64,000 nt of DNA, from contig SOJZ01000031.1 in NCBI GenBank assembly GCA_004376295.1, forward strand, positions 12,624-76,623, given 5' to 3'. Under the pieces are notes generated by a model. It saw only the letters and a program-made list of their open reading frames with translations, ran no database searches and was not told where the DNA came from. Shown piece by piece: positions 1-64,000 of the stretch (its first letter is position 1; each line of letters begins with the position of its first letter). Origin of the DNA: Candidatus Bathyarchaeota archaeon (GTDB taxonomy: Archaea; Thermoproteota; Bathyarchaeia; Bathyarchaeales; Bathyarchaeaceae). Position numbers and translations under genes: made by a program.

Positions 1-768
1 AGCTAACATGAACTCCACAGCGTCTCGCCACGTGCTTATTCCACCGCAACCGATAACCGGAATATCAACCTCACGATAAACCTCATACACACATCTAACC
101 GCAATAGGCTTTATCGCGGTTCCAGACAGTCCACCGATCTTGTTAGCCAATATTGGCCGAGTCGTTTCAACATCAATTATCATAGCCCTAACAGTGTTGA
201 TGGCTGTTATCGCATCTGCTCCCGCTTCAGCCGCTGCTTTAGCCACCTTAGCTATGTCAGCAACGTTAGGAGTTAACTTGACAAAAACAGGTGTATCCAC
301 TCTTCCTTTCACTTTTTTCAAAATTTCTGCCACCAACTGTGAAGATTGTCCAATTTCTGCCCCTGTTTTTTCAACGTGTGGACACGAGACGTTCAATTCT
401 ATCGCATCTGCTCCTGCTTCAACGGCAACCCTCGCCGCCTCAGCAAACTCCTCAGATGAAAAGCCGTAGACGCTTACAATTATTGGAACGCCTAACTCTT
501 TCGCTTCACGTATCTCCTCACTAAAATATTGAACTCCCGGGTTAGGAAGCCCCACAGCATTGAGCAACCCACATTCAGCCTGAACCACGGTTGGGTTGGG
601 ATAGCCTTCTCGCGGTTCTAATCCCACAGACTTCGTAACCACCGCGCCAGCACCCGCATCAGCAACCCTCTTTAACGTCAATCCAGACAACCCGAGAATC
701 CCTGAGGCCAACATCGTAGGATTAGCAAGCTTTAACCCTGCGATTTCTATGGCAAGTCGACGCGACAT
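1..768 (-). CDS. pyrD: Dihydroorotate dehydrogenase catalytic subunit (class 1-type); 3' end cut by window edge
   Basis: Own translation of minus strand from ATG at 768: MSRRLAIEIAGLKLANPTMLASGILG...LNAVGLPNPGVQYF...ELNVSCPH...GGLSGTAIKP. Frame stays open to base 1. Absent from the ORF track because no stop lies inside the window. Confidence 0.85.
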   Translation of the reverse strand, partial: MSRRLAIEIAGLKLANPTMLASGILGLSGLTLKRVADAGAGAVVTKSVGLEPREGYPNPTVVQAECGLLNAVGLPNPGVQYFSEEIREAKELGVPIIVSVYGFSSEEFAEAARVAVEAGADAIELNVSCPHVEKTGAEIGQSSQLVAEILKKVKGRVDTPVFVKLTPNVADIAKVAKAAAEAGADAITAINTVRAMIIDVETTRPILANKIGGLSGTAIKPIAVRCVYEVYREVDIPVIGCGGISTWRDAVEFMLA

Positions 769-864
769 AGAGCACCTCTCCAGTTGCAGTAAGGTTATTC
801 AATAAGCAAGATAAAGGTTAGGAAGAACCGGCTGAAACGATTGTATGATAATGGAGAGAAAAAC

Positions 865-2079
865 ATGAAGGCAGCGATCATAGAGTGTGTGATGGGCGTT
901 TTCGGATTCGGAGAAGCCAACAAACTCGTTGATAAGGTATTCTTCCCAAAAGATCCGAAGGAAACGGCGAAAAAGCTTGCAAAAATTGAAGCCGGAAACG
1001 TAGTTGATGAAATAGTCACCTTGGTTGAAAAATTGCAGGGAAAGGATTACACAATCTTTGTGTTCGAGAGTTCAGAGGTCGCTCGAAATGCTTGCGAAAG
1101 GTTGAACATCGAGGTGGATGTGGCGAAACCCTCAGAGGCAGGAAAACTGCTTCGTAGGAACCTTGACAAATTCGCGGTGAAAGTAGGTTTTTTGAAACAT
1201 ACCTCAGAGCTCCGCAACTGGACTCACAAGGTCTCTATGGAGCTGACCAAAATGAGAGTGAAGGGAGCAATCGAAAAGCGAGACTTGGTGGTGGTGCAAG
1301 CCATCCAAACCATCGGCGACTTGGACACAACACTTAATCTCTTTATGGGCAGAATACGCGAGTGGTACGGCCTTCACTTCCCAGAGTTAGATCGGCTGGT
1401 GGAGAAGCATGAAACATATGCACGACTTGTCACTAAGTTGGGAGGAAGAGAAAACTTTACCGCAGAAAATTTAGAAAAAGAGGGGTTGCCAAGAGCTAAA
1501 GCTGAATGGATAGCTAAGGCGGCACAAGCGTCAATGGGCGCCTCGCTTAGCAATGAAGACGCAGATCAGATACAAGCCATGTGCAAAACCGTGCTAGCGC
1601 TCTATAACCTAAGACAGTCGCTGGAGAGCTACGTAGATTCGATTATGGAAGAGGTTGCGCCCAACATCCGTGCACTAGCTGGTCCGCTAATAGGGGCACG
1701 ACTCATAGCGCTTGCCAGTGGGTTAACCAACATGGCTAAAATGCCAGCAAGCACAATTCAGGTTCTAGGAGCCGAAAAAGCCCTTTTTAGATCGATTAGA
1801 ACCGGAACCCGCCCCCCAAAACACGGAGTAATCTTCCAACACAACTTCATTCAGAGGGCAAAGCATTGGCAGAGAGGAAAAGTAGCACGAGCACTAGCTG
1901 GAAATCTGGCCATAGCCGCACGAGCCGATGCCTTCAGCAACAAGTACATTGGCGATAGGTTGAAAGCTGGGCTTGAGAGAAGGGTCAAGGAGATTCAGGA
2001 AAAATACAAGCAACCCCCACTCAAGAAACCTTCCATGAGAAAACCATTTAGGAGAACGAAACGTGGCCGTAAACGTTAA
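865..2079 (+). CDS. nop5: Nop5 (Nop56/58 family) C/D box sRNP core protein
   Basis: ORF track 841..2079; ATG at 865 follows GGAGAG. Nop domain stretch AGPLIGARLIALASGLTNMAKMPASTIQVLGAEKALF...PKHGVIFQH and a basic K/R tail. Overlaps the downstream fibrillarin gene, as in the conserved archaeal pair. Confidence 0.9.
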   Translation: MKAAIIECVMGVFGFGEANKLVDKVFFPKDPKETAKKLAKIEAGNVVDEIVTLVEKLQGKDYTIFVFESSEVARNACERLNIEVDVAKPSEAGKLLRRNLDKFAVKVGFLKHTSELRNWTHKVSMELTKMRVKGAIEKRDLVVVQAIQTIGDLDTTLNLFMGRIREWYGLHFPELDRLVEKHETYARLVTKLGGRENFTAENLEKEGLPRAKAEWIAKAAQASMGASLSNEDADQIQAMCKTVLALYNLRQSLESYVDSIMEEVAPNIRALAGPLIGARLIALASGLTNMAKMPASTIQVLGAEKALFRSIRTGTRPPKHGVIFQHNFIQRAKHWQRGKVARALAGNLAIAARADAFSNKYIGDRLKAGLERRVKEIQEKYKQPPLKKPSMRKPFRRTKRGRKR

Positions 2080-2755
2080 GCCACATCCACATTTTCCCGC
2101 AATCTACTGGACTACTCTTGAAGACGGCTCCCGAAAACTAGCGACAAAAAACCTTGCCCCAGAAAAAACTGTCTATGGCGAACGACTAATCCGATACAGG
2201 CAGGCAGAATACAGGCTTTGGGACCCTTATCGAAGCAAGCTTGCCGCCGCCGTTCTGAAGGGCTTAGAAACGGTACCCATTCAACCAGATCACAAGGTTT
2301 TGTATTTGGGGGCTGCTTCGGGCACAACAGCGAGTCACATCTCCGACATCATTGGAGAACGCGGTTACGTATATTGCATAGAATTTGCCGCTCGGACTAT
2401 TCGAGAGTTGGTTAACAATGTATGCGAGTTTCGTTTCAACATGTCCCCTTTACTGATGGACGCACGTTTCCCAGAACGGTATTCAATGCTTGTGGAGGCG
2501 GTGGATGACATCTACTGCGACATAGCTCAGCCCGAGCAGGCTAAGGTGTTGGCGGACAACGCCGATCTATTCCTTAAAGCCGGCGGATGGATCATGTTCG
2601 CAGTTAAGGCTCGAAGCATCGACGTTACAAAAGAGCCTTCCGAGGTTTATCAACGGGAAATAGGTATCCTGAAGACTCGTGGTTTTCAGGTCAGGGAGGT
2701 CATACGCTTAGAACCCTATGACAAGGCACATGTGATGATTGTAGCTGAGCGTTGA
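2063..2755 (+). CDS. flpA: Fibrillarin-like rRNA/tRNA 2'-O-methyltransferase
   Basis: 230 aa; SAM-binding motif KVLYLGAASGTTASHISDI; GTG start overlaps the nop5 end by 17 nt. Confidence 0.93.
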   Translation: MAVNVKPHPHFPAIYWTTLEDGSRKLATKNLAPEKTVYGERLIRYRQAEYRLWDPYRSKLAAAVLKGLETVPIQPDHKVLYLGAASGTTASHISDIIGERGYVYCIEFAARTIRELVNNVCEFRFNMSPLLMDARFPERYSMLVEAVDDIYCDIAQPEQAKVLADNADLFLKAGGWIMFAVKARSIDVTKEPSEVYQREIGILKTRGFQVREVIRLEPYDKAHVMIVAER

Positions 2756-2855
2756 GATGGGTAATAAGAAGAGATATAGCTGTAAGATATGTTTAGAATG
2801 CATGAACTGTAAGTTTATATGAGACTCTTCCTATATTCTTAGTTCTGAGGGGGAG

Positions 2856-3797
2856 ATGAAGCTGGCGCAGATTCTCGACGCCACTGAATTGATTTTAAAG
2901 AAAGCTGGCTTCCAAATTTCTGAAAGATGCACCTCGCGGCCAAGTTGTTTTGATTTTGTAACAAGAAAAGGGAAAAGACTTGCTTTCGTAAAGGTACACT
3001 CCGATGTTGGAAACGTTTCAGCGAGGGATGCTTGCGAAGTTCAAGCAATCTCCGGATGTTTTTCCGCTACGCCTCTCTTTATCTGCGACAAAACACGCGA
3101 AAAGCCCTTAGAAGATGACACCGTCTACTCAAGATGTAGCATCTATACAATTACCCTCAAAACGCTTGAAGACATAGTCTCTCGCAAAATGCAGCCGCTT
3201 GTAGAGGCTGGTCCAGGAGGTTGCTACGTTAGGCTCAATGGAAACGCCATTAGAAAGAAGAGGCTAGAATTGGGCTTGTCTGTTGGCAAGTTAGCAGAGA
3301 TGATGGGTGTTTCCCGAAGAACTCTGTACGGCTACGAAAAAGGCATGGCTAAGGCCTCCGTGTCCGCCGCCTACGGCCTTGAATGGATTTTAGGCATTCC
3401 GGTGGCGCAGTCTATCGACGTGTTTGAATCAGTTCCTCAGGATACAGGATTTTTCGCCACCGCCAAGCGCATAATCATCAAACACGGCTTTCTGCAAATG
3501 GTCTTAAAGAAACTTGCTCAGTTCGATTTTGATGTAGCTCCCACTAAAAGGGCTCCTTTCGACTTTATAGCGCGGTCCCCAGGGGACTCGTTAAACATAG
3601 TGGGCGGTGTCCCCCATAAAGGGGAACGAAATGTCGATCAGAGAGCAGAGGAAATCGTAAGCTTCAGCAAAATCGTCAACGCTCAACCGGTCTTTATAAC
3701 GGATGGTAAACCGATTCCAAACAATGGCATCTCGCTGATTGATCGCGAGGATTTGGAAGGGATAGAAGATCCAGAAGAGTTCATTGCACAATTTTAG
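2856..3797 (+). CDS. Putative HTH-type transcriptional regulator (XRE-like HTH, archaeal MJ1164-like family)
   Basis: 313 aa; central helix-turn-helix LELGLSVGKLAEMMGVSRRTLYGYEKG. Family assignment is from memory and not verified. Confidence 0.65.
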   Translation: MKLAQILDATELILKKAGFQISERCTSRPSCFDFVTRKGKRLAFVKVHSDVGNVSARDACEVQAISGCFSATPLFICDKTREKPLEDDTVYSRCSIYTITLKTLEDIVSRKMQPLVEAGPGGCYVRLNGNAIRKKRLELGLSVGKLAEMMGVSRRTLYGYEKGMAKASVSAAYGLEWILGIPVAQSIDVFESVPQDTGFFATAKRIIIKHGFLQMVLKKLAQFDFDVAPTKRAPFDFIARSPGDSLNIVGGVPHKGERNVDQRAEEIVSFSKIVNAQPVFITDGKPIPNNGISLIDREDLEGIEDPEEFIAQF

Positions 3798-4465
3798 ACT
3801 AGTTTTGTCTGTTTTGCCTTAACTTCTGCTTTAATTCTTTTAGCTGGCTTCCACGATTTACGCACAAAGTCTGGGTAAACGCCAAACTTTTTCACCCAAT
3901 TTTCTAGAAATTTGATGGTTTTAGGATCGGTTGGGTAACCACAGCCGAAGTCTCCATGTTTCTTTCTTAACTCAGAAACCGCGCTGTCACGCTCCACTTT
4001 TGCGATGATTGAGGCTGCTGAAACTATGGGGTACTTTGCGTCTGCTTTGTGTTCTGATATTATTCTAACCTTGAACGGAATGCCTTCGATAATGTGATTT
4101 CCGAATCGATCGGCCAACACATCCGAAGCATCTACGTACGCCACGTCTGGCTTGAGGGCTTCTACCACTTTAGCCATGGTCTGAGCTTCAAGCCGATTCA
4201 GTCTATGAAGCTTTTTGCCAGTTTCAACCACCCTGTCGATGTCCGTTGGAGACAACTTTATAACATGAAATTTGAGAGCCAACTTCTTGATTTCTTCAGC
4301 AAGTTGTTCTCGCCTGCGAGGGGAAAGGAGTTTGGAATCCTTCACGCCTAAGCCTATGAGCTTAGGCAAGTCTTTTTCGTCGAGCAAAACACCTGCGATA
4401 GCAAGAGGTCCAATTGCTGCCCCGCGACCGGCATCGTCAACTCCAGCTATTTTCACATTTAACAA
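3794..4465 (-). CDS. rnhB: Ribonuclease HII
   Basis: 223 aa; N-terminal GVDDAGRGAAIGPLAIAGV catalytic motif; typical length. Confidence 0.92.
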   Translation of the reverse strand: MLNVKIAGVDDAGRGAAIGPLAIAGVLLDEKDLPKLIGLGVKDSKLLSPRRREQLAEEIKKLALKFHVIKLSPTDIDRVVETGKKLHRLNRLEAQTMAKVVEALKPDVAYVDASDVLADRFGNHIIEGIPFKVRIISEHKADAKYPIVSAASIIAKVERDSAVSELRKKHGDFGCGYPTDPKTIKFLENWVKKFGVYPDFVRKSWKPAKRIKAEVKAKQTKLV

Positions 4466-4491
4466 CTTCCATTGGCAATTGGCATAAGTGC

Positions 4492-5040
4492 TTAAGATGG
4501 CTTCTCTAAGGACTGAACGACTTTGTGAATAATAACATTGTGGAGGTCTTCTCGGTTTTCATAGGTTACCTCCAGGATCTCCGCGTCCTCTCTCGCTTTG
4601 ATGACGTTGATCAGCGGGTCCCGTGCTCTAAAATGGATGGTTCCCACCACTGGTTTACTGCTTCTTATCGCTTGATCAACTGCTTTCTTAAACTCGGGTG
4701 AAAAAAGCTCCATAGGTCCTATCTCATCCACGACGATTATGTCCGCGTCTCTTGCAGCGTTGAGAATGGAACTCGCGCCTATAACGTTTAGATCACTCAA
4801 ATTAACTCGGTACTTACTGACTCGAGGACCAGTGGGCTGAGTTACATGAGCCAACCAGCCTCTTTGTCCAGTGTGAAAATCAACTATCTCAAAGCCCACA
4901 CGAACTCCTCGTTCACGAACCTCACGACTGATCATGCCGCCGACCTTATACCCTTTAGCCTTTAAAGCATCGACGGCGCGAAGTAGAACGCTTGTTTTGC
5001 CGACGCCGGGGCGTCCAGTTACGAATACAAGTCGCTTCAA
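4492..5040 (-). CDS. P-loop nucleoside-triphosphatase (THEP1/MJ1559-like)
   Basis: 182 aa; Walker A VTGRPGVGKTSV, Walker B IIVVDEIGPMEL. Confidence 0.8.
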   Translation of the reverse strand: MKRLVFVTGRPGVGKTSVLLRAVDALKAKGYKVGGMISREVRERGVRVGFEIVDFHTGQRGWLAHVTQPTGPRVSKYRVNLSDLNVIGASSILNAARDADIIVVDEIGPMELFSPEFKKAVDQAIRSSKPVVGTIHFRARDPLINVIKAREDAEILEVTYENREDLHNVIIHKVVQSLEKPS

Positions 5041-5104
5041 ACATGCTCACCTGAAACTTTCCTTTTTTCATAAACCATTATAAAGAAGGATATTAACGAA
5101 TTTT

Positions 5105-6355
5105 GTGGTTGACAAAAATTTTGGGGTTGTAGAGTTGAGTTTCAGTTTTCCCACGGAAATTGTGACCGAGGGGAAGACAAGCGTTGTGGTGCCTAAGCTT
5201 GAGGCGTATGTGAAAGAGCCTTGGGAATACGCTCCGTCTAAGGCGCCAGTGTTCTACAACCCGGTTATGAAGTTGAACAGAGACGTAGCGGTTTTGGCGT
5301 TGCAAGCGTATCAGTCAACGTTAGGAAGAGAGATTTCTGTTTGCGAACCCTTAGCCGGATGCGGTATTCGAAGCGTCAGGTTTGCAATGGAGGTTGAAGG
5401 TGTTCTGAAAATCGTTATGAATGATATTAACCCAAAAGCCGTCCAACTTGCTCAATTCAACGTTGAACGCAATAAACTGGTTGAGCGCGTCTCTGTCATG
5501 AACGAGGATGCAAATCTTCTTTTAAGCCGGTATGCAGCACCTCGCAAGAGGTTCGATTTCATTGATATTGATCCTTTTGGGTCTCCAGTGCCGTATTTAG
5601 ATGCTACAATCCGCGCTCTTCGTAACGGCGGTCTGCTGGCTTTAACAGCCACTGATATGGCTCCCTTATGTGGTGTTCATCCTAGGGCTTGTGTCCGAAA
5701 ATATGGCGGAAAGCCTCTGCGAACTGAGTACTGTCACGAGCTAGCCGTCCGTCTTTTAGTTGGATGCTTAACGATGATGGCGGCAAAGCATGATGTAGCA
5801 ATCAAGGTTCTATTCAGCCACAGCACGGATCACTACATTAGAGCGTATGCCCTCACTCGTTACGGCGCAAGACAAGCCGACAAGAGTGTTCAAACGATGG
5901 GATATATTCTTCATTGCTTTGCGTGTTTTCATAGGGAAGCAATCGGAGGAATGTTTTCTTCCTTAGAACGAAAGTGTCCTGAATGTGGGTCTAAGCTGAA
6001 TGTTGCAGGCCCATTGTGGCTAGGCAAGTTGTTTGATGAAGATTTTTGTTCGTTGATGGAGAAGGAGGCTTACGGAAGAAGACTGAGAGAGAAAAGGGTT
6101 CTCAAGCTGTTGTCTTTGACCCGAAATGAGATTGAAGCACCAATCACTTATTATGTGGTTGACAAAATCTGTGATAAATTCAATTTGCCAATTCCGCCTT
6201 TAATTGAAGTGATTAATGAGCTCAAAAGCGCAGGTTTTCAAGCTGTGCCGACACATTTCAACAGCAGAGGCGTTAGGACAGACGCTTCTACAAAGGTTAT
6301 GAAAGAATATGTGATCAAATGCGTACAGATACACAAAGATGTTTTTGATCAATAG
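5105..6355 (+). CDS. trm1: tRNA (guanine(26)-N2)-dimethyltransferase
   Basis: 416 aa; FYNPVMKLNRDV, IDIDPFGSPVPYLDA, Cys cluster CFACFH...CPECGSKL. Confidence 0.9.
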   Translation: MVDKNFGVVELSFSFPTEIVTEGKTSVVVPKLEAYVKEPWEYAPSKAPVFYNPVMKLNRDVAVLALQAYQSTLGREISVCEPLAGCGIRSVRFAMEVEGVLKIVMNDINPKAVQLAQFNVERNKLVERVSVMNEDANLLLSRYAAPRKRFDFIDIDPFGSPVPYLDATIRALRNGGLLALTATDMAPLCGVHPRACVRKYGGKPLRTEYCHELAVRLLVGCLTMMAAKHDVAIKVLFSHSTDHYIRAYALTRYGARQADKSVQTMGYILHCFACFHREAIGGMFSSLERKCPECGSKLNVAGPLWLGKLFDEDFCSLMEKEAYGRRLREKRVLKLLSLTRNEIEAPITYYVVDKICDKFNLPIPPLIEVINELKSAGFQAVPTHFNSRGVRTDASTKVMKEYVIKCVQIHKDVFDQ

Positions 6356-6371
6356 TCTTCAATTTTTTTCA

Positions 6372-6512
6372 GGCGTCTTTAATCCGTATGGCGGAGTAGC
6401 GTACTGGGCGCATATCGGCGGTTTTATAGCTGGACTGCTCACTGCCTTCCTGTTCAAGATAACTGCTTCTCAGAAGAGATTACCCGAGAGAACGTTTAGC
6501 CTCGTCAGCTGA
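6372..6512 (+). pseudogene. C-terminal remnant of a rhomboid-family intramembrane protease
   Basis: Own translation: GVFNPYGGVAYWAHIGGFIAGLLTAFLFKITASQKRLPERTFSLVS*. It contains the rhomboid catalytic-His motif AHxGGxxxG. No start codon and no upstream rhomboid body. It begins right after the trm1 stop and overlaps the 3' end of the convergent GNAT gene. Confidence 0.45.
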
Positions 6513-7388
6513 TAACCTTTTTTCGAAAAGATAGATGCATGTAAGCGTGTCACGTTCAAATCCCATTATGTCAAAGGCAGAAGTTATCGGCTTATGATCA
6601 CATGTGAAGCCATATATCTTTTTGATCCCTGATTCGCGGCAGTATCTCTTAAGAAATCTTATCATGTCTAACACTGCTTCTTGGGTTCCATCCACGTAGC
6701 ATGTCTGAACAGAATTCTCGGTCCATTCGCGGCTTACTCCATCGTCGATCAATATCAAACCTGAAACCGCGTTTTCATCCCTGTAAATTATTGCTTTCTT
6801 TTCAGCTAGAAACTTTTTGAGGTCCTCTTTCTGAAGGGAGGTCCACACGTATAAAATGGTGAACGATCCCGCAGACTTTGCGTAGCACTTCGACTTTCTA
6901 AGAAATTCCCATATCTCCTTTTCATCCGTCACTTTTGCCCATCTCGTTTTCTCACTCTTCCCCGCTTCCGTCTTTTCGCATGTCATTTTCACAAATTCTG
7001 AAACAAGATTTAAGCCAAGTTTCCTTAGAACACGTAGAGCTGCTGTGTTATCAGAAGCTGTGATCAGCCTAACTAGCTTCGCGCCTTTCTGAAGAGCGAA
7101 CTTAAAGCATTCCTTTGTGATTGCGGTGGCGACGCCTTTTCGCCTGTAATTTGGGTCTGTCCTAGCAGCTTCCAGCCAGGCCTCTCCTTGCTTCAAAATT
7201 TTCACGTGGCTAATTCCCACAGGAACGTTGTTTATGGTTGCAACAAGTATTCTTCCGTCTTTTTCTTCAAGCCAGCGGTTCCAGACACGGGGAACGTAGT
7301 CTCCCCAATCCCATGTTTTCTCACAAAACTTGAAAACAGCGTCGTTGTCTGAACTTCGAGCTTTTCTAACGATGATTTTTTGTTTCAA
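6480..7388 (-). CDS. GNAT-family N-acetyltransferase
   Basis: 302 aa; acetyl-CoA binding-like RRKGVATAITKECFKFA in the N-terminal half. Confidence 0.75.
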   Translation of the reverse strand: MKQKIIVRKARSSDNDAVFKFCEKTWDWGDYVPRVWNRWLEEKDGRILVATINNVPVGISHVKILKQGEAWLEAARTDPNYRRKGVATAITKECFKFALQKGAKLVRLITASDNTAALRVLRKLGLNLVSEFVKMTCEKTEAGKSEKTRWAKVTDEKEIWEFLRKSKCYAKSAGSFTILYVWTSLQKEDLKKFLAEKKAIIYRDENAVSGLILIDDGVSREWTENSVQTCYVDGTQEAVLDMIRFLKRYCRESGIKKIYGFTCDHKPITSAFDIMGFERDTLTCIYLFEKRLSADEAKRSLG

Positions 7389-7548
7389 TTCCGCGTCACG
7401 ACATATACTCTTTCCTTGTTATTCTATAAACCTTGATATGTAGGCCTAAAGACAATTTTCTATTACTATTGGTGTCTGTCATTGTGTGAGTTTATGCATC
7501 AAACTTATAACATGGAACCTGGGGTTACATTGTTAAGGGGTTATCCCT

Positions 7549-8277
7549 GTGACTAAAGTGTTATATTTAGAGGATAGTTACCGCAGAGAATGTGATGCCG
7601 CTGTAGTCTCGGTCAAAGATGGAAAATATGTAATTTTGGACCAAACAGTCTTCTATCCTAAGGGTGGGGGTCAACCGTGGGACACTGGGAAAATCATGAA
7701 GGGAAATGAAATCTACAATGTTGTTTACGTTGGCAAGTTTTCTGGAGAGATATCTCATGAGGTTGATCGAGCTGGCTTAAAAGAAGGAGATAATGTGCAT
7801 TGCGTCCTAAATTGGGAACGAAGATACAAGCTTACGCGAAGCCACACTGCAGCTCATGTATTCGCTTCGCTTCTGTGCACGGGTACTGGAGCCCTTGTCA
7901 CTGGCAACCAGCTTGAGGAGGACAAGATTCGTTTTGATTTTAGCTTGGAAAGGTACGATCGAGAAATCCTTAATGAGTACATAGATGAGGCGAACGATTT
8001 GTTCAGAAAAGACATCCCTGTAAAGTGGTATGAACTTCCCAGAGAAGAAGCCCTAAAAATTCCGGGTGTAATAAAAATGGCTAAGGCCCTCCCACCAGAC
8101 ATTCCATATCTCCGCATTGTCGAAATAGTCGGTGTGGATAAACAAGCAGACGGCGGAACCCACGTTAAAAATCTGAGAGAGGTTGGGCAGATAAAATTAC
8201 TTAAAACTGAAAACAAAGGTAAACATAACCGGCGAGTCTACTTCACACTTACTCGTGAGTATCCTCAACTGGCATAA
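7549..8277 (+). CDS. alaX: Alanyl-tRNA editing protein AlaX (AlaX-M type)
   Basis: 242 aa; HxxxH motif in RSHTAAHVF. The second zinc motif reads ADGGTHV, so Asp sits where I expect Cys. Confidence 0.8.
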   Translation: MTKVLYLEDSYRRECDAAVVSVKDGKYVILDQTVFYPKGGGQPWDTGKIMKGNEIYNVVYVGKFSGEISHEVDRAGLKEGDNVHCVLNWERRYKLTRSHTAAHVFASLLCTGTGALVTGNQLEEDKIRFDFSLERYDREILNEYIDEANDLFRKDIPVKWYELPREEALKIPGVIKMAKALPPDIPYLRIVEIVGVDKQADGGTHVKNLREVGQIKLLKTENKGKHNRRVYFTLTREYPQLA

Positions 8278-8617
8278 GATGCTCATGTGGTAGGCGTTTG
8301 TTCAGTAATAGTCGATTCAGGAGGCGGACTAGTAGGAAGTCGAAGGTTTTGCCCCACAAAAGCCATTTTAGCTTATGGCAGATGTGCAGTAGTTGTAATC
8401 CTTTTTCTGTAGTTTGATAGAATGTTTCGCTTGTCTTTTCCACTTTTAGTAGCTTCAGTTCCATCAAGGCATACAGGTAGTTGTTCAAGATCATGTGGTC
8501 TAAGTTACACCTGTACATGATCTCCGTTTTCTTGATTCCTTCAGCTGCCACACGGAGTATATTGACAGCTACGTCGAGTTCGTTGCTTTCTCCCGTTCTG
8601 TTGCACCCCTGCGTCAA
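8249..8617 (-). CDS. Small winged-helix DNA-binding protein
   Basis: 122 aa; wHTH-like ...KKTEIMYRCNLDHMILNNYLYALMELKLLKVEK...; convergent 29-nt overlap with alaX. Confidence 0.5.
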   Translation of the reverse strand: MTQGCNRTGESNELDVAVNILRVAAEGIKKTEIMYRCNLDHMILNNYLYALMELKLLKVEKTSETFYQTTEKGLQLLHICHKLKWLLWGKTFDFLLVRLLNRLLLNKRLPHEHLMPVEDTHE

Positions 8618-8765
8618 ACCACATGTTCACATTCGCTGCAAAGGCTATAATCGTTATTTCAATTTTGGGAATGTAGCAGAACTGATAGTAAGAGAGCTAA
8701 AATATACTAGAAGCGTCGCCCTTACTGTTTTGCACAAACTAGACGCAAACGCATGTGTGATAAGT

Positions 8766-9662
8766 ATGCTCGGTGAACTTGCAGCCTTAGGCGCCGCGTT
8801 ATGCTGGACTGTGTCCGCAGCCTTATACAAGGTAGCGTTGTCAGATGCGAAGCCGGTTTCAGCTAACATTTCACGGTGCATATCCACAACTGTGTTCTTC
8901 ATCGCATGCTTAGGAGCGACGGGGAGGTTGCAGTATTTAGCGGCTTTACGAGTGGATTCGTTGCTTTTGGCTGGTCTCAGCGGAGCTATTGGTTTATGCG
9001 TCGGCGACACTTTGTATATGTTGAGTTTGAAGTTGATCGGGGTTTCTAGGGCGGTTCCTGTTACCTGCACGTACCCGTTGTTTACCCTGTTGTTCGCGAC
9101 TTTGTTCTTCAGCGAGCAGATCACGTTGTTTGTGTTGTTGGGCGCCGTCCTCATAATTGCGGGCATATGGTTAATCAGTCAAGAGAGGGGTAAGTCGAGT
9201 GGATTGGCGAGGAAAGTTTTATTCAAGGGTATTCTTGTTGCATTCGTTACGGCGGTAGTGTGGGCAGTGAGTATAGCCTTTATGGATGAGGCTCTGGCCC
9301 TCTCTGAGTTGGCTGTTTTTGATGCTGCGTTTGTTGTGAACACGGTTAGGCTATTGGCGACTACTTTTTCGTTGCTGGCCATTTCTCCCTTTTTTGACCA
9401 ACAATTCGGTTTCTTGAAGCTAAAGAGGAGAACATGGGTTATTCTCGCCTTAGGTGGGATTGTAGCGTTGGGCTTAGGCTGGGTTTTGCTGGCAGTAAGT
9501 CTTTTGGACATTCCAGCTTCTTATGCAGTTCCAATTTCTTCGGTATCTCCGCTTTTTGCAACTCTGTTTGGAGCTTTTTTGTTAAAAGAAAGAGTTACCG
9601 CTAGAATCTTTGTTGGATCAGTTTTCATAGTCTTTGGGACATCCGTATTGTTCATTATATAA
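8766..9662 (+). CDS. EamA/DMT-family transporter
   Basis: ORF track 8481..9662. I moved the start to ATG 8766 (MLGELAALGAALCWTV...) because the upstream part is antisense to 8249..8617. About 10 TM helices in two EamA-like halves. Confidence 0.78.
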   Translation: MLGELAALGAALCWTVSAALYKVALSDAKPVSANISRCISTTVFFIACLGATGRLQYLAALRVDSLLLAGLSGAIGLCVGDTLYMLSLKLIGVSRAVPVTCTYPLFTLLFATLFFSEQITLFVLLGAVLIIAGIWLISQERGKSSGLARKVLFKGILVAFVTAVVWAVSIAFMDEALALSELAVFDAAFVVNTVRLLATTFSLLAISPFFDQQFGFLKLKRRTWVILALGGIVALGLGWVLLAVSLLDIPASYAVPISSVSPLFATLFGAFLLKERVTARIFVGSVFIVFGTSVLFII

Positions 9663-9722
9663 ATGACCGTTCAGTTTCGCCTACCTAGTGAATAGCATGC
9701 AGAGATTCGGATTTATTGGGGC

Positions 9723-10322
9723 TCATATGCCGAGTTTTTCATAAATCTTCGGTCTGTTTTCTTCCACTTTCTTCCGAACATCTTCGAACAGGTTGTTTCC
9801 ATACGAGTCAATAGCGACAGCTAAAGGACCGAAGTCTTCAACTTCTAGAATCCATAGTGCCTCGGGCATTCCTAGGTCGAACCATTCTACGGTTTTCACG
9901 TTCTTTATTGCCTTCGCTGCGAGGACGGCTGCTCCGCCTGTGAAGGCTCCGTAGACTGCTCCATACTTTTTCATAGCATCAGTGGTTTTTTTGCCCATTC
10001 CACCTTTTCCTATTACCACTCGGACTTTGTAGTTTTTGATGAATTCGTCTTCGAATAGGTCCATGCGTGTGCTTGTTGTTGGGCCTGCTGCGACTATTGT
10101 CCATTTGTCGTTTTCTTTTTTTACTATGGGGCCGCAGTGGAAGACTGCTAGTCCGTGTGGGTTGATGGGCATCTTTTTTCCTTGTTTATAGTATTCTAGT
10201 GCTCTTTTGTGGGCGCTGTCTCGGGCTGTGAACATGGTTCCTGTGATGTAGATGACATCGTTTACTTTCAGTTTTCTTACGTCTTCTTCTGATATTGGAG
10301 TTTTCAGTTTGTAAGTCGCCAT
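9723..10322 (-). CDS. fumB: Class I fumarate hydratase / Fe-S hydro-lyase, beta subunit
   Basis: 199 aa; ...GLAVFHCGPIV...VVIGKGGMG..., typical of the tartrate/fumarate dehydratase beta-type C-terminal domain. Confidence 0.85.
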   Translation of the reverse strand: MATYKLKTPISEEDVRKLKVNDVIYITGTMFTARDSAHKRALEYYKQGKKMPINPHGLAVFHCGPIVKKENDKWTIVAAGPTTSTRMDLFEDEFIKNYKVRVVIGKGGMGKKTTDAMKKYGAVYGAFTGGAAVLAAKAIKNVKTVEWFDLGMPEALWILEVEDFGPLAVAIDSYGNNLFEDVRKKVEENRPKIYEKLGI

Positions 10323-10466
10323 TCTAGTACACCATATTATTAGCTAGTAGAGTATGTGATGCTTAGAAAGATGCAAATTAGCTTTTTGGTTTCTCAACTG
10401 GAATCGTAACTTGTCGTTAGAAGTTGAAAAGAAACGTTTAAGCTAAGCAGTTCCATAATATTATGT

Positions 10467-10658
10467 ATGCCCGAATTTGATAGACGAGTCATAATCCCTT
10501 GGATTGTGACTGTTTGTATAATGGGGTCTCTTATTGCCATATTCATTGACATCATTAAACAGAACCCTTGGTTTCTCCTCTATGAAGGTTTCGTTTTAGG
10601 GTGGCTTCTCGTGCTCACTTTAATCGCTATAGAGCATTTTAAAAGCGAGCGGAAGTAA
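10467..10658 (+). CDS. Small membrane protein (2 TM)
   Basis: 63 aa, hydrophobic; no homology recognised. Confidence 0.35.
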   Translation: MPEFDRRVIIPWIVTVCIMGSLIAIFIDIIKQNPWFLLYEGFVLGWLLVLTLIAIEHFKSERK

Positions 10659-10659
10659 C

Positions 10660-10790
10660 CTTCGGCTATAACTTTTCTGCATTTGGTACAATCTTAATCG
10701 TTGACTAAGTTCTCTCTTTCTTCTGTTCTCTTTCTGCCCTTTCACTTTAAGGGCTAAAATCAACTTAGAAGCCGTAACTATTTTAACATT
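10660..10790 (-). repeat. Composite degenerate copy of two repeat modules (leader element E3 plus a frame-shifted KKERT*/CTKCRKVIAE remnant)
   Basis: 10726-10757 ttctctttctgccctttcactttaagggcta matches the first 30 nt of the 13343 and 38085 elements. 10660-10715 matches 13520-13572 (tagtcaacgatt...aaatg.agaaaagttatagc) with a 1-nt deletion. Confidence 0.6.
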
Positions 10791-10846
10791 ACTGATATAA
10801 CATTCTGGAGCCGTAAAAGCTTTAGACAACAGAAAAAGAGGAAGTT

Positions 10847-13333
10847 TCAGGCTTCTTTCCTCATTTTATTCCCTAATATCTTCTTGTGTGCCAAACCGAG
10901 GTAGGCTGTTGTTGCTATGAGGATTATTGATGTTGCTATGAAGATGTACATTAGGTTTCGGGTAGTGCTGAGTTCATTTATCGCTTCTTGCCAATCTGAC
11001 CACAGTTTGTCATAGGATGATTGAAGGTTATTATAGCTGTCCAACAGTTCATGATGCCTTGAACTTAACTCGTTGTACTTTTCCAGCAATTCATAATACA
11101 GAACTCGGAAGTTTACAATTGTTGGATCGTACGGAACCATCAGCGGATAATTGTCTTGATTGTTTACATCGATAATGTATGGCGTGTCCCCTATTCCATC
11201 ACCACCAGTCTCATTCTGATAAGGACCACTATACTCATCAACGCCAGCATAGTCACTCCAATAGTTTCCGCCAGAAGGATAACCATCATCCCAATGAACG
11301 TTATGAGACTTATCTACCCGAGCTTGATAGTATCGGTAGTTTTCGATAAAGTTATTATGATATACTACACCATAGTTTGAACACATTAAAAAGATTCCTC
11401 CCTCATTATGTGAGATGTTGTTTTCTTTGATGTTTACACGATCTGAGTAGTACGAAAATATTCCGCGCTCATTGTATGAAAAGTTGCAGTGCTTCACCAT
11501 GGTTCCAGGCGAACATATTAAGGATATTGCATAAAAATTGTGGGTTGCTTCCACGTTCTCTATTAGAGTGTTTGGCGAAAATGCTATGAGTAAGCCGTTT
11601 CCGTTTCTCGATAGGGAAAGATTAGCTATTTGAACATCACTTGAATTTACAACTGCAAGGTATCCAACATTTGGAAAAGTCGCAGGATTAATAAAAAGGT
11701 TCTCCTCGTTGACCAAATAGTATACTGGCTTTCCATCTACAAGGTTGGAAGAATCTATGTCTTGAAGAAAATCACTAATAGACCAAGAACCCAAAATATG
11801 CAGATTATGCGAGTTGTTGAAGAGTATATTCCTTCGCAAGAAGTTTTGGCTGGATCCGCTTATAGTTAGTCCAAATTTATTTCCGTATGCTACGCAATCA
11901 GTTACTGTATTGCGTTTGCCTCTAAACAGCTGGATTCCGTCACCCCCATTCGTCACTGTAAGATTCGCTATCTTAACATCATCAGCCCAAACAAAGATTA
12001 CGGGTTCCCATACTGGAGAATACGCTACACCCACGATTACAGTAGTATTTTTATTCTCCCCAACAAGAGCAACCCTCTTATTCACTACCACATTTTCATA
12101 GTATGTTCCTGCTTCAATAAAGATTGTGTGGCCGTCTAGAGTTTCTGAGGCATTTATGGCTTCTTGAACTGCAGCATAGCCTAATCCTGTGTTGATGTTA
12201 TGTGCTGGAAGGGGGCTCCATGGATTCATAAGCGGGTATCGGTCTCGATTGTCTGCATGAATAACATATGGTGTATCGCCTAGTCCATCGTTTCCATGCT
12301 GGTCTTGGTTTGGACCACTGTTCTCATCCGAACCTGCATAGTCGCTCCAGTAGTTTCCACCAGAAGGGTAACCATAGTCCCAAGTGTTTATTGATCCTGA
12401 GTAGCTTCCTGCTTGTTTTGTGTTATCCAGAAAATTGTTGTGGTATATGCTGTTTGAGTTGGAATACCATAGTGCGATGCCGTCCCATTCATTCTGAATT
12501 AACGCATTTCCTGTGACTGTATTAGAGTTAGACCCGAATAATACTATACCATATCGGTGGTTTGAAGCTAGGTGGTTACCAATAATGTTGCTGTGGTTAG
12601 AGGCGTCCAACCGTATACCTGCCTCATTATTACAACTCAACATGTTTCCAACAATTTTGTTATGAGTGGACCATCCTACGCTAATGCCACAAAAACTGTT
12701 GTTATAGATTTCGTTATTATGAATCATGTTGCTGTTGGCATCACTCCCTATAACGACACCCACTTCATTGTTGAATAAGCTGTTTCCCTCTATGTGGTTG
12801 TCATTACTGAGGACTATGTCAATCCCTCTATAGTTGTTGAATACCAAGTTGTCAAAGACAATGGAGTTGCTGGAATAATACAAGAAGATGCCCATGTCAT
12901 TGTCTGATATGATATTGTCGTGAACTGTAACATTATTGCAACAACCTTCCCATTCACCCACCTTGATTCCATAAGTGATATGAGGGATATGATATCCATT
13001 CTGAATTGTTAACCCGCTAATGCTAACGTAGTCAGCGGTTACAGAGATAACAGTCCCGTTTCGGCTTCCGTCAATAATGGTGTTTTCCTTGTTTTCTCCA
13101 ATAAGCGATATTGACTTATTTACAACTATATGTTCATAGTATGTTCCATTTCTCACAGAAACAGTGTCTCCTAGATTCGCTGCGTTTATGGCTTCTTGTA
13201 TCGTTGGATAGTCGTCAGGAACTATTATTGTTCTAGGCTCTGCTTTAACTGGTTGAATATCAAATGCCAACGCTAACATACCAATAAAAAGTAGCGTAAG
13301 CATTATTCCAGAAACTTTCCACGCTTTTTTCAT
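10847..13333 (-). CDS. Secreted, C-terminally anchored surface protein with two right-handed beta-helix (NosD/PbH1-like) modules
   Basis: 828 aa with signal peptide. Internal duplication: DYPTIQEAINAANLGDTVSVRNGTYYEHIVVNKSISLIGENKENTIIDG vs GYAAVQEAINASETLDGHTIFIEAGTYYENVVVNKRVALVGENKNTTVIVG, and WDYGYPSGGNYWSDYAGSDENSGP...GDTPY vs WDDGYPSGGNYWSDYAGVDEYSGP...GDTPY. Coiled-coil plus TM tail. Confidence 0.8.
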   Translation of the reverse strand: MKKAWKVSGIMLTLLFIGMLALAFDIQPVKAEPRTIIVPDDYPTIQEAINAANLGDTVSVRNGTYYEHIVVNKSISLIGENKENTIIDGSRNGTVISVTADYVSISGLTIQNGYHIPHITYGIKVGEWEGCCNNVTVHDNIISDNDMGIFLYYSSNSIVFDNLVFNNYRGIDIVLSNDNHIEGNSLFNNEVGVVIGSDANSNMIHNNEIYNNSFCGISVGWSTHNKIVGNMLSCNNEAGIRLDASNHSNIIGNHLASNHRYGIVLFGSNSNTVTGNALIQNEWDGIALWYSNSNSIYHNNFLDNTKQAGSYSGSINTWDYGYPSGGNYWSDYAGSDENSGPNQDQHGNDGLGDTPYVIHADNRDRYPLMNPWSPLPAHNINTGLGYAAVQEAINASETLDGHTIFIEAGTYYENVVVNKRVALVGENKNTTVIVGVAYSPVWEPVIFVWADDVKIANLTVTNGGDGIQLFRGKRNTVTDCVAYGNKFGLTISGSSQNFLRRNILFNNSHNLHILGSWSISDFLQDIDSSNLVDGKPVYYLVNEENLFINPATFPNVGYLAVVNSSDVQIANLSLSRNGNGLLIAFSPNTLIENVEATHNFYAISLICSPGTMVKHCNFSYNERGIFSYYSDRVNIKENNISHNEGGIFLMCSNYGVVYHNNFIENYRYYQARVDKSHNVHWDDGYPSGGNYWSDYAGVDEYSGPYQNETGGDGIGDTPYIIDVNNQDNYPLMVPYDPTIVNFRVLYYELLEKYNELSSRHHELLDSYNNLQSSYDKLWSDWQEAINELSTTRNLMYIFIATSIILIATTAYLGLAHKKILGNKMRKEA

Positions 13334-13342
13334 GTTTCACAC

Positions 13343-13417
13343 TTCTCTTTCTGCCCTTTCACTCAGGGCTAGGCGGTGACACGCCTCCAAAGTAGTCAAC
13401 TCTGGCTTAAACATTTT
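13343..13417 (-). promoter_or_regulatory. Conserved ~75-nt 5' leader/promoter element (copy E1) with GC hairpin
   Basis: Lies immediately upstream of the 13333 start. About 92 percent identical to 38085-38157 by my alignment. Contains hairpin AGGCG-TGTCAC-CGCCT and a TTTAAG TATA-like box (minus-strand sense). Confidence 0.55.
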
Positions 13418-13503
13418 CACCTTTCCCCCTTACTTTTGATGAGTATCGAACTTACGATGATTAGAACCGAAAGAACCGTTAAAAGCGCTAGCCCACTTCC
13501 ATC

Positions 13504-13572
13504 TCAATTCTGGTTAGTCTCTTTTGGTTCTGCTATAACTTTTCTACATTTCACACAAGTCTCAATCGTTGA
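13504..13572 (-). other. Start-less mini reading frame STIETCVKCRKVIAEPKETNQN* in frame behind the TAG stop of 13573..13770
   Basis: Own translation. Related frames occur at 10660-10715, 36930-37020 and 63535-63641. Several differences between copies are synonymous. Confidence 0.35.
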
Positions 13573-13770
13573 CTATGTTTTCTCTTTCTTCCTATTCTTC
13601 AAATATTCAAATGTTATCATGGAGAGAGGAATCATTAAGGTGAGAAGAAGCAGCAGTGCGATTCCTATCTGTCCTATTGCGATGAACTCGATTATGATGA
13701 AAATCCAGAGAGCACCTACCATTATGACAGAGCCTTTAGCAAAATCACCTAAGAGACCCATGTTTCTCAC
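13573..13770 (-). CDS. Small membrane protein (2 TM)
   Basis: 65 aa; hydrophobic core, basic tail KNRKKEKT; 3 nt downstream of 13774..14769. Confidence 0.5.
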   Translation of the reverse strand: MRNMGLLGDFAKGSVIMVGALWIFIIIEFIAIGQIGIALLLLLTLMIPLSMITFEYLKNRKKEKT

Positions 13771-13773
13771 TAG

Positions 13774-14769
13774 CTATGCTAATAATTCAGATTTTCTTAA
13801 CCAAAGACCAGAGAAAACCACCATTCCACTAAGTATCATTGCACATGCAGTTCCAAATAGACCAAAATAGAGAGGATTAGGAACTCTGGTCACTCCATGT
13901 TCAATTTCTGTACGTATGCTACTGAAATTCCATAGTGTAACAGCGTCTATTGTTATGAGTGCTACATTTATCAAGAATCCAGAGAGGAATGAGAAACCGA
14001 CGATACGTAACTTCTTTCCCATGTTCCAGCTTTCTAAGTAAGCTGATCCACCACCTTTCTCTAGCCATAGATAGATAAGAGCCCCTAAAGGAAGACTGGC
14101 AAGTACTATACTATTTTGTATGTTTGGGACTATTGTGAGGATATCAAAATGTCCAAAGTTCCAAGCAAGAGTAAGAAAGAAAGGTATAATTAAGAACCCC
14201 GTAATATAAGCACATACCAAGTAGCCAATTTGAAGTTTATTCACTTTCAACCCTATTCCCATTATCATTCCAATAGGAATCATAGCAATTCCGCTTAGAA
14301 TAGGTAAATAGTTTGTTTCATGCCAAACTCTTGTTATTTGATATTGTACTTCCTTTGGGTAAGAGTCTTCGTTGACAAAAATAAAGTAGCGTACATAGAC
14401 TGCTCCCGTTACTACCATAGAGTGTGATGGTGTACTCAACTTGTAATCTGCATGGTCTGTTTCAACAAATGTAGGTTCAAACTGGCCTTCTTGCCAATAG
14501 TTGAAAAGTGTTTCATCTAATGGATAACAAGATTTGATAGTTCCGTCAGAGACGGTAAATGAAGCGATGTAATCATATGGAGAAAGAACTCCAAAGTCTT
14601 TCCATTTAGTTTCATTTCCTTGAACCGTCAAAGAGCCACTCCATGCAACCTCACTCTTCTCAACTTGTCCGAAAGCGGGATTCACTAGAAAACTCATGAG
14701 GGTATAAGTTCCAGCTAGAAGCATGCCAACTACAATTATGCTTCCTACTAGAAGCTTCTGATTTTTCAT
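13774..14769 (-). CDS. Polytopic membrane protein with N-terminal extracytoplasmic domain
   Basis: 331 aa; signal/TM at N-terminus, soluble domain of about 130 aa, then about 6 TM. Confidence 0.6.
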   Translation of the reverse strand: MKNQKLLVGSIIVVGMLLAGTYTLMSFLVNPAFGQVEKSEVAWSGSLTVQGNETKWKDFGVLSPYDYIASFTVSDGTIKSCYPLDETLFNYWQEGQFEPTFVETDHADYKLSTPSHSMVVTGAVYVRYFIFVNEDSYPKEVQYQITRVWHETNYLPILSGIAMIPIGMIMGIGLKVNKLQIGYLVCAYITGFLIIPFFLTLAWNFGHFDILTIVPNIQNSIVLASLPLGALIYLWLEKGGGSAYLESWNMGKKLRIVGFSFLSGFLINVALITIDAVTLWNFSSIRTEIEHGVTRVPNPLYFGLFGTACAMILSGMVVFSGLWLRKSELLA

Positions 14770-14910
14770 ATGAGTTCAATAGCTTATACTCATAGAATGT
14801 CTTAAATCTTACGATTTATGAATAACTGACTTGAGAACGAGCAAAGTAACGTTTCAAAGAAAGATTTAAGAAATTCCGCGAGAGAGGAAACAGTAAAGGA
14901 GTCAATTTGG

Positions 14911-15432
14911 GTGGAAAGGGTCATCTCTTCGCCTTGGGCTTTCTTTATTTTTCTTGTCGTCGTAATAGGATTTGTTACGTATCTTGTTTTAAACGTGAAG
15001 TATAAACGCTGGTCTAAAATCAGTACACTGATATTACTTGTCTCACCATTCATTCCTTGGGGCTTGGTTCTTCCTACGGAAGGAAAGACATTTTTATTGT
15101 TTCCAGTGTATTTTCCGTTAACTCTACTTTGGCTACTTGCAGGTGTGTTCTTGCTTGCCCACGAATGGAGACCTGAAAGATTTAAGAACGTTGGCTACAG
15201 GTTAATGCTTGTTTGTGGGCTGTCATCTATAATTGTATGGATCGGCTTTTTATTTTTCGAGTCGAATATAGCATCGTCTGTAGCAGGTAGTGTAGTAAGG
15301 GATGTTGAGCGTTATCCTCTTATTCTGACCCCTTTGTTGGCATCCTTAGGCTTGATTGCAAGAAGTTTATACGTGGCAGTTGGTAATCTACGAATTTCAT
15401 CCCACAATGACGGCAAACATAAAAATCTTTAG
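14911..15432 (+). CDS. Membrane protein (about 5 TM)
   Basis: 173 aa, hydrophobic; no homology recognised. Confidence 0.5.
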   Translation: MERVISSPWAFFIFLVVVIGFVTYLVLNVKYKRWSKISTLILLVSPFIPWGLVLPTEGKTFLLFPVYFPLTLLWLLAGVFLLAHEWRPERFKNVGYRLMLVCGLSSIIVWIGFLFFESNIASSVAGSVVRDVERYPLILTPLLASLGLIARSLYVAVGNLRISSHNDGKHKNL

Positions 15433-15833
15433 GGGTTATAAGGGTTCAGAAAAGAGGAGTAAGTAAAAACTATCCTTTTAAGGTTCAAGGCTTCGGCGAT
15501 TATGGCAACTTCTTTCAAACCCAGCTTCCTATTGGTTGCCTTAACCACTAAACGTTCTCGCCAACCACAATCAAGGCACTCAAACTTCAAAGGCAACAAA
15601 CCCATGTGACCCGACATATCGCCGCTCATAGTGCCGACTCTGCGAACTCTCGGGCTTTTGCAATGTGGGCAGATTTGAACATCCACATACTTCTCTTCCC
15701 TCTCCAACTCTTCTAGAACTTCGAGTAACCCCAAAAACTTCTGACTTTCAGCTGTCTTCTGTTTAAGAAGAACGATCTGCTTCTGTTTCTTCTTCTTTTT
15801 CCGTCGCTTCTCCTCACCCATCCTAAGCCACAT
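15429..15833 (-). CDS. Zinc-ribbon protein with lysine-rich N-terminus
   Basis: 134 aa; CPHCKS...CLDCGW pair of CxxC knuckles. Confidence 0.5.
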   Translation of the reverse strand: MWLRMGEEKRRKKKKKQKQIVLLKQKTAESQKFLGLLEVLEELEREEKYVDVQICPHCKSPRVRRVGTMSGDMSGHMGLLPLKFECLDCGWRERLVVKATNRKLGLKEVAIIAEALNLKRIVFTYSSFLNPYNP

Positions 15834-16086
15834 CTTCTACGTTATTTCGTCTCTAAAGATTAATCTTTTGTTCCGCTATCATATTTCCACTTTCTCACAT
15901 TTACAAACTTCTAATGCGCTCATACATTGACTAAAAAACTGGCTAAAATGCTCCAGATACTTAGCTTCTAACACAAACAAAAACTTACCTATTCTGGAAA
16001 AAACACCAGTCTTAGCTCTCTCTCCAAGTTAAAACCTTAAAAAGCTATTTATTGTTCTGCCAGCACACTTTGTTAAGGGAAATGAC

Positions 16087-16677
16087 ATGTCTGAGCTACA
16101 TCTACTTGAAGGCGAACGCTTGATTTTGGACGTCTCTCCCACACCTAATTTCAAGAGATACGTGACGGTTACGGCTGCCATTGCGGGACTCACTTTTTTG
16201 GCAATGGTGAACGTATTAGTCGCCATGACCTTCTATGTGGTAACTGGGGGTGCTCCGATCACCGAGGTAGGTATAGGCCCTCTACTCGCAACCTATGCTT
16301 TTCTATATCTCATTCTCGCGCCTATAGTCATCGCTTCAGCATATGCCTTCGCCAACTTGATGCACAACAAGTATCACTACTGGGTCACGAATCAGCGAGT
16401 GGTCTGGAAGCATGGGGTAATAGGCTACAGCATAACGAGCGTCCCCCTCGAGAGAATCTCCGATGTTGCGATGAGCAGGACGTTTTTGGAAACGATCTGC
16501 GGAGTGGGCGGCGTAGTTGTAAAGGAAATGGGAGCAGTACCAAAGTACGGTTACCGGTATGGAGCAGTCGGGTGGAGTTTCCCAACGATGATAGCTGTGC
16601 CGGATCCTGAGGAAATGCAAGAGCGGATTCTTGAATTAGTTGGCAAAAAGGGAAAAGAGAGCAAACTCACCGTTTAA
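16087..16677 (+). CDS. Membrane protein with bacterial PH (bPH_2, YdbS/YdbT-like) domain
   Basis: 196 aa; 2-3 TM followed by YWVTNQRVVWKHGVIGYSITSVPLERISDV. Confidence 0.7.
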   Translation: MSELHLLEGERLILDVSPTPNFKRYVTVTAAIAGLTFLAMVNVLVAMTFYVVTGGAPITEVGIGPLLATYAFLYLILAPIVIASAYAFANLMHNKYHYWVTNQRVVWKHGVIGYSITSVPLERISDVAMSRTFLETICGVGGVVVKEMGAVPKYGYRYGAVGWSFPTMIAVPDPEEMQERILELVGKKGKESKLTV

Positions 16678-16837
16678 GAGTGCACGCTATAGGAATAATT
16701 TTGTGAGCATTAAGAGGGAAATCAGCATGCCTTTCTCTGCCAATCTTTGTTTATCTAGTCATAAAAAGAAAAACCTTGAAAAAGATACGAGAAAACAGTC
16801 CAAACTGTGCTTAAGAAGACATTCTTGAACCAACGGA

Positions 16838-17086
16838 TTAACGAAGAATCTTTCGTTGAGTAGGAGTTAGCCAAGATTTCCTGCCGCAGTTTGGACATTT
16901 CACATAGTATGCCGTTTGTGTTGGAATAGGGTTTCTACCTCGAAAGGGTCGAGCTAATAGCAACCTTACGAAAGAGACTTGAAATTCATAACCACATTCT
17001 GAACATTGAAACCACATGTGTTTCTCACCTAAAATTATATAAGGTGTTGTACATAAGTGGCACGCCAACGCCTGAATCTTCGCCAC
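16838..17086 (-). CDS. Small multi-CxxC zinc-ribbon protein
   Basis: 82 aa; CHLC...CSEC...CPNC. Confidence 0.45.
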   Translation of the reverse strand: MAKIQALACHLCTTPYIILGEKHMWFQCSECGYEFQVSFVRLLLARPFRGRNPIPTQTAYYVKCPNCGRKSWLTPTQRKILR

Positions 17087-17109
17087 AAATCTCTAAGAGT
17101 TCCCTTCTA

Positions 17110-17544
17110 CTAATACCATCTGAGTTTCCTTCCTACTTTGTCGCCGATATACGCTCCAATAACAATCAGGGTGAGGAAAAGCCAAAGGAAGTATGGAGAT
17201 GAAAGGGGGCGACCTAAAAGTAACCTCAATGTTGTGAGGATTGCGAAACCAGTAAATAAGCCTCCGCCCACTATGCACTCCACCCTACGTGCATAGTAGT
17301 AATACTTTGGTGAAAGCTCCTTGGCCTTCTCCACATATCCCTCTTTGCGAGCGACATATCCAAAGACCAATCTGGCAATAATAAGAAGGATTGGAAAGCT
17401 GATCCCAAGAAGAATACGTGCATACACTGTGAGAAGAAAAATCGGAACTGCCATAAACAAGAAAAATACGGTTATGATTATAATTCTGAAAGCTTTGCTC
17501 CTCGCCCAATAAGAATCGATTACTTTTTTGAGCCTTCGAATCAA
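17110..17544 (-). CDS. Membrane protein, 144 aa (tandem paralogue A)
   Basis: 4 TM; C-terminal IGAYIGDKVGRK resembles IGAFIGDWIGRR of the neighbouring gene. Confidence 0.5.
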   Translation of the reverse strand: MIRRLKKVIDSYWARSKAFRIIIITVFFLFMAVPIFLLTVYARILLGISFPILLIIARLVFGYVARKEGYVEKAKELSPKYYYYARRVECIVGGGLFTGFAILTTLRLLLGRPLSSPYFLWLFLTLIVIGAYIGDKVGRKLRWY

Positions 17545-17564
17545 CTTCTACTCTCGCACAGTTT

Positions 17565-17999
17565 TTAAGGGCATAATGGGAGGCGATAGTTTCTTCGTCT
17601 GCCTATCCAGTCGCCTATGAATGCTCCTATGATGTAAGGCACGGTGAAACTTATGATAAGGGAAGGCCAAACTCCCAGATAGTTGGTTAACAAGCGACCG
17701 AGCCCGCTGAGACAGAGAACCACCCATAAGCCGAATCCTATAGGACTGATTCCTAAGAGTACGTATAAGCCTCTGTTCATTTTCATAGAGGGTCGGAGCC
17801 ACAAATTTCGCTTAATGCGTATGTAATATGCGAAACCAATTATTAGGAAGGTTAGAGCTAATCCACCCACCGTTCTCTCTAGAGGAACACGCAAGAAAAG
17901 GTAGCCAACAACTCCTGAAGCGATAGTCGTGAGCAGACCAGCTATCCAGAGAGGCTTCCACCAGCGGGGCTTTAAACCCTTAGCTTTAACTCCAGACAT
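17565..17999 (-). CDS. Membrane protein, 144 aa (tandem paralogue B)
   Basis: Same length and topology as 17110..17544. Confidence 0.5.
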   Translation of the reverse strand: MSGVKAKGLKPRWWKPLWIAGLLTTIASGVVGYLFLRVPLERTVGGLALTFLIIGFAYYIRIKRNLWLRPSMKMNRGLYVLLGISPIGFGLWVVLCLSGLGRLLTNYLGVWPSLIISFTVPYIIGAFIGDWIGRRRNYRLPLCP

Positions 18000-18094
18000 A
18001 AGCTTTCAAGATAACAGTCTTTATACTCAGATTTAAGAATATAGTTGAAAAGTATGAAACGTTTTTATCTCGGAAATGAGAAACATTTAATATA

Positions 18095-18787
18095 GTGCCT
18101 GTGATGTCTGAAGCGGTATTTGAAACGAGAGCGATCCCCGTTTGGCACATCATAATCTTTGCCATTCTCTGTTTTTATATGGCAATCAGTGTTTTTGCCA
18201 TATTTAGCGGCATAGCTGGTTGGGCTATAATTGGCGTATTGGCCTTCGCTGGCCCCTTATTCTTTGGATTTCTGCTTTCCATAGTCTTTAGCAAACTCAA
18301 AGTGTATGATGATGGAATTTCGTTCAGGATATATCACGTCGGCTTCGACGAGATAAGTAGAATTAGGCTTAGGTGGGGTGGAAGGCTTATGACCTACGGA
18401 AAAAAGTTGGACCTGGGGTACATACTGCTTAACCCCGAGAAATTCGTTGAGGCAATTAAGGCTGTTAAACCAGAGGTCCTAGTGGAATACAGAAAGCCCG
18501 TAACAAGGTGGAAACCAATAATTTATTCCATAATCCCTTTTGTTTCCCTTACGGTGTTGTGGGCGATTGGATACGCTTTAGGCTACATCGGCATAGTTAT
18601 TACCCCATTCGCTTGGGCACTCGTATGGGGCATTACTGCCACACTCTCCACTACAGTTTGGGTTTACTGGCTTCCGCCGCATCGGTACAGAATATTGGGT
18701 TTAGGCAGACTTGGAACATCCATTGCTATAGGCTTGGTAATAGGGATACCAATATTTCTCATGATGCTTACGAGACTGTTCATATAG
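18095..18787 (+). CDS. Membrane protein, paralogue of 38415..39113
   Basis: 230 aa. Shared blocks DDGI...; IGY...G.VI.P..WA..WGIT...; LG..G.SI.IG.VIG, with roughly one third identity in the C-terminal half by eye. Confidence 0.6.
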   Translation: MPVMSEAVFETRAIPVWHIIIFAILCFYMAISVFAIFSGIAGWAIIGVLAFAGPLFFGFLLSIVFSKLKVYDDGISFRIYHVGFDEISRIRLRWGGRLMTYGKKLDLGYILLNPEKFVEAIKAVKPEVLVEYRKPVTRWKPIIYSIIPFVSLTVLWAIGYALGYIGIVITPFAWALVWGITATLSTTVWVYWLPPHRYRILGLGRLGTSIAIGLVIGIPIFLMMLTRLFI

Positions 18788-18926
18788 ATAAGGCTAAAAA
18801 ACAAGAAAGCATGAACCATAGACAAAATGGCTTTGAAACTGCATGCATGCAGAGTAGTTTGGTTAGTGTGGGGTATGTTAGAGAGCGGTTAGGAGAGAGA
18901 GAATTTCCGTCCGTAATTATTAAAAG

Positions 18927-18948
18927 TGGACAAACGCGAGTTTGTCCA
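18927..18948. terminator. Stem-loop between convergent genes
   Basis: TGGACAAAC-gcga-GTTTGTCCA, a 9-bp perfect stem flanked by TAATTATTA on both sides. Function not established. Confidence 0.3.
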
Positions 18949-19050
18949 TAATTATTACAAGTATTAATGGCAATGTTAAAAGGAGAAAGTTGAATCATGA
19001 AGATTGAGGTTTGAAAAATATGCACCCTCTGTTGATTGAAATAGAAGATA

Positions 19051-19482
19051 TCAGTATAGCCTTTTCTCTACCAGCTTGGACAGATATTTAGCTACTATGA
19101 ATGCAATAACATACGAGGAAATGAAAACGAGGTAGAAATAAGGGCCTTCAAAAGTATATTCCATAAAAAACTTAGAAATCATTCCAATAACAGCAAAAAT
19201 TGCGAAGCCCAGCGCCATACCAATAGCTAGTGTATAGAATCGTCTTATAGTTTTAGGAGTGCCACCCACAGTCAAATAGTAGGCAAGGCTGAGAGCTACA
19301 AGCATCGCAATGGATGACAAAACTATATGGAGAGGATCAACAACCTCAGGTATGTTGGGCCACAGAGTCGGGGATATGAAAATGCGAATAAAAACCCCAG
19401 AAATGAAAATAAGAGAAAAAAGGATTAGGAGATTTTTACGGGACATCCCTACCATCGCACACCCCAATATCAGTATGGGCAA
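19051..19482 (-). CDS. Membrane protein (4 TM)
   Basis: 143 aa, hydrophobic. Confidence 0.5.
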   Translation of the reverse strand: MPILILGCAMVGMSRKNLLILFSLIFISGVFIRIFISPTLWPNIPEVVDPLHIVLSSIAMLVALSLAYYLTVGGTPKTIRRFYTLAIGMALGFAIFAVIGMISKFFMEYTFEGPYFYLVFISSYVIAFIVAKYLSKLVEKRLY

Positions 19483-19557
19483 CAGCAGTTCTTACATGCC
19501 AAATGGGAATCGCTCTTATCTTGAATGGGGGTTCCCGCACCATCGCTTGTCACACTT

Positions 19558-19767
19558 CTATAATTGCCTACCTTTAACAGCCTTTAACTTAAAAAATACA
19601 ATTAAACCTGAAATGATGCTAACAAAAAAAAGGAGGAACGTCGTGTATGGTGTTATAAAGTCGGGCACAATGCGGAATGGTGAATAGAAGGAAAACAGAG
19701 GATAAAGAAGCGTAATAATAATTACCGTGGTTACTAATCCTACTGCAAGAGGATGTTCCTTCAGCAT
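19558..19767 (-). CDS. Small membrane protein (2 TM)
   Basis: 69 aa, hydrophobic. Confidence 0.4.
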   Translation of the reverse strand: MLKEHPLAVGLVTTVIIITLLYPLFSFYSPFRIVPDFITPYTTFLLFFVSIISGLIVFFKLKAVKGRQL

Positions 19768-20070
19768 CCTTTAAATCCTCAATAATATTGTAAATCATGC
19801 TCACTTATATTTCTGATCTATGCATGCATAATTTGTCCCGTTTTGTCCCAAAGAAAGGCTAAAATAATGGTTTTTCAGACATATTTACACTATATTTAAA
19901 CATATATTAATCCACATCCGAGCTTTAAGGGATAAAATGAAAAGGAGGAACGTTACAGAGACAAATAAATTGGGGAGTCTTTCCTTTACGCCAATTGTCA
20001 TTATGTGAGGAGATCAAAACAAAAGACACCAAGCATAAATTCTTGACTTTCCTCAATAACGTCATAGTCA

Positions 20071-20586
20071 TTGGTGATCGTGTTGAAAATTACAGATCGG
20101 CTGTCAATTGTGTGTGCCGTGACCATCGGTGGGTTGTTAGTAGCGTGTCTATGTGGTTCCTGTTTGCTATACTTTCAGCTTCTTAGATCAGAACAAAATG
20201 GGGCTGATCCGAATTTATTGTTCATAAATCTTCATTATGCCCAACAAAACATGATCCTTCTTCAGACTGCTACAGCTTCGCTGGGCGTGTTAACGTCTTA
20301 CTTTTCAATTTACATGATGGAAAGACCGTTGAGCTGGCATGACAGGCCTAAGTCAACTCTAGCTGCTTTTCCGGCGATTATCATTCTTATGCTCTTTTTG
20401 CAAATCACTCCTTATCAGCAGATCTCAAGAAGCTTGGTGCTCGTTGACTATGACCTACAGCAGGCTGTGATGTCAATATCTATCTTAAAGATTTTTGCGA
20501 TCGGTCAGATTGCACTTTGGACTATTTTTCTTGCCTTATTCATTTTTTCTTACGCAAAGGTTCTTAGACGAGTCAGGTCGTTATAA
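20071..20586 (+). CDS. Membrane protein (about 4 TM)
   Basis: 171 aa, hydrophobic. Confidence 0.45.
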   Translation: MVIVLKITDRLSIVCAVTIGGLLVACLCGSCLLYFQLLRSEQNGADPNLLFINLHYAQQNMILLQTATASLGVLTSYFSIYMMERPLSWHDRPKSTLAAFPAIIILMLFLQITPYQQISRSLVLVDYDLQQAVMSISILKIFAIGQIALWTIFLALFIFSYAKVLRRVRSL

Positions 20587-20795
20587 TCTATTTAAGTTTG
20601 TCTTCCAATATCTGGTGAACAAATCTTTTTGCATCGCTAAACTGTTTTGAGGTAGCAAGGATACCGAAAATTGCAAAAAATATTGTAGTAATGATCATTG
20701 AAGTGTTTCTTCTAGTTGCTTTACTTTTTACCAAACTTCTCTCCATAGGAATGTTTATATTGTCAGCCTTTAAAAGCTTACTATAGGAATTGATT

Positions 20796-21257
20796 ATGAC
20801 TTTAAGCATGGGTTACCTTACTTCGAGGCAGAAACGGATCTGGAACCTAAAAAGCAAGGGTCTCTTACAGGCGAGCATTGCTAGAAGATTGGATGTGACC
20901 CGTCAGACCGTTCACAAGGCCCTCAACGTCGCTAACACTAAAGTCTCCCAAGCACTCCTGGAAACAGCGAAGATCAACAAAATAAAGGTTAAAACCGTTG
21001 ACCACACTAATGGAATCTTGATAGGTCATAGCCCAGAACTCAAAACCGAAGCCATGATCACCTTTTCAGCTAGAAACGGAGTTCAAATCTGGTACAGACA
21101 TGAGGGGGACTGCGAGAACTGCGATCAACTTCAAGTCTGCAGAACAATGCTACTCGCCGAGGCAGAGGACAGAAACATTCAGCTTCCGGAAAACCCGAAC
21201 TCAATGCTGCCCTCCAAACTGGCTGAAATCCTATTCTCAAAGATTATAGGTGAGTGA
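20796..21257 (+). CDS. Tfx-like HTH DNA-binding protein
   Basis: N-terminal LTSRQKRIWNLKSKGLLQASIARRLDVTRQTVHKAL (LuxR/sigma-r4-like HTH, as in the archaeal Tfx family). Start ambiguous: TTG 20790, ATG 20796 or ATG 20808. Confidence 0.55.
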   Translation: MTLSMGYLTSRQKRIWNLKSKGLLQASIARRLDVTRQTVHKALNVANTKVSQALLETAKINKIKVKTVDHTNGILIGHSPELKTEAMITFSARNGVQIWYRHEGDCENCDQLQVCRTMLLAEAEDRNIQLPENPNSMLPSKLAEILFSKIIGE

Positions 21258-21260
21258 AAA

Positions 21261-22070
21261 ATGGAAATCCACAAAAGGTTGTGGAACTGGTGTCGAAGGC
21301 CTAAAAGGCCCGTTTCAACGAAATTTACAAGATTAGCTATACCACTGTGCGTCTCGGTTCTAATTGGAGGTCTCCTCCTAACTGCGGGGGTTACTATAGT
21401 TTTGTTTCCAATGGCGTTTTTTAAAGTTGATGAGGGCCCGGGTGTCGCTGAGGTTGTGGAAGTGATAGAGTTTCCCGGTGGCGCGATAGTAGTGACTAAT
21501 CACACTCAGGTTCCTGGCTACGCCTCCTACATAAGCATTAGAGTGACTTCTAACGTCACATCTAAAGAGGATTTTCTGGCATACATAGACTCTCGAACAA
21601 AGGCTTTACTTGAGCTGGCAGATTCCATTAACCCTAACGAAACGGTCTTGGTCTCGGTAACCTTCAAATCCCCCTTAAAACCGGCTGAATTTACGGATTT
21701 TTGCAGGAACTACGTAGCGGATGCTCGGGAGTACGTGACTGCTTATATAAATGAAACTACAGGAGAAGTATTGGGCAGTGGCATCCTCAAGGGACCAAAT
21801 CCACAGGACCCAAATTTCGAAGAAGCTCTCACAAGCGTTAGAGAAGGCTTGAAGGTAACTGGTGTAATTGCTTTTAAAGGGCTCATGAAAGTAGATGTTG
21901 CAAAGGCACAGCAACTAAACAATTCAAAGATTCTCCTAGTTGATCTTAGGGAAGACCTCGCTGTAAGAAGCCTCATGGAAAAATATCGTTCCGAAGGTTT
22001 TGACGTAATCACGGACTCACCAATTGAGTGGGATATATACAAAGAATACCTAAAATACGCGAGCAATTGA
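21261..22070 (+). CDS. N-terminally anchored hypothetical protein
   Basis: 269 aa; one TM then a soluble domain; 3 nt after the Tfx-like gene. Confidence 0.5.
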   Translation: MEIHKRLWNWCRRPKRPVSTKFTRLAIPLCVSVLIGGLLLTAGVTIVLFPMAFFKVDEGPGVAEVVEVIEFPGGAIVVTNHTQVPGYASYISIRVTSNVTSKEDFLAYIDSRTKALLELADSINPNETVLVSVTFKSPLKPAEFTDFCRNYVADAREYVTAYINETTGEVLGSGILKGPNPQDPNFEEALTSVREGLKVTGVIAFKGLMKVDVAKAQQLNNSKILLVDLREDLAVRSLMEKYRSEGFDVITDSPIEWDIYKEYLKYASN

Positions 22071-22156
22071 CCGTCCCTTAAATGACTGCTAATGACACCA
22101 CAGTTTATGCGTGCGCATTGCCTTACTTCCCATCAACCTTTCTCCCAGAATTTTAT

Positions 22157-22176
22157 GTTTAATCAATTGATTAAAC
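22157..22176. repeat. Perfect 20-bp palindrome GTTTAATCAATTGATTAAAC
   Basis: Read directly. Sits between the convergent genes 21261..22070 and 22231..22815. Confidence 0.6.
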
Positions 22177-22230
22177 CGTCTTAATCAGTAAGGTAACCAA
22201 AGTTCATCGCACTCAAATCTCGAATGCCCA

Positions 22231-22815
22231 TCATTTGATATGCAAGTCTTCTAAGGAAAGTTCTCTTTCCAAGGCTGAAAGAAGAGTTAATGTTTCTTCA
22301 TGTCTTCTTTTCGCAATCTTTTTTGCAGTTTCGGTGTTTAGCAAAGGATAAATGGCTTTCAATTCTTTGAAAGAACGCTTAACAACCAAGTCAAATGGTG
22401 TATTGCCAAACCAATGAAATGCTCTAACCACACCCAAAACTCCTAGTATGTCGATCTTGTCAGCGTCCCAAACTATTCTCTCTTCTAAGGTTTCTAGTTT
22501 ATCCCTAAAATCAAGATCATGATTGAGCACTATCTTGGTTACCTTTTCTCTCCTTTCTTTAGGATACTTGATCTCTTTCAAGACCTCATTAGCCAATTTA
22601 GCTCCAGTTTCGTGATGTGGTTTACCAACAGTCCATCCAACATCATGTAGAAGGGCTCCTATTTGAACTAGTTCTACATCTGCATTCTCTTCTTTAGCCA
22701 GAAAAGTTGCTGTCTTGAAGACTCTTTTCACATGCTCGAAAGAATGAACACTATCTTTAATTGATGCCATCTTCTCTTTTACAATACTTTCAAGATTCCC
22801 CAATGAAAAACCCAT
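22231..22815 (-). CDS. HD-domain metal-dependent phosphohydrolase
   Basis: 194 aa; HSFEHVKRV ... GALLHDVGW (H...HD signature). Confidence 0.8.
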   Translation of the reverse strand: MGFSLGNLESIVKEKMASIKDSVHSFEHVKRVFKTATFLAKEENADVELVQIGALLHDVGWTVGKPHHETGAKLANEVLKEIKYPKERREKVTKIVLNHDLDFRDKLETLEERIVWDADKIDILGVLGVVRAFHWFGNTPFDLVVKRSFKELKAIYPLLNTETAKKIAKRRHEETLTLLSALERELSLEDLHIK

Positions 22816-23022
22816 AGCTACTAACCTTCAAAAGACACATCTAGTATCCATCGAAAATAAAAATGCATGCATGCTCGCATTTTCATCTGATGATCTTGGT
22901 CTTGATTTTGAATGTTGGAGTTGCAATGAGTATGATTGTCTTTTTCCTGATGGAATTGATCACTTTATACTATTCAAGGGCATGGAAAAAACAAGCTACG
23001 TGCGCACGCAGAGACTGTAGAT

Positions 23023-23340
23023 TCATTGACTTATTCCAGTCTCTACATCCTCGGTGCCCCACAATTCTATATTTTCTACGTTGTCTAACCCGAGCAATAG
23101 TATCACTTTGCCGGCTTTTTTGTATGCACCTAATTGCTCTACGAACCTCTCAGTTTTGGTTTTAACCTCTACTGCTAGCATCTGGGTATTTTTCTTCGCA
23201 ATGACGTCTGGATACCTATCCCCAAAAGAATTTACCTCATGAACTGGAAAATCATCATAATCATATTTCTTGTCGTATATTTTATACCCCAGATTCTTGA
23301 GTTTCCTTTTTGCTTTCTCAACTAGCCTATCATGAAACAA
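23023..23340 (-). CDS. Small PD-(D/E)xK-like (restriction-endonuclease-fold) protein
   Basis: 105 aa; ...YPDVIAKK...MLAVEVKTK... fits a D...ExK arrangement. Weak call made by eye. Confidence 0.4.
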   Translation of the reverse strand: MFHDRLVEKAKRKLKNLGYKIYDKKYDYDDFPVHEVNSFGDRYPDVIAKKNTQMLAVEVKTKTERFVEQLGAYKKAGKVILLLGLDNVENIELWGTEDVETGISQ

Positions 23341-23571
23341 CTAAACTAACAGAGAAACATTCTAAAGGCTCATACAGTTAGTCCGTCTATACCTTCCCAA
23401 GCGTGAACAAAAATGAGAACGAAACGTATGCATGCATTAAATTTGTAGGATTAAACATTCTACATAACATTGATAGTCTTCCAAAAGCTACAAAAATTGT
23501 GCACGCATTTAATGCCGATTGTATATTATACGTGAAGCGGTGCAAAACTCATTCTGACTGATAATGTTCAG

Positions 23572-24336
23572 GTGGCTGTAAACTTGAAGATTTTGAAATT
23601 GTCAGGAACTTACCTGAAAAGAAAAGCGTACCAGTACTTAATTTTAGGGATTTTGTGTCTATTTGTCTTTGTTGCCATATTTCTTACCACTGACCCAAAA
23701 TTGCCTCTTTATATTGACCTAGGGCGGTACCACACCACTCGTGTGTTAGTAATGATATTTCCGCTATATGGGGTGCTCCGTTTCTACCGGTTGCATCGTG
23801 CCTACCAGCAAGGCTTTGAAGGAGAAAAACAAGTTACCAAAGTTCTTTCTTCAACTTTGAGCGACGACTATTTTCTCATCAATGATGTTCAGCTTGTTGC
23901 GGGTAAAAGAAGCAACATTGACCATGTTGTTCTGGGACCAACCGGAATATTTGTATTGGAAACCAAAAACCACAGTGGCAAGATTACTTGCTATGGTGAT
24001 AGTTGGACAGGTATAGGTCAAAACCCTTCTACACAGGCACGAGTCAACGCTTCGAGAGTCTATAAGGTCATTAGGGCTTCTGGAATCTTTGTATCAAAAC
24101 TTCCATGGATTCAAGCGGTTGTAGTTTTCGCTAACAAAAAAGTAGAATTAGAAGTGCGCAAAGCCCCATCCAAGGCTAAAGTTCTAAAGATTGTTGAATT
24201 GACCAATTACATAACCCAAGAAACAACACGTCTATCCGCTCAAGAAATTGAGTTAATGAGCAAGGAGATTCTAAACATGCACGAATGTGGGGGGTTAAAT
24301 TTTAATCCAACCAACCAACCAACCAAGACGGAATAA
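23572..24336 (+). CDS. Membrane-anchored NERD (nuclease-related domain) protein
   Basis: 254 aa; 2 N-terminal TM, then GEKQVTKVL...IDHVVLGPTGIFVLETKNHSG. The last 13 codons lie in direct repeat R1. Confidence 0.75.
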   Translation: MAVNLKILKLSGTYLKRKAYQYLILGILCLFVFVAIFLTTDPKLPLYIDLGRYHTTRVLVMIFPLYGVLRFYRLHRAYQQGFEGEKQVTKVLSSTLSDDYFLINDVQLVAGKRSNIDHVVLGPTGIFVLETKNHSGKITCYGDSWTGIGQNPSTQARVNASRVYKVIRASGIFVSKLPWIQAVVVFANKKVELEVRKAPSKAKVLKIVELTNYITQETTRLSAQEIELMSKEILNMHECGGLNFNPTNQPTKTE

Positions 24337-24365
24337 AACTTTAATCCAACCAACCAAACCAACGG
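24297..24365 (+). repeat. Direct repeats R1 (24297-24331) and R2 (24335-24365), core TTTAAYCCAACCAACCAA
   Basis: aaattttaatccaaccaaccaaccaaccaagacgg / aaaactttaatccaaccaaccaaaccaacgg. A third copy lies at 25069-25099. Confidence 0.8.
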
Positions 24366-24455
24366 TGCGCGCGCATAGAAGAAGCTTCTATTACGCAATT
24401 TCATAAACCCTTTATGACTTGAAAGCTAACTGGTTTCAAAAGGAGGAAGATGTAA

Positions 24456-24932
24456 GTGAGAATGAAAGTGACTATGGCGATAGTGGCGCTGTTTCTAGCC
24501 TTCATGGCAATCAACACGTTACCAGTACAAGCCTGTGAACTCCGCGGATACACACCTGGCTTTTGGAAACAAGAACAACACTTTGAATACTGGCCAGATG
24601 GGATAGAACCCTACAAGTTCCTGGGGCAATATTTCATGTTCCCAGTGGAGATGATACCCATTAACTATACATACGATTTCCTTACAGATGCCCTTAGATT
24701 TAGGGGAGGTAGTGATTGGAAGGGAGGGTCGCGTATTCTGTTGCGGGCTGCCGTAGCTGCTCTGCTTAACGCGATGTATTTCGGAGTGTTCGAAGAATCA
24801 GAATGTCATAGCGGTTACTACTACACCCCCTGCGAAGTGATTGGCCTTGTTAGCGCTGCGTTGGACAGCTTGGACCGGGGTGAAATGCTCTCGTTAGCTG
24901 GTGAGCTGGACTTCTATAACAACCAAGGTTAG
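24456..24932 (+). CDS. Secreted hypothetical protein
   Basis: 158 aa; signal peptide MRMKVTMAIVALFLAFMAINTLPVQA then CELRGYTPGFWKQ. The gene is bracketed by repeats R2 and R3. Confidence 0.6.
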   Translation: MRMKVTMAIVALFLAFMAINTLPVQACELRGYTPGFWKQEQHFEYWPDGIEPYKFLGQYFMFPVEMIPINYTYDFLTDALRFRGGSDWKGGSRILLRAAVAALLNAMYFGVFEESECHSGYYYTPCEVIGLVSAALDSLDRGEMLSLAGELDFYNNQG

Positions 24933-25068
24933 ACTGTTGGACCAGTTAGAATCTGCGCCTCAACTTCCCTTTTTTGTGTGTGCTCAAATTGTTAATGCAA
25001 CCTGCGCGCACTGCAATGCATTATGTTATAGTATGATACATTGTATGTTGTGAAGGAAGGAAGGAATT

Positions 25069-25099
25069 AAAATTTAACCCAACCAACCAACCAACTTGG
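25069..25099 (+). repeat. Direct repeat R3
   Basis: aaaatttaacccaaccaaccaaccaacttgg. In the NERD reading frame it would encode LKFNPTNQPTW..., against LNFNPTNQPTK at the NERD C-terminus. Confidence 0.75.
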
Positions 25100-25229
25100 A
25101 CGACGACGGGACGGGGATAGACGGGGGGAAACGACCAACCAACGACGGGGACAACGACGGACGACGACGGACGACGGGGACAACGACGACGGACGGGGAG
25201 AAACGACGGACGACGGTTAACGGACGGTC
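25097..25229 (+). repeat. T-depleted GACG-rich imperfect tandem tract with six G3-G6 runs
   Basis: About 120 nt containing a single T (in gatag). Units end in GGGG, e.g. acaacgacggacgacgacggacgacgggg / acaacgacgacggacgggg. Confidence 0.8.
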
Positions 25230-25450
25230 CTATACCATGTATACCCCTGATTTGGATAGGTTCTTAATGGAATAGGAATGAGGAAGGATGGAATATAGAG
25301 AGTATAATGAGTGAGGGGTAAAAAAGCAGAGAAAACTTACCCCCTCATAACAAAAATACGAGGGGTAAAATTCACACAAAAAATTACCCCTCATCATTAA
25401 AGAACGTTCATAGTACAGGGGGAAAATGCATGCACGGTATAGAAACATAC

Positions 25451-26155
25451 CTAATAAACGCGCTCGGGCTTTGGATGCCCAAAGCCGTGCTTAGCGAATA
25501 ATTTCTCATTGACTGCGTTGTATAGTGCTATCTCTAGTACCGTGGAAATAGCTTGAAGAAATTCCACAGCTTCATGCTTGACGCCGCAGATATCACATGG
25601 TCTATCATGATCTGGGAAGAATCTCTTTTTGTCACCTTTCTTGCACTCTTCAATCACCAAATCAATTGTTTGTGCCCACTTTTCTTTCAATTCCGAAACG
25701 GCCTTTTCTATTATGGGATCGATAGCGTCCGTAAAATCCTGAGCCACAAAGGACTGTCCAAAAGGGACTTCCTCAACATAAATACGAGTTGCAGTTCCAA
25801 TAAGCTCGATTCTTTCTGGTTTGCCGTGGACAATGACTTCTCTGTATTTTTCCTCTGTCTTCTTTTTCCCTGGATGTTTTTTGGGAGGTCTTCGGCTTTC
25901 CACCCACGAAGCATCTTGACTTGGACCCTCTAAGAACTTAATAGCCCCATAAACAGTGTTTTTTGAAAGGTTCAGTTGTTTCATCATCTCTTTAGCTGTA
26001 AGACCAGCACTTCCCGCATCTCTCAAGGCTTCTATAATCTCCCAGTTTGTACGGGAACCTAGCGCCCTCGCCTCCCTGTAGTCTGTAACTGGAATGGAGA
26101 GGAAATAACGGTTCATCTTCTTTTCTTTCGATGCCAAGTGAATCACGTTTCCCAT
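25451..26155 (-). CDS. Winged-helix (ArsR/TrmB-like) transcriptional regulator
   Basis: 234 aa; NWEIIEALRDAGSAGLTAKEMMKQLNLSKNTVYGAIKFLEG; divergent from a chain of small plus-strand ORFs. Confidence 0.6.
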   Translation of the reverse strand: MGNVIHLASKEKKMNRYFLSIPVTDYREARALGSRTNWEIIEALRDAGSAGLTAKEMMKQLNLSKNTVYGAIKFLEGPSQDASWVESRRPPKKHPGKKKTEEKYREVIVHGKPERIELIGTATRIYVEEVPFGQSFVAQDFTDAIDPIIEKAVSELKEKWAQTIDLVIEECKKGDKKRFFPDHDRPCDICGVKHEAVEFLQAISTVLEIALYNAVNEKLFAKHGFGHPKPERVY

Positions 26156-26420
26156 GTTTCCTAGGAATTCTAGGAATTTTATGACTTATAAGATTTTCCA
26201 GTGTTACGGAAAAGCCATGATTTGAGGGTATTTTTGGAATATAGCTGAAAATCTTTATTAAAAATGATTTTACTCCAATATTCAACCGTCTTTGGTGTCG
26301 TCGGGTCCGCTGGAGGCTGAAAAACACAATGGAGGTGGTTTATGGTGCCTGACAAAAAACGTGAAAAGATGGGAGGAATCTATGTCCTCCCGAGAAAAGA
26401 TCGAGACGTGAAATCTCGCG

Positions 26421-26819
26421 TTGGAAAAGCAAGAAGGGGAGGGTTGCTTGGTGCTGATAGAGCAGGAACCTATTGAAAACTGCCACAGCTTGAGGGCAGC
26501 CGAGTTCAAGATACTCAGGATTGATGTCACGAAACTGTCGTCAGAACGGCGGAAGGAAGTGCTAGACGAATGGTTCAGCTATCATCTGCGCTGTATAGAT
26601 GGAAACGGACACAGGTGGACATCACGCCATTGGCTTCCTGAATTGAGAGCTTGGATTTGGGAACCATGTGAGAAGTGTGGCGTTCTCCGATTGACCCAGA
26701 CAACTGGAAATACAATAGTATGGCATCAGATGGCGAAATACGCTGAAGCGTTGATCATAAACAAAGACTTTCAGAGACTTGAAAATAACCTAACGAAACT
26801 CGGGGGGCATGTGTTGTGA
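26421..26819 (+). CDS. Hypothetical protein (first of four coupled small ORFs)
   Basis: 132 aa with TTG start. Its TGA stop overlaps the GTG of the next ORF (GTGA). Confidence 0.4.
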   Translation: MEKQEGEGCLVLIEQEPIENCHSLRAAEFKILRIDVTKLSSERRKEVLDEWFSYHLRCIDGNGHRWTSRHWLPELRAWIWEPCEKCGVLRLTQTTGNTIVWHQMAKYAEALIINKDFQRLENNLTKLGGHVL

Positions 26820-26968
26820 CCAAAAAGAAGCTTAAATGGCTTCAGTTCCAAAAATACGTTGGAAGGCGACTAGAACGACTGCATCCCTATGACAAATGCT
26901 CACCACAAAAACGTTCAAACACAACAGGAAAAATCCCAGACTGGTTCTGTATCTGCAAAAGGAGGTGA
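26816..26968 (+). CDS. Hypothetical 50-aa basic Cys-containing protein
   Basis: Own translation MTKKKLKWLQFQKYVGRRLERLHPYDKCSPQKRSNTTGKIPDWFCICKRR*. Below the ORF-track size cut-off. GTGA overlap with the upstream ORF, and it ends in GGAGGTGA. Confidence 0.3.
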   Translation: MTKKKLKWLQFQKYVGRRLERLHPYDKCSPQKRSNTTGKIPDWFCICKRR

Positions 26969-26973
26969 TATTA

Positions 26974-27192
26974 TTGGCAAGAGGTGAGAGGACAATAAGG
27001 GAAGTCAAATATGTGAAGGCTTTAACCCCCCAACACATCAAAGAAACCGTCAGGAAATATCGTGGCCACCCTTGGTACGCAAGAATTGAAGTCATTGTTC
27101 CTGGACGCAAACACACCAGGATTCCTGCGAAAACCCGTGAATGTGCCAAAAAGCAGAAAGTCAAGATCCGGAGATTCTGGGGCTTCAAATGA
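26974..27192 (+). CDS. Hypothetical basic protein
   Basis: ORF track 26896..27192. I prefer TTG 26974, 6 nt after GGAGGTGA. ATGA stop/start overlap with the next ORF. Confidence 0.35.
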   Translation: MARGERTIREVKYVKALTPQHIKETVRKYRGHPWYARIEVIVPGRKHTRIPAKTRECAKKQKVKIRRFWGFK

Positions 27193-27323
27193 CAAGTGCA
27201 AGCAAAAACAAAAAGGAGCAGTCTTTGAAGAAGCTGCAAGAAAAGCTGACTTTGTATGAGTTAAACCTCTATGAAGAAGCATTCAAGCTTGATAGAAAAA
27301 GAAAAACTACCTATATCCAGTAA
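27189..27323 (+). CDS. Hypothetical 44-aa protein
   Basis: MTSASKNKKEQSLKKLQEKLTLYELNLYEEAFKLDRKRKTTYIQ; ATGA coupling to the upstream ORF. Confidence 0.3.
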   Translation: MTSASKNKKEQSLKKLQEKLTLYELNLYEEAFKLDRKRKTTYIQ

Positions 27324-27484
27324 TGTATGCATGCGCGCTACGGGGCTATGGAGCCATTTTAGGCGATCTTATGCGCGCAATAAGAGTTTCGACAACAATT
27401 CTGAGGGCTTCCTTCGCATATTCGCTGACTCTTGCTGATAACTTCTTTTTCAACATTTTCTTTCCGCGGGCGCGCGCCTAGATG

Positions 27485-29800
27485 TTACGATTCAGGATAT
27501 AAAATATCATAGCGGACGTCGAATCTTTTTTTCTCTTTCTTACGTGGTGTAAAGTATTGGAATAAAGTAGATGGAATCGGTAGGAATACGGAGTTCTTTA
27601 AGATTACCGTCATAGTCTCGTAACTATGCCCACCTGGAGGAATGGACAGTAACTCGTTAAGTTGTATGTCATAATAGAAACCAAAAATGCCAGCGGCATG
27701 ACGAAATATATAGATGATTCTTTGACCGCCCCATATCATCTCTGTAAAATGAGGCTGAAAGAAGAAATCTGCTCTGTCAACATACGCCTTATCTGATAAT
27801 CGTAGAAGACCTTTAAAGCCATACATAATCTCCGAATCGTCCAATACTAGTATCTTTGCCTCTGTCTCAACATCGGATCTATGCAAAGCTGGTTTTGCTT
27901 CAAAAGCAGAATAGCTTACATCCTCACTTTCAGATTGAGATCTTATTAGCACTCGTTGACTCTCTACAATATCAGGCATAACGGACGCTACCGTTTGTAT
28001 GTCTTGGATCGAAACCACTTGTTGCTGTTTCTGAGCTGCCACGAGTGCTGCATCAATAGCTTTAGAAAACGTAGTTTTCCCTTTTACGAAGTCTGCAATG
28101 ACATCATCCAACCGCTTAATTTCAGTAACATCGTATTCGAATACATCTCTTTGTCGTCGCAACCTTTTCAAGAACGCTTCAGCTCCTTCTCTTGTACTAC
28201 TTGGCACAAGATGTGATATACGTGGAAAAACGATCGTCCGTACAAAGTCTTTAGTGAACTTATTGAATACAACGAAGTCTGAGTTGTAGCATTGAAGAAG
28301 ATTCTTTATGGCAGTATTATTCGAATCTAGTGTCAAAATGGGAGGTTTCACATCATCCTTAATTAATAGAGATAGATTATGTGTGATTCGCCCAAATTGT
28401 ACCTTGACCTTTAGAAAATAATCAGATTCAAGAATTTGCCCCAACTTAAATGCTAATGCTGCTTCTTCTCTATTCCAAGCAGTTTTTGGCTGAACCTTGA
28501 GAACCTGTGGTTCGCCAGATACTAAAGATGCTTTGGTGTATCGTGCTAGATATTCCACTTCACATCGAGCGCGTGGATTACTCCGAGAGATACGAATTAA
28601 GGGTGTTTCCTCCGACGTGAATGCACTAGCAACACTTTCATCCACGCCCTTGTAATAATTGATATGAAGTTTAGTTGATAAATCCCCAATTTCCTTAAGG
28701 GTTGTTTTCTTATCCGTTGGAAGTAGAGCGACTTTCAGGTTTCCAAGAAGCTCGTATCTGTTCCGCTTGGCTGCCCAGCCCATGAAGGAGGTGTTCATGT
28801 CTACATATGGGGAATCTGCAATAATTGGGGCTATCATTTGTTCTGCAGAAGATACAAGTGACTGAAGCACTTGAACACTAGCAGCCGTCAGAGATTCGCG
28901 TCCTGCAGTTGGTTGAAGGACTTCCAAGTTAGCCACTCCACCAAATGAATAACTCGAATATACCCCTGTTCTTGCAAGACCAAAACCACTCGTGAATGCC
29001 ATTATCTGCCCTATTCCTTGTTTTAGCAAAACTCGCCCTTTAATTGGGTTCTCATTTAATATGATGCTATCCATTTCGATCCAGACAATACCACTCTCCG
29101 AAATTCGGAACTTCAGGTTACATTCACATGAATCAGCTTTGATTTTCTTAATATCACGTGACCAAGCTGCACCTCCTTCAGGCGGACAAGACTCTTCTAG
29201 AGGGTGCATACTTGCTAGAGTTCCATTTATGTACACAGGTATTGGCAAATGTTTCACGAATGTTTCAAGATAGTTTGTTGCCCCAGCAATATCGATAATG
29301 TGATCAGAAAGTAATTCCGCAATAACCTTGGTTCCCGGTTCATTAAGTGGTGCAAGATTTTCTTCAGAGATACAATCTTCTTCCAGCGAGAGTGTGTCTC
29401 GATTAGCTTGACATTTTGTTCGAATATTATTACTAGCAGACTCACTAATGACCGTGAGCTTCCGGCAAATGCCAAAATTGGCGAGACCTCCTATTCCGAA
29501 AGTTCCCACAACTCCTGCAGCTATAGCTTCAGGGGTATTCTTGCCACTCGCACCTGCACGCCAAAAATGATTTTTAAGTTCCTCTGGCGTCATCCCGATT
29601 CCGTTATCTGTGACGTCTATAGAGTTAGCTGAAATCTTTACATCTATTCTGGGGGAAAATGTCTCGGGGCTTCGATATCTTCTCACTAAGATTGCATCAT
29701 AGGCGTTTTGAACATTCTCTCTTAGTAGAGCGTAAGGTGAATCGTAAATCTTAGTCGAAAGTACCTCTAATATCTTTGTTACTTCAATTTGGAATTTCAT
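27485..29800 (-). CDS. Hsp90-like GHKL (Bergerat-fold) ATPase with about 600-aa uncharacterised C-terminal region
   Basis: 771 aa; motif I RENVQNAYDA, motif II DNGIGM, motif III GTFGIGGLANFG. The ATG is 1 nt after the stop of the upstream gene. Confidence 0.85.
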   Translation of the reverse strand: MKFQIEVTKILEVLSTKIYDSPYALLRENVQNAYDAILVRRYRSPETFSPRIDVKISANSIDVTDNGIGMTPEELKNHFWRAGASGKNTPEAIAAGVVGTFGIGGLANFGICRKLTVISESASNNIRTKCQANRDTLSLEEDCISEENLAPLNEPGTKVIAELLSDHIIDIAGATNYLETFVKHLPIPVYINGTLASMHPLEESCPPEGGAAWSRDIKKIKADSCECNLKFRISESGIVWIEMDSIILNENPIKGRVLLKQGIGQIMAFTSGFGLARTGVYSSYSFGGVANLEVLQPTAGRESLTAASVQVLQSLVSSAEQMIAPIIADSPYVDMNTSFMGWAAKRNRYELLGNLKVALLPTDKKTTLKEIGDLSTKLHINYYKGVDESVASAFTSEETPLIRISRSNPRARCEVEYLARYTKASLVSGEPQVLKVQPKTAWNREEAALAFKLGQILESDYFLKVKVQFGRITHNLSLLIKDDVKPPILTLDSNNTAIKNLLQCYNSDFVVFNKFTKDFVRTIVFPRISHLVPSSTREGAEAFLKRLRRQRDVFEYDVTEIKRLDDVIADFVKGKTTFSKAIDAALVAAQKQQQVVSIQDIQTVASVMPDIVESQRVLIRSQSESEDVSYSAFEAKPALHRSDVETEAKILVLDDSEIMYGFKGLLRLSDKAYVDRADFFFQPHFTEMIWGGQRIIYIFRHAAGIFGFYYDIQLNELLSIPPGGHSYETMTVILKNSVFLPIPSTLFQYFTPRKKEKKRFDVRYDILYPES

Positions 29801-29801
29801 C

Positions 29802-31307
29802 CTATCGTCCTCTCCTTATGGCAATTCTTCTCTCTGCTTTTACCCTCTTTTCTAGAGCATCTATGAATCCTTTGTCATAAGTTAGTGTATCTCTCTTACA
29901 CTCCGAAATTGTTTGGTCCGCAGAATCAAATTTTCCCTTCTTACAGAGGGCATCCACAACAATACTAAGTTCGTTTGGATTCCTGGGTTTCCGAATTAAT
30001 CCTATCAGATCATCCCATCTCCCAAGTTCATACAAACACTCGGTCAACAGTCTATTGACAATCGGAATGTCATCTGGCAGTTCTGCCAACAAACCGAGGG
30101 CTTCATTATATTTCTTCTCCCTCATGTATAATTCGGCTTTCTCTAACGAGGGTGAGATTTCAGACAAGACCTTTTTCCTCCTTTGTGCTATTTCTCGAAG
30201 TAAGGGAAGATCCATTTCATACCAACTCTTACCACCAAATTCTTGGAGTTTTGCGGAGGTGAAGCTAGTATTACTGAACCACTCCCTAACATGAATCTTT
30301 ACTTTATAATCTGTTTCATCTATTTCAATTAGGTTATATTGTCTTCGATACCCTGAAGGAATCGCCTGCGGATCTGCACAGAGAGAACCTGCTGAGATTA
30401 TCGGCATAAAACGTTCAGGATTCAAATGGTATGCATAAGAAACGATATTGCTTTTATGTTGGTGACCATGCAGCCCTAGAACATATCCACGGTCGATTAG
30501 CAAGGGTAATACTTCTTTGCGATTTAAGTGATCGATGTTATACTCTGAACTCTCTAAACCGTGATGCCAAAAGGCAATTTTTAAAGGAATATTGTTCAGT
30601 GCTGATTCTCGAATCCGAAGCCCGTTTCTAGCGACGTTGTCGGTAAAGATTCTGCCACGATGATCGTAACAATCATTTCCGTATAGTGAACTGAATCCTG
30701 TAAGCATAGCTCTGCGATCCGAAGTAACAAAATTGACTGCTTGTTCATTATTTTCAAGGCTGAACTTATAACCTTGCATTTTGTAGAAATCATCAAAGAA
30801 CTCTTTGAAATACTTGAGCCGTGATTTATAGAGGTCAAAATCTTTAATCCGATAAAGCTGTAGATCCTCCAAAGAAAGGCGATATGGGCTGTTTGCACCT
30901 CTTAGCAGTTCAGAGAGATTTTTTCGACCATTGGCTTCTACACACTCCATGGATTGTCTGCAAAGTTGCCAACACACATCATGATTGCCAGGCACTACAA
31001 AAACTCTACTAAGATCTCTATCAAACAATTCATTACTTAACTGAATCAAGAACCCTTTGGCCTCTTGATATTGCTTAGCTAAAGTTTCAGAGACATTAGT
31101 GTCGGTGATCGGTGCTCCACTGATGAGATCACCGGTTACTACAACGACATCACATTTTTGTATAGCTGGATTTTCATGTTGTTGTTTCTCCAAATCTAAA
31201 AGCAAACATGATAAAAGCATGTCATTAGACACAGGTGCATTTTGCGATCGATGTAAATCGGATAGGTGAAGGATTGTAAGCACGGAGCCCACGCTCTTCT
31301 CGCTCAT
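29802..31307 (-). CDS. Calcineurin-like metallophosphoesterase with C-terminal TPR-like helical domain
   Basis: 501 aa; ILHLSDLHRS, VVVTGDLISG, VVPGNHDV, AFWHHGL, LGLHGHQHKS (all canonical phosphoesterase motifs). Helical repeat tail ...YNEALGLLAEL...LYELGRWDDLIGL... Confidence 0.85.
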   Translation of the reverse strand: MSEKSVGSVLTILHLSDLHRSQNAPVSNDMLLSCLLLDLEKQQHENPAIQKCDVVVVTGDLISGAPITDTNVSETLAKQYQEAKGFLIQLSNELFDRDLSRVFVVPGNHDVCWQLCRQSMECVEANGRKNLSELLRGANSPYRLSLEDLQLYRIKDFDLYKSRLKYFKEFFDDFYKMQGYKFSLENNEQAVNFVTSDRRAMLTGFSSLYGNDCYDHRGRIFTDNVARNGLRIRESALNNIPLKIAFWHHGLESSEYNIDHLNRKEVLPLLIDRGYVLGLHGHQHKSNIVSYAYHLNPERFMPIISAGSLCADPQAIPSGYRRQYNLIEIDETDYKVKIHVREWFSNTSFTSAKLQEFGGKSWYEMDLPLLREIAQRRKKVLSEISPSLEKAELYMREKKYNEALGLLAELPDDIPIVNRLLTECLYELGRWDDLIGLIRKPRNPNELSIVVDALCKKGKFDSADQTISECKRDTLTYDKGFIDALEKRVKAERRIAIRRGR

Positions 31308-31484
31308 TTTGAAATCTTCCAGTAATCGTACGCTTGAGTATGAGTGTTCGCTATTAACACATGATGCCTTTCAAAATATATATTTGCATGCTTGCATCAC
31401 TACTCTACCTACAAAACTACGGAATCTATCAGCGGTAAAGACACCAGAGGAATTTTGAGCTAACCAGCTAACAAGTGTTTATCT

Positions 31485-31785
31485 TTTTGGACTCTTCTAT
31501 TTTGGCTGAAATGGTGACTAGACGGTCTTTTTTTCACTATGATTTGACACTATTTTGGACTCTATCAGAGCTAGTAGAATAAATATTTTACTGGTCTACG
31601 CTGGTCTACAGTTGATTTTATATTCTAATGGTCTTTCCAATGGATATTCTATTAAAAGAAGCTCAATTCGGGGTTTTACACTATACTGAAATAATGCTAA
31701 ATTTTTCCATTCTTTTATTTTCGTGTGTAATGTTGGTCTACCATTACTTTTTTTAATAGATGTTCTGTTAGCACTTTGTTAGCAC
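31485..31785. repeat. Cluster of short direct repeats inside a ~960-bp ORF-free AT-rich region (31308-32271)
   Basis: ctggtctacg/ctggtctaca tandem at 31591-31610. tggtct variants at 31521-31530, 31627-31636 and 31733-31742. ttttggactct at 31485 and 31553. tgttagcac x2 at 31766-31785. Confidence 0.6.
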
Positions 31786-32271
31786 CGAATCTAACAATTA
31801 ACATAGTTTAATGGGCTTTTTTGTGTTCATGAATATACCTATCATCATATTCGTCTGGCCCAGTCTGCAAATATATCACCTTATAAAACTATGATGGTGG
31901 TTTTTTCTTAAATCTTAGTGCACACATTTTTCTAGCATCTTCCCTTTTTCTGGAAACCAAAAAAGTAGGTTAATTATCTGGTCGATTACAGGTAACGCCT
32001 TCTTGTTGCCTGTGGAAAGAAATGATATCAATAACTGTTTCTAGATAAACAATCGCCAAAAACGCAATTGCCAATGTAGCAATCGAACCACTATCCGTAT
32101 ACTAAAATGAGAAAAAACTAATTTAAGATATTTTATCAGAAAAAACCATGAAAGAGCCGTTTTGAAATTACGCCGTTAAAACTTTCTAATCAATGCAATA
32201 AATGGGTGGTAAAGAAGTGAAGGTATTATAAAATGGCCTCTGCATGTATGCAAGTGTAGAATAGAGTTAAT

Positions 32272-32772
32272 CTACCATGTTTCTATAAGCTCTGCCAAGT
32301 ATTTTAGACCGAAGGGTTTAGCGACAAATCCCTTAAGGCTGACTAGCATGTTCTCGCTGCCTTCTATGAGCTCGCCAAGTTCTGCCTTAAGATCATTTAT
32401 GAACAGGTCATACTCTGCGTAGCTTCTGTGCAAAGAGATCATTACAGCATCCTTTCCCATACCTTGAGCTTTTGAGGCAAATATAATGTTAGGATGTTTA
32501 TTCAACCATTTTTGTCCCTTCTCAATCAGTTCTTTTGATCTTGGCACCTTGTAAACGCCCGTGGTAATAGCCATGATTTCAAATCCTATCTTAGCGAAGT
32601 CGGGGATGATCGTGAAGTCTCTTATGGTTCCATTCTTCACAAGCTTACTTCTCGTTCTGGTTACAGTTGGCTGTGACACTCCAACAAGCTCTGCTAGTTT
32701 CCTATCACTCTTCTTGGAATCCTTTAGCAATTCCACAAGAACCTTTTTCATTACCTTTTTCATCAGCATCAC
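32272..32772 (-). CDS. Lrp/AsnC-family transcriptional regulator
   Basis: 166 aa; HTH LAELVGVSQPTVTRTRSKLVKNGTI plus a C-terminal RAM-like domain. Confidence 0.8.
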   Translation of the reverse strand: MMLMKKVMKKVLVELLKDSKKSDRKLAELVGVSQPTVTRTRSKLVKNGTIRDFTIIPDFAKIGFEIMAITTGVYKVPRSKELIEKGQKWLNKHPNIIFASKAQGMGKDAVMISLHRSYAEYDLFINDLKAELGELIEGSENMLVSLKGFVAKPFGLKYLAELIETW

Positions 32773-32893
32773 CGCTCAACTGCATGCATTTGTATCACCT
32801 GCAAATTAACCTTTCTGCACGTACATGCAAGCCCTCTCTTCTTTTTTTCTATCGTTAGTTTTTTAGATGCATGCATGGCGCTCAAAGCGTGGC

Positions 32894-33367
32894 TCATACT
32901 TGAAGATAGAATCCCCGAATTATGTCCTGTCTCGAGACGATCCCAACGAGCTTCTTTTCCTTGTCAACAACAGGCAGTCTGTTGATGTTTTTCTTCTTCA
33001 TTATACTTGCCGCTTCAACTATGCCTGTATCCATTGAGACGGTTACGAGCTTTTGAGTCATCACTTCAGCTACACTTTTGCCTCCAATATCCTTTATTGC
33101 ATTCAGCATTTGTTTTAGCTTGTAATCTTTGATACCTAGGCTTATCTGAAGTGGCAGGTAGTGTTCAAGCTTCGTTAATATCGGAGACCGCTCACCTAAG
33201 CGGATAATATCTGACTCGCTGACAAGTCCAATCACTTCTCTTTTCTCGTTAACCACTGGTGCGCCGCTAATATTGTACTTATGAAAGGTCTCACAAACTT
33301 CTCGTATAGTGGTTTCAGGGCTGAACGTTATTACTTCTTTCGTCATTACATCTCTCACTAGAGGCAT
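32894..33367 (-). CDS. CBS-domain pair protein
   Basis: 157 aa; two CBS repeats (VMT.EVIT...; GIVSRQDII). Confidence 0.85.
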   Translation of the reverse strand: MPLVRDVMTKEVITFSPETTIREVCETFHKYNISGAPVVNEKREVIGLVSESDIIRLGERSPILTKLEHYLPLQISLGIKDYKLKQMLNAIKDIGGKSVAEVMTQKLVTVSMDTGIVEAASIMKKKNINRLPVVDKEKKLVGIVSRQDIIRGFYLQV

Positions 33368-33379
33368 GACATCTCACCT

Positions 33380-33850
33380 TTAGCCTTTTGTGATTGCATG
33401 TATAATATCTTCCCTGGCAACTATCCCAACTAGCTTTCCATCCTCATCTACGACTGGCAGATGGTTCACATCTTTCTCACACATTATTTCCGCAACTTTT
33501 TCAATCAAAGTTTCAGGGAGAATAGTGATTGATTTTTTCGTCATAATCTCTTTGATCTTCACCTTTTGAGCTCTCTCGAAATCCCTAAAAAGCTCATCCA
33601 CTTCGATTTTAAGTAACCTATCTGATATTATTGGCGGCAAAGCGGAGGCAAGTGTACCTATCGAACTTTCGAATATTTCACTTATCAGGTTTACCAGATT
33701 TTTCTCACTTACAAACCCAACAACTTTTTCGTCATCCATAACTGGTGCTCCATTGATGTTATTCTTTAGAAACTTTTCTGCAACTAACGCTGCTGTGTCA
33801 TCAGGGTTCAATGTTATTACTTCCTTCGACATTATATCCCTTGCCTTCAA
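33380..33850 (-). CDS. CBS-domain pair protein
   Basis: 156 aa; paralogue of the preceding gene. Confidence 0.85.
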   Translation of the reverse strand: MKARDIMSKEVITLNPDDTAALVAEKFLKNNINGAPVMDDEKVVGFVSEKNLVNLISEIFESSIGTLASALPPIISDRLLKIEVDELFRDFERAQKVKIKEIMTKKSITILPETLIEKVAEIMCEKDVNHLPVVDEDGKLVGIVAREDIIHAITKG

Positions 33851-34078
33851 AAACTCACCTTTTATTCTTCATGCATACCATGTTTAAAAAGTTACGGTAT
33901 CATTTTATGCATGCATAAGCAAATTGAAAAGACGTGGTGTGAAAATAGGCATCGCAACAAGTGTAGCCAAGCCCTATTGGACGGAAGCAGAAACATACCC
34001 AAATGTGACAAACGACAAGTTAGAACTAACAAAAGAACAAGTGAGACTGCTTGATTTGTTCACTGCTGATTAGCTGAG

Positions 34079-34135
34079 TTACGGACATGCATGCATACAG
34101 CGTTTAACATAGATCGTTTACGTTTTAACATTCGA
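34079..34135 (+). repeat. Intergenic repeat carrying an ATGCATGCAT core (copy 1)
   Basis: gttacggacatgcatgcatacagcgtttaacatagatcgtttacgttttaacatt. Homologous to 53470-53535, about 85 percent identity by eye. Confidence 0.7.
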
Positions 34136-34510
34136 AAGTGTAAAAAACGGGTAAAACTCCAAAAATCGATCGTGCGCGTTTTTTTAGAGGTGGTGAGGTT
34201 TCTCCATACTTGGCTAAGCTTTCTAAAACCTAAATAAACTTGGTATCGACGTATTGGATATAGGTGTAACCGACTAATCGCAATAGATTCTTTTGGGTGT
34301 TATCTAGGTCTGCAACATTCACGAATAGACATCACCTTCCATCTTTCACAAGTTCATACGGTTTCCGACATAGAAAATTGTTAGTGAAGTTGATCTTTAG
34401 ATGTGTTTAACCGAGAAGGTGTGTATTATTTTTAAATCGTTATTCATAAAAATCTATGTTCATTTTACATGCATGCATATTGCATAGTGAAAAAGAAGGG
34501 GAAGAAGTAG

Positions 34511-35599
34511 CTACTTAAGGCTACTTTCTTTTTCTAAACGTGGCGGTTCATTGGTCTCTTTTCTAGGTTTTGACCTGATCACCAGAAGGGTTACCACGAC
34601 TCCGGCTAAGGTGGATGTTGCTCCAAGGAGAATGGAAAGGACAACTAGAATGGGTAGAAAGGACACATCAATGTTTATTGTTGTTTCGGGAGTTTGGGCA
34701 ACACCCGAAATCATCAAGTCCCTGTTTAGCCAATTCACCTTTCCATCGTATTTGAGGACTGTTAGCCAGGCTTTATACTGGAAGATTTCTCCTATTCTGA
34801 GGTCTATTTTGGATAAGTCGCCTTTTGAAAGCACGGTCTCTATTGGCGTCCAACCTCCTTTGGGAAGTCTGTAGCCTACTTTTCGGAATGGAGAATAATT
34901 TTTCACTATCTTGTCCTCAGTGAGGACAAAAAGCGTTATCTCTGTGTCTCCCCCTACTGGGCTTGTAATGACCAGAGGGTAGTAAAGGAAGTCTGAGTTG
35001 AATTTGTAGAGTATTGGGTCAACGCTTCTTTCCTCCGAGGAGACAGTTATCAAATCTAGAGCGTAGTAACGGAAGCCTCTATTCATGTAGTCTTCAACTA
35101 CAGACTCAAAGCTTCCTAGAGACACCACGTCATCAACACCACTGTTTTCCAGAAAGCTGTCCATCCAGCTGCTTAGTTCGGAGGTGTCGCTTGCTTTGAC
35201 GACTGTGATGTTGTGGGCGCCTATTTCTTCGTGGAAAACAACTTCAACACTATTAGAGCGAACTTCACCTTTGTTACCGTACATGAACATGTTTAAGCCT
35301 TCATTCCAAATCAGGTTTTGAACCTCATTGAAGGATTGGAAGCTTGCAGCCTCCACAGTAGGTTTTGAAGGAAGAGGAAGAATCTCTAAGACTAGGGTTT
35401 CTTGACTGGAGGTTACGTCTGTTGAGAGTATCATTATTTCCTCGTGTCCGTTCCATGCAAGGATTGCTTTCTGTCCGGGCTCGTAGACTGAGACATCAGG
35501 TTCAATGGGAATCAAGCCTCTATCAGCATAAACAGAAGGGAAACGCAGGGAAACCAATAAAAACAACGCAACTACACAAATAAAACGAAGTTTCTGCAA
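34511..35599 (-). CDS. Secreted, C-terminally anchored protein (DUF2330-like)
   Basis: 362 aa; signal peptide and C-terminal TM. The DRGLIPIEPDVSVYEPGQKAILAWNG start resembles DUF2330 proteins (from memory). Confidence 0.55.
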   Translation of the reverse strand: MQKLRFICVVALFLLVSLRFPSVYADRGLIPIEPDVSVYEPGQKAILAWNGHEEIMILSTDVTSSQETLVLEILPLPSKPTVEAASFQSFNEVQNLIWNEGLNMFMYGNKGEVRSNSVEVVFHEEIGAHNITVVKASDTSELSSWMDSFLENSGVDDVVSLGSFESVVEDYMNRGFRYYALDLITVSSEERSVDPILYKFNSDFLYYPLVITSPVGGDTEITLFVLTEDKIVKNYSPFRKVGYRLPKGGWTPIETVLSKGDLSKIDLRIGEIFQYKAWLTVLKYDGKVNWLNRDLMISGVAQTPETTINIDVSFLPILVVLSILLGATSTLAGVVVTLLVIRSKPRKETNEPPRLEKESSLK

Positions 35600-36114
35600 A
35601 TGGACACCCTTCAGTTCTTAGTTTTCTTCCCTTATAATACTAAGGATTAGAACATCCAGACAAACAGTGTTCTACTTTTTAGAACAATTGGATGGCGAAG
35701 AAATTGTACATTCCAGTTTTTCTGAACATGAAGCAGACCAACTCTTTGAAAGTCTTGAACTTCTGTACAAACAAAGAAGACAAACTATAGTAAAACGGAG
35801 AAACAAAATTCAGAATGAGCCTACCTAGATTACATAGTAAAAAAGTAAAATTGCTGTGTATGCATACTGGCACTTGAAGTAACGTTTTTATCAACTCAAT
35901 CGAATAATCTGTTGAAGGAAGTAGTAGTTGCATGAAAGGCGTGAAGTTCTTGTTAGTTGTAGCTACATTAGGTGTGATAATCATTTTCGTTTCCGCGGCA
36001 TTAATCGTGCCTCGTCTCCCCCTTTTCCCTGTAGATTCTGTTGCAGCATCTGAATGGACGCATGTCTGTCATAGTACAGTGGTTTTCATTTCCTTAGCAT
36101 GCATGCATGAAACT

Positions 36115-36348
36115 TCATGTGCGGCTTTGCCGTCTTCTCTTTTTAAGCTTTTCAATTTGCTTGCCAGTGCCCATTCCTAACAGGAAGATAAGGGCTACTA
36201 ACATTGGATCAATTGGAATCTCTACAGGTTCACCAATTATCATATTGTTCCAAACTGAAACTCCAATGAACAGCACTAGGAAAAAGACGGTGAGGGCGAA
36301 TAGAGGGTCAATGACCTTCTTTAGATTCTCTCTAGTCATTTTAGTCAC
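36115..36348 (-). CDS. Small membrane protein
   Basis: 77 aa, 2 TM, basic tail. Confidence 0.45.
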   Translation of the reverse strand: MTKMTRENLKKVIDPLFALTVFFLVLFIGVSVWNNMIIGEPVEIPIDPMLVALIFLLGMGTGKQIEKLKKRRRQSRT

Positions 36349-36377
36349 CTCTTAGCACCAAGAGCTGTGGCTTCCAA

Positions 36378-36623
36378 TTATGCATGCATGCATTTGCCAA
36401 CTAAACGATATAGAAGTAGACAAAACAAAAATAGACAAACCAAGAGCACAACAACAAGTACACCACACTCCACTCCCATGAAAAAAACATCCGAATGAGT
36501 AGGATATTTTGCAGTAAACAACCGCTGAGTAATCAAAATACTAACAATAACGAAAATAATGATGGCACCAAGAAGAACATATCCTTTTATCGACGATTTT
36601 TCCTTCTCATTCATGGCTTTCAC
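36378..36623 (-). CDS. Small membrane protein
   Basis: 81 aa, 2 TM. The last codons (KCMHA*) are formed by an (ATGC)n tract. Confidence 0.45.
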   Translation of the reverse strand: MKAMNEKEKSSIKGYVLLGAIIIFVIVSILITQRLFTAKYPTHSDVFFMGVECGVLVVVLLVCLFLFCLLLYRLVGKCMHA

Positions 36624-36638
36624 TCTTCACTATTCTAA

Positions 36639-36932
36639 TTAGTTCTTTTGGTTGTGCTTTTCTATTTTCCATATTACCATCAGATTTGCTATGGCAACTA
36701 TCAATAGCATGATTATTGAAAGATTTGGAAACGTAATCCACGTGTTGTATCCATAGTCTATACGAACAAGAACTGGACTCCAAAAGAACTTAGAATATTC
36801 AGAATCAATGTATCCAGCGTTGATGATGTTGTAAACAGTTCGCCAAATATCCCAATTGCATACTCCATAGACCACGATGAGAACAACATTGACCAAAATC
36901 ATGAGTCTGAAATATTTCGACAAATCCATCAC
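36639..36932 (-). CDS. Small membrane protein
   Basis: 97 aa, 2-3 TM. Confidence 0.45.
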   Translation of the reverse strand: MMDLSKYFRLMILVNVVLIVVYGVCNWDIWRTVYNIINAGYIDSEYSKFFWSPVLVRIDYGYNTWITFPNLSIIMLLIVAIANLMVIWKIEKHNQKN

Positions 36933-37020
36933 CTTTTCTGAATGTATTAATTAGTTCCTTCGGTTCTACTATAACTTTTCCGCATTTATCACATTCAGAA
37001 ACTTCTAAAGGCTTATACAT
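36805..37020 (-). CDS. Mini CxKC protein MYKPLEVSECDKCGKVIVEPKEL... (true 3' end uncertain)
   Basis: The only copy of the CxKC motif family with an ATG. The frame overlaps 36639..36932 out of frame, so the functional product may be about 30 aa or fused by a frameshift. Confidence 0.3.
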   Translation of the reverse strand: MYKPLEVSECDKCGKVIVEPKELINTFRKGDGFVEIFQTHDFGQCCSHRGLWSMQLGYLANCLQHHQRWIH

Positions 37021-37069
37021 AGGAATGTAAGGCTTCTAATGTTTAGAGATATATTCAATTATAGATTAA

Positions 37070-37366
37070 ATGGAATTGATGGGAAAAGCGATGGCAAAGT
37101 GGTGGGACAGAAAATGGCGTTTAGTGATAGTTGCAATTCTATTACCGATTTTGCTTGTTCCCATTATCAGCGTATTCTTGTTTCCTGAAACACCATTAAC
37201 CGAGTCTCTTTTGTATGGTGCGGTCTTTTCTTTGTTTGTTGCTTCGGCATTCCGTATCTTGCAACAAATAGAACGGTTGGGGTTAAGAGTTGTCATTCTT
37301 GTGGTGGTGGGTGCGGCTTTGCTTGTTTTATTATTAGGATTTGCGTTCAGAATATGGAAGTATTGA
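37070..37366 (+). CDS. Small membrane protein
   Basis: 98 aa, 3 TM. The stop is immediately followed by ATGCATGCAT. Confidence 0.45.
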   Translation: MELMGKAMAKWWDRKWRLVIVAILLPILLVPIISVFLFPETPLTESLLYGAVFSLFVASAFRILQQIERLGLRVVILVVVGAALLVLLLGFAFRIWKY

Positions 37367-37721
37367 TGCATGCATGGCCTTGGGTCAAAAGACTTAACAG
37401 AATCCAACCTAAGACTTTACAGCCCTTCATTTTAATCCATCACCCGATGGTTAACATCTTTCTTCATCACCCTAAGACTTAACAGAACCCAAAATTCCAA
37501 TAATCTTCATAACATGAACAGTGTAGATACCGAAAGAGTAATACTCCTTCTTTTCTATTCTCTTAAACAAGCATTCAAAGAAATAGTTGAAAGAATGTGG
37601 AAGCTATTAGTAGAATGAAGAAGTTACAGTTTGTTAAAATCAAATGTCAATATGGATATACTAATCTTATCCCAGTCTATGAAGTTTTAGAGTTTATGAA
37701 ATTAACGTTCGGCATTTTTTG

Positions 37722-37883
37722 TTATTTCTGTTTCATTTTACTTTTCTTTTTCCGTTTACCCAAATCATCAAGCTTTTTCATCCACGCTCCTCTAACGTAA
37801 ATCGCCCCAACCCCTGGCTCCACAATTGCCCCTATGCCAGTAGCTTTTCGTTTCCTCTTCTTCCTCAACCTTCTACGAGACAT
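37722..37883 (-). CDS. Hypothetical 53-aa highly basic protein
   Basis: Own translation MSRRRLRKKRKRKATGIGAIVEPGVGAIYVRGAWMKKLDDLGKRKKKSKMKQK*. Below the ORF-track cut-off. Confidence 0.25.
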   Translation of the reverse strand: MSRRRLRKKRKRKATGIGAIVEPGVGAIYVRGAWMKKLDDLGKRKKKSKMKQK

Positions 37884-38084
37884 ACACTCCCTCTTCCACC
37901 TAACAATAGATAGTCAAAGCCGAACATAAAAATTAGCTTCCTCACTAGAGCATACCTAACTTCTAGAATGCTCGTCTTCACATGTTATCACAGCAGGGAT
38001 TTTTCGTCTTTGACTAGTGTAATTCCAACATTCTTATCCTCGTGAAAGGTTTTCAATTTTCCCCACTCCCTTTTTCATATTTTG

Positions 38085-38157
38085 TTCTCTTTCTGCTCTT
38101 CACCTAGGGCTAGGCGGTGACACGCCTCCGAAGTAGTCAACTCTGGCTTAACATTTT
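38085..38157 (-). promoter_or_regulatory. Conserved leader element copy E2, followed only by a 14-codon ORF (38034-38078, MKKGVGKIENLSRG*)
   Basis: ttctctttctgctcttcacctagggctaggcggtgacacgcctccgaagtagtcaactctggcttaacattttt. Same hairpin as E1. The downstream gene body is apparently lost. Confidence 0.55.
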
Positions 38158-38414
38158 TCGCATATTCCTTCTCCTTTTTTGTGGGACTTACTCTTGTGAA
38201 GAAATACTATCAGGCTTATCTCAGGTTTTCTTGTTAGCTCACGTTTGTATTTACCATGAATAGCCGTCCCAAGCAACAACGTCAGGGGGTTCAACGTATC
38301 TTACTGTTCCCCTAATGTGCATATAACCGTGTCCAACGAATCTCCCTGACATCTCAGCGTCTGTTGTTCCTCTGCCAGAGTTTCTTGTAACTCACTTCTT
38401 AATCATTACCCTTC

Positions 38415-39113
38415 TTAGCTTGTTATTAAAATATAGAAGAAGAACATCATTGTGCCTATGACTGATCCGATGAAGATGGATGATCCGGCTTTGCCTAAAC
38501 TAGCGACCTTAAACCTGATTGGAGCCGTATACACACCGACGGCGAAAGAAAAGGCGGTCGTGATGCCCCACAGGATAGCCCAAACCGCTGGATTAATCAC
38601 CAACCCAACATGTCTTACAAGATACCCGATTAGGGTTAGAGTAGTGGGTGGAACGAGGAGATAAATCAGCGGGACTATTTTGCTTGGGGCTCTTCTGAGC
38701 TGTGATGGAGCTCCCTGCTTAAAATCTTTAACTGCTTCAACACATTTCCTCCATTTAAAGGGCATAATCCAACCTCCATACATGCCACCATATTTCAAAA
38801 TTCTACCACCCGCCGTGAATTTGATTTCATCATAGTTCCAGTACGATGTGCCAAATATGATTCTTTTAACAATAATTCCGTCATCTCTCACTTCGATGTC
38901 GGCAAAAGAACCAGATAACATGGGGATCAACCAAAGTGACGCAATCAATATCAGAACAATATTCCAAACATAAATCGCTATCACAAAAAAGAAAAGGGAG
39001 AAGAAAAGGGGATATAGCAGAATCGGATAAACCCCTCTAGTTACGAATCGTACGTGCTCTTTGTTACTCTCTCGCAACAGTGTCAATGTCACAACACCAG
39101 ATAGCGCCTTCAA
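38415..39113 (-). CDS. Membrane protein, paralogue of 18095..18787 (inverted orientation)
   Basis: 232 aa. See 18095..18787. Confidence 0.6.
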   Translation of the reverse strand: MKALSGVVTLTLLRESNKEHVRFVTRGVYPILLYPLFFSLFFFVIAIYVWNIVLILIASLWLIPMLSGSFADIEVRDDGIIVKRIIFGTSYWNYDEIKFTAGGRILKYGGMYGGWIMPFKWRKCVEAVKDFKQGAPSQLRRAPSKIVPLIYLLVPPTTLTLIGYLVRHVGLVINPAVWAILWGITTAFSFAVGVYTAPIRFKVASLGKAGSSIFIGSVIGTMMFFFYILITS

Positions 39114-39269
39114 TCACCAACTGGATGCGCCCATTATGCTAAGTATATAGCTATATTAAAGTAAATAGCGACATCAAAAACCACCCGCAAAAAACACACA
39201 CCTCAAAAAAGCCTATCAAAACCCTAATTGAACCGCACAACAGATCTGGCCTAGAAGCCATCATACACA

Positions 39270-39636
39270 CGTAGAAACAGAAACAAAACCCAGGAACAAA
39301 CCTGACACAAGCCACGACCTCCTAGGTAGGGGAACCTGCGGTTAAGGAGTACGTGCGCGCTTGCAACATCACATGAAAAAAGCATTCTTCAATACAGCTG
39401 CCATCTTTCGCTATCTTTTCCTATCTTTCTATATCTTTTTGCATCTTTTTCCACCTTTTCCTATCTTTTCCCATCTATTCCTATCGTGGGATAAACCATT
39501 TTTAAGCTTATTTCCAAAAAACAAACGAAAAACAAGCTTTGCAAAGAACAAAAAAATTATAGGGGGGTCTAAAGAGAGAGACACGCACAAATAACATAAC
39601 AAACCCAGTATACACCAAAATACGCAAACCACAGAC
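39270..39636 (+). repeat. A/C-rich strand-asymmetric leader repeat (left copy, split by a ~228-bp insertion at 39333-39560)
   Basis: 39270-39332 and 39561-39636 together align in inverted orientation with 42110-42236, including CCTAGGTAGGGG and AGAGAGAGA.AC.CACAAA.AACATAACAAA...TACACCAAA...CAAACCA.AGAC. Confidence 0.65.
39401..39486 (+). repeat. About nine tandem 10-bp units, consensus CYATCTTTTC (phased T-tracts)
   Basis: ccatctttcg ctatcttttc ctatctttct atatcttttt gcatcttttt ccaccttttc ctatcttttc ccatctattc ctatcg. Exact 10-bp register. Confidence 0.85.
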
Positions 39637-39670
39637 ATAGAGAACGCTTAATAATCAACTAACAAAAAAT

Positions 39671-41125
39671 ATGAGAAGTAAAAGAGGCAAACTAATGAAG
39701 TTCTCATTCATAAACCCAGGCCCAAACACACAACTCTCAGTAAGAGAAAGAAAGAAAATGTTCGGAGCAAGCCCACCACTAGGCATATTCTACGTAGCTA
39801 CGATCCTACAACACGAAGGAATAGAAGTCTCCATACTAGACCAAGCAGCAAAAGGACTAACAACAGAATCAACAGTCAAATGGATAAAAAAAGAAGACCC
39901 AGACATACTCGGATTCTCAGTTTTAAGTTGCTCAAGCCAAACAGCACCAAAAATCGCGGAGAAGGCAAAAAAAGAAAACCCAAACCTAACCACAGTCTTC
40001 GGCAACATGCACGCAACCTTCAACGCAGAAAGAATACTCGAAAAATACCTCCAAGTAGACATAATCGTACGCGGCGAAGGAGAATACACGACCCTTGAAC
40101 TCGTAGAATGCTTGGAGAAAGGGAAAAACCTGAAAGACATTCAAGGCATCAACTTTAGAAAAAACAACAGAATAATCACAACTCCAACGAGACCACCAAT
40201 CAAAGACGTCGATTCAATACCCTTTCCAGACCGCGAGTTATCAAACGTAGAATATCACGCGATGGCTGCTGGAATAAACGCTGCCCCCAAAAAATATGCT
40301 AGCTTTGTTTCATCTCGAGGATGCGTATACAGATGTCGTTTCTGCGGAGTTCGAAGATTCGCCAACAACATTTGGAGACCTAGATCCGTTGAAAACACAT
40401 TAAAAGAGCTACAGTTTTTGGTAAGCAAAGGCTATGAACAAATCTACTTTGTAGACGACAATTTCATGATTAACAAGAAAAGAGTCATAGAAATCTGTCA
40501 AAGAATTAGAAAAGAGAAAATGGACATAGACTTCATCTGCTTGGGCCGAGTCGACAACTGTTCCTATCAGATGTTGCGAGAACTCGTGAAAGCAGGTTGC
40601 AGAATAATCCATTTCGGAATAGAGAGTGCAAATCAAAGAATTCTGAACTATTACAACAAACAGATAACTCCAAAACAATCCAAAGACGCCGTCAAAACCG
40701 CAAAAAAAGCAGGAGTAGACGTCGTAATTGGCTCACTTATAGTCGGCGCCCCAGATGAAACTCGGCAAGAAATACAAAACACCCTTAAGTTTACCCATCA
40801 GTTAGACCTCGACATTCCAGAAATCAACCTTCTCTCAGCTTTTCCTGGAACAGACATTTGGGATGAGCTCAAAATGAAGGGCGTCTTAGATGAAGATCAA
40901 TTTTGGGAGACCGGAGTTTCGGTGTGTGAAATATCTCCTGACGCAGTGCCACCTGACGAAATCAAACGTATGATTCACGAGTACATCAAACGTTTCTTCC
41001 TTCGACCTCGTTTCTGGTTGGCAGAGATAATGCAGACCTTGAAAAGCCCTTATCGACTTAGCCTCGCGATTAACAATCTTAGCCGAATTGACACCATTGT
41101 CGAAAGCGCGCGCGATCTCATTTAG
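39671..41125 (+). CDS. B12-binding-domain radical SAM enzyme
   Basis: 484 aa; N-terminal cobalamin-binding-like domain, SSRGCVYRCRFCG (CxxxCxxC). Alternative start at MKFSFINPG (39695). Confidence 0.85.
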   Translation: MRSKRGKLMKFSFINPGPNTQLSVRERKKMFGASPPLGIFYVATILQHEGIEVSILDQAAKGLTTESTVKWIKKEDPDILGFSVLSCSSQTAPKIAEKAKKENPNLTTVFGNMHATFNAERILEKYLQVDIIVRGEGEYTTLELVECLEKGKNLKDIQGINFRKNNRIITTPTRPPIKDVDSIPFPDRELSNVEYHAMAAGINAAPKKYASFVSSRGCVYRCRFCGVRRFANNIWRPRSVENTLKELQFLVSKGYEQIYFVDDNFMINKKRVIEICQRIRKEKMDIDFICLGRVDNCSYQMLRELVKAGCRIIHFGIESANQRILNYYNKQITPKQSKDAVKTAKKAGVDVVIGSLIVGAPDETRQEIQNTLKFTHQLDLDIPEINLLSAFPGTDIWDELKMKGVLDEDQFWETGVSVCEISPDAVPPDEIKRMIHEYIKRFFLRPRFWLAEIMQTLKSPYRLSLAINNLSRIDTIVESARDLI

Positions 41126-42002
41126 GCCGCTTATGAGTTAAGTATTCAACTGTTCCATCTGAATGAATGCGTGCTGAAGCCCTCCTTGCAGCCCAGCATT
41201 GAACAGCGACCGCTGCAGGATAAGACGCGGGATGTCTCTCAGCATATTCAATGTGTACACCCAGCACCGTGAATTTGCCGCCAAGTCCCATTGGTCCAAT
41301 CCCTGTGGAGTTTGCTGCTTCGTACAGTTCTTTTTCAAGCTTTGCGAGTTCAGGGTCAGGGTTAAACTGATTCAGTGGTCTCAACAAAGTCTCCTTTGCC
41401 AATTTCATTGCGATATCAGCGCCGCCTCCTACTGCAACGCCTATAATGTTTGGGGGGCATGGCTTTGCACCAGCCTTTATTATCGTGTCTACAACAAACT
41501 TTTTTAAACCCTTTACGCCCTCGCCAGGTCTCAGCATGCCTAACGCGCAGACATTTTCGCACCCTCCTCCCTTTGGAAAAACTGTGATTTCAATGTCGTT
41601 TCCAGGCACGATTTCCCAGTGGATGAATGGGATGAATCTTCCTGTGTTGTCTCCTGTATTCTTTTGAGTGAATGGGTTAACAGCGTTTGGGCGTAGAGGC
41701 ACTTCTTTTGTGGCTCTTTTCGTGGCGTTGCGGAGGACTTCTTCGATTTTGCCTAAGCCTTTCACTTGAGCGCCGGCTTTTAGGTAGAAAATGATTACTC
41801 CAGTATCTTGACACATGGGTGTGCGCGTTTTTTCAGCCAATTCGATGTTGTTTAGTATGGCTTTCAGCTGGGTTTTACCTGCTTCACTTTCTTCTCGGCG
41901 ATACGCGTTTTGAATGGCTTCTTTTACGTCTTGTGGCAGTTCTGTTACTGCTAGTTGTAAAAGTTTAATTGCAACGTTTTCGACGATGTTTTGTTTTGTC
42001 AT
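41118..42002 (-). CDS. fumA: Class I fumarate hydratase / Fe-S hydro-lyase, alpha subunit
   Basis: 294 aa; TPMCQDTGV cluster-ligand motif. Partner beta subunit gene is at 9723..10322 on the same strand. Confidence 0.88.
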   Translation of the reverse strand: MTKQNIVENVAIKLLQLAVTELPQDVKEAIQNAYRREESEAGKTQLKAILNNIELAEKTRTPMCQDTGVIIFYLKAGAQVKGLGKIEEVLRNATKRATKEVPLRPNAVNPFTQKNTGDNTGRFIPFIHWEIVPGNDIEITVFPKGGGCENVCALGMLRPGEGVKGLKKFVVDTIIKAGAKPCPPNIIGVAVGGGADIAMKLAKETLLRPLNQFNPDPELAKLEKELYEAANSTGIGPMGLGGKFTVLGVHIEYAERHPASYPAAVAVQCWAARRASARIHSDGTVEYLTHKRPK

Positions 42003-42109
42003 GTTTTTCCTCCGTGAAGCGGATAGAAGTTAGACTATTCGGTTTAATACTTTTTGCGGCGTTCTAAGTGTGTGAGTATGGTTTCAGCCTGTATTCTTAC
42101 AGAATTTTT

Positions 42110-42236
42110 GTCTGGTTTGGAGTTTGGTGTATGCGTGTTTTTGTTATGTTGTTTGTGTGTTTCTCTCTCTTATCGGCCCCCTACCTAGGGGGGTCCTTTG
42201 GTGGGTTTGGTTTAGGGCTTGCTTTGGCTTCTGTTT
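42110..42236 (-). repeat. A/C-rich leader repeat (right copy, uninterrupted), upstream of fumA
   Basis: Appears G/T-rich on the plus strand. Contains the near-palindrome GGCCCCCTACCTAGGGGGGTCC. ORFs 42068..42256 and 42124..42327 in it look spurious. Confidence 0.65.
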
Positions 42237-42509
42237 GGATGCGCAAAATCAAGTAATATCTGAAGAGCAAGAAGAGGTTAAGATGCTGAACTGGAAAAAT
42301 TTTGGAGAAAAAAGGAAGGAAGTCTAGGATGTGTCAGACGGAGTAATCTTTAAAGTTCAGCTGTTGTTTCCGATGTGGTTGTGTAGTCTATGTACTTGAC
42401 CTACGTTTTGACTTCATCCGAATACCACAGGGTGTACATTCGGTCTCCACTTTATGAAGGTACAAAAGAACTCTTCAGTGAAGCTTAGATACCATTTTAA
42501 CTTTCTTTA

Positions 42510-43766
42510 CTATGTAACGTGAACTTCTTTGCCAGTTGATTCAAAAATGGTGTTTTCCAGCTCTTTCTTTTGGGTTTCAATTTTTTCCAGTGCTCCTTTG
42601 TGTTCGTTATCTACGGCAGCGACCCTTGAATCAACAAGTTCCTTCTGCTTCTGTAATTCTTCTAGCTTTTTTTGAAGTTGGGCAGACTCTTTTCGAAGTG
42701 TTGTCATCGCTTTGGAGGTTGAGAGTCGTTGTTTACCATAGAATGCCTCTTTACAGCTTCGATGCAGGGAGATCAAAGCATCCTTGTGGAGTATGCTGTT
42801 TATCTGCGTCTGAGCTTTTTTTAGGCGAGTGCTCTTCAATTTCAGTTTCCCTTTGGTCATCGCATCATCCATCTTTCGAAGTAGCTTTTTAAGCAATGGA
42901 TACCCCTCATCCTCGGTTGCGAAAGCCTCAAGCGGTCTGGTCAAGTATTCATCAAGTTTTTTCATTTCATCCGGCGGCAGAGGATAACCCGGACCTCGAG
43001 CTAAGGTTTGGAACTTAAGAAATGGTTTTTGAAGGCGACGAAAATCATACCTTAGCTTTTCTTCAAGTTCTTCGATTTCTTCGTTTGTCTGAGCAAGCCT
43101 GCTTACCTCGTCTCTACTTTGAATCAACATGATTTTCTGTTGACTTTCATCCATGTTTTTTTCAAGAATGTTTCTTCTCAATTCCATTCTTTTCTTTCGT
43201 TCTTCAACCGCATCTAACTTTTTTAAGGATTGAGAAAGTTTATCAACCATTAAAAACGAGTCTTCCACAATCTTGGCCTTTGTATACCCATGCGATGAAA
43301 AAGAACGTAGTTTCTCAAGCGATTTCATAGCTTTTCCAAACGCGACATCAAATCTCCTTCGATCCAGCATGAAATACGGTGAAATTAGGGGAAACCACTT
43401 TGCTCTTTCCTTTCCAACCATTGTAAGCGCCTTTTCTGAATCATCGCATGCCATCTGAAGGCTTTCTGATGAAATCAAATCAGGGAACTCAACATTGTCA
43501 ATCGTTTCTATGGCATATTTAGCAAGTTTATTCAATATTTTAGCTCGCCGGTACGTTTTGCGACTGTTTTTCGACATCTCTATTTCGCTGTTTCGCATCA
43601 GTTTTTCACAAATCTCTCGAACATCGTTTAGTCTTTCCCTAACATTGTTGAGCAAAAGCGTTCCTTCCGTCTTAAGCGGCTCAACTATAGGGGCTGTTTC
43701 TTGCTCCAGCCATTCTTTAATATCGTTTAACGGTATTTCAGTCTCAGCCATTGTAGCTGCTCCCAT
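42510..43766 (-). CDS. Coiled-coil hypothetical protein
   Basis: 418 aa, charged heptad-rich sequence; no domain recognised. Confidence 0.55.
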   Translation of the reverse strand: MGAATMAETEIPLNDIKEWLEQETAPIVEPLKTEGTLLLNNVRERLNDVREICEKLMRNSEIEMSKNSRKTYRRAKILNKLAKYAIETIDNVEFPDLISSESLQMACDDSEKALTMVGKERAKWFPLISPYFMLDRRRFDVAFGKAMKSLEKLRSFSSHGYTKAKIVEDSFLMVDKLSQSLKKLDAVEERKKRMELRRNILEKNMDESQQKIMLIQSRDEVSRLAQTNEEIEELEEKLRYDFRRLQKPFLKFQTLARGPGYPLPPDEMKKLDEYLTRPLEAFATEDEGYPLLKKLLRKMDDAMTKGKLKLKSTRLKKAQTQINSILHKDALISLHRSCKEAFYGKQRLSTSKAMTTLRKESAQLQKKLEELQKQKELVDSRVAAVDNEHKGALEKIETQKKELENTIFESTGKEVHVT

Positions 43767-43969
43767 TAATTTAGTTGGGATTATCTGATTTTAATATTAA
43801 TGAATAAGGCAAACTTATTTAATCTGTTGTTTATCTAGACATTGTAGATATAAGTTTACGCATTATTGAGTAGCTACTCTTAAATAGCTAAGTTCAGACA
43901 ACCGATTCTCTATGGGAGGCTGCTGTCACGCGTTTCGATAGACCCGCAGTAAAGATCGCTGGTGCCGCT

Positions 43970-44563
43970 GTGTTAGCAGCGCTATCAGTAGTTATGCAGG
44001 TTCTGCCGCCTCTATTTGTGACGCCTTGGTTCATGCGGATAGATATCGTCGCTGTTTTCTGGGTTTTATGTTGGATTCTGTTTGGGTTTAAAGCTGGCCT
44101 TCTTTGCTTGCTGATCAGCGTACCACTTGTTGGCGTTCTTGGTCCGTTCGCTGGGGGCTGGGTTGGAGCGATCATGAAATCGGTCTCAAGCGTCTGGATG
44201 TTCGCAATTCCAGCATTTTTTGCATGGAAAACAAGCGGAACGAACCGTCTTCTAGAAAACAAGTGGTCTTACATCTTTAGTGGCATTCTTGCAATCGTTG
44301 TTAGAGATATAGTTTGTATATTCTTCAATCTTTACTTTGCCTTGCCCGTTTTCTTTGGGATGACCATAGATGATATTGTCTTTATGTTCTCGACTCCTGG
44401 TTTCCTAAGTTTTGTTGGGCATTCACTGGGTCTAGTTGGTCTTGGAGCCTATGTTATAGAGGTTGCCTTCTGGAACACTATACAGGGAATATTGGACATC
44501 TATGTTTCTTTGATAATCGGAGTTATCATTTTGCGAAGGTTTCCTGAGATAATGAACAAATAA
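43970..44563 (+). CDS. Membrane protein (ECF-transporter S-component-like)
   Basis: 197 aa, about 5 TM, GTG start. Resemblance to S components is by eye only. Confidence 0.45.
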   Translation: MLAALSVVMQVLPPLFVTPWFMRIDIVAVFWVLCWILFGFKAGLLCLLISVPLVGVLGPFAGGWVGAIMKSVSSVWMFAIPAFFAWKTSGTNRLLENKWSYIFSGILAIVVRDIVCIFFNLYFALPVFFGMTIDDIVFMFSTPGFLSFVGHSLGLVGLGAYVIEVAFWNTIQGILDIYVSLIIGVIILRRFPEIMNK

Positions 44564-44566
44564 CAA

Positions 44567-45100
44567 TCAGCGTGCATGCGAAGCTGAAAGTGATAGACTA
44601 GTTGGAATTATTTGACACCTAGCTGCTTCCATGTATTCAGTGAACAGTAGATCATCCTTTTCTGGGAAATAAACAAAAGCTTGTCCAACTTTCTCGTAGA
44701 GTAGTTTCATTATCTGAATTTCAACAAGTTTGGCTCCATGGCCGAAGATTTGTTCAAGAGCGTTGGCAAACTCCTCAATCCTGTTAGGAATCTCCGACCT
44801 TTTAATCTTGAAAGTTTTTTCCAGATAAAAGTAGATCGCCTGTTTCGGTGAATCTCCTAATGAAGACAGCCCCTCATCTACTGCTTCTAGCACAAGTTTG
44901 TTAAACTCACGGTTACACAGCGGTGATACTTCTTTGGCACAGACTCTGATGTTAGTATCGCGTTGCAGGTTAGGCTTGCTGGATATTGAATGCAAACACA
45001 CTCTGTATATGTACCAGTTGGTCGTGAATTCACGGTTCATCAACTTCGCCTCTTCTTGTAGTTTTGTTGAACTGTTCACGTGTTCCACCTGTATACACAT
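44567..45100 (-). CDS. Hypothetical protein
   Basis: 177 aa; conserved-looking C-terminal half LVLEAVDEGLSSLGDSPKQAIYFYLEKTFKIKRSEIP...; start uncertain. Confidence 0.45.
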   Translation of the reverse strand: MCIQVEHVNSSTKLQEEAKLMNREFTTNWYIYRVCLHSISSKPNLQRDTNIRVCAKEVSPLCNREFNKLVLEAVDEGLSSLGDSPKQAIYFYLEKTFKIKRSEIPNRIEEFANALEQIFGHGAKLVEIQIMKLLYEKVGQAFVYFPEKDDLLFTEYMEAARCQIIPTSLSLSASHAR

Positions 45101-45142
45101 CGTATCGTATGACTTAATATATCGATTATTTCACTATCCGAT

Positions 45143-45163
45143 ATATATCGAAATTCGATATAT
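45143..45163. promoter_or_regulatory. Operator-like inverted repeat ATATATCGAA-a-TTCGATATAT
   Basis: 10-bp perfect arms with a 1-nt spacer. An extra half-site ATATATCGA lies at 45117-45125. Sits in the divergent region after the 45100 start. Confidence 0.45.
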
Positions 45164-45604
45164 GAACGCGCACATTCACTCGACCGTGTTCTATAGGATT
45201 GTAGGGATCGCAGGCATTGAACAAGATTTTAGCATTGTCAAAAAAAGAATTCAGACTGGAAAAATCGGTAAGAGACAATATTTGAATGATTTGAAGACTA
45301 GGATTTCAAGAAAAGGCTGAACCCGTATTTTGAAAAGAGGGTTGAGGTTCCTAGGATCAGAATAGGTAAAAGGCAGACTATGAGACTTTGATCAACGATG
45401 AGGCTTTGTTGCTCGCGAAATATCTTAGGGATGAAAGGAGGACATGGGTTCCACGGTTTGCTCTTCCAAAATAGCGTGCGATATACATAGGATGATAGAT
45501 GTTATGCGCGCGTTCATTCTGCGCATTTGATGTATGTGGGAGCTGCGGCGCGCGCTAGAGTCTATGAAGCATTTAATTGATGCTTTCTTTGTAATAATTC
45601 TATC

Positions 45605-46489
45605 ATGAAAAAATATGCACAGGTATTGTTGTATCTTTTTTGGCTTGAACTAAAGAGAATTATATTTGGAGTAAAGTATTCTGTAGAAGTTGATGTGACG
45701 GACAACTGTAATCTTAGATGTAAACATTGCTATCATTTTCACGGTAAAGACGATTTTAAAACACAAGAACTATCCATACATGTTTGGGAAAAAAGGTTCA
45801 ATGAACTCTACAAGTCAGGAATAAGGAACATTCTTTTGGTTGGAGGTGAGCCTGCGCTCAGGATTGATGTTCTTATGCTCGCTGACAGGATATTTCCTTT
45901 TGTTTACGTTATTACAAACGGAACAATAAAGATACCAGAAGAATTCAATCATAGATTATATGTTTCAATAGATGGGTCTAGAAAAACAAACGATTCACTC
46001 AGAGGGAAGGGTGTTTTTTCAAGAGTAATGAAAAACTATTCAGGGGACAAACGTGTTGTTATCAATATGACAATCACGAGAGATAATTACAAAGAGCTTG
46101 AGGATGTTGTAAAAATTGCAAAAGAGAGTGGTTTCAAGGGTGTTGTGTGTAATATATGCGCAGGTGGAACCGATGTTAGTGTTCCCATGGTTGTAAGAAA
46201 AAAAGAGAGAAAAACTATAATAAAAGAACTGAAACGAGTGAAGGCATCATACCCAAAAGATTTTCTTTTGAGCAAAGCGATGATAAAATGGTATGAATAC
46301 CCAGATCATAGGGGGTTATGCCACTGGGGCGATGAAGTATTACATTTTGATGTTTCATGGAACAGAAGAAGGTGTTTTGGAAACAATGCGGACTGTTCCA
46401 ATTGCGGGTGTCTGGCCGGGGCCTTTCAGAGTCCTCTAAGAATGCTAAGGCATCTAAGAGAGATTATGAAAATAGCTGTATGTTCATAA
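45605..46489 (+). CDS. Radical SAM protein with Cys-rich (SPASM-like) C-terminus
   Basis: 294 aa; TDNCNLRCKHCYHF; C-terminal CFGNNADCSNCGCLAG. Confidence 0.8.
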   Translation: MKKYAQVLLYLFWLELKRIIFGVKYSVEVDVTDNCNLRCKHCYHFHGKDDFKTQELSIHVWEKRFNELYKSGIRNILLVGGEPALRIDVLMLADRIFPFVYVITNGTIKIPEEFNHRLYVSIDGSRKTNDSLRGKGVFSRVMKNYSGDKRVVINMTITRDNYKELEDVVKIAKESGFKGVVCNICAGGTDVSVPMVVRKKERKTIIKELKRVKASYPKDFLLSKAMIKWYEYPDHRGLCHWGDEVLHFDVSWNRRRCFGNNADCSNCGCLAGAFQSPLRMLRHLREIMKIAVCS

Positions 46490-46546
46490 GCGAAACTTAA
46501 TGATGCACGCGCAAAGAATACTTCATGACACATCAAATTTCTTATT

Positions 46547-47521
46547 TTACAACCCTATTGACTGTCTAAACACTTCTAAGTTGACGCTTCCAGCTCTAAA
46601 GGTGTTGCCCGTTGCAGCGTTGTTGACTATCAAGACTGCTGGAGCGAATAGGTCGGGATCGATTCGACGAAAGTCATAGTCAACTTCCTTGAAGATTTCA
46701 AAGAACGGTTTCCCATAGCTTTTAGAGGCTGAAGATGATGCTTTATTCACCAATTCTCTCAGCTTTTCATCATCGTCATAGCGTATGGTATAACAAGCCA
46801 CACCTGCATACAAGATTGCGTCATTCGTTCTTCCCATAGCTTCAGCAAATTTAGGGTGTACTGGTGCAATGGGTGCGTATCCCCACGCGTGTATTATTAG
46901 TTTTGGGTCAAGTCCCAGTTTGGTTAACTTATGTATCCCTGTTTCTACGATTCTTCCAGAGATTTGTGTAGATCCACTTATGGTTGTTGTTGGAACCAAA
47001 ATCAAGAATAAACGGTCAGAAGTGACGCCGCATTGGCTAGAAATATAGGTTATTACATTTTCAGGCGGTTCCATATTTGTTTCAAGCACAAGCACTGTCA
47101 CATCAGCTTTGTCCCTGTAGTTTATTTTTTCATAAATTTCTCTAGGCTTCAAAGCCAACGCACGAGCGGGACCAGAACCTATAGCAACGTAGTTACCCAT
47201 GTTGATGTGCCATCCGCCAAATTGAGATCCCAACGTCGCTACCGCTGGGTGGTCTGTGTATACGAATATGGAAGGAATTTCAAGATCCTTATACTGTTTA
47301 TAGAAAATCTCTGCGTGGCCATAGCCGCCGAGACATATCTCCGTTATAATTTGGCCAGCGAGGAATCCTCCTCTTGCTTTGATTCCGGCGTCAATTAAAG
47401 TTGTACCTGATTTTGTTTCTTTAACTGCAACTCCATACTTTTCAGCGTCGTCGCAAAGGTTCTTTACGAGTGGCCATGCGGTGTGATTTACACTTAGTTG
47501 AGGTGCAGACATTTTTTTCAC
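46547..47521 (-). CDS. mch: Methenyltetrahydromethanopterin cyclohydrolase
   Basis: 324 aa; ...GSQFGGWHI...AIGSGPARALA...GRTNDAILYAG... matches the Mch pattern. 4-nt overlap with fwdC. Confidence 0.88.
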   Translation of the reverse strand: MKKMSAPQLSVNHTAWPLVKNLCDDAEKYGVAVKETKSGTTLIDAGIKARGGFLAGQIITEICLGGYGHAEIFYKQYKDLEIPSIFVYTDHPAVATLGSQFGGWHINMGNYVAIGSGPARALALKPREIYEKINYRDKADVTVLVLETNMEPPENVITYISSQCGVTSDRLFLILVPTTTISGSTQISGRIVETGIHKLTKLGLDPKLIIHAWGYAPIAPVHPKFAEAMGRTNDAILYAGVACYTIRYDDDEKLRELVNKASSSASKSYGKPFFEIFKEVDYDFRRIDPDLFAPAVLIVNNAATGNTFRAGSVNLEVFRQSIGL

Positions 47522-48339
47522 TCTAGATATTTTTCGTAAAATTTCAGGTGCGGGTTTTGAATTTGCGAAACGAACAACTTTCCATTACCATCTTCAGCTA
47601 AGTCGCCAACAAACTTGTAGAACGGCCCTTTAACAATTTCTCCGTTTACCTTGACTTTGGACTTAACGCTATCAACTGTAAACGTAGGAAGAATTGAGGG
47701 TGTGTGGCCGCAAACAACGATTTTTCCTCCACTCATTTGAGCCCCAGCTCGTCCTTCCGAGTTTCCTTGAACAATTATTGTTCCGTTTCTCATGTGGACG
47801 CCCACAAACTGTCCAACGTTTCCATCTATTCTGATTAGCCCGCTTCTCATGAAACATCCAACTTCATTTCCAGCATTTCCCTGTATAATGATTTTTCCTC
47901 CATTCATTCCGCGGGTGCTTCCGCGATAGGCTGCCCCAATGTAATCGCCTGCATCTCCTTTGATTTGAATGATACCTTTTTTCATCATGCATCCGGTCCA
48001 TGAACCTGCGCTACCCGCCACTACTATGGTGCCTCCTTGCATTTCTTCACCGAGGTGCATGCCTGTGTCGCCGTCGATAATTATTTTACCTGTAGACATT
48101 TTAGCGCCGATTCTTCGGGCCTTTCTGACATCTCCCAAAATCCGTATAGTCATTTCTTCTGATTGGTTCTTTGCATTATATTCTATTTTGAAAAGTTGGT
48201 CGAGAGTTCTCTTTTGATTTCCTTCCCAAATTTGTAGCTCAGCTATTTTACTGACTGATTTTTCAACGAAAATGTCAGGTGTGATGCATTGGGCGTCTAG
48301 GGGAGCTTTGAATAAACGTTTCGGATAGAGCGTAATCAT
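47518..48339 (-). CDS. fwdC: Formylmethanofuran dehydrogenase subunit C
   Basis: 273 aa; repeated G-x-G-D/N beta-helix motifs (GDAGDYIGAAYRGS, GNAGNEVGCFM). Confidence 0.9.
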   Translation of the reverse strand: MITLYPKRLFKAPLDAQCITPDIFVEKSVSKIAELQIWEGNQKRTLDQLFKIEYNAKNQSEEMTIRILGDVRKARRIGAKMSTGKIIIDGDTGMHLGEEMQGGTIVVAGSAGSWTGCMMKKGIIQIKGDAGDYIGAAYRGSTRGMNGGKIIIQGNAGNEVGCFMRSGLIRIDGNVGQFVGVHMRNGTIIVQGNSEGRAGAQMSGGKIVVCGHTPSILPTFTVDSVKSKVKVNGEIVKGPFYKFVGDLAEDGNGKLFVSQIQNPHLKFYEKYLE

Positions 48340-48344
48340 GAGTT

Positions 48345-50039
48345 CTAAACCTCAGTCTTAACCGAGATAGGAGCAGAAGCAGCTAAGAAGCTTTCAGGGA
48401 TTGAATAATTTTCGTACTCAACAGTCCAGTATTCTCGAAATCTTCGTTTCATATCATCTGCAACTTCTATCGGCGATGAAAGCTTCGGGTTAACCCAGAA
48501 CGTTTTTCCACGAACCGACTTTACAATTTTTCCATCTTTCACCACGATTTCGCCGTTTTTGATCGTGTACGCAGTGTTTTCGAAAGCTTTGCGAACCGCT
48601 TTGTGTTTTCTAGAAGGATCAACTAGCTCAGGATTTATGTTATATATAGCTATGTCAGCGTCTGCCCCGATTCCAAGATGCCCCTTCTGTGTTAGGCTTA
48701 AGGACTTTGCTTGACCAGCACGTGTGACTATGGCTATTTCATAAAAGCTATATTCTCGATTAATGCTTGGAAGCAGACTTTTGTGTCTCGCTCGTTTGTT
48801 GATTCTTTTCATCGTTTTATCTCTTGCATTTCGGCTCATTAACCACGAAATTATTCGAGGGTAAGTGGTGAATGGGGCAGCGTTTGGGTGATCGGTTGTT
48901 AAGTAGATTTTCCATGGGTCTTCGACTAAGAGACCGAGTTCAAGTCCGATTGACCATTGGATGGAGTGGACGTAGCTTTTGCGTCTGTACCTGAAAGGCA
49001 CGATTCCAGAGCTTGTCTCGGTTTCCACATCGTGGTTAACCCACTTGTTGCTGGTCAGCTGGTAGAGGCCATATTGGAATGGGCCGTCAGCCGTCATCGT
49101 AGTTGTATCGGTGAAAACCACCTGCCCAAGATCAAGCGTTACATGACGGTGGTGATTAACGTATTTGGCGATTTCTTCAGCTCCTGACCTTAGCGTCCGC
49201 CAATTAGATCCTTTGTAGGCGCTAAACTGACAGTGAGTAATATGTATTACTGGCTTATCCTCTAAGGCTAGATTTTCGACGCACTTCATCGTGTCCAAGG
49301 CTGTGGCATAGTTGCCAGCTTTTCCAAGATTGTTGGTGTGCACGTGAATCGTGTGAGGCATATGAAGGAGCTTGTTTACCTTGCATAAGCCACGAATAAT
49401 CTCTTTCGGAGTGATGTTAAAGCGTGGAACAGGGTCGTCAATGTTTCTGACGTTCTGTCCAAAACCCCAAGCTTCTAGCCCACCCGGGTTTACGATCTTT
49501 ATGGCATAACCTTTCGTGGCAACCATTATCCAAGCTACGTGAGCCGCACATTCCTTAATCATTCCGTCTCGAAGGTATTCTAAGACGAACCACCAGTCCC
49601 CCAGTAACGGATAGCTGGCCTTGTCAACCATGGGTGTGTCATCGAGCTCCTCATGAGTGTGCCGAGCCTCAAGTGGAGGCATCGAAGGATTCATGATCGT
49701 TGTATATCCCATTCTTGCATAACGGTAGCCAGTTGTGAATGTTGATGGAACAGAATAACCCACCCCAGACCGAGTAATAGCTGTTTTTGCTTCTACGTCT
49801 CTAAAGTGGTCTTCAGGTCGCAGAAGACGACCTGAATTGACTTCCGCACCAGCGATGTGAGTGTGAATGTCAACTCCACCAGGCATAACAATCATTCCAG
49901 AAGCATCAATCACCTTTGCTTTTTTCTCATCTACTTTTCCAACGATTTTTCCATCGCTGATTGCGAGGTCCATTTTTTCTCCATCTATGCGATTTAGAGG
50001 ATCGTAAACAAACCCGTTCTTAACAATAAGTTGTGTCAT
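48345..50039 (-). CDS. fwdA: Formylmethanofuran dehydrogenase subunit A (amidohydrolase)
   Basis: 564 aa; GGVDIHTHIAG metal-binding motif. Confidence 0.9.
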   Translation of the reverse strand: MTQLIVKNGFVYDPLNRIDGEKMDLAISDGKIVGKVDEKKAKVIDASGMIVMPGGVDIHTHIAGAEVNSGRLLRPEDHFRDVEAKTAITRSGVGYSVPSTFTTGYRYARMGYTTIMNPSMPPLEARHTHEELDDTPMVDKASYPLLGDWWFVLEYLRDGMIKECAAHVAWIMVATKGYAIKIVNPGGLEAWGFGQNVRNIDDPVPRFNITPKEIIRGLCKVNKLLHMPHTIHVHTNNLGKAGNYATALDTMKCVENLALEDKPVIHITHCQFSAYKGSNWRTLRSGAEEIAKYVNHHRHVTLDLGQVVFTDTTTMTADGPFQYGLYQLTSNKWVNHDVETETSSGIVPFRYRRKSYVHSIQWSIGLELGLLVEDPWKIYLTTDHPNAAPFTTYPRIISWLMSRNARDKTMKRINKRARHKSLLPSINREYSFYEIAIVTRAGQAKSLSLTQKGHLGIGADADIAIYNINPELVDPSRKHKAVRKAFENTAYTIKNGEIVVKDGKIVKSVRGKTFWVNPKLSSPIEVADDMKRRFREYWTVEYENYSIPESFLAASAPISVKTEV

Positions 50040-51475
50040 TTTCGTTTGCTCCCTAGTCTGCGAACTTCATGAAGGATTCTTTGCAGAATCTCAACATCAG
50101 AAAGACAGTTGCTCGGCGGTTCTACAATCTTCTTTAGTGGTAAAGGAACGTGATCCATGCGGTAGGCAGTCCCCTCTGTCTCGATCCCTACGAAAGTGGA
50201 TGGAAACACCACATCCGCCATTAACGAAGTAGGAGTTGTTTGTGGGTCAATCACAATAAGAGGATTTTTCACCAAGTTTTGAGCTGCTTTTTTTGGGAAA
50301 TGCGCGACCGGATCTGAAGCGACTACAAGCGCAGCATCCGTTTCATCTCGGCACAATATATCAATCACCGATGTTTCGCCAGGGTTGTACTGTGGATAGC
50401 CCTGAGAGAAGTCAACGGCAAAGGGATATCCGGTTTGCCAAGTGAACACGACGTTTGCTCCAGCCACATTGAAATGCCCTCGCATAGGCATGATCAGAAA
50501 CTTTGTGCGCCGGTTCAGATCGCGAACTAGAGAAATTGCAGCATCAATGTTTCGGAGCTTACCTTCAGTCATGGTTAGCCCTAATCCGAAAAAGATAACT
50601 CCCAATTTGCATCCTATCATAACATCAGCAATTTCGTCAAGCGTTTCAACAGGCACACCAGCAACACGGTCAACGTCAAGTTCTTCGTCTGCAATAAGCA
50701 TGCGAAAGGCTTGCAGAAGCTCGTAGTCTTTGTTGGGTTCAACTTGAAGAAAATAGTCAGCTACATCAGCGGAATGGGTCTTACGGACATCTACGACCAC
50801 CATCTTTCTTTTCTTCTTGAACATAGTGTAGGGGAGTTCGCGACTGATCTCAGGTGTAGCGAACACGTCGCGTCTAAGGACTAGATTGACAGCTCTTCGA
50901 AGTCTCTTTTTGGACAGAATGCCGCCCAATCGTGAGACATATGCTCTCCATGTACTCTTTTGAAATCTACCATTCGAAAATGTTGTGTATCTTTCTACGT
51001 GGCGGGGATGAGAGCTCCAAGGGTTGCATCCCCAATAAACGATGAGGTCCGCTCGATGCCGCAGTTGCCCCAGAGTGCAAGACGAAATGCCAACATCTTG
51101 GATGCTCAGAATAGACGGGCCATGGCAAATGGTAGACGTATTGTCGATAACCCCGCCAACCTCCTCGGCCAGCTCCAGTCCAACGCGAATTGCTTCACAA
51201 CTTGTAGAACTCCAGCCATACAATATGGGGTAAGTAGCATCTATGAGGATCTCTGCACTCTTTCTAATTGCTTCGTCCAAAGAAGCTTCAACTAACTCGC
51301 CGTTCTTTCTTACAAGCGGTTTCACACTTCTGTGATTAGCATAGTCTAAAAACTTGGCTGCACCAATAGCGCATGCGTTTCTAACATCCGTTATAACGTT
51401 GTTTTTTACAATGACTTCGATGTCATCGCAAAAAGAACCGCAGACTGGACAGGTCACTTGGGAAACGACGGGCAC
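50036..51475 (-). CDS. fwdB: Formylmethanofuran dehydrogenase subunit B (molybdopterin/tungstopterin)
   Basis: 479 aa; N-terminal CPVCGSFCDD cluster. The frame is uninterrupted, so this is not a Sec version. Confidence 0.88.
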   Translation of the reverse strand: MPVVSQVTCPVCGSFCDDIEVIVKNNVITDVRNACAIGAAKFLDYANHRSVKPLVRKNGELVEASLDEAIRKSAEILIDATYPILYGWSSTSCEAIRVGLELAEEVGGVIDNTSTICHGPSILSIQDVGISSCTLGQLRHRADLIVYWGCNPWSSHPRHVERYTTFSNGRFQKSTWRAYVSRLGGILSKKRLRRAVNLVLRRDVFATPEISRELPYTMFKKKRKMVVVDVRKTHSADVADYFLQVEPNKDYELLQAFRMLIADEELDVDRVAGVPVETLDEIADVMIGCKLGVIFFGLGLTMTEGKLRNIDAAISLVRDLNRRTKFLIMPMRGHFNVAGANVVFTWQTGYPFAVDFSQGYPQYNPGETSVIDILCRDETDAALVVASDPVAHFPKKAAQNLVKNPLIVIDPQTTPTSLMADVVFPSTFVGIETEGTAYRMDHVPLPLKKIVEPPSNCLSDVEILQRILHEVRRLGSKRK

Positions 51476-51477
51476 TC

Positions 51478-51876
51478 TTATTCCCTCTTGTAATGTTCTT
51501 CAAGCAGATCAAGCATGCTTGATACTCTTTCTTCAAGAGCAGGCTCAATCTCGGCAGGTATCCCCTTTAGTGACGGCATCCCAGTTCCATGGGTTTCTGG
51601 GTTCATGACAAGACTTGCCCAAGGACCATAGGGAATGAAAACAATCTTGGGATGCGGTGCTGTCGGCGACTTGACCAATCTTAGGACTACAGAACCGAAA
51701 TTGGTGATGATTTTGACATTTTCGTTTTCTCTTATTCCAAGTGATTTTATGTCTTCTGGGTCCATGTGACAAATCGCCACGCTCTCTTGGTACTCCTCAG
51801 AGAGCTTGCCGTGTTCCTTTCCCACACCTTGATCGACTGTTCGACCGGTTAGCAGTGAAACTTTTAGTTTAGGCAT
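51478..51876 (-). CDS. fwdD: Formylmethanofuran dehydrogenase subunit D
   Basis: 132 aa; molybdopterin-dinucleotide-binding beta-barrel type; first gene of the tightly packed fwdDBAC-mch operon. Confidence 0.85.
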   Translation of the reverse strand: MPKLKVSLLTGRTVDQGVGKEHGKLSEEYQESVAICHMDPEDIKSLGIRENENVKIITNFGSVVLRLVKSPTAPHPKIVFIPYGPWASLVMNPETHGTGMPSLKGIPAEIEPALEERVSSMLDLLEEHYKRE

Positions 51877-52183
51877 CAGGCTGTCCCAACCGAAAGGATA
51901 CGCTTTAACTCGTTAATCAGCTTGAAACGTTTACTAAGCATGATTTAACCTATTAATGTTATTGATGTTACTTGTCTTTCATAAACTTCCTTTTTTCGAT
52001 TCCATTATACATTCTGATGTTGTTGAACATTGACACGTGCCCTTCTCATCTGGACGTAGGCAGTTGCATGCTTCGCATTCAAACTGGCGCAACTCAATGA
52101 ATCTAACTCACTTTCATACAGCCTATCAATCCTTTTGTTTGTGTCATATATTGAACGGAGGTGGAAACCGTCACACACGCGGT

Positions 52184-52777
52184 CTATACCGGTAGAACGG
52201 CCTCTCCTGAAGCCAGTTTCATCAAGTCTTCTTCTCCCTCAGCATAACCCGAAGCGATTAAGATGTCCCCAGCTTTTATCACAACATAAGGCTTAGGACG
52301 TATCCATTTCCCCCCTCTTCTAATACTTAATACCCACATCCCCGTCTCCTCTGGAATCTGAGCATCCCGCAGAGTTTTGTTTATTAACGAAGATTCTCTA
52401 GCTACTTGCACACGAGTCACCGTTTCCTCAGCCTCCTCAATCACAAGCTTCAAAACAGGATGCGGCTCTAACCCTCTCAAAACAACCCCGGCTATCTCCG
52501 CAGCAGCATCCGCTATCTTTTCCGTAACAACTCCCAACCTTATCAAACCGAGGAAATCCTTGGATTCTTTTCGCTTGAACCCACTCGACAAAACTAAAAG
52601 TTCAAACTCTGTGTGCAACTCATCCACGTGTTCTTCGAGTTCTTGCACTTCTTCCGCCAGCTCATGGCTGTTAAGAAGAAGTGAGGAGTATGCGAGGTCC
52701 ATCATGAGTTCAGAGGTGTCTTTCAGCTCCACGAGTTTATTTACAATTTTTTTGAAGTGTCTTTCAGGTGATGCCAT
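52184..52777 (-). CDS. PhoU-like + TrkA-C domain protein (COG3273-like)
   Basis: 197 aa; paralogue of the upstream gene. N-terminal helical ELMMDLAYSSLL...EEHVDELH, C-terminal TrkA-C. Confidence 0.65.
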   Translation of the reverse strand: MASPERHFKKIVNKLVELKDTSELMMDLAYSSLLLNSHELAEEVQELEEHVDELHTEFELLVLSSGFKRKESKDFLGLIRLGVVTEKIADAAAEIAGVVLRGLEPHPVLKLVIEEAEETVTRVQVARESSLINKTLRDAQIPEETGMWVLSIRRGGKWIRPKPYVVIKAGDILIASGYAEGEEDLMKLASGEAVLPV

Positions 52778-52780
52778 AGT

Positions 52781-53389
52781 TTAATCCTCTAATTTCTGAA
52801 CCGTTCCATCAGCAAGTCCTTTAAATTCCTCAATGCCCAACGGAGCTCCTCGAGCAACAAGAACATCCTCCTTGTGAACTTTTTCATCCTCTTTTGGGTT
52901 TATGATCCACTTCTTTCCTCGACGAATCGCGATGATGTCGACCCCAATCTTTGCGGCCAACTCTAATTCTCCCAATTTTTGCCCAATCAGAATCGAATCG
53001 GGCTTAACTTGGGCGCGGGCTAGTCGTTCCTCAACTTTTTGGAAAGCCTCGCGAACAATGGGATGAATACCGATTTCCTGTAACACTATTGCGGCTATGT
53101 CAGCAGCAGCGTCAGAAATCTTGTTAGCGGCGGCAGCCACCACGGAAACTCCGACAAGAGCCTCGGCGTCTTCTGCGTCTCTAGCAGCCAACATGGCGTT
53201 CATACCTAAAATGTAAGCGAGTGTGTCAACGTGTTCCTCCAGTTCTAAGACATCCTCAGCGAGTTCACGACTATGAAAAAGAGCTGCAGAATAAGCCAAA
53301 TCGATCATTAATTCGGATATGTCTTTCATTTCAACGAGTAAGTCTCGAACTGGTATGGGTTTGTACTCAATTTTTTCTAGGTGCACCAT
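52781..53389 (-). CDS. PhoU-like + TrkA-C domain protein (COG3273-like)
   Basis: 202 aa; ELMIDLAYSAALF...EEHVDTL; tandem paralogue. Confidence 0.65.
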   Translation of the reverse strand: MVHLEKIEYKPIPVRDLLVEMKDISELMIDLAYSAALFHSRELAEDVLELEEHVDTLAYILGMNAMLAARDAEDAEALVGVSVVAAAANKISDAAADIAAIVLQEIGIHPIVREAFQKVEERLARAQVKPDSILIGQKLGELELAAKIGVDIIAIRRGKKWIINPKEDEKVHKEDVLVARGAPLGIEEFKGLADGTVQKLED

Positions 53390-53469
53390 GCTGTCAAAAA
53401 CTCTCCAAGCGTAACATGATCTCGCTACCTAGCATTAAATTGTGCGTATATTAATATTAATGTATTTTA

Positions 53470-53535
53470 AACGGTTACCTTTGCATGCATGCATAAAGGG
53501 TTTAACATAGATCGTGGACATTTTAACATTGTTTC
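53470..53535 (+). repeat. Intergenic repeat carrying an (ATGC)n core (copy 2)
   Basis: aacggttacctttgcatgcatgcataaagggtttaacatagatcgtggacattttaacatt. Homologous to 34079-34135. Confidence 0.7.
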
Positions 53536-53693
53536 GTGTCCAATTTGTGTACAATTCCCAAAATCAGGGGGTTGATAGAGTATCAGAGTGGAACTGGACT
53601 CCTTGCATGGGTGCATAGAACATTTCTCCTCAACTTATTAATGCAACTTCAAGCAAGATAATATGTAGAGTATAAGAGAGAGGGTGAATAGTC

Positions 53694-54503
53694 TTGAATG
53701 AAAAACAGTTTATGGTAGGCGCTTTGATTGGTTTAATGCTATTAGCACTAGCATTGGCTCCGTTGTCTGGTCAGGAAGGTGGTGGATATAACCCTTGGGC
53801 AGATTTGGATGGTGATGGAAACATAGATGCTGACGACTTGTATCTTCTGGCAAATGCGTATGGTACTTCAGGAGAACCCCTCAATCTTCCTATGGCTTTG
53901 GAATATGACAGCGGATGGGTTAACATCATCGACAAACTAGGTCAGCATTTCAACATAACCCACAACCTGAACAGCTCGAACACAATCGTGCAGATTAGAG
54001 GAAAAACAACATTGGCAGGCCCAGCCCATCGGAGACATTTCGATGGAACAGGCTACACAGCGGGATGGAACCAAACATACGGAGGAGCAAACGCCGACCA
54101 TGCTCGTTCCGTGATTCAGACAGCTGATGGAGGATACGCAATAGCAGGCTACACCTACTCGTATGGTGCTGGTGGTTGGGATTCCTGGCTGGTTAAGATT
54201 GACTCTGCTGGTAACATGCAGTGGAACCAAACATACGGAGGAACATTCGATGAAGACACCTGGTCCATGGTTCAGACGAGCGATGGTGGATACGCGTTGG
54301 CTGGCTCCACCCATTCCTATACTGCTGGTGGCTTGGATTTCTGGCTGGTTAAGACGGATGCGTTCGGATTAACAGAGGCTTTCGAGTTGGGATTAGCTAT
54401 TACGGGTCGGACAGCGGACACTTTAGAACTGTATAAGGGCGCAATCGACCCCTACTGGAACTATGTGCGCATCAGGATATGGGTAGCCAAAGAAACCCCA
54501 TAA
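53694..54503 (+). CDS. Secreted protein with dockerin/EF-hand-like DxDxDG motif and tandem ~47-aa beta-propeller-like repeats
   Basis: 269 aa; signal peptide; ADLDGDGNIDADDLYLLANAYG. Repeats WNQTYGG...DGGYA.AG.T.SY.AGG.D.WLVK.D x2. Confidence 0.65.
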   Translation: MNEKQFMVGALIGLMLLALALAPLSGQEGGGYNPWADLDGDGNIDADDLYLLANAYGTSGEPLNLPMALEYDSGWVNIIDKLGQHFNITHNLNSSNTIVQIRGKTTLAGPAHRRHFDGTGYTAGWNQTYGGANADHARSVIQTADGGYAIAGYTYSYGAGGWDSWLVKIDSAGNMQWNQTYGGTFDEDTWSMVQTSDGGYALAGSTHSYTAGGLDFWLVKTDAFGLTEAFELGLAITGRTADTLELYKGAIDPYWNYVRIRIWVAKETP

Positions 54504-54859
54504 CCACAATGCATGCGTGTGCGCGCAAATGATAGGCTTCAGCAGCTTTGGGAAGAGACCTCTTCCAAGAGTATGTAGGTAGAAATCTGATTGCTCACTG
54601 GCAGCCCTATTTCAAAGCCCCTCTTCATTTTCCGGTTGTTACAGCTAACTCTCTTAAAGAATGTTCAAACCTGGAATGCATGCATGACAGCAGAACATTA
54701 ACGATAACTGAAGTATGGTCGGTATACATTCTAAAAGGGCTGGTGTGCTGGACGTAACCCGCCTATAGGGCATTATAGAATTATGCTCTATCTCTCTTAC
54801 TTCGTTTAGTTCTTTCATTTTCTCATCTCGCATGTAGGCTTATAGGTGGTGTTTTATTT

Positions 54860-55060
54860 TTGGGTTTGCTTGTTTTAGGTCTTTTTTTCATGCATGCCTG
54901 TCATTGTGGGTGGGGGAAGGGGTACAAGGGGAAACTGCGCTTCGGGGGGTTTCCCCCTGTTCCTATGGCTTCGGGTGGGTGTGGCAATATGAATAGCCGA
55001 GCGACCAGCTCGGCTGGTATCATGCCCTCAATTCCAAGTAAAAGGTATAGCAAACACTAG
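54860..55060 (+). CDS. Small Gly/Cys-rich peptide with hydrophobic N-terminus (speculative)
   Basis: 66 aa. TTG start preceded by ATAGGTGGTGTTTT, the same string that precedes 55108..55290. Confidence 0.25.
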   Translation: MGLLVLGLFFMHACHCGWGKGYKGKLRFGGFPPVPMASGGCGNMNSRATSSAGIMPSIPSKRYSKH

Positions 55061-55107
55061 AATAGGTGATATCCATATATACGAAACAAAAATAGGTGGT
55101 GTTTTTT

Positions 55108-55290
55108 ATGAAGGAAAAAGATGAGCATAGTCCTGTCGTGCTGAAGTTGGTTTCGAAAGGGAAGAGCGGAGTTCAGATCTCAAGTGTTCCCATGAAGAAG
55201 TTAAAGGCTCTAGAAGAGTGGCATCAGAAGAACTATCATCCCTGCAAATGGCGAATAAGCAAGGATGGGAAAAACCTCTTACTGATGTAA
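55108..55290 (+). CDS. Small hypothetical protein
   Basis: 60 aa from ATG 55108 (MKEKDEHSPVVLK...); AGGTGGTG lies 8 nt upstream. Confidence 0.3.
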   Translation: MKEKDEHSPVVLKLVSKGKSGVQISSVPMKKLKALEEWHQKNYHPCKWRISKDGKNLLLM

Positions 55291-55593
55291 GGCATGCATG
55301 TATGTGATGTGCATTCATCTATTCTTTAACCATTGTGCAACTCTTTTTAGATGTGGAATTGCACTTTGGTCGATTATTGGAACTTCTCTTGCACCCATCT
55401 TTTTGAGGGATTGATATTTAGCCATTTGTGAATAGATAACTGCATGCATGCATACCATTATTCAATCTTATACCTCTAAGTTTGAATGGTAGTTTCATAG
55501 CAAAATACGTATAAATTCAAGGGATTTCTGCATGTATACATGCAAAAAAAAGTAATATATAGCAGACGTAAAGACAATTATGGGGTTAATAGA

Positions 55594-56076
55594 ATGCCAT
55601 TTACAGTTTTTGTAAGTCATAGCACTAAGGATATGGACATAGTCAATGAACTTGCAAAATGGTTGGAGTTAAATGGAGTTGTTGCTCATGTAGCTCAATT
55701 ACAGACAGAAGCAGGAAAACCTTTGGCTGAAACGATTTCAGAGGGACTGGAGTCAAGCAATTGTGTTCTCGCGATTTTAACGAAAGATGGCGCAAGGTCA
55801 AAGTGGGTCAATCAAGAAATTGGATATGCAAAGCGAGCTGGAAAAATGGTTGTGCCAATAGTAGAAGAAGGGGTAAGGGTAAAAGGGTTCCTTGAAAGTT
55901 TGGAATATATCCCTTTCGACAGACGTAATCCGTATGACGCTGTGACTCGAGCTGTGGAATATCTCAGAACGCTTGCTGTCAGAAAGGAGGAAGAAGAAAG
56001 AGCAAGAGCTATCTTTGGAGGATTACTTTTTCTCTTTGGTCTTCTAGCCCTTGCAGCTGTAGCTTCTGGAGAGTGA
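55594..56076 (+). CDS. TIR-domain protein with C-terminal transmembrane anchor
   Basis: Start moved to ATG 55594 (MPFTVFVSHSTKDMDIV...). SKWVNQEIGYA contains the conserved TIR Glu. Tail IFGGLLFLFGLLALAAVASGE. Confidence 0.8.
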   Translation: MPFTVFVSHSTKDMDIVNELAKWLELNGVVAHVAQLQTEAGKPLAETISEGLESSNCVLAILTKDGARSKWVNQEIGYAKRAGKMVVPIVEEGVRVKGFLESLEYIPFDRRNPYDAVTRAVEYLRTLAVRKEEEERARAIFGGLLFLFGLLALAAVASGE

Positions 56077-56182
56077 GATAACGTCTATCAAGTTAGCTTG
56101 GGAGTTCCTGAAAAGAGCTCTGAGGTGCCTAGAGGAAGCTAAAAGGCATTTTGACAATCCAAGCCATGTCGTAGATTATCCT

Positions 56183-56524
56183 TTGTGTATAACCCGAGCT
56201 CATGAATGCGTTGAATTTTCTCTAAAGGCAGCATTGTTATTGGTAGGAAGAAGACTTCCTCACACTCATGACTTAAGTGATGTTCTAACAGGAGCAATTA
56301 AGAAATTTCCAGAGTGGTTCAAAGAAAAGGTTCCTTCGTTTGCAGTTCATTCCAAGGTTATGAACGTCATTAAAGTCTATGCAACGTACGGCTACGAACC
56401 TACGAGTACACCTCCAAAAGAGCTTTTCAAGGAACACTACGCAAATATGTGCGTTAAGAATGCGGAAGACGTTTGGTCTAATTGCCATCGTCTTTACCAT
56501 GAGATACAATCGCTAAAACCGTAA
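56183..56524 (+). CDS. HEPN-domain protein (annotated start truncates the domain)
   Basis: Rx4H motif GRRLPHTHDL. The frame is open from 56063 and encodes a plausible first HEPN helix (ITSIKLAWEFLKRALRCLEEAKRHFD), but has no ATG/GTG/TTG before 56183. Confidence 0.7.
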   Translation: MCITRAHECVEFSLKAALLLVGRRLPHTHDLSDVLTGAIKKFPEWFKEKVPSFAVHSKVMNVIKVYATYGYEPTSTPPKELFKEHYANMCVKNAEDVWSNCHRLYHEIQSLKP

Positions 56525-56573
56525 TGCATGCATGCATTTTATAGACATGTAAAACTATCTTGAGGCTGTATGC

Positions 56574-57185
56574 ATGGATGCATCTCGTTTACATTTTTTA
56601 GATGTCATTCGAGGAGTTGCTGTTTTATGGATGGTTGCTTTTCAAATAGCCGACGCATTCGGATTTTATGACCTTTACGGCTCTTCGTGGTTTCAGTTCG
56701 GGCTTAATTGGGTTCGGCTCTTTTGGTTTGTAAGTGGCTTTTCAGCCGTCCTTATGTATAGAAAATATAGTGTCAAGCGGTTTTGGTCTAAAGTTGCTTA
56801 TCGTTTCACTCTCTTCTCGTGTGTTGGGTTGTTGTTGGCCTTAGTCGTTCCATTTAATATAGACGTTACGCAAATCTGGTTTTATGAAGCGGTTTCAAGT
56901 ATAGGTTTGAATCTTATCTTCGTATCTGTCCTCGTATATGTTAATCGACTGTCCGTGTATGTAGCTTCTTTATTCGTGCTGCTGACGGCTCAAATAACCA
57001 TAGCTTTAAACGTTATGTTTAACCCTCTCGAAGTTTTAGCCTTCATGATTCTCGGCTCGATTCTCGCAACGAAAGACTTCAACTTAAACATTAAAAACAG
57101 ATTTTTAGAGTTTCTTGGTCGTCACGGTTTACTCCTTTACGTCTTGCATTTTCTGATTATAGCATGTAAGAGGTTTTTCTCATGA
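56574..57185 (+). CDS. Membrane protein, DUF1624/acyltransferase-3-like (short)
   Basis: 203 aa; LHFLDVIRGVAVLWMV N-terminal motif, about 6 TM. Confidence 0.5.
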   Translation: MDASRLHFLDVIRGVAVLWMVAFQIADAFGFYDLYGSSWFQFGLNWVRLFWFVSGFSAVLMYRKYSVKRFWSKVAYRFTLFSCVGLLLALVVPFNIDVTQIWFYEAVSSIGLNLIFVSVLVYVNRLSVYVASLFVLLTAQITIALNVMFNPLEVLAFMILGSILATKDFNLNIKNRFLEFLGRHGLLLYVLHFLIIACKRFFS

Positions 57186-57238
57186 ACACAAACACAGCTA
57201 TTAGAACAAGTTCAACGATGCATGCATGTGTGCAATCT

Positions 57239-58492
57239 TCATTTGGTTTTCGTACGTTCTTTTAGCTTCTTGAATTTCTTCTTGCTTCCTTCCAAAGTTT
57301 CAAAGTGCTCTTCTACCAATGCCTTCAAGGGTGCACGCATGCGGTCGGTAAGACCGTCGATGATGAAGTCTAAGGTTCTTTTGAGGTTTTCTGGGGCATC
57401 ATCGCTGTTCACAAGCTCTACTAAAGGCTGTAATTTAGCCATTTTTCCCTCCAAGACGTTAATCTCTTTGTCTCTCTCTTTCAATTGCTCTCTCAATTCC
57501 TCTATAACCTCTTCTGTTTCTGTCGGTGTAGCGGTTTCAAGCCTTAAGAATGGCATAGCCTTCTCAGCATACAGTTTGCGGTGGAACTCTGGGTCTTTAG
57601 GACGATAGTGCTCGTCTACGCCTTCTCTGACTATATGCCCCATCCAGAATTGCACGTATTCAAATCCTGCAGGGGTGGCGTATTTTCTGAAGAACTTGCG
57701 TAGATTGTAGAGTCTAACCTCGGCAGGTTTGTGATACTGACGTTTCTTAATTTTCATGACTTTGTGTCTCTCAAGTTTGTGGATGATTAAACGGAAAGTC
57801 TTACTGACGCTTTTAGGAGAGAAACATCTGTTTTCGCTGTGGTGCGTGAAAAGGTAATCGCTAGGTTTTATATGCGGTCTAGTTTTGAGATAGAGTTTAA
57901 GGAATCTTACGGTTTCAGGCCCTGCAAAAGTGAAGTAGTCGCGGTATTGCCCTTTAGCTATCTCTGCTGGCACGTTGACCTTTAAAGGGATAATGTCTGC
58001 TTCAAAATCTTTTTGAATATGCTCGTAACGGAGGCTATTAAGCGTGCATGGTCTTAGTCCGCTTTGAGCCATCATACAGAAATACGCTTTGTCTCTAACT
58101 TTGGCGTGAGCTAAGATTTGTGCTACTTCTTCTTTAGTGATGTCGCGGTTGTGGTATACGATTCGAAGCTTTCCTACAGGCACGTAGCCTAATGGCAAAT
58201 CATTATGCTTGAAGAAACTTCTTATCGCCCCTATGTAACTGGCAATTGACGCTGAAGTACGTTCTCCATTATCCAAATACGATATGAAAGCTCGAAGATA
58301 CCGTGCATACTTTCTTCGGAATTCACGGTCAGTCATAGCATCGTATTCTTCTAGAATCTGTTGGGGGGTTTTTTCTATAAAATCGCTAAAAATCTGTAAT
58401 AGTCTTCGGTAATTTTTCTCGGTGTGTACGCTTTTAGAATGACTATATTGCACGCTGGATATCCAACTATCTACCACGTTGAATTTATCCAT
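57239..58492 (-). mobile_element. Tyrosine recombinase / integrase with C-terminal coiled-coil extension
   Basis: 417 aa; catalytic-type residues in GLRPCTL, YNLRKFFRKY, WMGH, DEHYRP. No tRNA seen nearby. Confidence 0.82.
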
Positions 58493-58687
58493 CTTTTTCC
58501 ACGTACTTTTTTATGCTAGAATAGGCATTGGGCCTATATAAAGGTAACCTATAAGGTTATCTTTTAATATTAATGTGGGCTGTTATTAATTTTGCAAGAG
58601 AATCAAGGTGGTTTATTCAGAAGTTAAGTATCGGCTACTAGACATAGTGCGATAAGAAGTACAAAGAAGACGAATATACTTTCCAAG

Positions 58688-59761
58688 CTACACAATATTC
58701 CAGAATTCTTTAGGAGTCACTTTAGCCTTTCTTGCTGAGGCTATGTTGTATGGACAAACCTTTATGCATGTTGAACAATCTATGCCGTTTTGGCACCAGT
58801 AAAGGTAGCATCGTTCGACATCAACATACCATTTCAACGCTCCTGGATTGTTGGATCTGCATGTTGCTTGGAAGTTTGGTTCATTATCCATAGAAATCGC
58901 AACCGCCTTGCAATGTTGAGCGCACAACTTGCATTTTTCACAGAATTCTTTTACGCCGAATTTTATGGGTTTGTCAGGGCCCAACGGAAGATCTGTGAAA
59001 ATCTTGCAGAATCTTACTCTTGGGCCGTATTGAGGTGTTATCAATAGGCCATTGCGACCTAGTTGTCCAAGTCCAGCGTCAATTGCAAGTGGAATGCTCA
59101 AGGCAGTGTCATTTCCGCATTGAATTGCTTCATATCCGAGATTTCGGATAAACTCGCCCATGCATGCAAGTATAAAAGCCATTTTTGAATACCCCACTCC
59201 AGTAGCAGCCGCAGCAGGAGCAGCTGGAGAAGTTGCAATCCCATCCGCATCCATTTCAACCGCCATAACAATAACATTTTCGAATTTCTCTGGAATATTA
59301 ACATCTGCGTATAGCCAGTCTCTATTTAGCTTGCAGATTCCAACCAGCGATGCACCGAAAAGCTTTGCTGCTCGCTTGGTAAAAGTGCTCATCTTACATG
59401 GGTCATCAACTTCATATTTCGTTTTTGTCCAATCAATTCCAATAGTAGCTGCAGGGGTTCCATACAATTTGATTTTCTTCCAGGAAAAACCACCTTCAAA
59501 AGCGTCATGCACTATCCAAGAGGCATAAGCTAACGCAAAGTCAATTCTTGAATAACCCGGTTTTCCATTTGCAACGGTGTCAAGCACTTTTTCATCATAC
59601 ATTCGCTTGTAGCCTTTCCATGATGAATCCCACATTACCCTATCAAAAATTGTGTTTTTACGGTCGAAGCGGCGAAGCTCAAATCGATCGATAACGTAGG
59701 GCGGTTTTTCAACCCTTTTCACTTTAACTCTGGGAGCTTTGCTTGTTCGATTTGAATTCAT
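58688..59761 (-). CDS. Reductive-dehalogenase/QueG-like Fe-S protein
   Basis: 357 aa; two ferredoxin-type motifs CEKCKLCAQHC and CSTCIKVCPYN; no TAT signal seen. Confidence 0.6.
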   Translation of the reverse strand: MNSNRTSKAPRVKVKRVEKPPYVIDRFELRRFDRKNTIFDRVMWDSSWKGYKRMYDEKVLDTVANGKPGYSRIDFALAYASWIVHDAFEGGFSWKKIKLYGTPAATIGIDWTKTKYEVDDPCKMSTFTKRAAKLFGASLVGICKLNRDWLYADVNIPEKFENVIVMAVEMDADGIATSPAAPAAAATGVGYSKMAFILACMGEFIRNLGYEAIQCGNDTALSIPLAIDAGLGQLGRNGLLITPQYGPRVRFCKIFTDLPLGPDKPIKFGVKEFCEKCKLCAQHCKAVAISMDNEPNFQATCRSNNPGALKWYVDVERCYLYWCQNGIDCSTCIKVCPYNIASARKAKVTPKEFWNIV

Positions 59762-59978
59762 AATCTAGCACCTAAAGACATAACGGAATAGAGGATTTAA
59801 GTTGATTTTCCTTCTTTTCTCGGTTCTGTTAACTTTTCTATCATGAAAGCTTTTATCGTAAAGTTTCAAAAACCTTCTACTGCTCCTACACAAGTCTCAA
59901 CTTTGACATAACAGTTAAAAAGATTAGAACTATTGATATTCAAAACCTCTTGAAACAAAAAAAAGGGAATGTGCAGGT

Positions 59979-60914
59979 ATGGGATATTGGAAAGGCATGC
60001 GTTACTATCAGGATGGCGACGCATTCGTAGAAGTTGATGATACCTTCGCCGAGATGTTTTCGATGTGGGCTGGAAGAATTCTGATAACGGCTCACAACAA
60101 GAAATGGGCGTTAACAGCAGCGGGCATGGCAACAGGATTCGCTGCTTCCATAATCATGTCTCCAGCAGAAGCCGGAATAGAAGACATCGTTCCATCCAAT
60201 AAAACTCCTGATGGACGAGTTGGAGCGGTGATCCAAATTTACCACAGGACACGGAGGGAATTGAAGACCCAGATGATCTTAAGGATAAGTCAATGTATCA
60301 TGACATGTCCTACGACCGCAGCCTTCGACGCACTACCCAAAGCTAAGAGAAGATTGAAAGTGGGACGAAGCCTTCGCCTTTTCGGTGACGGATTTCAAAA
60401 AAAAGATGTTGTCGCAGGACGTGATGTTTGGCGCATCCCAGTCATGGAGGGAGAATTCGTAGTGGAAGATCGCTTCGGCGTTATGAAGGCCGTTGCAGGG
60501 GGGAACTTTCTGATTCTAGCGAAAAGTCGTGATTCCTGTCTTAAAGCGGCGGAGGAAGGGGTAAAGGCTATCAACCAGAGAGCTGAAGGAGTCATATTAC
60601 CTTTCCCTGGAGGCATATGCGGATCTGGATCTAAATCAGGCTCAATGAAATACAAACTTAGAGCATCGACGAATCACCCGCTCTGTCCGGGACTGAAGAA
60701 AATTGTGCCTGACTCGCAGGTTCCAGACAACGTGAACAGCGTTTACGAAATCGTCATAAACGGTTTGAATTCCAATTTTGTTAAGAAAGCGATGGCTGAA
60801 GGGATAAAAGCAGCAGTGAAGGTTCCAGGAGTGGTTAAAATCTCGGCTGGTAACTATGGAGGAAAGCTCGGTCCGTTCCGAGCTTATCTTAACGAAGTAT
60901 TACAACTAGCATAG
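59979..60914 (+). CDS. ftr: Formylmethanofuran--tetrahydromethanopterin N-formyltransferase
   Basis: 311 aa; VDDTFAEMFSMWAGRILITA...ATGFAASIIMSPAEAGIE matches the Ftr N-terminus pattern. Start may be an internal Met. Confidence 0.86.
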   Translation: MGYWKGMRYYQDGDAFVEVDDTFAEMFSMWAGRILITAHNKKWALTAAGMATGFAASIIMSPAEAGIEDIVPSNKTPDGRVGAVIQIYHRTRRELKTQMILRISQCIMTCPTTAAFDALPKAKRRLKVGRSLRLFGDGFQKKDVVAGRDVWRIPVMEGEFVVEDRFGVMKAVAGGNFLILAKSRDSCLKAAEEGVKAINQRAEGVILPFPGGICGSGSKSGSMKYKLRASTNHPLCPGLKKIVPDSQVPDNVNSVYEIVINGLNSNFVKKAMAEGIKAAVKVPGVVKISAGNYGGKLGPFRAYLNEVLQLA

Positions 60915-60926
60915 CAGGTACACAAC

Positions 60927-61493
60927 ATGCGATTAATAGTGGCCATAACCGGAGCCAGTGGAGTCATCTATGGCAAACGCATGTTGGAAGTGTTACGGAG
61001 CAAAAACGTTGAAACTCACCTTATAATTAGCAAGGCCGGGGAAAAAGTAATTGAACACGAACTTGACACCTCAAAGAGTAACCTCAAAAGACTAGCTAAC
61101 TACGTTTATGACATGGATGATTGGACCGCTCCAATCGTGAGCGGATCATTCAAAACGGATGGAATGGTTATCATTCCTTGTAGCATGAAAACGCTGGCAG
61201 GAATAGCTCATGGATACTCAGACAACATCATTTTAAGAGCCGCAGATGTTACGTTAAAAGAAAAACGAAAACTGATCATCGTCCCTCGTGAAACCCCTTT
61301 GAGTGCTATTCATTTGCGCAACATGCTAGAACTCGCGGAGGAAAACGTCACAATTGTTCCAGCAATGCCCGCATACTATCACGAACCTAAGGGCATAGAC
61401 GATCTTGTGGACTTTGTAGTTGGAAAAGTTTTGGGTCTCTTGGGAATAAAACACACTCTTACTAGAGGTTGGTCAAATAGAACACCTAAGTGA
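60927..61493 (+). CDS. ubiX: Flavin prenyltransferase UbiX
   Basis: 188 aa; MRLIVAITGASGVIYG..., PCSMKTLAGIAHG. Confidence 0.9.
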   Translation: MRLIVAITGASGVIYGKRMLEVLRSKNVETHLIISKAGEKVIEHELDTSKSNLKRLANYVYDMDDWTAPIVSGSFKTDGMVIIPCSMKTLAGIAHGYSDNIILRAADVTLKEKRKLIIVPRETPLSAIHLRNMLELAEENVTIVPAMPAYYHEPKGIDDLVDFVVGKVLGLLGIKHTLTRGWSNRTPK

Positions 61494-61735
61494 ATCATTA
61501 CTATGTTGAATTTCACTCTGAGAGTGATTTCAGGCTATTTTACTCTCTAAATGGATTTTTTACATAATTACCTATCAAAAATTTCAACATCACTCTCTGA
61601 GCTAGTTGTATGTTGATTGCGGTGAGAGACTTTTGATTGTAACAAACTGCAGTTTCTTCATTAGGTCTTCTCATTACTCTCTTTCGAGAATAACACCAAG
61701 TCTACATAAAAGTTATACTGTATAGAATAGCTGTC

Positions 61736-62395
61736 TTACTTTACTCTTATTTTCAATGTCTTCGAGAAGACAGTATGTCTCTCCTCTTTGATACTCTTAT
61801 ATTCGTAACAACTAACATGAAAACTCATGTAGAATGTGTAGTCTCCCTTTTCGTGTGTCTTTATCTTAAACGAGGAAACATATTTTTCGTCTTTGTACCA
61901 GAATCGTTCTTTGGGGAAATGAAGATGCCCATACCAATCTTCACACCACTCTTGTTCAATTGAACCTTGTTTTATAAATGCGTCAGAATAGGAGATTTCA
62001 GGTTTCTTTCTTGTTTCCTTTATTCTGAATCCAAAATATCTATCTCCTACTTTTGCGTTAATTCTAGGTTTTATTCTTAAGAAGATAACATCCTTAATGT
62101 CTTTTGGGAGTTCAAGTTCATCCTTGGTGTGATATATTTCAGTATCTTGTTTTTCGTAAGTGATTTTATAGTCTTTCAATGTTGGAATAAGGAAATGCAC
62201 CTCTAACGGGTCTTCCATTAGTTCAGTATATTCTTTCCTTTCTTTCCTTTTTTTATGCCAATTGTATAGTGCTTTTAGTCCCCTTGAAATTGTAAATAGG
62301 AAAGTTATTACTAGAAGGATGAAAGTCAATATTTGGTAAATTGTCCATTCTTGAAAGAATTCAAACATAACAAAATCTGTAGGTATTCTTAACAT
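61736..62395 (-). CDS. N-terminally anchored hypothetical protein
   Basis: 219 aa; one TM; AT-rich codons. Confidence 0.45.
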   Translation of the reverse strand: MLRIPTDFVMFEFFQEWTIYQILTFILLVITFLFTISRGLKALYNWHKKRKERKEYTELMEDPLEVHFLIPTLKDYKITYEKQDTEIYHTKDELELPKDIKDVIFLRIKPRINAKVGDRYFGFRIKETRKKPEISYSDAFIKQGSIEQEWCEDWYGHLHFPKERFWYKDEKYVSSFKIKTHEKGDYTFYMSFHVSCYEYKSIKEERHTVFSKTLKIRVK

Positions 62396-62552
62396 CGGTG
62401 TTTCCTCTACTATTATTTGTCTTTAGATTTCAATATTTTGTAGATTCTATTAGCCCTTTTACAAGCGAGGGGTCATCGTAGTTACCCTTACTATGTTCTC
62501 TCAATCTTACAGTTTATGTGCTTGAAAAGTTAATAGAATATGGGTATGCAAG

Positions 62553-63416
62553 TTGGAACCAGAAGAAATTTGGTTGTTTCCAATTCACTTCAAATCCGAT
62601 ATCAGAGAGGATATCTTCATAGATGAAGACAAGTTGAAACTCAGAAGGATTACTGATGAGGAGATTCTCAGATTTTTCAATATTAAAGTAGAAGAAAGAA
62701 CTGAAAGTGGGTTAATCAAAACGACGTCGGGTGCAGGTTTTGGCATCCTTGATGATCCTTTAGGTGGCATTTTGATAAACCATAGAGCTTTTGTTATGTC
62801 TTCTCAATTCATTCTTGAAGCAAAAGAAATAGAGTGCGTCAATTGGTTTCAGCAAGCTTTAAAACTGTACAGAGCTGGAAAAACTGGTGTCTTTTATGGA
62901 GTAAACCAGAATGCTCGCAGTATTCGCTTCTTACATCCAATTCCGTATTATGGAAAAGAGGTATATCGCCTAGAAGAAGGTGATCTCCGCAAGGTAAAGG
63001 CTCTGTATGAAACTATTAAGAGTACTAAGAGTAAACGTTACGATTTAGTAATGGAGAAATTTTTGTTCGCTTTATCTGGATTGTCCATTGAAAGCCATCA
63101 TAGGTTTTTAGAATTAGCAACCATTCTGGAAATGCTCTATGTGCCTAAACATGGAACTGAATTGAGCTTTAGATTCTCGTTGAGAGCCTGTAAAGTATTA
63201 TCAAAGTATCAATCCATGGATGAAGAAAAGACGTACAAGGATATGAGGACCGTTTATGACATAAGATCGGGCATTTCCCATTCTGGTTTTCACAGGGATA
63301 CTACGAAATACTTAGATAGTCTAATCGATTACACGAGGAAATCTATTGTCTTATTTCTAAAGGATTCTTCTATTTTTGAGGATAAGAAATTAGACGAACT
63401 ATGTATAAAGAATTAG
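62553..63416 (+). CDS. Hypothetical protein with C-terminal HEPN-like Rx4H motif
   Basis: 287 aa; YDIRSGISHSG in a helical C-terminal half. Weak call. Confidence 0.4.
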   Translation: MEPEEIWLFPIHFKSDIREDIFIDEDKLKLRRITDEEILRFFNIKVEERTESGLIKTTSGAGFGILDDPLGGILINHRAFVMSSQFILEAKEIECVNWFQQALKLYRAGKTGVFYGVNQNARSIRFLHPIPYYGKEVYRLEEGDLRKVKALYETIKSTKSKRYDLVMEKFLFALSGLSIESHHRFLELATILEMLYVPKHGTELSFRFSLRACKVLSKYQSMDEEKTYKDMRTVYDIRSGISHSGFHRDTTKYLDSLIDYTRKSIVLFLKDSSIFEDKKLDELCIKN

Positions 63417-63643
63417 ATACACACACAAAACTCATTAATTTTTGATAAGCCTCTGAAAATTTCTGATACATCCCTGTTCTTCTATATGGATTAATTTCTT
63501 ATAGAAGAGTAATAATAGTCAGAAACCATAATCCTCATAATCTGGATAAATGGACTGAGAATTCGCTTTTGAGTATTCTAATCAATTCTTCTGGTTCTGC
63601 TATTATCTTACTGCATTTCTCGAATTCGGAAACTTGAAGAAGC

Positions 63644-64000
63644 TTAGACCCTTTTGAAGGATTTGAAACATTCATTAACAAAATTTAGAAACTGCTCTGA
63701 AGAGACATCGAATTCTTTCTTAATTCTTATCTTAACTCTGTCGTGTTCCCCTCTACTTGTAATTTCCACAGAACTTTCCAACTGCAGTTTTTCTGACAAC
63801 GGTGATTCTTTATCAAAGACCTTTAACCCAAGTTCCTTCGAAACTTGTTCAACATTGATATCTCCCTTCTTTACTAGAAAATTTAGAAGGAGAGCTGTTT
63901 TCCGAGTATTAATATGCATCCAGATATGATTTCCTTCCTTAAATGAAACATAGAACTTCTGATTCCAGTTTGGTCCTTCGATAGTTTCGAAATTCTCTTT
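63644..64000 (-). CDS. Hypothetical protein, 5' part outside window
   Basis: The frame of ORF 63644..63919 stays open upstream to base 64000 (KENFETIEGPNWNQKFYVSFKEGNHIWMHINTRK...). Confidence 0.45.
   Translation of the reverse strand, partial: KENFETIEGPNWNQKFYVSFKEGNHIWMHINTRKTALLLNFLVKKGDINVEQVSKELGLKVFDKESPLSEKLQLESSVEITSRGEHDRVKIRIKKEFDVSSEQFLNFVNECFKSFKRV

Follow-up and report, generated by a model that had tools for sequence, protein, structure and literature searches.

HEPN proteins of the Pfam family PF05168 have been described either with MNT partners or as standalone proteins (Anantharaman et al. 2013, PMC3710099), and the only mention of TIR in that study concerns a fusion in a different HEPN family (DUF4145). 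Our literature search brought up no description of a TIR-TM/HEPN pair. A pair of this kind is present in the 64,000-nt stretch of DNA analyzed here (the window), which comes from a Candidatus Bathyarchaeota MAG, and its two proteins are available in GenBank as TET19315.1 (TIR) and TET19316.1 (HEPN). The positions of the relevant features are collected in Table 1.

Table 1. Features of the TIR-HEPN locus (positions counted from the first nucleotide of the window)
Feature	Position	Strand	Basis or remark
TIR-TM gene	55594..56076	+	160 aa plus TGA; Pfam TIR_2, AlphaFold, Foldseek
Glu75 codon, W-V-N-Q-E motif	55816..55818	+	presumed catalytic Glu of TIR
C-terminal hydrophobic helix of TIR, predicted membrane anchor	56008..56064	+	residues 139-157; Kyte-Doolittle
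CTG, HEPN start implied by GenBank	56066..56068	+	TET19316.1, 152 aa, MESEITS...
SD-like GGAGAG	56068..56073	+	within last TIR codons, 4 nt 5' of ATA
TIR stop codon TGA	56074..56076	+	sequence; TIR ends ...LALAAVASGE*
ATA, proposed HEPN start	56078..56080	+	1 nt past TIR TGA; ATG/GTG position of type-A orthologues
HEPN gene	56078..56524	+	148 aa plus TAA; Pfam, homologue lengths, AlphaFold, Foldseek
HEPN helix 1, residues 2-26	56081..56155	+	Pfam and AlphaFold; 5' of first canonical start
TTG, first canonical start in HEPN frame	56183..56185	+	residue 36, inside helix 2
R59-L-P-H-T-H64	56252..56269	+	Rx4H pattern; H64, D65 invariant
Y104-G105-Y106-E107	56387..56398	+	Y-G-x-E conserved in TIR-paired and MNT-paired relatives

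The closest described relatives of this pair are the MNT-HEPN modules. The HEPN protein of the window belongs to the same subfamily as MNT-paired HEPN proteins, shows 30-40% identity to them and has in common with them residues E43, E46, L49, K50, H64, D65, P78, W80, F81, Y104, G105 and E107. The gene arrangement is also alike, with the partner gene at the 5' side, HEPN at the 3' side, both in the same direction and joined by a very short or overlapping junction, and so is the defence-island context. What sets the window pair apart is, first of all, the 5' partner, which is a tail-anchored TIR protein and not a minimal nucleotidyltransferase (MNT, recognizable by its GSxxRGxxxxxSDxDL motif). 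In addition, the two genes of TIR-paired loci are separated by 1-7 nt (1 nt in the window), whereas MNT-paired loci mostly display a 4-nt ATGA overlap, and in three TIR-paired lineages the HEPN start position is occupied by ATA. The first-pass annotation had stated that HEPN is normally paired with MNT, and the upstream neighbours of the HEPN relatives (130 distinct) are in line with this: 119/130 belong to NTP_transf_2 (MNT) and 9/130 to TIR_2. The TIR gene of the window itself had no match to NTP_transf_2. Given 119 MNT against 9 TIR partners, the pair is most simply read as a TIR-for-MNT variant derived from the MNT-HEPN module family, in which the two proteins would presumably act as toxin and antitoxin.

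As for the wider surroundings, relatives are found next to Cas1, additional TIR genes, genes for restriction-modification and Mrr. No relative was found on viral contigs, and Rfam gave no match anywhere in the window. There is no tRNA between 40 and 64 kb of the window, so that the neighbouring recombinase has no evident integration site. The promoter and terminator scan was of the sigma-70 type and is uninformative for an archaeon.

The upstream protein matches the TIR domain (Pfam TIR_2, 3e-19, 70 bits against a cut-off of 28). Its AlphaFold model has a pLDDT of 85.5, and the top Foldseek matches of this model are TIR NADases, namely SARM1, Cat1, SpbK, SPARTA and AbTir, with E of about 1e-5. 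A TIR from the same cluster at ≥90% identity is carried by a Logan contig (P0055). Glu75 is invariant in 32 homologues. In profile alignments with PDB sequences, it coincides with the glutamates of AbTir 'WTNYE' and Cat1 'WCWDE', which we take to be the catalytic residues. The hydrophobic segment at the C-terminus, for which the best 19-residue Kyte-Doolittle window has a value of 2.5, is part of a long helix (residues 113-158) in the AlphaFold model. In GenBank, the TIR protein starts at ATG 55540 and has 178 aa; all TIR orthologues begin with MxFxVF(V/I/L)SHS, equivalent to position 55594. The end of the protein and its stop codon, re-read from the sequence, proved to be as first annotated.

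The downstream protein matches the HEPN domain. In the long translation, residues 13-140 align with positions 2-113 of the PF05168 profile (53 bits against a cut-off of 22; 4.8e-14). A sequence search against PDB returned no significant match for HEPN, so a fold search was required. The AlphaFold model of the 148-aa product that begins at 56078 has a pLDDT of 92.6 and, together with Foldseek, indicates a four-helix up-down bundle with helix 1 spanning residues 2-26 and helix 2 residues 34-55. The top Foldseek matches (2hsb, 1wol, 1ufb and the sacsin HEPN domain) have TM scores of 0.6-0.8, and the best among the structural matches are the HEPN proteins AF_0298, ST0689 and TT1696. The model of the full product and the Pfam alignment thus agree with the initial suggestion that the peptide encoded upstream of the first canonical start is the first HEPN helix. 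Within this helix, all TIR-paired sequences in the alignment have L11, A14, L18 and A21, and in MNT-paired relatives these are the commonest residues at their positions (65%, 97%, 78% and 82%, respectively). The eight full-length HEPN homologues are 144-151 aa long, and their Met is found 6-7 residues ahead of the position of Trp8 in the window protein. In the Y-G-x-E motif listed in Table 1, Y is present in 97% of 110 MNT-side sequences, G in 98% and E in 98%, and on the TIR side the motif is found in 9/9. The Arg of the HEPN Rx4-6H pattern has no fixed column, and L025, L026 and MNT-paired relatives have [KR]-x-H-D.

It is the beginning of this HEPN gene that poses a problem. The HEPN frame, which is +1 relative to that of TIR, has a TAG at 56060-62 and, from 56063 onwards, no further stop until TAA at 56522-24. 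The ORF listing from 56063 contains no ATG, GTG or TTG in this frame ahead of TTG 56183, exactly as had been noted at the outset. If TTG 56183, the first canonical start, were the true one, the product would be a 113-aa HEPN lacking helix 1. Such a short form still scores 37 bits with PF05168, but it covers only positions 27-113 of the profile. TTG corresponds to residue 36 and therefore lies within helix 2, so that a start there would truncate the fold, as anticipated in the first-pass annotation. Moreover, helix 1 is part of the bundle both in the model and in all homologues, with its L11, A14, L18 and A21 conserved; the 35 codons upstream of TTG stay open and are conserved in three lineages lacking any earlier start; and there is no SD-like run before TTG. 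We therefore consider initiation at TTG very improbable. Neither do the homologous HEPN proteins start at the equivalent of 56183, an option entertained earlier, since most of them have their own ATG or GTG near the TIR stop.

The latter result comes from the comparison of orthologous junctions, for which DNA was recovered for 11 distinct TIR-HEPN loci with intact HEPN. TIR and HEPN are separate genes in 11/11 of these loci, and in 8/11 HEPN has its own ATG or GTG 1-7 nt past the TIR stop. Two types of junction can be distinguished. In type A, the stop codon is followed by one nucleotide and then by ATG-ACN-TCN (L171, L011, L002 and L172; GTG in L014). In type B, 4-5 nt follow the stop, and ATG or GTG is located one codon later (L003, L174, L169 and L001). 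The junction of the window, TGA-g-ATA-ACG-TCT, has the spacing of type A and the second and third codons of type A, with ATA in place of ATG. In other words, ATA is orthologous to the ATG/GTG start of the type A loci. SD-like purine runs of the GGAGG or GGGGA type are present at the equivalent place in all orthologous junctions. The initial proposal was that HEPN begins inside the end of the TIR gene. The open frame does reach back 14 nt 5' of the TIR stop, but the start position of the orthologues corresponds to 56078, one base past this stop, and overlap of the coding sequences is therefore unnecessary.

The same comparison bears on the possibility of a single TIR-TM-HEPN polypeptide, made in the vicinity of the TIR stop either by a programmed +1 frameshift (a +1 frameshift was considered in the first-pass annotation) or by read-through. 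The +1 relation of the two frames and the 14 open nucleotides before the TIR stop would permit it, and an SD-like run ahead of UGA at the end of TIR presumably bears a loose resemblance to the prfB frameshift site. However, the orthologues are separate genes with starts of their own, the two frames are offset by +2 in L001 and by +1 in the others, TGA, TAA and TAG all occur as TIR stops, and spacers range from 1 to 7 nt, so that a conserved frameshift fusion is unsupported. There is also no slippery codon, since tRNA-Glu on GAG cannot re-pair on AGU, and a HEPN RNase domain behind a C-terminal membrane helix would end up on the wrong side of the membrane. Taken together, these observations make a fusion product scarcely credible. 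Equally little probability can be given to a sequencing or assembly error, either a substitution in the start codon or an indel. Although the data are metagenomic, a second, independent assembly from a JGI sample (L005) is identical to the window in both genes and the junction, and ATA junctions are found in two other lineages on five further contigs. An assembly indel is thus not needed to account for the locus.

These two further ATA lineages come from different samples. L006/L007 have the junction TAA-c-ATA-ACC-TCC, and L175/L176/L177, found in three samples, have TAA-a/g-ATA-ACG-TCT; in both cases, the HEPN ORF is intact and 149 aa long. ATA is unchanged in the four distinct sequences, while the adjacent spacer base varies (g, a, g, c). 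The genetic code is standard, because ATA also encodes the invariant internal Ile of HEPN, I38. ACG 56081, which aligns with the ATG/GTG of L003, L169, L174 and L001, was ruled out as a shared start, as L006 has ACC at this place.

Another candidate start is the CTG at 56066 implied by TET19316.1. A start at this codon would give a protein beginning with MESEITSIKL... and an 11-nt overlap with the TIR gene. It has the public annotation on its side, CTG is a near-cognate codon, and three MNT-paired relatives have CTG at the start position. On the other hand, CTG 56066 is lacking in the two further ATA lineages, where no in-frame near-cognate codon, CTG included, occurs between the upstream stop and ATA (L175, L006). 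Furthermore, no SD-like run precedes it, GGAGAG falling between CTG and ATA, and none of the orthologues has residues at the added N-terminal positions. Because it lacks a preceding SD-like run and is missing from the other ATA lineages, we rank CTG below ATA and regard it as an improbable start. The three MNT-paired cases are nevertheless informative. In the set of 135 distinct HEPN loci, every intact gene has a canonical start close to where one is expected, except for those of the ATA clade and these three, in which CTG is part of the usual ATGA overlap (CTGA), the SD is strong and the ORFs are intact. They are found on a Freyarchaeota chromosome (L110) and in Brockarchaeota (L079 and L123). 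Thus, near-cognate starts are found repeatedly in this family of coupled genes.

Based on these data, we think it reasonably probable that AUA at 56078 is a working near-cognate start, probably aided by translational coupling to TIR. Of the explanations listed in the first-pass annotation, a non-canonical start fits best, as ATA occupies the orthologous start position in three lineages. According to the proposed scheme, two separate, co-transcribed genes would give rise to the tail-anchored TIR protein and the full-length HEPN. Translation of HEPN would begin at AUA, and ribosomes that finish TIR would probably drive or at least help this initiation through termination-reinitiation. To our knowledge, AUA starts are undocumented in archaea, and our literature search found none described. 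The efficiency of AUA as a start in E. coli is about 1-2% of that of AUG (bioRxiv 10.1101/063800). For Haloferax and E. coli, Huber et al. showed that terminating ribosomes reinitiate efficiently only where the two genes overlap or are separated by a very short spacer, and that gene pairs of this kind are enriched for subunits of complexes (PMC10666635). Initiation at AUA is probably weak, and a weak start may keep the presumed HEPN toxin below the level of its TIR partner.

The alternative that deserves the most careful consideration is the loss of the start codon. According to it, a G-to-A substitution turned ATG into ATA and silenced a toxic HEPN, the ORF is still intact only since the loss is recent, and the other ATA lineages each lost their start independently in this way. 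G-to-A changes are frequent, JGI gene callers predicted either truncated genes or none at all, and HEPN copies do decay in this clade through frameshifts, deletions or a lost TIR (L008/L010, L014, L171 and L173). A decaying gene was also among the explanations given in the first-pass annotation. For the window and the other ATA lineages, it sits poorly with what is observed. Three lineages would carry an identical lesion and no other, and ATA stays constant in four distinct sequences despite the varying spacer base. Purifying selection acts on these genes: among the three ATA lineages, pairwise dN/dS amounts to 0.10-0.11 (dS of 1.0-1.5), the same values as for pairs with canonical starts. Since synonymous sites in the 34 N-terminal codons are saturated and dN/dS for this region has no value, we used whole-gene dN/dS, counts of lineage-specific changes and invariant columns instead. 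Neither the window nor L006 has an excess of lineage-specific amino acid changes, which means no rate acceleration, and they break 0/30 family-invariant columns. When neutral evolution was simulated, 19% of runs kept an ORF free of stops at 0.1 substitutions per site, compared to 0.8% at 0.5.

The ancestry of ATA is less clear-cut. In an NJ tree built from TIR and HEPN together, the eight sequences closest to the window form a clade with 72% bootstrap, and no two of the ATA lineages are sisters. When Fitch parsimony was applied to 500 bootstrap trees, ATA (third base A) was assigned to the ancestor of this crown clade in 66% and ATG (G) in 2%, and the start at the second codon (C-to-T) was gained separately three times in 94% of the trees. 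Treated as a binary trait and counted by hand on the NJ tree, the start codon slightly favours independent losses, with 3 steps compared to 4 for one loss plus reversions. Several nodes within the crown clade have bootstrap values of only 27-57%, and this weak resolution leaves room for three independent recent ATG-to-ATA losses. Weighing all this, we view start loss as unlikely. If the parsimony reading with ancestral ATA is right, the ATA form would have persisted while synonymous sites became saturated, and several lineages would later have regained a canonical start.

Going beyond a working AUA start, one could imagine that AUA is a selected, long-maintained start that works only by reinitiation 1 nt past the TIR stop and in this way fixes a low HEPN:TIR ratio. 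TIR would then act as an antitoxin enzyme and keep the HEPN RNase in an inactive state at the membrane, perhaps through ADP-ribosylation of the conserved Tyr104. A parallel to such a modification exists in MntA, which AMPylates HepT. We give this extended version little chance of being correct as a whole. Were it true, it would represent a new TIR-based type of toxin-antitoxin or abortive infection in archaea. The more modest readings also have implications. If AUA does initiate translation of this HEPN, archaea would offer a natural example of non-canonical initiation, tied to termination-reinitiation, that has persisted in evolution. The replacement of MNT by TIR next to HEPN proteins of one subfamily suggests that different nucleotide-using enzymes can stand in for each other as partners of HEPN, and the TIR-HEPN pair is a compact two-gene candidate system absent from PADLOC 2.0. 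There is a practical side as well. The JGI gene call for the HEPN of the window (P0005) starts after TTG 56183 and has 94 aa, the call for L006 (P0006) begins 29 codons late, and in L175-177 nothing was called for the HEPN ORF. Since gene callers missed or truncated this HEPN and NCBI rescued it with a CTG that is not conserved, the number of toxin genes with near-cognate starts in archaeal genomes is likely underestimated.

It remains to place the pair among other known systems. With the TIR proteins of Thoeris (ThsB) and with NADase TIRs such as AbTir, Cat1, SpbK, SPARTA TIR-APAZ and SARM1, the window protein shares the TIR_2 fold and the glutamate of the W-x-x-x-E motif. Its matches to the ThsB models of PADLOC are weak (1e-9), and all models of named systems score far below their cut-offs; for the HEPN, neither PADLOC nor NCBIfam has a matching model. 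In contrast to Thoeris, the TIR of the window is not accompanied by a ThsA partner (SIR2, SLOG or Macro), as a scan of five window proteins and the Pfam-annotated neighbours in related loci revealed no ThsA-like gene. It also differs from these TIRs in having a C-terminal membrane anchor and in being paired with a minimal HEPN. With regard to the start codon, E. coli infC and pcnB use AUU near-cognate starts for low or autoregulated expression. The proposed window start resembles them in departing from AUG by a single base, in being preceded by SD and in being conserved across relatives, but it differs in the codon (AUA), in belonging to an archaeon and in its position 1 nt past an upstream stop. 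Gene pairs studied for termination-reinitiation (Huber et al. 2019, 2023; PMC6728339, PMC10666635) are likewise co-directional, with junctions from -4 to a few nt and with SD in the upstream gene, but the pairs examined in that work have canonical starts. Thus, a non-canonical start and a module resembling MNT-HEPN both belong to known kinds; what is new is the variant of each that is seen here, namely the proposed ATA start and the TIR partner.

Both the GenBank and the JGI annotation place the TIR start at ATG 55540, which gives a protein of 178 aa. In most TIR orthologues the start corresponds to ATG 55594 (MxFxVF.SHS), so the 18-residue N-terminal extension encoded by 55540-55593 is probably not real.

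Upstream of the operon, comparison with L005, an independent JGI assembly of the same locus, revealed 24 differing positions, all confined to a 212-bp patch (55019-55230; L005 1780-1991), with no differences elsewhere across 6.3 kb. The patch is a recombination-like tract. A small ORF that overlaps it carries 13 of the 24 differences. Since 12 of these 13 are synonymous, the ORF is a genuine gene under purifying selection; no significant Pfam match was found for it. Farther upstream, a 269-aa ORF has a hydrophobic segment at its N-terminus and a weak dockerin/EF-hand-like match. A direct repeat of 133 nt (76% identical, 156-nt spacing) lies inside this ORF, at 54066-54354.

The operon is also flanked on both sides by copies of a repeated element, ~140 nt 5' of the TIR start and immediately 3' of the HEPN stop. 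The window contains 24 copies of its palindromic octamer, TGCATGCA (0.9 expected), spread over 18840-59161; 19 of them are outside long ORFs. Near-matches to the 14-mer ATGCATGCATGCAT number 19 vs 0.26 expected, and some copies of the element have the longer form AAACCnnnAATGCATGCATGCA in common. The element may act as a regulator site or as a terminator or boundary element; another possibility is a tract prone to forming Z-DNA.

Two genes 3' of the operon, in convergent orientation, lies a XerA-like tyrosine recombinase with a C-terminal extension of ~170 residues without a match. Near the recombinase and operon, no tRNA was found in the 40-64 kb part of the window, nor was a clear flanking direct repeat. 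The contexts of related loci of the module on other contigs are defence-island-like: the neighbours include Cas1, further TIR genes and a YaaC-like gene, as well as a type IIG-like methyltransferase/endonuclease together with Mrr.

Features of the operon region (window positions) and of related loci (positions within the named locus)
Feature	Location	Strand	Size
269-aa ORF	53694-54503		269 aa
Small ORF	55096-55290		64 aa
Extended copies of the octamer element	53482-53504, 54667-54686, 55438-55454, 56514-56538
XerA-like tyrosine recombinase	57239-58492	-	417 aa
Defence-island-like neighbour regions	L006 3026-3358, 4605-5663; L002 2237-2749; L172 2329-3171; L008 1-3081
CTGA junctions in MNT-HEPN pairs	L110 2986; L079 1810; L123 2992

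Decayed copies of the module are found at L008/L010, L014, L171 and L173. L008 has lost its TIR, and its HEPN combines a truncated N-terminus with a C-terminal frameshift; the HEPN genes of L014 and L171 are frameshifted, while L173 has a 5'-truncated TIR and a HEPN with internal deletions.

Other archaeal phyla supply three MNT-HEPN pairs (L110, Freyarchaeota; L079, L123, Brockarchaeota) in which CTGA replaces the usual ATGA overlap, CTG occupying the HEPN start position and TGA being the MNT stop. Each has a strong SD, and the HEPN ORFs are intact (141-148 aa).
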